A stretch of 23,728 nucleotides of DNA. It comes from Nitrosopumilales archaeon. GTDB lineage: Archaea > Thermoproteota > Nitrososphaeria > Nitrososphaerales > Nitrososphaeraceae. Both the position numbers and the translations under genes were made by a program. This document shows positions 1 through 23,728 of this stretch, piece after piece (positions within the stretch are counted from its first letter, which is position 1; each line of letters starts with the position of its first letter). A model generated the notes under the pieces. That model ran no database searches. It was not told where the DNA came from and was given only the letters and a program-made list of their open reading frames with translations. Location of the stretch: the NCBI GenBank assembly GCA_044507735.1, contig JBIQJB010000029.1, positions 1 to 23,728 on the forward strand, read 5' to 3'.

Positions 1-55
1 ATGAAAAAAGCTAGGACAGTCCTAGCTTTACGCATTACCCTAAGTTAACAGAGCC
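1..55 (-). mobile_element. Probable terminal inverted repeat/end of an IS6-family-like insertion interrupting the DUF1156 gene
   Basis: Minus strand from 55 reads GGCTCTGTTAACTTAGGG, resembling IS6-family ends (IS6100 GGCTCTGTTGCAAA, IS26 GGCACTGTTGCAAA); it starts where the methylase frame turns into GLC*. No transposase is visible in the window. Confidence 0.5.
7..29. repeat. Perfect 11-bp-arm palindrome AAAGCTAGGAC-A-GTCCTAGCTTT, followed on the minus strand by a T-run (terminator-like)
   Basis: Read directly from 7-17 and 19-29. Confidence 0.75.
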
Positions 56-935
56 CTTCTGGTGTTGGTAATTCATAATACTTCCCGCCCTTGACTTTTG
101 TTACGATTGCAATCAATTCTCTATCTTTGAATTTGGATATTGCCTTGGTAATCTGTTCCCGATCTATACTATTCCTGCATCTGATGCAGATAGCCTTGCC
201 ATTTTTCTGGGTAAAACTATTTCCTTCCTTTAGGCTTAAGTTGTAATCTATATGCACACTGAAGTCATGATTCTTGTTGACCAGAAACTTGACTCCTGTC
301 CTTCTTCCCTTTCCCCTAGCTAACCACATATTGTTTGTTAATGGAAATCGCTGATTACAATAGGGGCATCGCATACACCACATCCAGACATAAGCAAGAG
401 CCTTATTTTCAGCTCTATCAAAATATGGATGCAGTTCTTTCCTACATCTGTCAATTACTTCATATCCAAATTTTTCAACATCTTCTACAAGTCTCTGTCC
501 ATACTTAGTAGGGAAATATAGACTCCCGTTCATTATCAAGTATGCTAGTGGATTGTAGTCCATTGCTACGCAGTTTAAGCCCAATTCTTTAGCTTCAAAA
601 ATAAGATTACCCGCTCCAGCAAAGGGATCAAGTACATTAATTTCCTTAGGATTTTTCTTTATTTGCTTGGCATAGACCTCTAAATTAGGTTTAAAATTGA
701 AAGCAGGTTTGTCTCTAGAGAGACCCAGCAATGAACTGATTACATTGATGTTATCCAAAGTACTGGCCAAAACTACTGCTCGACCTACAATTAGTGGCTT
801 TCTAGTCCACCAGTAGTGGATCTCATTTATCGGCGGCTTTGCATTACCTAGTTTTTCCCTTCTTGCCTCTGTACTGACCGAGGAAAATAGTTTGACTAAA
901 TCTATTGTCTCTTCCTCGATGACTGTATTATTCAT
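45..935 (-). pseudogene. DUF1156-family adenine-specific DNA methylase, N-terminal part, apparently truncated
   Basis: IHYWWTRKPL (DUF1156 signature), SAM-binding VLDPFAGAG, DYNPLAY, zinc-ribbon CPYC/CIRC; about 300 aa whereas family members are usually about three times longer and carry a C-terminal DPPY motif, absent here. ATG 935 preferred over 968 because it overlaps the end of the upstream gene. Confidence 0.8.
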
Positions 936-1278
936 AGAGGGATCTCCACGCCTTTCCAGTTCTCTCATTTGTCATGAATTTGCTGGCCCAAAAATGAACT
1001 TCCATCCCACTCAGAGATTCTACTGTACTGATAAACTGCATTGCTTCATGCATGTTTCTCGCGCATTTCAGAACTTGCAATCCGACAAACATCCTCGCGA
1101 CATTTTCATTCCATTCCTTTGATTCAAAGGTCAGATGCTTTAGTGCAAAGTCCTTTCTCCATCCCTTTACATACGATAGATTGAACGCCTTCTTTCCGAA
1201 CCTATCGTCAACTTCTATCTTCATTACCGCGGATTTACCGCTCTTGCTTTCTGAAAGGAGGTGGTTGAAATTCCTCAT
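928..1278 (-). CDS. Small protein of the DUF499-DUF1156 system (DUF3780-like position)
   Basis: 116 aa; ATGA overlap with the DUF499 stop; C-terminal LSGMEVHFWASK...AWRSLY resembles the xEEaxYW..K/Ralr.l motif of small proteins in this operon slot. Confidence 0.7.
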   Translation of the reverse strand: MRNFNHLLSESKSGKSAVMKIEVDDRFGKKAFNLSYVKGWRKDFALKHLTFESKEWNENVARMFVGLQVLKCARNMHEAMQFISTVESLSGMEVHFWASKFMTNERTGKAWRSLYE

Positions 1279-3980
1279 GTCTTTGAGACCTTGATCTTGT
1301 ACTTTGTGAATTCGTTGGTAAGATCGGTATCTGATGTGACTATGACACTACCATTACCACTGTATCTATTCATGAGAGATTGAATCAGACTCTTGATCTC
1401 TGGTATTCCAGCGGGATTGGTATCAATGCTTATGGTATCGGTTTCTGTCCTCATTGAAACGTGAAGCTGTGACCTGACACTGCTCCCAACTATAATGACA
1501 GGTAATGTTTGAAGTACAGCAAAGAGTTCCTTGAGATCATGGCAGCTTATTGAATAATGATACTCGGGTTTCCCACCAAGTTGCTCTTGCGATCCTCGTT
1601 CATTTTCAGCCACCTGTTGTTCTTTGGAAGATACTTGTTCGGACTTGGAGTATACGCGGTCTTTCTTTATGATCCAGCCACTCCAGTTTACGAATGCAAT
1701 GTTTTCACCTATTCTAGCGACATACTTGCCCTCATTCTGAACCGGCTCATGTTCTTCCGAATATCCGAAAGTACCTTGTTTTACGCCTTCTTGAACTGCT
1801 TCAAGTATTACTTTTCCATTTAGAATCAGACGCTTGCTCTTGTCCTTTTTGAATAGAGCGTATACATCCTCTACCCGCGCCTTATCTTCTATCATATCAG
1901 ATAGCACATCTGGAAGGAGCTTGTCTACTAACTGTCCTTTCTTGCGGAGTAACTCGAGTATCGCTCCTGTCAGGTCTCTGCTTTTAGTATCAAGAGTAGA
2001 GATGGCATCGCTCCTAAGGTCATTAAGATGAGAATATGCTACCTTGGAGTATACATTCATGCACTCAGATTTTAGATTGCCCTGAGCATGGTTTAGCCTG
2101 TCCCTTACTATGGGCATATTATTTTTGTCAAGTTTGATGCGCTCATCTTTTTGGGCCTTTTCTATTGCACAGACAAGCTTGGCGCTCTCGACTAGAGATT
2201 CAACTCCAAACCGATCTGCGTAGATGAAAACCAGTGTGTTCTGATAGTCTCTAATGTCCCCATTTGGCCTGTATTCGATCAAGGGTTTTAGATATTCCTT
2301 GTAATTATCTTCATTGATTTTTTCCTCGTAGTTGACTGCAAATATTTTCAACTTGTCATTGTCTTCGACCATCTCCCTATCCCACAGGATCACATTTACT
2401 CCATCCTGGGGTGGCAAGAGTGAGTCGAGTGTCTCGTAGATCTTGTCCTTAGTCTCCCTAGGAGAAACCTCTTGGGCATAGTCATAGATAATCTTGTTAA
2501 TGCTTGGTTCCTTGTCAAAGTAGAATTCAGTACCTTCTTGCTTCAGATACCAATACTGCTTTGACATATCGTCAAGGGCCTCCTCAATAGTATCAGGGTC
2601 AATCCCTGGATAACACACTCCTAATTGGAGTTCGCTCTTTTTTATCCCAGATTTTCTGCTGCTTCCTATGATCGAGTAAATGTAAATTGTTCTTGCCATT
2701 CGCTCAAAGACCTTGATGTTTCTTTTTTCATCTAATGCCTTTGACTTTTTTATGCAGTCACTTTCAATGACCGGCTTGTAATCCGCCATGTCTATCTTTG
2801 AGGTCAGCTCTTCTTGGATCTCCTTGTCCTCGAGCTGAACATCAGCTGTGCTTACCAATTGGCAATTTTCCTTGTTGGTGTTCAAATTGCGAAGGACCAG
2901 TGCTAGTAGTCGTAGAATACCTCTTGTCCTGTTGAACTTTTCTACAGTAGATACTCGTTCATAGAGGACATCGATTAGGAACGGATGAAAGGGGTATGCC
3001 TTTCGAAGATTCACTTGAAAATCTGGATCTACTGGTATTCCCTTTTCCACATAGTATTTGTAGTATTCTTCAGTTACTTTTGCCGCAACATTCTGATTGA
3101 ATTCCTTGACAAGTCGCGTTCTTATCACATCATAGACCTCTTTTTTCTCGACTGGTGCTTTGAATTGCACTTGGCGTGAGAGAACGTCTCTCAGGTTATC
3201 GACTATAGTATCTACGCGATAGTCCCGGATCGACTTTAACGACTCTCTGAGCTTCTCTGTATATCGTTCGTAAAGCTGCTGCTTTGCAGTGAACGTCATG
3301 ATAAGCACAGAGTTCTTGCTGGCTGAAACTGCACTAATCAGGTTTAGGATAAATCCGATTGTCAAATCTGCTAGTGTTACCTTGCCGACCTGCTCTGCGT
3401 CTGCGGTTAGCAAGAAATGCGGCAATTCATCGATTAGCAAAAGTGTAGGCTTGTCAAAGAGCGCTTTGATCATTCCGATGTCTTTAATCGGCTGCTTGGC
3501 CCTGTCAAGCTCCTGCATCTCTTTGTATCTGCCCAAAGAGTCTGCAATCTCGCCCCAGAGAGTGTTCTTTGTCAACCTCCTGCAATCAATGGCTACAACG
3601 TTGGTCTGTGGGACATCGGCTATGTCATAGTCTTTATGCAGATTGTATTTCTTGATATAATCCCTGCCAAGGTCTTTGTTTTTGAACAGATGGTAAAGAA
3701 GGAGTATCGTGTGGGTTTTTCCACCGCCAAACTCTGTATCAATAATATATGCAGGTTGCCCTTCGCCGCGGGATACCCTCACGAGGGCATCCTTCAGGAT
3801 GAGTTTCGCGTTTGAAGTCAGAAATGTATTCTTCAAAAAGAGCTTTGGATCTTTGTAAATATCGGCTGCTGAGCCGTCCAAAACAGAATGCAGTTCAACT
3901 GCAAATTTGCTATAATCGAGCTGGTTATTGATTATTTCGTCGCTGAATTTGCATGTCTTCCAGACACTATGAGCATCCAT
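1275..3980 (-). CDS. DUF499-family AAA+ ATPase (restriction-like/BREX-related defence ATPase)
   Basis: 901 aa; Walker A TEFGGGKTH, TLWGEIA, Walker B LLLIDE, YPFHP, FNRTRGILRLLA, all typical of DUF499; adjacent to DUF1156. Confidence 0.9.
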   Translation of the reverse strand: MDAHSVWKTCKFSDEIINNQLDYSKFAVELHSVLDGSAADIYKDPKLFLKNTFLTSNAKLILKDALVRVSRGEGQPAYIIDTEFGGGKTHTILLLYHLFKNKDLGRDYIKKYNLHKDYDIADVPQTNVVAIDCRRLTKNTLWGEIADSLGRYKEMQELDRAKQPIKDIGMIKALFDKPTLLLIDELPHFLLTADAEQVGKVTLADLTIGFILNLISAVSASKNSVLIMTFTAKQQLYERYTEKLRESLKSIRDYRVDTIVDNLRDVLSRQVQFKAPVEKKEVYDVIRTRLVKEFNQNVAAKVTEEYYKYYVEKGIPVDPDFQVNLRKAYPFHPFLIDVLYERVSTVEKFNRTRGILRLLALVLRNLNTNKENCQLVSTADVQLEDKEIQEELTSKIDMADYKPVIESDCIKKSKALDEKRNIKVFERMARTIYIYSIIGSSRKSGIKKSELQLGVCYPGIDPDTIEEALDDMSKQYWYLKQEGTEFYFDKEPSINKIIYDYAQEVSPRETKDKIYETLDSLLPPQDGVNVILWDREMVEDNDKLKIFAVNYEEKINEDNYKEYLKPLIEYRPNGDIRDYQNTLVFIYADRFGVESLVESAKLVCAIEKAQKDERIKLDKNNMPIVRDRLNHAQGNLKSECMNVYSKVAYSHLNDLRSDAISTLDTKSRDLTGAILELLRKKGQLVDKLLPDVLSDMIEDKARVEDVYALFKKDKSKRLILNGKVILEAVQEGVKQGTFGYSEEHEPVQNEGKYVARIGENIAFVNWSGWIIKKDRVYSKSEQVSSKEQQVAENERGSQEQLGGKPEYHYSISCHDLKELFAVLQTLPVIIVGSSVRSQLHVSMRTETDTISIDTNPAGIPEIKSLIQSLMNRYSGNGSVIVTSDTDLTNEFTKYKIKVSKT

Positions 3981-4066
3981 CTCGTTACTAAGCTTAATTC
4001 AAAGAATGTTTGCTTAAGAACTTTTAGCTAGTATTTACTTCTGTTAATATACTAGAGTTTATCGTG

Positions 4067-4801
4067 CTATCCGGCTTCGCCCTTCGCTGTTACGGCTGTC
4101 AGGGTAATATCGACCAACTGCTTTGCCAGCTCCAACGTTGATGCTTGAATCTGTCCGGTCAATGTCCCATCATTTAATATTGTCACATTCATTACGGCAT
4201 TCGAGAGAAACACTCTTAGACCAATTAGATGTAATTTATCGCCTTCAACTGGATATTTGTCAAGAACTCTGGTGTCTGTTACGTTCAATTGTCTTTCTTG
4301 AAGCTGTGAATGAATCTTGGATTTGAGACTGTCAGGAGTTTGACCAGATATTGAAAAGCTACCCCTGGCACGAAAATCATATGATTCGGGCCCAGCACTA
4401 AATATTCTGTATTTTACACCTGATTGATGTACCTCTGGCTTTTCTTGAGCAATCTCAGTTTCAAGCACTTCTTCGATGTACTTTTTGAATCGATCCGTAG
4501 TTCGATCAAGTTCAACTGCAAATAGATAATCGGTATTGATCTGGTTTTCTCTTATTTTCTCTCCAACTTTCAATTTAGGATTTAGTTCAGAGTGTTCTTT
4601 TTTTACCGTTTTTCTGTAATCATCCAGCTCTCTCTTTAGCGAGTATCCTTCTGCTACAATTTCTCCAAGAGCGGCAGCAGATTCGTTGATCGACTCTTTG
4701 GCATCATCATAATCAGTTACCCAGAGACTTAGCTTGGCATCATACAAATGAGTCATGGCTCTTTCTATTGCTGATTTTATTTCCTCAGGAGTGCTTCTCA
4801 T
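4067..4801 (-). CDS. Hypothetical protein (helical/coiled-coil N-terminus, alpha/beta C-terminus)
   Basis: 244 aa ORF, ATGA-coupled to the upstream nuclease-like gene; no recognised motif. Confidence 0.7.
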   Translation of the reverse strand: MRSTPEEIKSAIERAMTHLYDAKLSLWVTDYDDAKESINESAAALGEIVAEGYSLKRELDDYRKTVKKEHSELNPKLKVGEKIRENQINTDYLFAVELDRTTDRFKKYIEEVLETEIAQEKPEVHQSGVKYRIFSAGPESYDFRARGSFSISGQTPDSLKSKIHSQLQERQLNVTDTRVLDKYPVEGDKLHLIGLRVFLSNAVMNVTILNDGTLTGQIQASTLELAKQLVDITLTAVTAKGEAG

Positions 4802-5526
4802 GGCCGCACCACAATGATCAGAGCATCATATTGCATATTACGAGCATCACGTATGAAAATGGCTACAAGTCCATAGTTCGTTCTTATTTGTTCAATCTGT
4901 TCGAAGGCCGAGCGCATTTTAGCTGCTATTTCTGGAGGATAGAATTTTGAAGCCCCCTTTGCTTCGGCAACCAATGGTGGTGCAATAGGTGTTGTACGAC
5001 CCGGTTCCAAGACTTCTGCAAGCTCTGGTGTAATAGAGCGGATGTAAAAGTCAGGTGACCTTCCAGTATGTTTGGTTGCCTTTAAATGGACTATGGCGCT
5101 AGGGAGCAATCCGTACCTTACTAGGAACATTGAGGCTAGTAGGGATTCCCCTATTGTTCCCGACATGTCTCCCGAGATCACCTTCCTCTGTAGTTTCTCT
5201 ACCGGCACTCTTCTGCCGGTGCGTTTGACGATGCTTGAAGGGATAGCAGGAGTAGGTACTGTAAGGGGAGGAAGAAGCCGCGAAGCGTAGAGTTGGAAGT
5301 GAAAACCAACTTTTTCAACCCATTTTTCTACATGTTTCTGCGCATCAATATCGACAAAGTCAGTATGCCACAAAATTGGAAAATCCTCTTCTCCTCTAGA
5401 CATACGACCATGGAAAGTAGTCGCTAGATTTTTGCTAGTGTCAATTATTTGTTGATCTGAGGCCAGGCTAGAAGAATCTATGCGTTCAATGTAAACATAA
5501 CCAGGTATTATCATCTCACTTCGCAA
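4798..5526 (-). CDS. Putative PD-(D/E)xK nuclease
   Basis: GTIGES (helix Glu), RSPDFYI, VAEAKG motifs in the expected order; start uncertain (TTG 5526 or ATG 5514). Confidence 0.7.
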   Translation of the reverse strand: MRSEMIIPGYVYIERIDSSSLASDQQIIDTSKNLATTFHGRMSRGEEDFPILWHTDFVDIDAQKHVEKWVEKVGFHFQLYASRLLPPLTVPTPAIPSSIVKRTGRRVPVEKLQRKVISGDMSGTIGESLLASMFLVRYGLLPSAIVHLKATKHTGRSPDFYIRSITPELAEVLEPGRTTPIAPPLVAEAKGASKFYPPEIAAKMRSAFEQIEQIRTNYGLVAIFIRDARNMQYDALIIVVRP

Positions 5527-5690
5527 TCTCTTGAAAGCTATGACGATGAGTCATGCTCCAATAGCCTTATCCGAAAGTGTTAGTAAATAATATTTTTGGT
5601 CTAGGACAGAGTCACCATATGACACCACCATCGATCAAAAACTGATTCAGGCTCTACAAATTGATAACCACTATTTCCTGTTTGGTCATT

Positions 5691-6797
5691 CTATTGCTGA
5701 TTCGGATCCTTGCGCCCTATATCGATCAATTCGCTAACCATATCATAGAGCAGAATGGGATTGCGATTCAACGTTTCCTTAACAACATCTGCCAACGCAG
5801 TTATGCTATTTTCTATATTCGTGATTAGTTTTGGCAAATAACCTTCATTACAAATCACTATGGGGATGCCGTAACCTAGATCTAGATTTTCGATTTTTCC
5901 AGTTGGATGTGGAGGCCTGAAGTAGTATATGCCATATCCAATATCCTCAAACCCTGCGATCTGATCATTCTGCATTTGAACACGTATCAATCCGTTGTTT
6001 CTACCTATCACCATCAAAGGAATGGTCAGCGATATCTCATACCACCCTAACCCTTCTAGAAACTCATTCATGAAACTAGTCAGAGCTTTGTCCATAGTTT
6101 TTTTATCAAGCTCATCACCAACGCGATAACGGGGAAACCTCTTTCTAGCATCACTGTGTCTAGTTACGAAATTATTCGCATCATCATTCTCTAGATAGAA
6201 ACTGCCCAATCCATAGAGAGCATTGCCAACATAATGTGTTACTGCATCAAGAATTTGCAGGCAAGCACCAAAAACCGTTCTATCAGATTCATGATACTGT
6301 TTGCCCTCCACGTCCACCTCTGCAATTTTTTCGATGATGGATGGGAAACTAAAGAAATCTGAAAGCCATTTTCGTTCTGAGCCGGACTCGAATATCTTCT
6401 TTCCGTCTAGGGTAATCGGGAAGGATCCATACAAAGACCGCTGGCTGCTATCAAATACAAAAAAATCATTTGTTGATGAATACTTGCACTCGCCGATGAT
6501 GCGCAATCTAAAGTCGATTTTACAATTGTGTAGTACAAACCCCTTAACCTCTTTCTCGAGATTTATGTCGATCTCGCGCAAAATAGATGTACCAGATTTT
6601 TCATCTTCATTGTAGTAATAGCGTCCAAATTCCTCCCGATAGCCCATTGCCTCCAGCTGCCTGATGACCGCGATTTCGAGGGGGAATCCTACCTTCTCAA
6701 TGTCTCTCTTCAATTCCTTTACAGCTTTTTCGCTATTCATCCATTCCTTGTATGACTTTTTGGCATTCGAGGATTTAGTCAAATGACTTAAGGGCAC
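5691..6797 (-). CDS. Putative PD-(D/E)xK restriction endonuclease-like protein
   Basis: GFPLE...REIDI...IIGECKYS motifs; 368 aa; start may be the later ATG (MNSEKAV). Confidence 0.75.
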   Translation of the reverse strand: MPLSHLTKSSNAKKSYKEWMNSEKAVKELKRDIEKVGFPLEIAVIRQLEAMGYREEFGRYYYNEDEKSGTSILREIDINLEKEVKGFVLHNCKIDFRLRIIGECKYSSTNDFFVFDSSQRSLYGSFPITLDGKKIFESGSERKWLSDFFSFPSIIEKIAEVDVEGKQYHESDRTVFGACLQILDAVTHYVGNALYGLGSFYLENDDANNFVTRHSDARKRFPRYRVGDELDKKTMDKALTSFMNEFLEGLGWYEISLTIPLMVIGRNNGLIRVQMQNDQIAGFEDIGYGIYYFRPPHPTGKIENLDLGYGIPIVICNEGYLPKLITNIENSITALADVVKETLNRNPILLYDMVSELIDIGRKDPNQQ

Positions 6798-7119
6798 AAT
6801 CGTAATATCCTCTATAATTATCTTCTAAGTTAAGACGATTGTTTCAGCATTCTTTGATATTATGCCGCCTATACAAAACCCTTGAATCTACTAGATTAGC
6901 TCAAACAATAGTTAATTACAGACAGTTTTGACGCTTCGTACACCAAACGTTGTGGACACCAGCTACATTCAAGACACACAAGTATATCGCATGTCATTGG
7001 AATTTTATAAAAAGCGTCCGGTGTGTCAAAAGTGTCAGTGCAGGATCGTATCAATTGCAACTCTAACCCATTTGTGAAACTCATTTAAGCCCAATTTGGG
7101 AGGGTTGTAGGGCAACGCG

Positions 7120-7470
7120 ATGAAGAAAGCGCCAAGGGGGCAAAGAAAAGCCAGAAAGAAACAAGTCACTGTTGATGATTCAGCCGTTGGAAAAGAGAAT
7201 CCTTCTGATAACGCAAAGTCCAAAGTCTTCTCTGATCAGTGGTTTCGAGAAGTTAGCGCCATCATAAAAGACATGGAGGAGTCAGAGTTGGACAAGCCAT
7301 ACCACACCCACAGCAAGGCCATGAAGATGCTGATGGGATATTTTTCACTCAGTTCCATAGCTATGCAGAATCTAGCACCGGACCAGAGGGAACGCGTAAG
7401 GAGAGAGTCAGAGAACGTGTGTAACCGGCTTGGATTCTCGCTTTTCTCCGATAAGGAAAGCAGAGTGTAA
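7120..7470 (+). CDS. Hypothetical protein with basic N-terminus
   Basis: 116 aa ORF with ATG, protein-like composition, convergent with 7479-7760. Confidence 0.6.
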   Translation: MKKAPRGQRKARKKQVTVDDSAVGKENPSDNAKSKVFSDQWFREVSAIIKDMEESELDKPYHTHSKAMKMLMGYFSLSSIAMQNLAPDQRERVRRESENVCNRLGFSLFSDKESRV

Positions 7471-7478
7471 TAGTAGCC

Positions 7479-7760
7479 TCATTTGTCCTTGTCTTTTTTG
7501 TTTATTCTTCCCAGAACGTACAGGACTCCTACCTGTGTAAGGGAGCAAACATCTCCGCTTTTTCCATGCGAGCTCACATACCCCTTGTTTTCAAGCCTCC
7601 TCATAATAGAATGAAACCCTTTCTTCAAGCCATACCTCTGTGACAACTCAAGCCAGTTTATTTTGGCTCTGACAATTTGGATAGGTCTATAGTCCATGCC
7701 AATTATTCCTTCATCATACATCCTCATCAGTATCTCTTCTTCGTAATCAGCCAATGTCAT
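7479..7760 (-). CDS. Small winged-helix-like protein
   Basis: 93 aa; helix MRRLENKGYV followed by a wing (SHGKSGDVCSLTQVG), a wHTH-like pattern. Confidence 0.65.
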   Translation of the reverse strand: MTLADYEEEILMRMYDEGIIGMDYRPIQIVRAKINWLELSQRYGLKKGFHSIMRRLENKGYVSSHGKSGDVCSLTQVGVLYVLGRINKKDKDK

Positions 7761-7957
7761 CGCATGAAGTCTTAATTTACCAATTGTACGGTATGTATAT
7801 AAACATTAGCATAGTTATATATATGGTCGCGCATAGTTATGTACATAATGACGACGCAAAGAACCCCACCCGCACTGTACAAGGAGTATTTAAAGAGCAG
7901 TGGCACAATTGTGACCAATTTGATAAATAATTGTTCTACAGAAGGTGTGTAGCTCCC

Positions 7958-8545
7958 ATGAAACAAAGACTAGCCGACCCGCAAGGAAGAAAAGAGAGCG
8001 ACAATTCTGCCGAAAGTTCCCGCACATCATTTGCAGAGGCATGCGAAACGGTGATGAAAGTTTTGGTGGAACAGCAGAAGCCATTCTCTATAAGTGGCAT
8101 AGCAAAGGAATCCAAACTGCACAGAAGAACAGTCGAGAAATGCATCGAATTATTGGCGAATCTGGAATCAAAAGGGCTAGAAGACTACAAGCTAGCATTG
8201 CATACCGTAGATAACAAGAAAATCATTACTCTGGAAAAAAGAACAGGCCTGCTATCCTATCCCCTGGACATCCAGAAGATAATATTGCGAGCGCAACACT
8301 TTCCAATGCCCTCCAGCGAAACCTATCAGATTGTAAACCTGTATCTGCGGGATGCCAAGTCCGAGAAAACCGCAATGGTTGTGGAAGAAAACGAAGTCTT
8401 GAAGAAGCTTGTAAAACAAGGACAGGTCATAGCATCAAAGAATGGCTTTTACTTATCCGAAGAAGGGATTGTAGTGGCGGAAGGAGCGTTAGAACTCTAT
8501 CCGTTTCTAAAGCAGCACAAGCCCGAGAAAGAAAAGAAACAATAA
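7958..8545 (+). CDS. Winged-helix transcriptional regulator (two probable wHTH modules)
   Basis: FSISGIAKESKLHRRTVEKCIELL HTH; C-terminal LKKLVKQGQV...FYLSEEG; ATG 7958 preferred over TTG 7931. Confidence 0.7.
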   Translation: MKQRLADPQGRKESDNSAESSRTSFAEACETVMKVLVEQQKPFSISGIAKESKLHRRTVEKCIELLANLESKGLEDYKLALHTVDNKKIITLEKRTGLLSYPLDIQKIILRAQHFPMPSSETYQIVNLYLRDAKSEKTAMVVEENEVLKKLVKQGQVIASKNGFYLSEEGIVVAEGALELYPFLKQHKPEKEKKQ

Positions 8546-8557
8546 TCCTCTCTCCTA

Positions 8558-8563
8558 TTTTTT
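8558..8563 (+). terminator. Oligo-T archaeal terminator candidate
   Basis: T6 run shortly after the 8545 stop, between convergent genes. Confidence 0.35.
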
Positions 8564-8575
8564 GGATCTACTGCA

Positions 8576-9679
8576 TTACAACTTTTCTGCTGAACGCAAG
8601 TTAGAATCAACCAATATGTTCTGCTGGAGTGATTTGAGAATCTCTGTTATCCTTTTACAATTCTGTTCAAAATCCGGCCTAAAATAATGTCTTGCAAACA
8701 CAGTTCTTGGAAGCCGTCCTTGGAGTAAATCAATAACCTCTTGTTCTATGCCATTAATCCTAAGGTATGTGCCAAATATCTTTCTGCAATATCCCATCTG
8801 CATATCGAGGCCGCGACGCTTGAGGTAGTTCCTGAGCGCATTGTATCCACAGTTATTGGCATCTTTGGCAAGCTGAATAATCTGATTGCTTGCGATAGAG
8901 ATGAAGGCCTTTTTGCTGTTCCTGATGAATATGGCAGGATACTTGTAATGTTCCAGTACCATGGTATCTCTCCTGAGATAGTTGTCAAAGTCGGTTTGGA
9001 TTAGGGAAATACTCTGACATACCTCATTTGGACGCAATCCTACCAAAGTCGCATAAAGTAGAATGTTGGCGTAATCGTCAGGTATCTTACTGCAGACGCT
9101 CCTTAGCCATACCATCATAGAAGAAAAGTCCTTTTCCGAGTTGATTAGAGAGTTGAAAATCTCCAAGCTATCCTGGGTAGTCCATTTGAGCTGGTAACGT
9201 TCCTTTATCTCTCGCCACTGGTCATAGCAACCAAGATACTTTGAAAGCGCTACAAGGGCTTCCATGGCATGATGTCTCTTAAAGCCAGAGATTGTAAGAA
9301 GCTCGCTGGCATTCCCTGTTTGGAGAATGTGGCCGTAGCGCTTGGCGCATAGCAATACTTGCTTGGAATTCCTGCGGCCCTGTGCGGAGAGGTAATGCTT
9401 GAAACCCTCAATCTTGTTCTCCACTAATAGCGAACTGTTCTCCACTAATGGAGAAGTGGGAGCTGGCTGAGCAGTACCCTGCAGTCCGGTCCAGTATGGG
9501 GGAATGGCACGACTTTCACGATTTTGTTGTAATTCTCTGGCAGCGTAAGCTCTATTGTTGGGAAAAGTAAGAGCGCCCGGGCCGGGACTATCGGTCGGTG
9601 TCGAACCGACTTTCGAACCCGGGTCGGAGGAGTGACAGTCCCCCATACTGGACCGGACTGTACGATTCTGGCTGTTCAC
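8576..9679 (-). CDS. SSV1-type tyrosine integrase, C-terminal fragment (intC) whose frame runs through tRNA-Asp
   Basis: Catalytic motifs GLRPNE, IRNSKKAF, GYCRKIF, DLLQGR, VFARHY; the 5' part of the ORF overlaps the tRNA gene, the hallmark of integrase gene partition by SSV-type integration. The GTG at 9679 lies in the tRNA intron and is probably not the real start. Confidence 0.88.
   Translation of the reverse strand: MNSQNRTVRSSMGDCHSSDPGSKVGSTPTDSPGPGALTFPNNRAYAARELQQNRESRAIPPYWTGLQGTAQPAPTSPLVENSSLLVENKIEGFKHYLSAQGRRNSKQVLLCAKRYGHILQTGNASELLTISGFKRHHAMEALVALSKYLGCYDQWREIKERYQLKWTTQDSLEIFNSLINSEKDFSSMMVWLRSVCSKIPDDYANILLYATLVGLRPNEVCQSISLIQTDFDNYLRRDTMVLEHYKYPAIFIRNSKKAFISIASNQIIQLAKDANNCGYNALRNYLKRRGLDMQMGYCRKIFGTYLRINGIEQEVIDLLQGRLPRTVFARHYFRPDFEQNCKRITEILKSLQQNILVDSNLRSAEKL
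9415..9455. repeat. 14-bp direct repeat TGTTCTCCACTAAT (9415-9428, 9436-9449; 21-bp period), second copy within hairpin TTCTCCA-CTAA-TGGAGAA
   Basis: Read directly; encodes LVEN twice in the integrase frame. Confidence 0.8.
9482..9510 (+). repeat. Inverted copy of tRNA-Asp segment 9632-9660 (22 bp perfect, 27/29 overall)
   Basis: Plus 9482-9503 CAGTCCGGTCCAGTATGGGGGA equals minus-strand 9660-9639; continues ATGGCAC vs CTGTCAC. Confidence 0.92.
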
Positions 9680-9714
9680 TCACAAGCAACCAGGTATCTC
9701 TATACTACCCGGGC
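9574..9714 (-). tRNA. tRNA-Asp: tRNA-Asp(GTC) with two non-canonical introns (D-loop 15/16: 9658-9699; T-loop 59/60: 9588-9611)
   Basis: Spliced sequence GCCCGGGTAGTATAG|TCCGGTCCAGTATGGGGGACTGTCACTCCTCCGACCCGGGTTCGAA|TCCCGGCCCGGGCG folds into a full cloverleaf (acceptor GCCCGGG/CCCGGGC, anticodon GTC at 9636-9634, T-loop TTCGAAT); both junctions fit relaxed bulge-helix-bulge motifs; no encoded CCA. Confidence 0.92.
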
Positions 9715-9728
9715 GCACGTGATCCGAC

Positions 9729-9748
9729 TTTTATAAAACTAATTAAAA
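9729..9748 (-). promoter_or_regulatory. AT-rich TATA-like elements upstream of tRNA-Asp
   Basis: TTTTAATT about 27-34 nt upstream of tRNA +1, and TTTTATAAAA closer in. Confidence 0.45.
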
Positions 9749-10010
9749 CGTTTTGGTTCAAAAGCGGAGATTCCAGACAAGCATGGTGGGACGAACAGCA
9801 GGACAAACAACAACAGCAACAACACCGCGCATGCCGTCAATAAGCTCTGCCTACCTGCCGCCACATCATCTTCATTTCTTTTTTCTGCACGCAAATAACA
9901 GAGCTATATGTGCTCTTCTGGCTGGAATTGCAAAGTTATACCCATAGTTCAGATTTTCAATAAAAATAATTGGTAAGGTAATAGCAACAGTTGCAAATCA
10001 TCCAAATGCG

Positions 10011-10016
10011 TATATA
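10011..10016 (+). promoter_or_regulatory. TATA box of the MinD-like gene
   Basis: TATATA 28-33 nt upstream of ATG 10044 (short-leader/leaderless geometry). Confidence 0.55.
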
Positions 10017-10043
10017 CATACACGGCGGCTTAGCAGTGCGGGA

Positions 10044-10925
10044 ATGCCACAATGCATCGCCTTTCACTCTTACAAGGGAGGAACCGGCAAGACAACTATC
10101 GCAAGCAACCTTGCCGTCCTTCTTGCCGCAAAAGGCTCCAGTGTGGCACTAATCGACGTAGATGTTTATGCCCCAAGCCTTCAGGCCTATTTTGAACATA
10201 CACCCAGCAAATGGCTCAACGACTTCTTGTCCGATAACGCCACTCTTCAGGAGGTAATGATTGAAATGACTTCTGTTGTTAGCAACAGCTTAGAAATATC
10301 CAGCCTACTGGACAGCATCAAGGGAAAGCTATGGGTAGCATATTCAAATCCTCAGAAGGAAGCCATATACAGTCTTGAGGCCGGCAAGACCACCAACACT
10401 CCTCCAATACAGCTTTTGCGACGTTTTATCAAGCTCCGGGAAGATCTGATTACAGAATACGACTGCGACTATATCATCATGGATACGAGCCCGGGCATAA
10501 GGTACTGGTCGATCAACTCGCTTGCAATTGCAGACATATTGCTACTCACTCTAAAATTTGGCGACCTTGACATTGAGGGAACCCAGAAAATGGCAAATGA
10601 AATATACAAATCGTTTACCCAGTTTGGCGCCAAGTCCTACCTGCTATTGAACAAAGTGGCGGGCTACTGCATCCCCATCTCCGCCGCCACTGGTACCGCG
10701 TCCCCAGAGTCCGGAGAAAATCATCTGGAAAACACACTTGTTCAGGATGTATCTGACTACGACAGCCTGTCCAGACAGGTCAACATGGACCTGATTTCGG
10801 CCATTCCATGTTACTGCGACATACAGTTCAAGAGAAAAGAATTCCTCACAGTTCTGAAATATCCTACGCATCCATTTACGACTCAATTGAACCATCTTGC
10901 ATCATCCAAGATGATCAGGGGTTGA
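10044..10925 (+). CDS. MinD/ParA-family ATPase
   Basis: Deviant Walker A SYKGGTGKTT, LIDVD, IIMDTSPG, LLNKV; no obvious C-terminal amphipathic membrane-targeting helix. Confidence 0.9.
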   Translation: MPQCIAFHSYKGGTGKTTIASNLAVLLAAKGSSVALIDVDVYAPSLQAYFEHTPSKWLNDFLSDNATLQEVMIEMTSVVSNSLEISSLLDSIKGKLWVAYSNPQKEAIYSLEAGKTTNTPPIQLLRRFIKLREDLITEYDCDYIIMDTSPGIRYWSINSLAIADILLLTLKFGDLDIEGTQKMANEIYKSFTQFGAKSYLLLNKVAGYCIPISAATGTASPESGENHLENTLVQDVSDYDSLSRQVNMDLISAIPCYCDIQFKRKEFLTVLKYPTHPFTTQLNHLASSKMIRG

Positions 10926-10931
10926 CGTGAC

Positions 10932-12368
10932 ATGACAACAACAGTAGCAAATGACGAAAAGCTTTCATCCTTTCCGGAGTTATCCTGTTTTGTCCAGGAC
11001 ATCCCCTCCAGCCTGAAGGGCACGATCCTTGTCTATGGACCACCGGGCATCGGCAAGACTACATACTGCAGAGAATTCATCGAAGACGGCCTCCGGAGGG
11101 GAGAGCCCTGCATCTTTGTCAGCGGAGGATTGGGCAGAGATGAGTTGCAGGCTCTCTTTCCGGATGTAGACGGCGATCTCTTGGAGCTTGTCGACATGCA
11201 TACGATATTCAGTGCGGCAGATGCTCCAGGCCAGCTTATCAGCATACTAGAGGAGAGCATCGCTTCTCTGAAAAAGAGGAGGCGGACGCTGCCGGCGGCG
11301 GCTCGCCTTGTCATCGACTCATTGACCCATCTTCTCATACTGGTCGAAGAAAGGGAGCTCTTACGGCTTGTGATGAACCTGACTCTGCTAGTAAAAGATA
11401 TCGAGGCAAGGGCTGTCCTTACACTTTCCACATTTGATGAAAACTTTCTCGCCAAGCTGGGCCCCCTGGTGGATGGGGCAATAGAGCTCAAAGTGGAGGA
11501 ATCCGCCGGCGCAGTCATCAGGCGTGCGCGCATGCCATTTTTCAAGGGCATCCATCACAGTAGGGACTGGATCAACTTTGAAATAACAAAGGACGGAAGG
11601 CTGGCATTTTCCAAAGCATCTGCAAGCCCACCTACCTGCGTCCTGTGCGGTAAGGAAATAGCAGGAATGCCCCTGATCGAATCTAATTTCATTTTTGACA
11701 GGCAGGTCTGCATAGACACATACATGAAACTGAGAAGCGCCTATGGCTCCAGGATATCAGATGCCGGCCTGCCAGCAGAGGTTCTTGACGCTCACTTCTT
11801 TTTTGTCGATATCGTTGGCCTCTCTGACCCATCGCTCTCTGTCAAGAAGCAGGTTCAGAAGATCAACATTCTCAATTCCATGATTGGCTCGTGTCATTCG
11901 TTTAAAAAGACAGCTGCTGAAAAGAAAATAATCCTGCCGTCAGGAGATGGTATGGCGATAGGCTTTCTCCTGGACCCAGAGCTCCCTCTTGCACTCAGCA
12001 TCGAGCTACACAAGAAAATACGGGCCTTTAACAGCACAAGACCGCTGGAGGACAGGATAGAGGTACGCATAGGGCTGGGCTCGGGACCCATCTTTACTGT
12101 CAGCGACATAAACGGCATGCAGAACGTCTGGGGGCCTGGAATAATACTGGCCAGGAGAGTGATGGACGCCGGCGACAGCTATCACATATTGCTGGAGGGA
12201 AACATTGCAGAGAAACTGATTGCTCTAAAGGACGAATACCGAGAGACAATCAGGCAGATTTCATGCGACTTTGAGATCAAGCACGGCCAGAAAATTAGGT
12301 TATACTCGGCCTGTTCGCACGAATTTGGCAACCCCGAAATTCCGGCAAGAGCATCCAATGCAAATTGA
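10932..12368 (+). CDS. KaiC/RAD55-like ATPase fused to a TRASH-like Cys domain and a class III nucleotidyl cyclase domain
   Basis: GPPGIGKT, RLVIDS, LVDGAIEL (KaiC-like); CVLCG...FDRQVC (TRASH-like); FFVDIVGLS, PSGDGMAIGF, VRIGLGSGP, NVWGPGIILARRVMD (class III cyclase fold). Confidence 0.85.
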   Translation: MTTTVANDEKLSSFPELSCFVQDIPSSLKGTILVYGPPGIGKTTYCREFIEDGLRRGEPCIFVSGGLGRDELQALFPDVDGDLLELVDMHTIFSAADAPGQLISILEESIASLKKRRRTLPAAARLVIDSLTHLLILVEERELLRLVMNLTLLVKDIEARAVLTLSTFDENFLAKLGPLVDGAIELKVEESAGAVIRRARMPFFKGIHHSRDWINFEITKDGRLAFSKASASPPTCVLCGKEIAGMPLIESNFIFDRQVCIDTYMKLRSAYGSRISDAGLPAEVLDAHFFFVDIVGLSDPSLSVKKQVQKINILNSMIGSCHSFKKTAAEKKIILPSGDGMAIGFLLDPELPLALSIELHKKIRAFNSTRPLEDRIEVRIGLGSGPIFTVSDINGMQNVWGPGIILARRVMDAGDSYHILLEGNIAEKLIALKDEYRETIRQISCDFEIKHGQKIRLYSACSHEFGNPEIPARASNAN

Positions 12369-12381
12369 ATCGTATGGATGA

Positions 12382-12558
12382 TCAGTCAAGAAGCGAGGTA
12401 AAGTGCTTCCCATAAACATCATAGAATTTCTTAAACGTCCTGGCACATTCCTCGCTGTCAAAGGTGTAGGTGCCACCGTCGCCTATTGCGTGCAATAACA
12501 ATGTGTTGCGGGCGGGCCTGCCGCACATTGCGCATGTCTTGCTGTTGCTCTCTACCAT
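12382..12558 (-). CDS. Stand-alone TRASH-like metal-binding protein (58 aa)
   Basis: MVESNSKTCAMCG...TYTFDSEECARTFKKFYDVYG; ATG 12558 preferred over the 12690 extension, which overlaps the divergent gene. Confidence 0.75.
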   Translation of the reverse strand: MVESNSKTCAMCGRPARNTLLLHAIGDGGTYTFDSEECARTFKKFYDVYGKHFTSLLD

Positions 12559-12656
12559 CTGTATTGAAACAAGAATACACATATCCTTCAATGCACTTAA
12601 TGTTTTCCAGTACTGATTGTTATTAACTACAAGTGTGTACACATCACGATTTCGTG

Positions 12657-13604
12657 TTGTCAGAGTCAGAGTCAGAGTCACCGGCATCACCGTTCAGGGC
12701 TCACCCGTCTATGAAGATTGGTTACGTTAGCCTGAATGTTCCTGACCTCCAAAGATCCCTTGATTTTTACCGGTCTGTCTTGGGCTTCAAGACGACAGGG
12801 AGACCGTCTGGCGAGAAGGCATTGCTTTCTTGCTCTTCAGTTGGCAACAGCCACGGCCCGCGGCTCATAGAGTTGTTGCAGACAAGAAGCAACAACAATG
12901 GCGACAGATTCCCAAAGAGGGCAGGTCTTTACCACTTTGCTGTGTTGCTACCGCAGAGAAAGTTTCTGGCAGACATGCTTGAGAACTTGAATGAAAAGCG
13001 CGACATGGTCCACTTTGAGGGTATGGCAAATCATCTGGTTTCAGAATCCATCTACATACGGGACCCAGACCTAAACGGAATCGAGATCTATTGCGACAGG
13101 CCGCGCTCTGAATGGAGCTGGAGTGCAGCCGGCAACCGCATCCACATGTCCACAGAGAGGCTGGATGTACAAGACCTGCTGAAAGACAGGACAGGCACGG
13201 GGTGGAAGGAGATGCCCGGCAAAACGACCATAGGCCACATGCACCTTCATGTCAGCAACCTTGCCAAGGCTCAGAATTTTTACTCCGAAATCCTTGGGCT
13301 CGACTTGACATGCGTGTTCCCGGGGGCATTATTCTTTGCCGCAGACAGATATCACCACCACATAGCTACAAACACGTGGCTTGGAGAAGATCTCGTTTCC
13401 GCCTCGCCGGGAGACCCAGGGCTGAACCACTTCAGCATAGAATTGCCGGCCTCTGAACTTGAAAATATGACCAGGCATCTTGCCAGCCGCGGAGTGCCCG
13501 TAGAACAGGAGGAGGATAAAGAGGAGGAACCGAGGGTGTCGATAAAGGTGCGTGACCCTGATGGGATACAAGTCAGGATTTGCTTTAGAAATTCGTTGCA
13601 ATAG
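12657..13604 (+). CDS. VOC/glyoxalase superfamily, catechol-2,3-dioxygenase (CatE/YfiE)-like protein
   Basis: AGLYHFAVLLP, NHLVSESIYIRDPDLNGIEIYCDRP, IGHMHLHV, YHHHIATNTW; start uncertain (12654/12657 or ATG 12711). Confidence 0.88.
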   Translation: MSESESESPASPFRAHPSMKIGYVSLNVPDLQRSLDFYRSVLGFKTTGRPSGEKALLSCSSVGNSHGPRLIELLQTRSNNNGDRFPKRAGLYHFAVLLPQRKFLADMLENLNEKRDMVHFEGMANHLVSESIYIRDPDLNGIEIYCDRPRSEWSWSAAGNRIHMSTERLDVQDLLKDRTGTGWKEMPGKTTIGHMHLHVSNLAKAQNFYSEILGLDLTCVFPGALFFAADRYHHHIATNTWLGEDLVSASPGDPGLNHFSIELPASELENMTRHLASRGVPVEQEEDKEEEPRVSIKVRDPDGIQVRICFRNSLQ

Positions 13605-13636
13605 TTTTATTAGTTAGTCCATTATTACTACCTAGT

Positions 13637-14002
13637 ATGCCAGAAGAACCAATGAACGGCAAGGGCGCCACGTGTGCAGTAGCGGGCGTCTGGGAAGTGC
13701 TTGGAAGGAGATGGTCGCTTCACATCCTGAAGAATCTGAGCACCAAAGAAGTCATCAGGTTCAACGAGCTGAAGAGGTCGCTTGCGGGCATCAGCAGTAC
13801 CGTGCTGTCAGAACGCCTGCTTGAACTGGAGCGGGAGGGCCTTGTGACCAAAAAGATCTATCCGGAAGTTCCGCCGAGGGTAGAATACAGCATGACTCCT
13901 CAGGCAAAGGAGCTTGAAGTGATAATAAAAGAATTGGCCCGATGGGCCGACAAGTGGAAGAACCCATCAGGATTGAAGGTGGCTGCGCAGAAAAAAATCT
14001 AG
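13637..14002 (+). CDS. HxlR-family winged-helix transcriptional regulator with N-terminal Cys
   Basis: CAV...VLGRRWSLHIL, RFNELKRSL.GIS..VLSERL.ELE..GLV, YPEVPPRVEYSMT. Confidence 0.92.
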   Translation: MPEEPMNGKGATCAVAGVWEVLGRRWSLHILKNLSTKEVIRFNELKRSLAGISSTVLSERLLELEREGLVTKKIYPEVPPRVEYSMTPQAKELEVIIKELARWADKWKNPSGLKVAAQKKI

Positions 14003-14667
14003 CGCAACTTTTGGAACCGCTTCTCCTGCGCGGTGACCACTCCTATTTCTACGACTGACCGCTCGCCCAGCGCCTTTTCTATTGCCCTGGTGCTCAGGTC
14101 TACCGCTTGCTCCACACTCATATCCGCGCTGTAGTCGCGCTGCACCACGTCAAGTGCAAGGTCTGACGACTGGCCTATCGCAAAGCCAGAGCCGCGCATA
14201 AATGTGCCACTCGGGTCGACCTGGTACAGCTGCACGCCCGTCTGGTCTACGCCTGCAACAATGACTGAAGCTGCCTGCGGCCTGACAGCATAGATGGTGT
14301 AGTTGTGCAGGAACGATCCAAGGTGCTTTGCAAGCGACCCGACATCTATCGGGCTCTCGAAGTTGAGCCTGTGCTTCTGCGCCTCCATCCTCAGCTCCTC
14401 TATCAGCTGAAGTATGTCGCCGATGTATCCAGAGCCTGTCGCCCCGACGTGCCTGTCTATGGTAAAGATCTTTTCGGCAGGGTCTATCAGCGGTCTGACG
14501 GGCTTGATGTGGCTTGCCAGCAGAGCAAACGACGGCGTCTTCAAACCTATTGTCGTCGATCCTCTTCTGACCGCTTCCAGCGCGCTGTCTACCAGCACCA
14601 GACGGCCTTCGGGCCCGTAAAAGTACGGGTACCTTGCTCCGTAGCTTCCTGCTGTTGCCTCGGCCAT
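13999..14667 (-). CDS. psmA: 20S proteasome alpha subunit (divergent paralog)
   Basis: GPEGRL...EAVRRGSTTIG, EKIFTIDRHVG, VRP, LYQVDPSG, AIG; N-terminal YDR motif altered. Confidence 0.88.
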   Translation of the reverse strand: MAEATAGSYGARYPYFYGPEGRLVLVDSALEAVRRGSTTIGLKTPSFALLASHIKPVRPLIDPAEKIFTIDRHVGATGSGYIGDILQLIEELRMEAQKHRLNFESPIDVGSLAKHLGSFLHNYTIYAVRPQAASVIVAGVDQTGVQLYQVDPSGTFMRGSGFAIGQSSDLALDVVQRDYSADMSVEQAVDLSTRAIEKALGERSVVEIGVVTAQEKRFQKLR

Positions 14668-14668
14668 G

Positions 14669-15250
14669 CTACTGCCTTGCCACCTCCTGCACTACCAGAT
14701 TCGGGATGACCAGCACGTCGATGCCGTTGCCAGATCCCGGGTCGCGCTCCATCGCAGCCGAGACTGCCTTTGTTGCGACCTGCTTTGCTTCTTCGTTCGT
14801 TATCTCCTTGTGGTACATGCTTTCAAGCACACCGTATGCTATCGGCGACCCCGAGCCGGAGGAAGCAAAGTCCTCGCTGGTTATGGCACCGCTCATGTCT
14901 GCTGCATAGATGTGCCCGCCTTCTTGGTCGACGCCGGCCACCAGCAGTTCAACAAAGTACGGCTGGTAGTTCTTCATGCCCGAGTATGCCAGATTTGCGA
15001 TCAGCCTGGCAGATTCTCTGACAGTCAGAGGGAACCCTCTGCGGAGCTCTATCAGCTGGCGCTCCGCCTTGGCCACCTTGATCAGGTATTCTGCGTCTGA
15101 CAGCTGACCCGCTATCGCAACTGCGAGTGTGTCGTCTATCTTGGCTATCTTTTGTGTTATCTTTGACCCGATGAAAAAGCCCTTGCTGGCGCGCTTGTCA
15201 GAGCCCAGCACGACTCCTTCTCGTGTCTTTATGCCCACGATCGTTGTCAT
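14669..15250 (-). CDS. psmB: 20S proteasome beta subunit, apparently without propeptide
   Basis: MTTIVG; Thr1, Asp17 (SDKR), Lys33 (TQK), SGSGS, RDPGSG intact; ATG 15250 lies 26-32 nt below a TATA-like ATTTACA in a promoter shared with htrA. Confidence 0.92.
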   Translation of the reverse strand: MTTIVGIKTREGVVLGSDKRASKGFFIGSKITQKIAKIDDTLAVAIAGQLSDAEYLIKVAKAERQLIELRRGFPLTVRESARLIANLAYSGMKNYQPYFVELLVAGVDQEGGHIYAADMSGAITSEDFASSGSGSPIAYGVLESMYHKEITNEEAKQVATKAVSAAMERDPGSGNGIDVLVIPNLVVQEVARQ

Positions 15251-15259
15251 GTTGACATA

Positions 15260-15311
15260 GTATAGGAAGTCAGGGTGTAAATTGACCGGCAATGCCGGAA
15301 AACGGTCACAG
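15260..15311 (-). promoter_or_regulatory. Conserved promoter/operator copy 1 (TGACCG-N14-CGGTCA plus ATTTACA) upstream of psmB
   Basis: 26 bp identical to 17549-17574 (GGAAGTCAGGGTGTAAATTGACCGGC) plus shared CGGTCACAG. Confidence 0.85.
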
Positions 15312-15417
15312 ATAGCGGCATCTCTTTGGTATGGTCGTCGAAGTGCTTTCTCGCCCTTCACAGGTTGGTGCTAGAGAAACGAAAAAGCTCTCTGCCGTCA
15401 CTGACAGGCGAAGCTAG

Positions 15418-15424
15418 AAAAAAA
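15418..15424 (-). terminator. Oligo-T terminator candidate after the wHTH gene
   Basis: T7 on the minus strand about 20 nt after the 15443 stop. Confidence 0.4.
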
Positions 15425-15442
15425 CGATCGATAAGGCGTCAG

Positions 15443-16186
15443 TCAGTTGTTGTGGCTGAATGCCAGCGACCTGTCTGTATACGCGCCGATCTTGCTCTGC
15501 ATCACTCTTGCTATTTGCTCGTATATCGCGTATGATCCTACCATCGCCTCCACCTTCTCCTTCTCGGTCGACGCGTTGGTCTCGATTATGATGTAGTCAG
15601 AGATCATGCGGAGGTTTATCTGGAACGATCCATCTTCGCTGGACCATTGAAGAGTGTAACCTGTGTCGCTTTCGATCATGCCAAGCCACCGGAGGTTCTT
15701 AAACCACCTGCCAACAAGCTGGCTCACTATTTCAAACGCCTTGATGTTTAGCGGGATGTAGGTCTGCAATAGCTGCATGTATTCCCTGCCTTTTGGCCTG
15801 CGTAAATCCATCCTTGCAACTGCGGATTCGCTCCCCTTGACTAGGCGGTAGCCGACCTGCGACTTTTCCACAAGCCCCAATTCCTCAAGCCTGCGGAGCG
15901 CCCTTGACAAGCTCTGCTGGTGAAGTCCCACCTTGCGCATCAACCCCTTAAAGGAGTAGTTCGACCCGGATTCTTCATTCAGCGCGGACAAAATCCTGCT
16001 ATCGTTGTTGTGCAAATCGTCTAATACTGAGAGTGGCTCTTTTTCCTGCACCAGCACCTGAGCTGACTTGCCAGTAATGACCTCATTTTCACTCACTGGA
16101 GAAGAAGCCTCTGGCTGGCTGCTCCCCTCCTCCTTGAGAGATGTATTGTTATGCTCCGAGTCACTCTTCACTTGCATCACTATCAT
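15443..16186 (-). CDS. MarR-like winged-helix protein with acidic N-terminal extension and C-terminal alpha/beta domain
   Basis: YSFKGLMRKVGLHQQSLSRALRRLEELGLVEKSQVGYRL. Confidence 0.8.
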   Translation of the reverse strand: MIVMQVKSDSEHNNTSLKEEGSSQPEASSPVSENEVITGKSAQVLVQEKEPLSVLDDLHNNDSRILSALNEESGSNYSFKGLMRKVGLHQQSLSRALRRLEELGLVEKSQVGYRLVKGSESAVARMDLRRPKGREYMQLLQTYIPLNIKAFEIVSQLVGRWFKNLRWLGMIESDTGYTLQWSSEDGSFQINLRMISDYIIIETNASTEKEKVEAMVGSYAIYEQIARVMQSKIGAYTDRSLAFSHNN

Positions 16187-16246
16187 GTGCTCCGCTGGTT
16201 ATAAGTCATAAAGTAACCATTCTGTGAGTTGGTAAGCAAAATGCTA

Positions 16247-16546
16247 CTAGTACACCTCTATTGACTCTGCCTTGAAGCCCATCTTTACAAGAAGATCTTT
16301 TGTGGCCTCGCGATGGTCCCCCTGGAGGATTATCTGGCCATCCTTGAACGTGCCTCCTGTGCCTATGCTCGTCTTGAGCTGCCGGGTAACCCCCTTGATG
16401 TTCTTGTCGTCCTGCAGGCCAGAAATGACTGTCACCGGCTTGCGGAATTTTCTAACGTCCTTTGTAATCACTATGTTCGTTTCGCCTTTCTCGATCTCTC
16501 TGATCAAGTCATCCATCGAATCAAAATCGGACACTAGGATTACCAT
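16247..16546 (-). CDS. sui1: Translation initiation factor aIF1/SUI1 homolog
   Basis: RKFRKPVTVISGL, LKTSIGTGGTFKDGQIILQGDHRE. Confidence 0.88.
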   Translation of the reverse strand: MVILVSDFDSMDDLIREIEKGETNIVITKDVRKFRKPVTVISGLQDDKNIKGVTRQLKTSIGTGGTFKDGQIILQGDHREATKDLLVKMGFKAESIEVY

Positions 16547-16580
16547 TGTAGTCCCTGCTTTTGAGCGTTTTTGTCGTTAG

Positions 16581-16591
16581 AAGGAAAAAAA
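16581..16591 (-). terminator. Oligo-T terminator candidate after htrA
   Basis: TTTTTTTCCTT on the minus strand just after the 16599 stop. Confidence 0.4.
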
Positions 16592-16598
16592 TAGCAGG

Positions 16599-17537
16599 TC
16601 ATGGGCGCTTGTCCACCTGCACAGGGACCTGGAGCTGGCGCCCGTAGCGATTGACAGTCAGAGTCAGCCGATCGTCCACGCGTTTCTTGCGCACGTGCGA
16701 TGCTATCTGCGATGGATCCTCCACCCTGCTGCCATCAATCCCCTCGATGATGTCACCCTTTCTCAATCCAGCATCGTCGGCGGGGCTGTATGGCTCTACC
16801 CGGGCAACCAGCGCCCCTTCGGTAACTGGAAGCCCATAGTAGCGGGCAAGCTGTGGAGTGACCTTAATTGATGCGACGCCTATCCACGGCCTGGCAACTT
16901 TGCCCCTTTCGATCAGTTCCTTGAGTATTGACTTGGCAGTATTCACCGGAACCGCAAAGCCAATGCCCTGCGCATAGGGCATGTTGGCGGTGTTGATTGC
17001 AACCACCTGACCCTTTGTGTTGACAAGCGGCCCTCCGGAGTTGCCTGGGTTGATCGCGGCATCTGTCTGAATTAGGTCAAGCACGCCGCCACTCCTTACC
17101 TGTATTGTACGGTTCAATGAACTTACAATTCCTGCTGTGACAGCTGGCCCTCCAGTGAGCCCAAATGGGTTTCCGATTGCCATGACAATCTGGCCGACCT
17201 TCAGGTCGTCTGAATTGCCAAGCTCTGCTGCCGGCAGTGGCTCTTCTGCCTCTACCTTTATCACGGCAAGATCTGTGGCTTCGTCGCTTCCGACGACTTT
17301 GCCCCTCAGCACCTTGCCGTCTGCGAGGGTAACCTTGAGCCTCTCCGCGTCATCGATAACATGGTTGTTCGTAAGTATGTAGCCCTTCTCGTCGATCACC
17401 ACTCCGGACCCGACGCCCTCTACAGGGAACACCCTGAAGAGGTGGTCTTGCAGTATCCGAACGCTGGCGATGTTGACTACGCTCTTGCTGATCTTGTCCA
17501 CAGCGCTTACAAGCACTTCTTCGGGAACGGGTATCAT
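16599..17537 (-). CDS. htrA: HtrA/DegP-family serine protease with one PDZ domain, no signal peptide
   Basis: GSGVVI, TNNHV, DLAVIK, AIGNPFG, IQTDAAINPGNSGGPL, C-terminal PDZ (SPADDAGLRKGDII). Confidence 0.93.
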   Translation of the reverse strand: MIPVPEEVLVSAVDKISKSVVNIASVRILQDHLFRVFPVEGVGSGVVIDEKGYILTNNHVIDDAERLKVTLADGKVLRGKVVGSDEATDLAVIKVEAEEPLPAAELGNSDDLKVGQIVMAIGNPFGLTGGPAVTAGIVSSLNRTIQVRSGGVLDLIQTDAAINPGNSGGPLVNTKGQVVAINTANMPYAQGIGFAVPVNTAKSILKELIERGKVARPWIGVASIKVTPQLARYYGLPVTEGALVARVEPYSPADDAGLRKGDIIEGIDGSRVEDPSQIASHVRKKRVDDRLTLTVNRYGRQLQVPVQVDKRP

Positions 17538-17543
17538 GTCATT

Positions 17544-17595
17544 GTATTGGAAGTCAGGGTGTAAATTGACCGGCTATTGGAAAACCCGGTCACAG
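17544..17595 (-). promoter_or_regulatory. Conserved promoter/operator copy 2 upstream of htrA
   Basis: Near copy of 15260-15311 with identical TGACCG-N14-CGGTCA spacing. Confidence 0.85.
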
Positions 17596-17676
17596 CCCTT
17601 GCATGCCCAAGCCCATCCTTTCTTCTGATAAAAGGTTTACATAGCGATTTAACGCATCAGATCAAGACTGCTGTAT

Positions 17677-17835
17677 ATGCCGATACGCTGGCGTTGCTTG
17701 AAATGCAAAATTGACCTGAGCGGAGAGGGCGCCTCCAGGCACTACCTTGCATACCCAAAGCACAAGCTCGTAAAGCTGCCTCCCCCGCCAAAGCCGGCAA
17801 CCACTGGCGTCGACAACAAGGAAATGACTGCCTGA
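17677..17835 (+). CDS. C2H2-type zinc-finger microprotein (52 aa), not in the ORF track
   Basis: MPIRWRCLKCKIDLSGEGASRHYLAYPKHKLVKLPPPPKPATTGVDNKEMTA; TTTAAC at 17648-17653, 24-29 nt upstream of the ATG. Confidence 0.65.
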   Translation: MPIRWRCLKCKIDLSGEGASRHYLAYPKHKLVKLPPPPKPATTGVDNKEMTA

Positions 17836-18098
17836 TTCAGAAGCTTTTGAATATGACTGAAGCACAGCCTCTCTCACTTCTCAGGCGGACAGAGGCCACA
17901 ACACATTTCCTTTCCTCCATCCTACGGGGTTGGCAGCTAGAAAGACCTTGTCGCTGGCTGTTTGGTGGTATTTTTTGCGGTGTTATCCTCATATACGCAG
18001 GGTACTGCGGACAACAATTTCATGTTCATCCAGCGGGGCGGAGGTGCGACAAGCAATCAAAAAGAGCGACAATAAAAATTGAAAAAGTAGGGTGGCGG

Positions 18099-19607
18099 TC
18101 AGCTCACGTTGACTGTTCCGACCATGTTCGGGTGGACCGCGCAGTAGTACGGGTATTCGCCTGCTTCTTCAAACGTGTGCTCGAATGTCTGCTGCGGAGC
18201 CAGCAACGGGTTGAGGTTTGGCGAAGAGTCAAATTTGCCGTCCGGCTGGGCGTTGGTACCCGAGGTCACCGTGTGTGGCGTGGTATCGTGATTGGTCCAC
18301 TTCACCGTGTCTCCGACGCTGATCTCAACAGGGTTGGGGTCGAACGCATCGGTGGTCTTGCTCGTGGAGCCAGATGTTATTGATACTTCGACTGTGTTTC
18401 CTCCGCCTCCACCGCTTGGGCCAGCTGCCGGAGCAGGGGTGGTGGTAGTTGTGGTTGTTGTCTCGTTTCCTGCTGATGCTGCTCCTGCTGTCTCGTTTCC
18501 TGTCGCGTTACCTGCTGGTGTTGCCGGAGGCGCTGTCTGGTTGCCGGTCACGTTGCCGGTAGGTGCAGCGGCCATGCCGCCCGTAGCATTGGGGGCTGCT
18601 GGCGCGGTTGGAGCCATCGGCTGTGGTTCGGCCGGTGTCTCGGCACCGGGCTCAGGCGGCAGTACAGACTGCCTCTCACCATTCACTTCCCCTATTAGCG
18701 CAGTAACAAACCCGTAGATTGGCATGCCCTTGAAGTGGTTGTCGGTCGAATCATTGTCCACGTTGATGGTTACGACCCTGCCTGTGCTTTCTATCGTGAT
18801 TGGAACGTTCTCCCACTGCAGGTTGTTGTCGAGGTACACGTTGGCCGAGCCATAAATCTCAAAGGTACCATCTTCAGCAAGCGTAGCCTGGGCAAAAGCA
18901 GTCTCGGTTCCGGATTCCGCTGGCGCAGTTGCGTTTGGTGTCACTGCCGGAGGCGCTGTCTGGTTGCCGGTCACGTTGCCTATAGTAGTGGTAGTAGTCG
19001 CATTGCCAGTCTCGTTACCGCCTGTGATGATCTGCATGAAACTCTCCACATTGGTCGCATTGCCTGCATCTGTCGCAGCGGTGGTGTTTCCGCCAGCAGC
19101 AGTCATGTTGCTGCCGCCTGCAGTAGCATTGGACGTGGCAGTTTCGCCCGTCCCTGCGGTAAAGTTGTCTACAAGCACTGTATGGAAATCGCTGCCATCA
19201 GGCTTTGACATCATCATGTTGATCTCAACCTTCCGCGCTTCGCCGTCAATTACATCGATGCTCAACCTCCCGCCTACTACTTCTGCAGAAGCATTATCCC
19301 CGCTAGCAGGGTCTGATATGATGCTGGAGATTAGCCCTCTGACATAAAACGTATTGATTTCACCTGCTGCCGTGGCATTAGTTCCACCAGCGCCGGTAGT
19401 AGCAGTCTGGTTGTCCATGGAAGTGACATTGCCAGCGCTCGCGGTAGTAGTAGCATTACTGGTCGATGCCGTGACATTGTCTGTCGGGGCCGTGCCAGTG
19501 ATATTCTGTCCAGCTACAAGAGAATAGCCGGCTATGCTGAATGCAAAAGTGCCAAGCAGGGCAACTATTGCAAACGCTCTAAATAGAGTCTGGTACTGCG
19601 TTCTAAT
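18099..19607 (-). CDS. Large secreted/surface Thr-Ala-Asn-rich protein with C-terminal plastocyanin-like cupredoxin domain
   Basis: C-terminal HTVTSG...YYCAVHPNM type-1 Cu site; many NxT sequons; frame stays open 63 codons upstream of ATG 19418 and encodes a signal-peptide-like stretch starting at ATT 19607 (start uncertain). Confidence 0.82.
   Translation of the reverse strand: MRTQYQTLFRAFAIVALLGTFAFSIAGYSLVAGQNITGTAPTDNVTASTSNATTTASAGNVTSMDNQTATTGAGGTNATAAGEINTFYVRGLISSIISDPASGDNASAEVVGGRLSIDVIDGEARKVEINMMMSKPDGSDFHTVLVDNFTAGTGETATSNATAGGSNMTAAGGNTTAATDAGNATNVESFMQIITGGNETGNATTTTTIGNVTGNQTAPPAVTPNATAPAESGTETAFAQATLAEDGTFEIYGSANVYLDNNLQWENVPITIESTGRVVTINVDNDSTDNHFKGMPIYGFVTALIGEVNGERQSVLPPEPGAETPAEPQPMAPTAPAAPNATGGMAAAPTGNVTGNQTAPPATPAGNATGNETAGAASAGNETTTTTTTTPAPAAGPSGGGGGNTVEVSITSGSTSKTTDAFDPNPVEISVGDTVKWTNHDTTPHTVTSGTNAQPDGKFDSSPNLNPLLAPQQTFEHTFEEAGEYPYYCAVHPNMVGTVNVS
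18522..18980. repeat. 36-bp exact direct repeat (18522-18557, 18945-18980) encoding GNVTGNQTAPPA
   Basis: TGCCGGAGGCGCTGTCTGGTTGCCGGTCACGTTGCC occurs twice. Confidence 0.85.
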
Positions 19608-19745
19608 TCACCGGAAGGGCACGTCATATTATCAGATTTAACACTTGCAGATACAAAATAGGAAGCCGGGTCATATCAAAAAAGTCTGAAGGGACACTTT
19701 CCAGATGTGTCATATGAAAATTATCTAGAACTCCTGCTGCGGCTG

Positions 19746-20330
19746 CTATGGCCGGTATCGGGCCGCAAAAGTGTCCTGCTCGCTCGATCCTAGATCCTGC
19801 TTGAACTGATTGCCGATTAGCATTCCGTACACCACAAGGTCCCGTGACATCATTTGCAGGCGCTGCGCTATCCTCGGGTTTACGATCTTGCCATCGGAGA
19901 AATCCTGAGGTCCGTTTATGGATACGCCGTAGGGAAGGCTCCAGCCATAGCACTGGCGCACCGCAGTGCGCATCTGGTCCATCACGGTCAAGCCTTTCTC
20001 ATGGGACGCAACGATGTAGCCAAAGAGCTTGCCTGCAAACTCTTCGTAAAAGTAGTCGAGAAAGTTCTTTAGCGCGCCGGACATGGAGCCATGGTAATCT
20101 GGCGACGCCAGGATGATTGCGTCAGCCCAAGCTACCGATTCGCTTGCGTTTCCCACCTCTTTTGATGCCGGTGCATTTGGATCGTAGAGCGGCAGGTTGT
20201 CTATTTCCAAGAGCCGCACTTGCGCACCGTGCTTTGTTGCATGTTCTAATGCTATCTGGAGCGCCTGTTTGCTGTACGACCCGTCGCGTATGCTCCCAGC
20301 CACTCCAAGGACGTTGAATGTTGTTCTCAT
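19746..20330 (-). CDS. NADPH-dependent FMN reductase
   Basis: GSIRDGSYS, LPLYD, ASPDYHGSMSGALKNFLD, FAGK. Confidence 0.92.
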   Translation of the reverse strand: MRTTFNVLGVAGSIRDGSYSKQALQIALEHATKHGAQVRLLEIDNLPLYDPNAPASKEVGNASESVAWADAIILASPDYHGSMSGALKNFLDYFYEEFAGKLFGYIVASHEKGLTVMDQMRTAVRQCYGWSLPYGVSINGPQDFSDGKIVNPRIAQRLQMMSRDLVVYGMLIGNQFKQDLGSSEQDTFAARYRP

Positions 20331-20356
20331 CTTGTCTTAATATCACCCTCCTCTGA

Positions 20357-20390
20357 GATTAATCGACCGGCTCTGACGCAACATGGTCAC
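20357..20390 (-). promoter_or_regulatory. Degenerate third copy of the operator (plus strand CGACCG-N14-TGGTCA, with minus-strand ATTAAT) upstream of FMN reductase
   Basis: 20364-20369 and 20384-20389, same 14-bp spacer and similar distance (34 nt) from the ATG. Confidence 0.65.
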
Positions 20391-20406
20391 GCTGCAGCCA
20401 CTATCA

Positions 20407-21141
20407 TTATTTGTTGACCGCATATTTCTCTGGCAGGTCAAGCAATATGAGCTCTGTAGGCCTGTCCGCCCGTATAGACATAGCGCTTTCTTTTTCGACC
20501 ATGGCCGCATCTCTTGTGCTCATTGAGATATTATTCAGGCCTATCTGGCCCTCAATGACAAAGACGTACGCCTTGCGGTCGCCTGCCAGCCCGTGGTCCA
20601 CCTTGCTTCCAGCCGATAAAGAAGAGACATAGATCGCTGCGTCTTGGTGGATGTGGAGGGCATGGCCGTTGTTTGTTCCCTCGGGCACTATGACTGGCAG
20701 CAGCTTGTCGGCCCTGTCTTTCTTGTCAAACTTGCGCTGCTCCCATGACGGCTCAAGTCCGCGCTTGTTTGCAAACAGCCAAATTTGCAAAAGCCTCAAC
20801 GGCTTTTCCTTTGAGTGGTTGTACTCCGAGTGCATTATCCCAGAGCCTGCGGTCATCCTCTGCACTTCTCCGGGTTGTATCAGGCCGTGGTTGCCCCGGT
20901 CGTCCTTGTGCTCCAGCTCGCCATCGATCACATATGTCACGATCTCCATGTCCCTGTGTGGGTGGAACCCAAAGCCGGTCCCCGGCTTGATGGTATCTTC
21001 GTTGAATACTCGCAGCGGCCCAAAGTTCATCTTGTGTGGGTTCTGGTAGTGGGCAAAGGAAAAGTGCCAGTAGGTGGAAAGCCAATCCTCTTCATGATGG
21101 TAATGCGAAGATGATTTGATTATGTTTATCACAGGTTTCAT
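20407..21141 (-). CDS. Pirin-family (YhhW-like, quercetinase-like) cupin
   Basis: WLSTYWHFSF, FGPLRVFNED, GFGFHPHRDMEIVTYV, VQRMTAGSGIMHSEYN, LLQIW, IHQDA. Confidence 0.93.
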   Translation of the reverse strand: MKPVINIIKSSSHYHHEEDWLSTYWHFSFAHYQNPHKMNFGPLRVFNEDTIKPGTGFGFHPHRDMEIVTYVIDGELEHKDDRGNHGLIQPGEVQRMTAGSGIMHSEYNHSKEKPLRLLQIWLFANKRGLEPSWEQRKFDKKDRADKLLPVIVPEGTNNGHALHIHQDAAIYVSSLSAGSKVDHGLAGDRKAYVFVIEGQIGLNNISMSTRDAAMVEKESAMSIRADRPTELILLDLPEKYAVNK

Positions 21142-21260
21142 TGCCCCGCTCGTTATTTAAGCCTGGTAGCAATTCCCCGCCTAGTTGGTTTACCCCATCC
21201 GCCTTGGTAAGCCATGGCTAACTACGATGTGCAGGTTTGCAAACGTCTTGTCTCTTGACA

Positions 21261-21665
21261 TCAATTGGGACTAGTACTCTTTTCTTCATCACTTTTCTCA
21301 AAATCTAGAAGTTCTTCAAGCTCTTTCTGCCTTTCCTTGTACAGCCGAAATTTTCGTAACCATCTTGAAAAGACCATCCACTGTCTGATGCCTACGCCAA
21401 GCCATGCTAGGAAAACAGCGCCTCCTATGATTGGGATGTATACCCCAACACCAGCAATTGACTGTGACAGAAGGCCAAGATATGCGATTATCGGTACGAT
21501 GACGACAAACGAAATGACCATCATGATTATTATCTTCCTGTTAAACTCCAGCTGGCGGATGACATTGTCCAGCATCTCTGGCAAATGCTCAGGTTCCGTC
21601 GCTTTCTTGCTGCTACTGCCGTTGTCAGTCATGTCACTCATCAATCGATCCTCCGCTTCTCTCAA
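21261..21665 (-). CDS. Small membrane protein, two predicted TM helices
   Basis: Two hydrophobic stretches followed by GIRQW...W and a charged tail; start may be a later ATG. Confidence 0.7.
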   Translation of the reverse strand: MREAEDRLMSDMTDNGSSSKKATEPEHLPEMLDNVIRQLEFNRKIIIMMVISFVVIVPIIAYLGLLSQSIAGVGVYIPIIGGAVFLAWLGVGIRQWMVFSRWLRKFRLYKERQKELEELLDFEKSDEEKSTSPN

Positions 21666-21698
21666 GTATAAAGAGGGCGATAGCTATCCTACATGCCT

Positions 21699-21995
21699 TC
21701 ATTTCTTGTCTTCACTCCTTGGAAATAGAAGTTCATAGGGTTCGAATATTTTCTTTGCAATCTCTCTCCCCTTTTCTGAAACCCTGTACTTGATTATCCT
21801 GTTCTGCTCGCCCCACGGCTCTTCGAACCTGATTATCAGTCCCTTCTCAACTAGCTCATCGACAATTGGTTTGTGCTGGACATTGTTCAGCCGGCAATAG
21901 CTCATTAGCTGGCTTTGGTTGAGCTCCCCGTGCTCGCTTAGTTGCATTATTATGTCCATTCTCATGTAAATTCTATCTCGGTGTGCGTGTACCAA
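21699..21995 (-). CDS. Archaeal winged-helix transcriptional regulator (HTH_45-like)
   Basis: HRDRIYMRMDII, SQLMSYCRLN, ELVEKGLI, YRVSEKGRE. Confidence 0.82.
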   Translation of the reverse strand: MVHAHRDRIYMRMDIIMQLSEHGELNQSQLMSYCRLNNVQHKPIVDELVEKGLIIRFEEPWGEQNRIIKYRVSEKGREIAKKIFEPYELLFPRSEDKK

Positions 21996-22141
21996 TTTGA
22001 CTCAATTGCCGCAGGCATTTTGATGCATGGCTAACACAGCCCTTTATTCGTTCAAACACGCAGTCTAATAAGCATGCACGTAACTAAACTACGTAGGATG
22101 GGTAAACAAGGGTTAAAACAAAAAATCAGATTATTCTTGTC

Positions 22142-22558
22142 ATGGTCAACAAGACTGCCATAGTGATCGCATCGATTGCAACAATCATTGGTGCGGTCGT
22201 GGCTACTTACTTTCTGTCCGGCAGCACGAATAGTGAGGCGGAGGGATCTCGAAATTCAGTACAACAGCCCATCGTTACATCCATCCCTGAGAATTCAACA
22301 GTAGTAAAAATAGTCGCCAACTCTGGAAGCAATTCGTTCAGCCCGAACCCTGTTGAGATCAAAGTCGGCGAGACTGTGACGTGGCTAAACGATGATTCTG
22401 GCAGGCATACTGTAACTGCAAAGGATGGCGTTTTCGAATCCGAATTGATGGGAAAGGGACAATCATTCATCTACACTTTTGACAGAGAAGGAGAGTATTC
22501 GTACTTTTGCGAACCCCATCCAAACATGGTGGGCACAGTGGTGGTGACAAAAAGCTAA
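22142..22558 (+). CDS. Membrane-anchored plastocyanin-like blue copper protein
   Basis: N-terminal hydrophobic helix; FSPNPVEIKVGETVTW, HTVT, YFCEPHPNM. Confidence 0.92.
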   Translation: MVNKTAIVIASIATIIGAVVATYFLSGSTNSEAEGSRNSVQQPIVTSIPENSTVVKIVANSGSNSFSPNPVEIKVGETVTWLNDDSGRHTVTAKDGVFESELMGKGQSFIYTFDREGEYSYFCEPHPNMVGTVVVTKS

Positions 22559-23004
22559 TGCAAAGTGCATCCAAATCTCGTCCGCGGGGAGCAACAATAG
22601 CTGCAACTGTCAACATAATCGTAGGAGTGGCCGGACTTGTTTTTGGAATTGGGTTTATTGCCCAAGACGCCCTATTGCATCCGCTCATAGAATCTACCAT
22701 TGATGATCTCCCACGACAAAATCTATCTGCTGATCAAGCTTCCATACCGGGCTTCGGCATTGCACTTGGAGCTGCATTTATTCCCCTAGCCATCGTCACA
22801 TTTATCGCGGCATCTGGGATGCTGAATGGCCGACGATGGGCTTGGACCACCGCTCTAGTGTTGTCAATTATCAGCATGGTGTGGTATGCATTTACTGTTG
22901 CCATTATTCCCAGTAATGGTGGCAGGACACTCGGTGTCATCATAGGTGCAGTAACCATCTACCTCCTATACAGACCACAGGTCAAGGCATATCTTGGAAG
23001 ATGA
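22558..23004 (+). CDS. Four-TM membrane protein (RPxGvTi family, DUF2127-like)
   Basis: RPRGATIAA, GMLNGRRWAW, IYLLYRPQVKAYLG; ATG 22558 in a TAATG overlap with the cupredoxin stop. Confidence 0.8.
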   Translation: MQSASKSRPRGATIAATVNIIVGVAGLVFGIGFIAQDALLHPLIESTIDDLPRQNLSADQASIPGFGIALGAAFIPLAIVTFIAASGMLNGRRWAWTTALVLSIISMVWYAFTVAIIPSNGGRTLGVIIGAVTIYLLYRPQVKAYLGR

Positions 23005-23610
23005 GATGACGAGGACAGGACAAAATCTGAAAAAGCGTACATTTCATCAATCCAACTCAGGGGCGGCAACAAGACAAGGATTCCAGCATCGCAGGATACA
23101 GGTCAGGATAACAACTCTTCTTTTTGTTCTGAAAGATCGAGAAGCGAGTTCATGATCATGAAGAGGAACTGAAGAGATACTATCAATCGAATTGCCAGTG
23201 CAGTCCAGTACCGTTGCAGAACATGAGCATGAGCACAAGATTGGGACCATCAACGGTCATCAGAAGTTCAACTTGGACAAACTTTTCATTTAGATATGTC
23301 TGCTCGATCCATTTCGGCAAGCCTTGGCCCACTGTCGATTCGCAGACCTGATGTAATCATCAATATTTCTGATGTGCCAAAAAATATTTTATCTAGCACA
23401 ACAATCACAAATGGGTCAGAGTACGGCGTAGCACCCTTAACTAAATCCGTTGGCGCGATACTGGGAGAGTTGGTATGCGCGGAAAATGGGCTGGCTCTCC
23501 TTGTATAGGCGCCTTGACAGAACTGCTCCATCGTCGCCCGTGAAATGTTTCACGATCACCTCGGAAAGCAAACCAAAAATTGTACAGACTATCCATATTG
23601 TTGCTTACTT

Positions 23611-23728
23611 TCACTTGACCAGTGTGGCAGTCACGCCCCGAAGGAATCCTTCTGCAGCTGTCTCTTCTTTCACGATCGCCGTCTTGATGCCTTCGCTTGC
23701 TCTGATCGTATCTCCTACGTTTTCACCT
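23611..23728 (-). CDS. Possible 3' end of a gene entering from the right edge
   Basis: Open frame GENVGDTIRASEGIKTAIVKEETAAEGFLRGVTATLVK* ending at TGA 23611; function unrecognised. Confidence 0.4.
   Translation of the reverse strand, partial: GENVGDTIRASEGIKTAIVKEETAAEGFLRGVTATLVK

Follow-up and report, generated by a model that had tools for sequence, protein, structure and literature searches.

The locus analyzed here raises the question of why the integrase gene of an integrated archaeal element should carry, inverted and in frame, a copy of part of the very tRNA gene that the element occupies. The window, that is, the whole 23.7-kb contig (23,728 nt) of a 55-contig genome of a Nitrosopumilales archaeon, contains an inverted repeat, one arm of which (R, 9632-9670) lies in a tRNA-Asp gene and the other (R', 9472-9510) in the adjoining integrase frame. 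According to a repeat finder, the arms are 39 nt long, match at 33 of 39 positions (85%) and are 121 nt apart; the perfect stretch amounts to 22 nt (9482-9503 against 9639-9660). The repeat is longer than the 29 nt given in the initial annotation, the core observation of which, namely that the plus strand at 9482-9510 is the reverse complement of 9632-9660 at 27 of 29 positions, 22 of them in a perfect run, is confirmed on the sequence. Perfect inverted repeats of at least 14 nt with a gap of 40-260 nt occur eight times in the whole assembly (2,323,197 bases), and at a threshold of at least 18 nt the R/R' pair is the sole case, which rules out a chance origin. Misassembly is ruled out by a 10,056-nt contig from an independent run of another study (X2), which spans 9000-10081, covers the tRNA gene, both arms and the integrase, and shows eight differences and no joints. 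Elsewhere in the window, the host DNA contains a 53-nt inverted repeat (81% identity; 18297-18349 and 22332-22384, ~4 kb apart) and a 59-nt direct repeat (81%; 15253-15311 and 17537-17595, 2.3 kb apart).

The frame that encompasses R' (8576-9679, minus strand, 367 aa) represents int(C), one part of a split tyrosine integrase of the SSV type, with the conserved domain at approximately 8579-9409. The predicted protein matches PF16795 (Phage_integr_3) with an E-value of 9e-08 and a score of 32.6 bits against a cut-off of 27 (residues 209-333), and the R, H, K and Y columns are invariant in an alignment of 19 integrase sequences. From 9679, the frame is open through the 3' part of the tRNA gene, the spacer and R', and the path from core through spacer to R' is open in all seven loci tested; alignments of homologues begin near residue 25 after R'. 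The copy lies in a linker of the integrase (AIPPYWTGLQ), and it was correctly annotated as in frame, with 9482-9510 reading AIPPYWTGL and R' starting 64 nt past the tRNA's 3' terminus. The intervening spacer (9511-9573, minus strand) is itself inside the open frame and contains a T-run at 9563-9566. The assignment of the integrase to the SSV type is borne out by the PF16795 match together with two relatives, G243 (~11 kb) and G246 (~14 kb), in which both junctions are found on one contig: the far end has an int(N) ORF of 55-60 aa, which continues in frame into a direct repeat of 52-59 bp with the anticodon loop at its start. The int(N)-core junction is also present in G475. The 55 contigs of the window's assembly yielded no int(N) and no second copy of the core, and int(N) matches no Pfam family.

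The GC content is ~0.42 up to ~9500, as against ~0.50 beyond 10000, in the host DNA (composition profile); the integrated element therefore corresponds to 1-9573 and is cut by the contig end. The remaining element DNA (1-8575) has the same GC content of ~0.42, and its cargo includes, on the minus strand at 45-3980, a DUF1156 protein with weak matches to DNA methylases and a 901-aa DUF499 protein, which together may represent a restriction- or defence-like pair. The predicted att core is a 30-bp direct repeat that extends from the anticodon stem to the T-loop (9612-9641): the same 30-bp sequence forms the attL/attR repeat of the tRNA-Asp elements G481 and G475, and contigs from two independent runs break exactly at 9612-9641. 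The core lies just 3' of R and therefore R, which overlaps it, is host DNA and R' is element DNA; the attR junction positions in relatives likewise place R on the host side.

The tRNA-Asp(GTC) gene (9574-9714, minus strand; anticodon loop 9632-9638, anticodon 9634-9636) is accordingly a hybrid of a host 5' part and an element 3' part. Neither ARAGORN nor Rfam reports a tRNA in the window, because the gene is interrupted by two insertions; once both are cut out in silico, tRNA-Asp(gtc) is called in 7024 of the 19712 splice variants tried. The locus was read directly and placed in an alignment together with other tRNA-Asp loci, 13 empty and 15 occupied. The insertion in the D-loop (9658-9699, minus strand, with approximate boundaries drawn by eye), a putative intron, is host-borne, being present in empty and occupied sites. 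Arm R comprises the 3' end of this intron, the D-loop, the 3' strand of the D-stem, the 5' strand of the anticodon stem and the anticodon loop; the original description of its extent stands with respect to the intron end, the D-arm 3' strand and the anticodon-stem 5' strand with the loop, whereas the 3' strand of the anticodon stem, implied when the whole anticodon arm was named, falls outside R. The insertion in the T-loop (24 nt, 9588-9611, minus strand), a putative intron with a hairpin, comes from the element and not from the host, which amends the initial annotation: aligned among the tRNA-Asp loci parsed, it is present in 16 of 16 occupied and in none of 13 empty ones. The element therefore installs an intron-like hairpin insertion in its tRNA, at the edge of the att core. 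By eye, the hairpin arms of this insertion vary between elements in a paired manner. A DNA search with the tRNA-Asp locus detected no second copy in the assembly, so that this is apparently the sole tRNA-Asp gene.

If the inverted copy is a property of the element rather than an accident of this locus, homologous integrases inserted in other tRNA genes should carry copies of their own targets, as the initial annotation proposed to examine. Integrase homologues were identified in 44 of 401 sampled genomes of the class, and the comparison covered homologues with at least 48% identity and elements that follow a tRNA of like orientation on its downstream side. As the genomes are related to one another, the counts given here are not independent events; no conclusion depends on genomes flagged as unpublished. 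The outcome is positive for Asp, Glu(TTC), Glu(CTC) and Thr(GGT). Inverted copies of the respective tRNA are present in 14 of 16 occupied tRNA-Asp loci and in none of the 13 empty sites; for Glu(TTC), the arms match at 29 of 33 positions in G243 and 36 of 39 in G320, for Glu(CTC) at 32 of 38 in G246, and for Thr(GGT) at 38 of 43 in G350 and 41 of 46 in G549. Five of 80 metagenome loci, about a third of which have less than 300 nt of upstream sequence, add further Thr(GGT) copies (33/33, 44/46, 37/39, 34/37 and 23/27). The copies in relatives are 23-46 nt long and separated from the tRNA segment that they copy by gaps of 83-145 nt. Each starts with the reverse complement of the anticodon loop and proceeds for 23-46 nt toward the 5' end of the tRNA, whether this stretch consists of intron (Asp, Glu-TTC), exon, or, in several Thr loci, 7-13 nt of the 5' leader. 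Eight of the 14 Asp copies, as well as that of G243, keep the loop itself intact (7/7). The match extends to single bases: at the variable position of CA[G/A/T]TCCGG, R' agrees with the neighbouring tRNA in 11 of 11 Asp loci, the empty tRNA-Asp sites having G in seven, T in three and A in three, and the Thr hosts G350 and G549, which differ at one base of the D-loop, each have an R' that matches its own host.

The copy is absent from several functional-looking relatives, namely L053 (Arg-TCG), L030 and L038 (Glu-CTC), L068 and L070 (Thr), and L097 and L098 (Asp), and hence is not required by the integrase family. Locus L053 (G000:C49:23347-24210) is a paralogue in the same genome, with 49% identity, beside a co-oriented tRNA-Arg(TCG); it has palindromic motifs and no inverted tRNA copy. 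The arrangement of tRNA 3' half, spacer and inverted 5' half recurs in L022 and L025 with the integrase on the opposite strand, and also downstream of an intact tRNA-Glu in G320 (G320:C117). In L022 and L025, the 5'-half copy is located inside unsplit int genes, which indicates that R' is element-borne. The unsplit genes seen in the 80 metagenome loci all contain an antisense tRNA 3' half, and none has the orientation of the window. Two scans of viral contigs, one with a single protein and one by alignment, revealed no free-form relatives, viral or plasmid, and a peptide-pattern scan of genome contigs with a single protein revealed no relatives. In G324, the 93%-complete genome of L025, the sole match to tRNA-Glu(TTC) is the 3' half inside the unsplit integrase gene, which could reflect an assembly gap or a disrupted tRNA.

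The sequence of R' appears to be subject to two opposing pressures. Across nine Asp elements, mean pairwise identity is 0.82 in R', 0.67 in the spacer and 0.47 in the next 40 nt downstream. Elements with an integrase hit have TCCCAG or a similar sequence where the tRNA-like sequence would be TACTAG, which contains an in-frame stop, whereas elements with no or a partial integrase hit keep TACTAG; this split implies that R' is drawn toward the tRNA sequence and checked by the need for an open frame. Two dead elements, L074 and L081, retain near-perfect copies including the in-frame TAG. Copies without an adjoining tRNA 5' half are more diverged (36/50 and 48/63, compared with 36/39). The similarity that reaches into the leader suggests local copying, and we infer that the near-identity of R' to the adjoining tRNA is upheld largely by gene conversion with the tRNA 5' half. 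In three DNA runs from three studies of close strains, two variants, 9478 C>T and 9483 A>C, both fall in R', are nonsynonymous and weaken the pairing without compensation. Two further possible origins of the copy were discarded: a retro-copy of the mature tRNA is ruled out by the intron bases that R' holds in the Asp and Glu(TTC) elements, and a tRNA primer-binding site is ruled out by reasoning, given that R' pairs with the 5' half and no 3' end is offered. Thus, R' is borne by the element, matched to the target in four tRNA classes, more conserved than its flanks and shaped by the avoidance of stop codons.

The surroundings of R' and of the core share palindromic motifs. The window has two tandem motifs of the TTCTCCA-N4-TGGAGAA type at 9417-9455, contained in a direct repeat at 9415-9456, and they are kept in related arms. 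The motif differs by clade: the Asp elements have TTCTCCA-N4-TGGAGAA, the Glu and Thr elements CTTAC-N8-GTAAG. One copy is always situated on the int(N) side, at a distance of 8 nt from the anticodon loop, as exemplified by the TTCTCCA-N4-TGGAGAA copy at the attR-like junction of the Asp clade, and the others lie beside R' or shortly after it (the motifs were seen in L012, L013, L017, L030, L058, L068, L070, L041, L052 and L183 as well as in the window). These motifs are probably arm sites for protein binding. More broadly, the loci L014-L070 and L101-L180 display all arrangements of a tRNA half relative to int(C): an antisense 3' half (e.g., L014 and L026), a sense 3' half, a sense 5' half and dual inverted halves. 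A sense 5' half is fused at the anticodon loop in L023, L063, L065 and L066, unsplit integrase genes are found in L016, L061, L114, L120 and L135, and many of the antisense-type loci have a short inverted copy of the T-arm and part of the acceptor. In L060 (G414), downstream of a tRNA-Thr 3' half, the spacer and two palindromes are ~90% identical by eye to those of L017 (G350), and the homology ends, again by eye, exactly within the anticodon-loop part of the expected start of R'; this junction may reflect recombination at R'.

What, then, does the copy do, if anything? The initial annotation preferred an answer at the RNA level, which can be spelt out as follows: where transcription continues past the tRNA into element DNA, R' would pair with the tRNA 5' half, and the helix would block the cloverleaf and its processing or silence int(C), thus sensing the integrated state. 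Its structural premise is supported, in that the 251-nt minus-strand RNA is predicted to fold into the long hairpin, with the R:R' helix present in both the minimum free energy and the centroid structures, and none of 200 shuffled sequences is as stable (-105.2 kcal/mol, z -5.64), whereas the tRNA alone folds unremarkably (z -1.25). Furthermore, the covariation described above is compatible with pairing, and since R belongs to the host, the helix can arise only once the element has integrated. Nevertheless, we consider this explanation improbable. In all aligned element arms, the tRNA is directly followed, ahead of R', by a run of four to seven T residues, the usual archaeal terminator; in L022 and L025, the module is on the strand opposite to int and so is no general device of int mRNA; the arm mismatches checked by eye, at the window's own locus and in the TCCCAG variants, are C:U, U:C and A:C rather than G:U; the strain variants weaken the helix without compensation; and the copy is missing from several functional-looking relatives. 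The one RNA run covers only 9697-9732 (36 nt, in the 5' part of the tRNA), with loose ends. On these grounds, neither protection of int mRNA by the hairpin nor its use as a switch between tRNA maturation and integrase expression is supported, and the alternatives named alongside them, a secondary att site at the DNA level or a scar of rearrangement, fit the evidence better. A different kind of switch, in which the integrase would flip the segment between R and R' and thereby toggle the coding state of its own gene or the orientation of the att core, is scarcely credible. The arms do hold inverted copies of the anticodon loop, identical at seven of seven positions in the 8 of 14 Asp copies and G243 mentioned above, and SSV-family integrases catalyse inversion in vitro, according to the available part of the published account (PMC7253208). 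Against it, the flipped segment has in-frame stops in six of seven loci, none of the 29 tRNA-Asp loci parsed is in the flipped arrangement, the contigs from three DNA runs show no joints, and the flip would destroy what is apparently the sole tRNA-Asp gene; the broken frame and the lack of a flipped locus among those parsed make an invertible coding switch unlikely.

The choice therefore lies largely between a site that acts in DNA and a relic. To the reading that R' is a built-in, DNA-level part of the attachment region of the element, we assign a probability of roughly 0.4, judging from comparative sequence data. R' includes the anticodon loop together with host-side bases and could therefore be a second, inverted, core-like site that mimics the left arm of attB. 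Palindromes adjoin not only the core, at 8 nt from the loop, but also R', which supports a DNA-level context, as does the occurrence of the module with either strand of int (L022, L025 and G320:C117), and the L060 arm that ends in the anticodon-loop part of R' points to possible activity there; the partial text available for the in vitro work on SSV-family integrases describes recombination of att sites in inverted orientation (PMC7253208). Several observations count against such a site: relatives that look functional lack R', a recombinase half-site is far shorter than the arms (23-46 nt), the agreement with the tRNA at bases ~24 nt away from the loop and, in several Thr loci, over 7-13 nt of the leader argues for homology-driven copying rather than recognition by a protein, lone copies are more diverged, strain variants weaken R', and no unsplit gene of the same orientation was found. 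Much of this is what a functionless scar would leave, the serious rival, which we hold to be quite possible, if somewhat less so. It would have arisen by past recombination by the integrase at the dyad-symmetric anticodon arm, in a 'wrong' alignment, as an inversion or as a hybrid between elements, and been trapped in a tolerant linker, with its likeness to the tRNA kept only by gene conversion between close inverted copies, within the limits of the open frame. The occurrence in the family of all arrangements of tRNA halves relative to int(C), the relatives without R', the continuation of the similarity into the non-tRNA leader in Thr loci, the greater divergence of partnerless copies, the near-perfect copies with an in-frame TAG in the dead elements L074 and L081, and the nonsynonymous, pair-breaking character of the strain variants are all in line with a scar. 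However, the same geometry is seen with four tRNA specificities, which would require independent captures of 5' halves unless selection or a systematic mechanism were at work; R' is more conserved than its flanks across species; the anticodon-loop part is intact in more than half of the Asp copies; and gene conversion alone leaves the origin of R' unexplained. Moreover, by eye, the spacer has no homology to the end of int(N), although a hybrid origin predicts some.

Under the preferred DNA-level reading, the circular form of the element would have the order int(N), palindromic motif, 8 nt, att core (from the anticodon loop through the 3' part of the tRNA), T-run and spacer, R', and integrase domain. 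R' would copy, in inverted orientation, the 30-45 bp of the target directly on the host side of the crossover, anticodon loop included, and would be accommodated in a tolerant linker of the protein beside the palindromic arm motifs. Integration would then turn attL into a long inverted repeat that brackets the core, and R' would be an accessory or alternative site for assembly of the integrase or for recombination, rather than a means of RNA control. A more speculative proposal, which we advance only tentatively, is that the target is written twice, once as the crossover core and once as the inverted copy of the host-side 5' part, and that the second copy functions through nucleic-acid matching and not through recognition by a protein. 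It is possible to envisage two forms of such matching. One is an internal imitation of attB by which the recombinase complex would be assembled in advance or locked; the other is a sensor of integration, in which R' would encounter its complement, the host tRNA 5' half, only upon insertion and a 23-46-bp hairpin of RNA or single-stranded DNA would form around the core.

SSV-type integrases are the model for site-specific integration in archaea and are thought to need only a short core within their own gene. The element resembles those with 'suicidal' integrases of the SSV1/SSV2 type, in viruses of Sulfolobus and in plasmids of Thermococcales and Methanococcales such as pTN3 and pT26-2, as seen in its relatives G243 and G246: attP of a tyrosine recombinase lies in the integrase ORF, the gene is split to int(N) and int(C), and the repeat starts from the anticodon loop. 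For SSV1/SSV2, pTN3 and pT26-2, the available parts of the published descriptions give a single att segment of 40-60 bp; here, by contrast, the linker has an additional inverted copy of the host-side tRNA sequence, and palindromes are present on both sides of the core. A possible parallel with heterobivalent integrases of the lambda Int type consists in short repeated motifs that lie to either side of the core, no more than a few hundred bp away, and in a small separate N-terminal part of the protein; unlike the lambda arm sites, the motifs here are palindromic, one of them is only 8 nt from the crossover loop, and R' is core-like, that is, derived from the target, the binding role of these sequences being putative. 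Inverted repeats ~100 nt apart around the site of a tyrosine recombinase are also a feature of integron attC and of attP of CTX phage. In attC and CTX-phage attP, the element carries both arms, and recombination acts on the stem in single-stranded form. Here, by contrast, one arm belongs to the host, so that the complete repeat is confined to attL and arises upon integration; before that, the element holds an inverted copy of no more than the 11 bases shared by R and the core (9 of these 11 match in the window).

The article texts that were searched contain no description of such an inverted tRNA copy. NitEve-E3 of Nitrososphaera evergladensis is described as the one thaumarchaeal element with an SSV1-like integrase that is split on integration (Krupovic et al., 2019; PMC6563490), and the available portion of that article does not mention an inverted tRNA copy for it. 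At a tRNA-Thr(GGU) locus, a recombinase-bearing element is reported to leave behind introns and a fragment from the 5' part of the tRNA (Sugahara et al., 2012; PMC3293823); as far as the accessible part of that report goes, the fragment is 1.8 kb upstream and an inverted copy is not mentioned, whereas the copies described here are inverted, 83-145 nt away and in frame in the integrase.

If R' is functional, it would be an unrecognised component of the attachment site, with a bearing on the way in which SSV-type integrases locate their target or lock onto it; a scar, on the other hand, would record how these elements rearrange tRNA halves and gain new targets. The feature is also relevant to the acquisition of introns and inverted fragments by archaeal tRNA genes, since the same element brings an insertion into the T-loop. 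Should matching between nucleic acids prove to be the mode of action, in either of its two forms, it would amount to a novel level at which tyrosine recombinases specify their target or lock the prophage.

Follow-up and report, generated by a model that had tools for sequence, protein, structure and literature searches.

A divergent beta-alpha gene pair in soil archaea, probably encoding an accessory 20S-type proteasome without a beta propeptide

Two adjacent proteasome genes in a Nitrososphaeraceae contig, from a soil archaeon that oxidizes ammonia, most likely form a bicistronic unit encoding a second, accessory 20S-type proteasome, a reading that we hold with a probability of roughly 0.6. 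Both lie in the window, by which we mean the whole 23,728-nucleotide stretch of DNA analyzed (contig JBIQJB010000029.1). The original prediction, made from the letters of this window, had described an atypical beta-alpha pair; that observation is confirmed. Judged from sequence, the pair would differ from the canonical particle in both assembly and gating. The literature searched yielded no biochemical data on the pair.

The beta subunit gene (positions 14669 to 15250, minus strand; 193 amino acids [aa]; M-T-T start, without a propeptide) is followed by the divergent alpha subunit gene (13999 to 14667, minus strand; 222 aa; PF00227 as its only domain match). Both products have the PF00227 fold (Pfam E values: alpha, 1.7e-41; beta, 8.7e-50), and these values exclude chance. 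The genes had been placed 1 nucleotide (nt) apart, and only base 14668 indeed separates the beta stop (TAG, 14671 to 14669) from the alpha ATG (14667). The gap measures −1 to +3 nt in 60/69 loci, and alpha is immediately preceded by beta in every locus with upstream DNA. Within the 3′ end of beta, 13 nt ahead of the alpha ATG, stands a Shine-Dalgarno-like GGAGGTG (14681 to 14687, minus strand); a 5-mer of this kind occurs at most 22 nt upstream of alpha in 59/69 loci, and alpha would be translated from the common RNA through this site. Directly after the alpha stop is a terminator-like run of 7 T of archaeal type (13991 to 13997, minus strand), with runs of at least five T found no more than 40 nt past alpha in 28/66 loci. 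An HxlR-family regulator gene (13637 to 14002, plus strand; Pfam HxlR, 1.4e-25) is convergent with alpha, overlaps it by 4 nt, and is kept as a neighbor of the pair in Nitrososphaera only. No conserved HslU-like or AAA+ gene adjoins the pair across the compared loci.

The in-frame ATG at 15250 opens M-T-T-I-V-G, and in alignment with the mature Archaeoglobus fulgidus beta chain (1j2q_H) the Thr that follows this Met falls on residue 1. The intact Thr1/Asp17/Lys33 set reported earlier proved to be part of a wider conservation, with Thr1, Asp17, Lys33, Gly47, G-S-G-S, and D-x-x-S-G invariant in 22/22 aligned beta orthologs (T2, D18, K34, G48, and D170/S173/G174 when the Met is counted); the equivalents of Ser129/Asp166/Ser169 of archaeal beta are also present in the window's protein. 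The original prediction had itself named a start at 15361 with a true propeptide as one of the points on which it could fail. The frame is open from GTG 15361 in the window, and of 120 gene calls in databases, 7 have an N-terminal extension of some kind, the other 113 opening directly at [M/V]-T-T; nevertheless, translation from this GTG, with a 37-residue propeptide cleaved as usual, is very improbable. Among the 71 of 80 loci with the beta N terminus on the contig, the start codon abuts Thr1 in all 71 (ATG in 70, TTG in 1), and in 42 the frame contains no further start codon back to the upstream stop; GTG 15361 is therefore not the beta start. A stop falls within eight codons upstream of the beta start in 14 of the 71 loci, and the peptides encoded upstream of the ATG are unrelated between loci and not conserved. 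Gly stands at position −1 in none of the 71 loci, and the residue ahead of Thr1 in the longer product would be Met. The stretch in question (15251 to 15361, minus strand) is noncoding and contains the conserved promoter element instead of a propeptide. The propeptide autolysed after Gly−1 that marks archaeal beta subunits is absent from the window's beta, which scores 207.4 to 208.2 bits, below the equivalog cutoff of 224 (TIGR03634). Beta would thus be made without a propeptide, and Thr1 would be freed once the initiator Met is taken off, leaving autocatalytic cleavage unneeded. Of the earlier proposal that Met removal alone activates the subunit, comparison between loci gives good support to the start at 15250; the Met removal itself we infer. 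According to a passage of PMC8665760 (citing Seemuller 1996), propeptide-less beta subunits acquire activity once the complex has assembled; the same passage gives the function of archaeal propeptides as not known.

The alpha subunit departs from its family at the gate. The alpha N-terminal signature PF10584 (Y-D-R...F-S-P-x-G-R-L-x-Q-V-E-Y-A) gave no match in the window's alpha, even at E ≤ 1. When nine family members were scanned singly, six matched profile positions 8 to 23 only (12.9 to 25.3 bits; cutoff, 27.7), and the three Nitrososphaera members gave no match at all; the canonical alphas P0567 and P0249 scored 53.5 and 39.6 bits, respectively, over positions 1 to 22/23. The first seven positions of the signature (Y-D...) are thus absent from the divergent alpha. 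In an alignment of 25 rows (22 family members and three canonical alphas), the canonical Y-D-R is x-G/A-x-R in 22/22 family members, the Y-D being replaced by a conserved G-R-[YM]-P-[YF]-[FY]-Y behind a tail of variable length, and the window's alpha has Ser in place of the Tyr of V-E-Y-A. Lys66 (E-K-I), the pocket residue that receives activator C termini, is invariant in 25/25 rows. The chain stops right behind its last strand, while the three canonical rows continue for 10 to 21 residues. The description of alpha as having lost part of the gate motif, kept the pocket Lys, and ended early accordingly stands.

The predicted alpha model (pTM, 0.86) has helix H0 at residues 24 to 35 and no C-terminal helix; residues 1 to 11 are disordered (pLDDT, <50), and residues 11 to 20 average 61. 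It superposes on solved alpha chains with TM scores of 0.86 to 0.89 (root mean square deviation, 1.5 to 2.5 Å), and the best sequence and fold matches of the window's two proteins are archaeal and eukaryotic 20S chains. Alpha lies below its equivalog cutoffs (TIGR03633, 163.7 against 287.35 bits; NF003075, 174.8 against 219). An ESM Atlas look-up for alpha again returned “proteasome alpha” and nothing further. Because the Y-D is replaced and the C-terminal helix is missing, the alpha pore is probably gated differently, or more loosely, than that of the canonical particle.

HslV starts with M-T-T-I-V and has no propeptide, as does the window's beta. Beta might on that ground form an HslV-like or Anbu-like assembly alone, with alpha in a different role such as that of a cap or chaperone; a passage of PMC8665760 notes that the other proteasome-like homologs lack propeptides. 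We consider this improbable: beta reaches 208 bits with the archaeal beta model and 19 with the HslV model, the alpha model has the full alpha fold with H0, and the two genes are always adjoining and coupled.

Expression of the pair appears to be governed by a dedicated promoter/operator (15277 to 15309, minus strand), composed of GTGACC, about 14 nt, CCGGTCAA, and then a TATA-like AATTTAC centered about 30 nt ahead of the ATG. The underlying element is a palindrome, TGACCG-N14-CGGTCA, and the operator overlaps the promoter. Its pattern occurs at most 130 nt upstream of beta in 65/71 loci, where chance would give about 0.011 occurrences per 110 nt. From the TATA-like box about 30 nt upstream, transcription would begin at or near the beta ATG (15250), and the mRNA would therefore be leaderless. 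A scan of the window for sigma-70 promoters and hairpin terminators showed no excess over shuffles, with models that do not fit archaeal promoters. A second copy of the promoter/operator (17566 to 17593, minus strand) lies 56 nt ahead of the ATG of an HtrA/DegP-like serine protease gene with a PDZ domain (16599 to 17537, minus strand; Trypsin_2, 1.4e-37; PDZ_2). The element is found upstream of the HtrA-like gene in 27/27 loci, the beta and HtrA promoters are near-identical, and the operator spacing in both is fixed at 56 to 67 nt. The palindromic operator would switch the pair and, in Nitrososphaera, the HtrA-like protease gene with it. A third, weaker copy (20363 to 20390, minus strand) stands 60 nt ahead of the ATG (20330) of an FMN reductase gene and recurs at that gene in 17/26 loci; the Nitrososphaera viennensis ortholog was not induced (fold change, 1.06), and co-induction of the FMN reductase with the pair was thus not seen there.

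The candidate regulator is a winged-helix (MarR/ArsR-like) protein encoded upstream of beta (15443 to 16186, minus strand), with a winged helix-turn-helix domain (MarR_2, 1.2e-07; HTH_5, 6.9e-07) and a conserved C-terminal alpha/beta domain. A run of 7 T (15418 to 15424, minus strand) follows its gene, between it and the beta promoter. Each of the three clades that carry the pair has a homolog encoded upstream of beta, where it co-occurs with the palindromic element, and the protein may be the factor that binds the operator. Region 60 to 115 of its model resembles MarR-family structures (target-normalized TM score, 0.43 to 0.50), and whole-chain matches are weak (0.20 to 0.31, to IclR-type regulators and Rio2); with IclR-type two-domain proteins as its best fold matches (TM score to regulators, 0.23), nothing beyond a resemblance to two-domain regulators is claimed for it. 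The idea that the gene regulates itself through the element was dropped because the element is absent from its own promoter (0/30, 0/9, and 0/13 loci). To our knowledge, almost no transcription control has been described in this group of organisms, and the common operator delimits a small, testable regulon of an accessory proteasome and an HtrA-like protease.

The pair and the winged-helix gene constitute a three-gene module in Nitrososphaera, other Nitrososphaerales, and soil Thermoplasmata. Across these three clades, identity to the window's proteins is 63 to 96% for beta and 52 to 93% for alpha. The divergent alphas form one clade and the betas likewise one (SH-aLRT, 100 each; the beta tree was built without canonical betas). 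The alpha clade lies apart from the canonical thaumarchaeal alphas, N. viennensis psmA1 included. The same four subgroups appear in both trees, with a branching order that differs and is largely unresolved. On the evidence of these sequences, the pair has been inherited and has diverged as one unit in two phyla that differ in their canonical proteasomes.

The original prediction spoke of a second, inducible “stress” particle and would have lost its ground if these were the only psmA and psmB genes. Published tables for N. viennensis, from which the paralog count is taken in place of the window's own genome, list canonical psmA1, psmB1, and psmB2 plus adjacent psmA2/psmB3, and the printed psmA2/psmB3 sequences and their HxlR neighbor match the window's pair. 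The word “second” is thereby borne out in N. viennensis. Protein searches and cluster look-ups turned up canonical alphas across many Nitrososphaerales, N. viennensis psmA1 among them, and no single named genome with both alpha types.

In the same tables, psmA2 and psmB3 are both detected as protein, psmA2 at about 1e8 label-free quantification (LFQ) units against about 2e9 for psmA1. On air-exposed filters relative to liquid culture, psmA2 mRNA rises 5.2-fold and psmB3 mRNA 13.9-fold, while the canonical subunits stay flat (psmA1, 0.98; psmB1, 0.72; psmB2, 0.99). Transcripts per million on filters reach 1,103 for psmA2 and 545 for psmB3, against 1,168 for psmA1. The HtrA ortholog rises 5.6-fold and the HxlR ortholog 2.8-fold. 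The N. viennensis ortholog is thus minor in liquid and, on air-exposed surfaces, draws level with the canonical subunits in mRNA. Together with the dedicated, conserved promoter/operator, these values support “inducible.” “Stress” holds in part: the authors of the filter study report an oxidative-stress signature for that condition, and copper limitation brings a mild rise of the pair, but under carbon limitation the psmA2 and psmB3 proteins fall to zero while the canonical subunits rise, so the pair is not a general stress device.

The same data bear on two further explanations. If the pair were a decaying, functionless duplicate, its scores below the NCBIfam equivalog cutoffs would be expected, as would the several NCBI records that name alpha a “hypothetical protein”; protein detection and regulation in N. 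viennensis contradict this, the catalytic residues are all invariant, and identity is retained across three clades at the levels given above, which leaves decay scarcely credible. A more serious, though still rather unlikely, alternative is that the two proteins join the canonical particle as alternative subunits and alter its properties, in the manner of Haloferax alpha2 or of immuno-subunits, instead of building a separate particle. As a passage of PMC13022661 describes, archaea often encode the alpha or the beta subunit in two or three versions, and the alternative ones, raised under some conditions, give mixed particles. In addition, psmA2 and psmB3 are minor species next to psmA1 in liquid, with an LFQ ratio of psmA2 to psmB3 of about 3:1 rather than 1:1. 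Against mixing stand the translational coupling of the genes and the inheritance and divergence of the pair as a unit across two phyla with differing canonical proteasomes; moreover, a propeptide-less beta and an alpha without a C-terminal helix would differ at the very surfaces that face canonical neighbors.

An accessory proteasome of its own remains our preferred reading, and a fuller version of it may be offered tentatively. The winged-helix, beta, and alpha genes could be a self-contained, horizontally exchanged cassette of soil archaea, whose products would form their own 28-mer without autoprocessing, with an aromatic R-[YM]-P-[YF]-[FY]-Y pore collar replacing the Y-D-R gate; this particle might remove damaged or unfolded proteins independently of an ATPase when cells are exposed to air and oxidants, with the HtrA-like protease co-switched through the one operator. 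If so, the cassette would be an archaeal functional counterpart of HslV or of the vertebrate immunoproteasome.

Activation of the beta subunit by self-cleavage and gating by the Y-D-R/Pro/Tyr cluster of alpha are textbook features of the proteasome. Here, a natural, conserved, protein-expressed family has dropped the self-cleavage and rewritten the gate motif but retains the catalytic machinery. The family is a simple two-gene system in which to ask what purpose the archaeal propeptide serves and how a 20S pore is gated without the canonical motif. It also poses the question of why a probable second particle, raised to parity with the main one on air-exposed surfaces, has been kept by soil ammonia oxidizers and soil Thermoplasmata.

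Compared with canonical archaeal 20S proteasomes (Thermoplasma acidophilum, A. fulgidus), the window's pair shares the PF00227 fold, the alpha H0 and pocket Lys, and the beta Thr1 set; it differs in a beta without propeptide or Gly−1, an alpha without Y-D or C-terminal helix, and adjacent, coupled genes with their own regulator and operator. The actinobacterial prcB-prcA operon (Mycobacterium, Rhodococcus) has the same order, beta then alpha in one operon, but bacterial beta (prcB) carries a long propeptide, and the window's proteins favor archaeal over bacterial models (beta, 208 against 76 bits; alpha, 164 against 17). HslV, described in a literature passage as heat-shock induced, resembles the window's beta in its propeptide-less M-T-T-I-V start and, in part, in its induction by stress. 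It has no alpha partner, however, and the sequences retain little likeness, the window's beta reaching 19.2 bits against the HslV cutoff of 157.75 (TIGR03692). The vertebrate immunoproteasome likewise involves inducible replacement of constitutive catalytic subunits, a functional analogy only, with no relation beyond the family; its immuno-subunits keep propeptides and enter normal alpha rings. Alternative archaeal subtypes such as Haloferax volcanii alpha2 also place extra, conditionally raised subunit genes beside the main set, according to a passage of PMC13022661; alpha2 is a single extra subunit, whereas the window holds a complete alpha and beta pair that has been duplicated, has diverged, and is inherited as an operon across phyla.

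On the minus strand, the beta gene was read as an open frame from GTG 15361 to TAG 14669 and the alpha gene as one from ATG 14667 to TAG 13999, with a single base between the beta stop (14671..14669) and the alpha ATG. Both products matched Pfam PF00227 (beta, 8.7e-50; alpha, 1.7e-41). The window is Nitrososphaera-like. The closest relatives of the alpha were 89-100% identical, and the named ones among the nearest include Nitrososphaera MAGs and Ca. N. gargensis Ga9.2.

Related loci (at least 80) were collected from one-genome-per-species contigs, 71 of which carried the beta N terminus. The Thr following the Met at 15250 aligned with the first residue of the mature beta chain of A. fulgidus. 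The codon before T-T was ATG in 70/71 loci and TTG in the other, in 42/71 the stretch from the preceding stop to this codon held no further ATG, GTG or TTG in frame, and an upstream in-frame stop lay within 8 codons in 14/71. Hypothetical upstream peptides were unrelated between the 71 loci, none of which placed Gly at −1 of Thr1. Since a start codon stands directly before T-T throughout, often with no alternative, and the upstream peptides are unrelated, translation from 15361, the start that would have counted against the original prediction, is not borne out; the sequences predict a propeptide-less beta with its start at 15250. Among the best 120 database clusters, 113 gene calls began directly with [M/V]-T-T (V printed in 19). 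Thr1, Asp17, Lys33, Gly47, G-S-G-S and D-x-x-S-G were invariant in 22/22 aligned orthologs from three clades.

The AlphaFold model of the alpha (pTM 0.86; alpha-specific helix H0 at residues 24-35) superposed on solved alpha chains with TM scores of 0.86-0.89, and the protein scored 163.7 bits on TIGR03633 (cut-off, 287.35). The PF10584 signature, matched in full by canonical alphas, was absent from the window alpha at E ≤ 1, and only its second half was matched, below cut-off, in 6/9 relatives scanned singly. In the alignment, the canonical Y-D-R position is G-R outside Nitrososphaera, whose own sequences read x-[GAST]-x-R (Arg invariant, preceded by a tail of about 5 to 17 residues); next comes a conserved [YM]-P-[YF]-[FY]-Y. 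The reverse-turn Pro is retained except in most Thermoplasmata copies, the V-E-Y-A Tyr position is S, F, A or Y by clade, Lys66 is invariant, and the chain lacks the C-terminal helix, stopping just behind the last strand. The window alpha is thus a true alpha subunit, rewritten at both ends. From the Thermoplasma literature, we take the Y-D-R, Pro and Tyr positions to be the gate cluster and the Lys66 region the activator pocket.

Beta lay directly upstream of alpha in all loci with upstream DNA, with a gap of −1 to +3 nt in 60/69 and a GGAGG-type site before alpha in 59/69. A homolog of the winged-helix gene at 15443..16186 preceded beta in all three clades, namely Nitrososphaera, other Nitrososphaerales or Thaumarchaeota MAGs, and soil Thermoplasmata or "Methanobacteriota" MAGs (27-31% identity to the window protein outside Nitrososphaera). 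The winged-helix, beta and alpha genes are a three-gene module of patchy range; this range, drawn from at least 80 loci, is a lower bound, N. viennensis itself lying outside the search patterns. One Thermoplasmata MAG, DASPYU01, carries two modules on different contigs. In a quick maximum-likelihood tree, divergent alphas formed a single clade (SH-aLRT 100) with a long stem, separate from the canonical alphas of thaumarchaea, N. viennensis psmA1 among them. Their sister was a small group of database alphas with canonical N termini (P0249/P0392), a join that the program flags as long branches meeting. These alphas have a canonical Y-D-R N terminus and a body that comes nearest to the divergent family (41% identity), with which they share a 2-residue deletion before E-K-I; the group could mark the family's origin. 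Beta and alpha trees recovered the same four subgroups, in differing and largely unresolved order. A representative search showed a narrow family (few clusters at about 59% identity, next canonical alphas at 29-41%). The simplest reading of the distribution is a transfer, in either direction, between the two phyla.

Over the 60 nt ahead of the beta ATG, conservation is at the level of DNA and not of protein, in the order GTGAC[CT], about 14 nt, CCGGTCAA, a TATA-like AATTTAC centred near −30 and, near −10, an A/T-rich box; of the two half-sites, TGACCG is the reverse complement of CGGTCA. With a loose pattern, this element was found in the 130 nt preceding beta in 65/71 loci (expected, about 0.011 per 110 nt), mostly 56-67 nt from the ATG, a spacing that fits leaderless transcripts and puts the beta promoter within 15251..15361. 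It also preceded the HtrA-like protease gene (27/27 loci) and the FMN reductase gene (17/26), and none of the SUI1 (0/32), winged-helix (0/24) or pirin (0/14) genes. The beta and HtrA promoters of the window are near-identical over about 45 nt. Because the Thermoplasmata loci with the element have only the winged-helix, beta and alpha genes in common, the winged-helix protein is the best candidate for the binding factor; its model combines a winged helix with an alpha/beta domain and weakly resembles IclR-type regulators.

Two cupredoxin/plastocyanin-domain proteins, typical of ammonia-oxidising archaea, flank this region (18099..19418, minus; 22142..22558, plus). A ParA/MinD-like ATPase gene with a KaiC/RecA-like one next after it (10044..12368, plus) gave only weak PADLOC matches; the pair recurs in one related locus (L001), and the KaiC-like gene alone in another (L003). 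The left 9-10 kb (notably 45..3980 and 8576..9679, both minus), of lower G+C (0.39-0.43 versus 0.47-0.58), encodes an archaeal phage-type integrase, several ORFs without a family match and an Hma-like defence pair, in which a DUF499/HmaC AAA+ ATPase (2.9e-76) accompanies a DUF1156/HmaB-type methyltransferase. This part has the look of an integrated island; the window contains no tRNA genes.

That the pair is a second set agrees with N. viennensis, which holds canonical psmA1 (NVIE_005150), psmB1 and psmB2 beside adjacent psmA2 (NVIE_022230) and psmB3 (NVIE_022240), adjoined by an HxlR-family regulator (PMC12542715, supplementary tables). The paralog count of the window's own genome is inferred from this congener. 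In the PMC11561398 table, psmA2 has a divergent N terminus and PF00227 only, psmB3 begins M-T-T, a gap of 3 nt separates the two, psmA1 carries both Y-D-R and PF10584, and the 19-residue propeptide of psmB2 ends in Gly. An independently retrieved database alpha, P0567, is psmA1. In psmB1 (NVIE_005320; ...M-P-G-A-T-V-V-G), Ala separates Gly from the first Thr, at a place that reads G-T-T-T in psmB2; judged by sequence, psmB1 may be inactive or differ in its processing.

Expression of the second set was conditional. In four carbon-replete conditions, psmA2 reached about 0.7-1.8e8 LFQ and psmB3 about 1.8-5.3e7, and both were 0 in three carbon-limited ones (proteome cluster VII, with adjusted P values of 1e-14 and 4e-18); psmA1 (about 2-3e9 LFQ), psmB1 and psmB2 fell in a cluster rising under carbon limitation (PMC12542715, supplementary file 1). 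Copper limitation gave log2 fold changes of 0.51 (psmA2) and 0.85 (psmB3), with psmA1 unchanged (PMC10030591). On air-exposed floating filters versus liquid (PMC11561398), induction was 5.2-fold for psmA2 (TPM, 1103 versus 228), 13.9-fold for psmB3 (545 versus 42.5), 4.5-fold for the winged-helix protein (9973 versus 2437), 5.6-fold for the HtrA-like protease (345 versus 66) and 2.8-fold for HxlR (410 versus 159); corresponding values were 0.98 for psmA1 (1168 versus 1296), 0.72 for psmB1 (658 versus 993), 0.99 for psmB2 (630 versus 692) and 1.06 for FMN reductase (119 versus 122). In the available passages of that study, the authors tie the filter response to H2O2 stress and do not discuss proteasome genes. 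The winged-helix ortholog (NVIE_022260) had a transcript level very high for a regulator, about nine times psmA2, and may have roles beyond regulation. Between it and psmB3, on the opposite strand, NVIE_022250 (a predicted 87-residue membrane protein with no counterpart in the window) showed the strongest induction of the neighbourhood on filters, 23.7-fold.

We give a probability of roughly 60% to a pair that would build an accessory 20S particle apart from the canonical one, its beta becoming competent once Met is removed and the particle assembles, its alpha ring gated differently, and the whole switched on jointly with the HtrA-like protease. The main rival, in which psmA2/psmB3-type subunits mix into canonical particles, is less likely but plausible; inheritance of the pair as a unit across phyla and the translational coupling of beta and alpha speak for a self-sufficient pair. 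The missing propeptide, rewritten gate, module, range and operator of the divergent family had no description in our literature searches, including the available parts of two proteasome-homolog surveys (PMC5666114, PMC8665760), although literature and supplements beyond these may bear on the point. Already known are the genes themselves, annotated psmA2/psmB3 in N. viennensis, and, in general, extra archaeal proteasome subunits.
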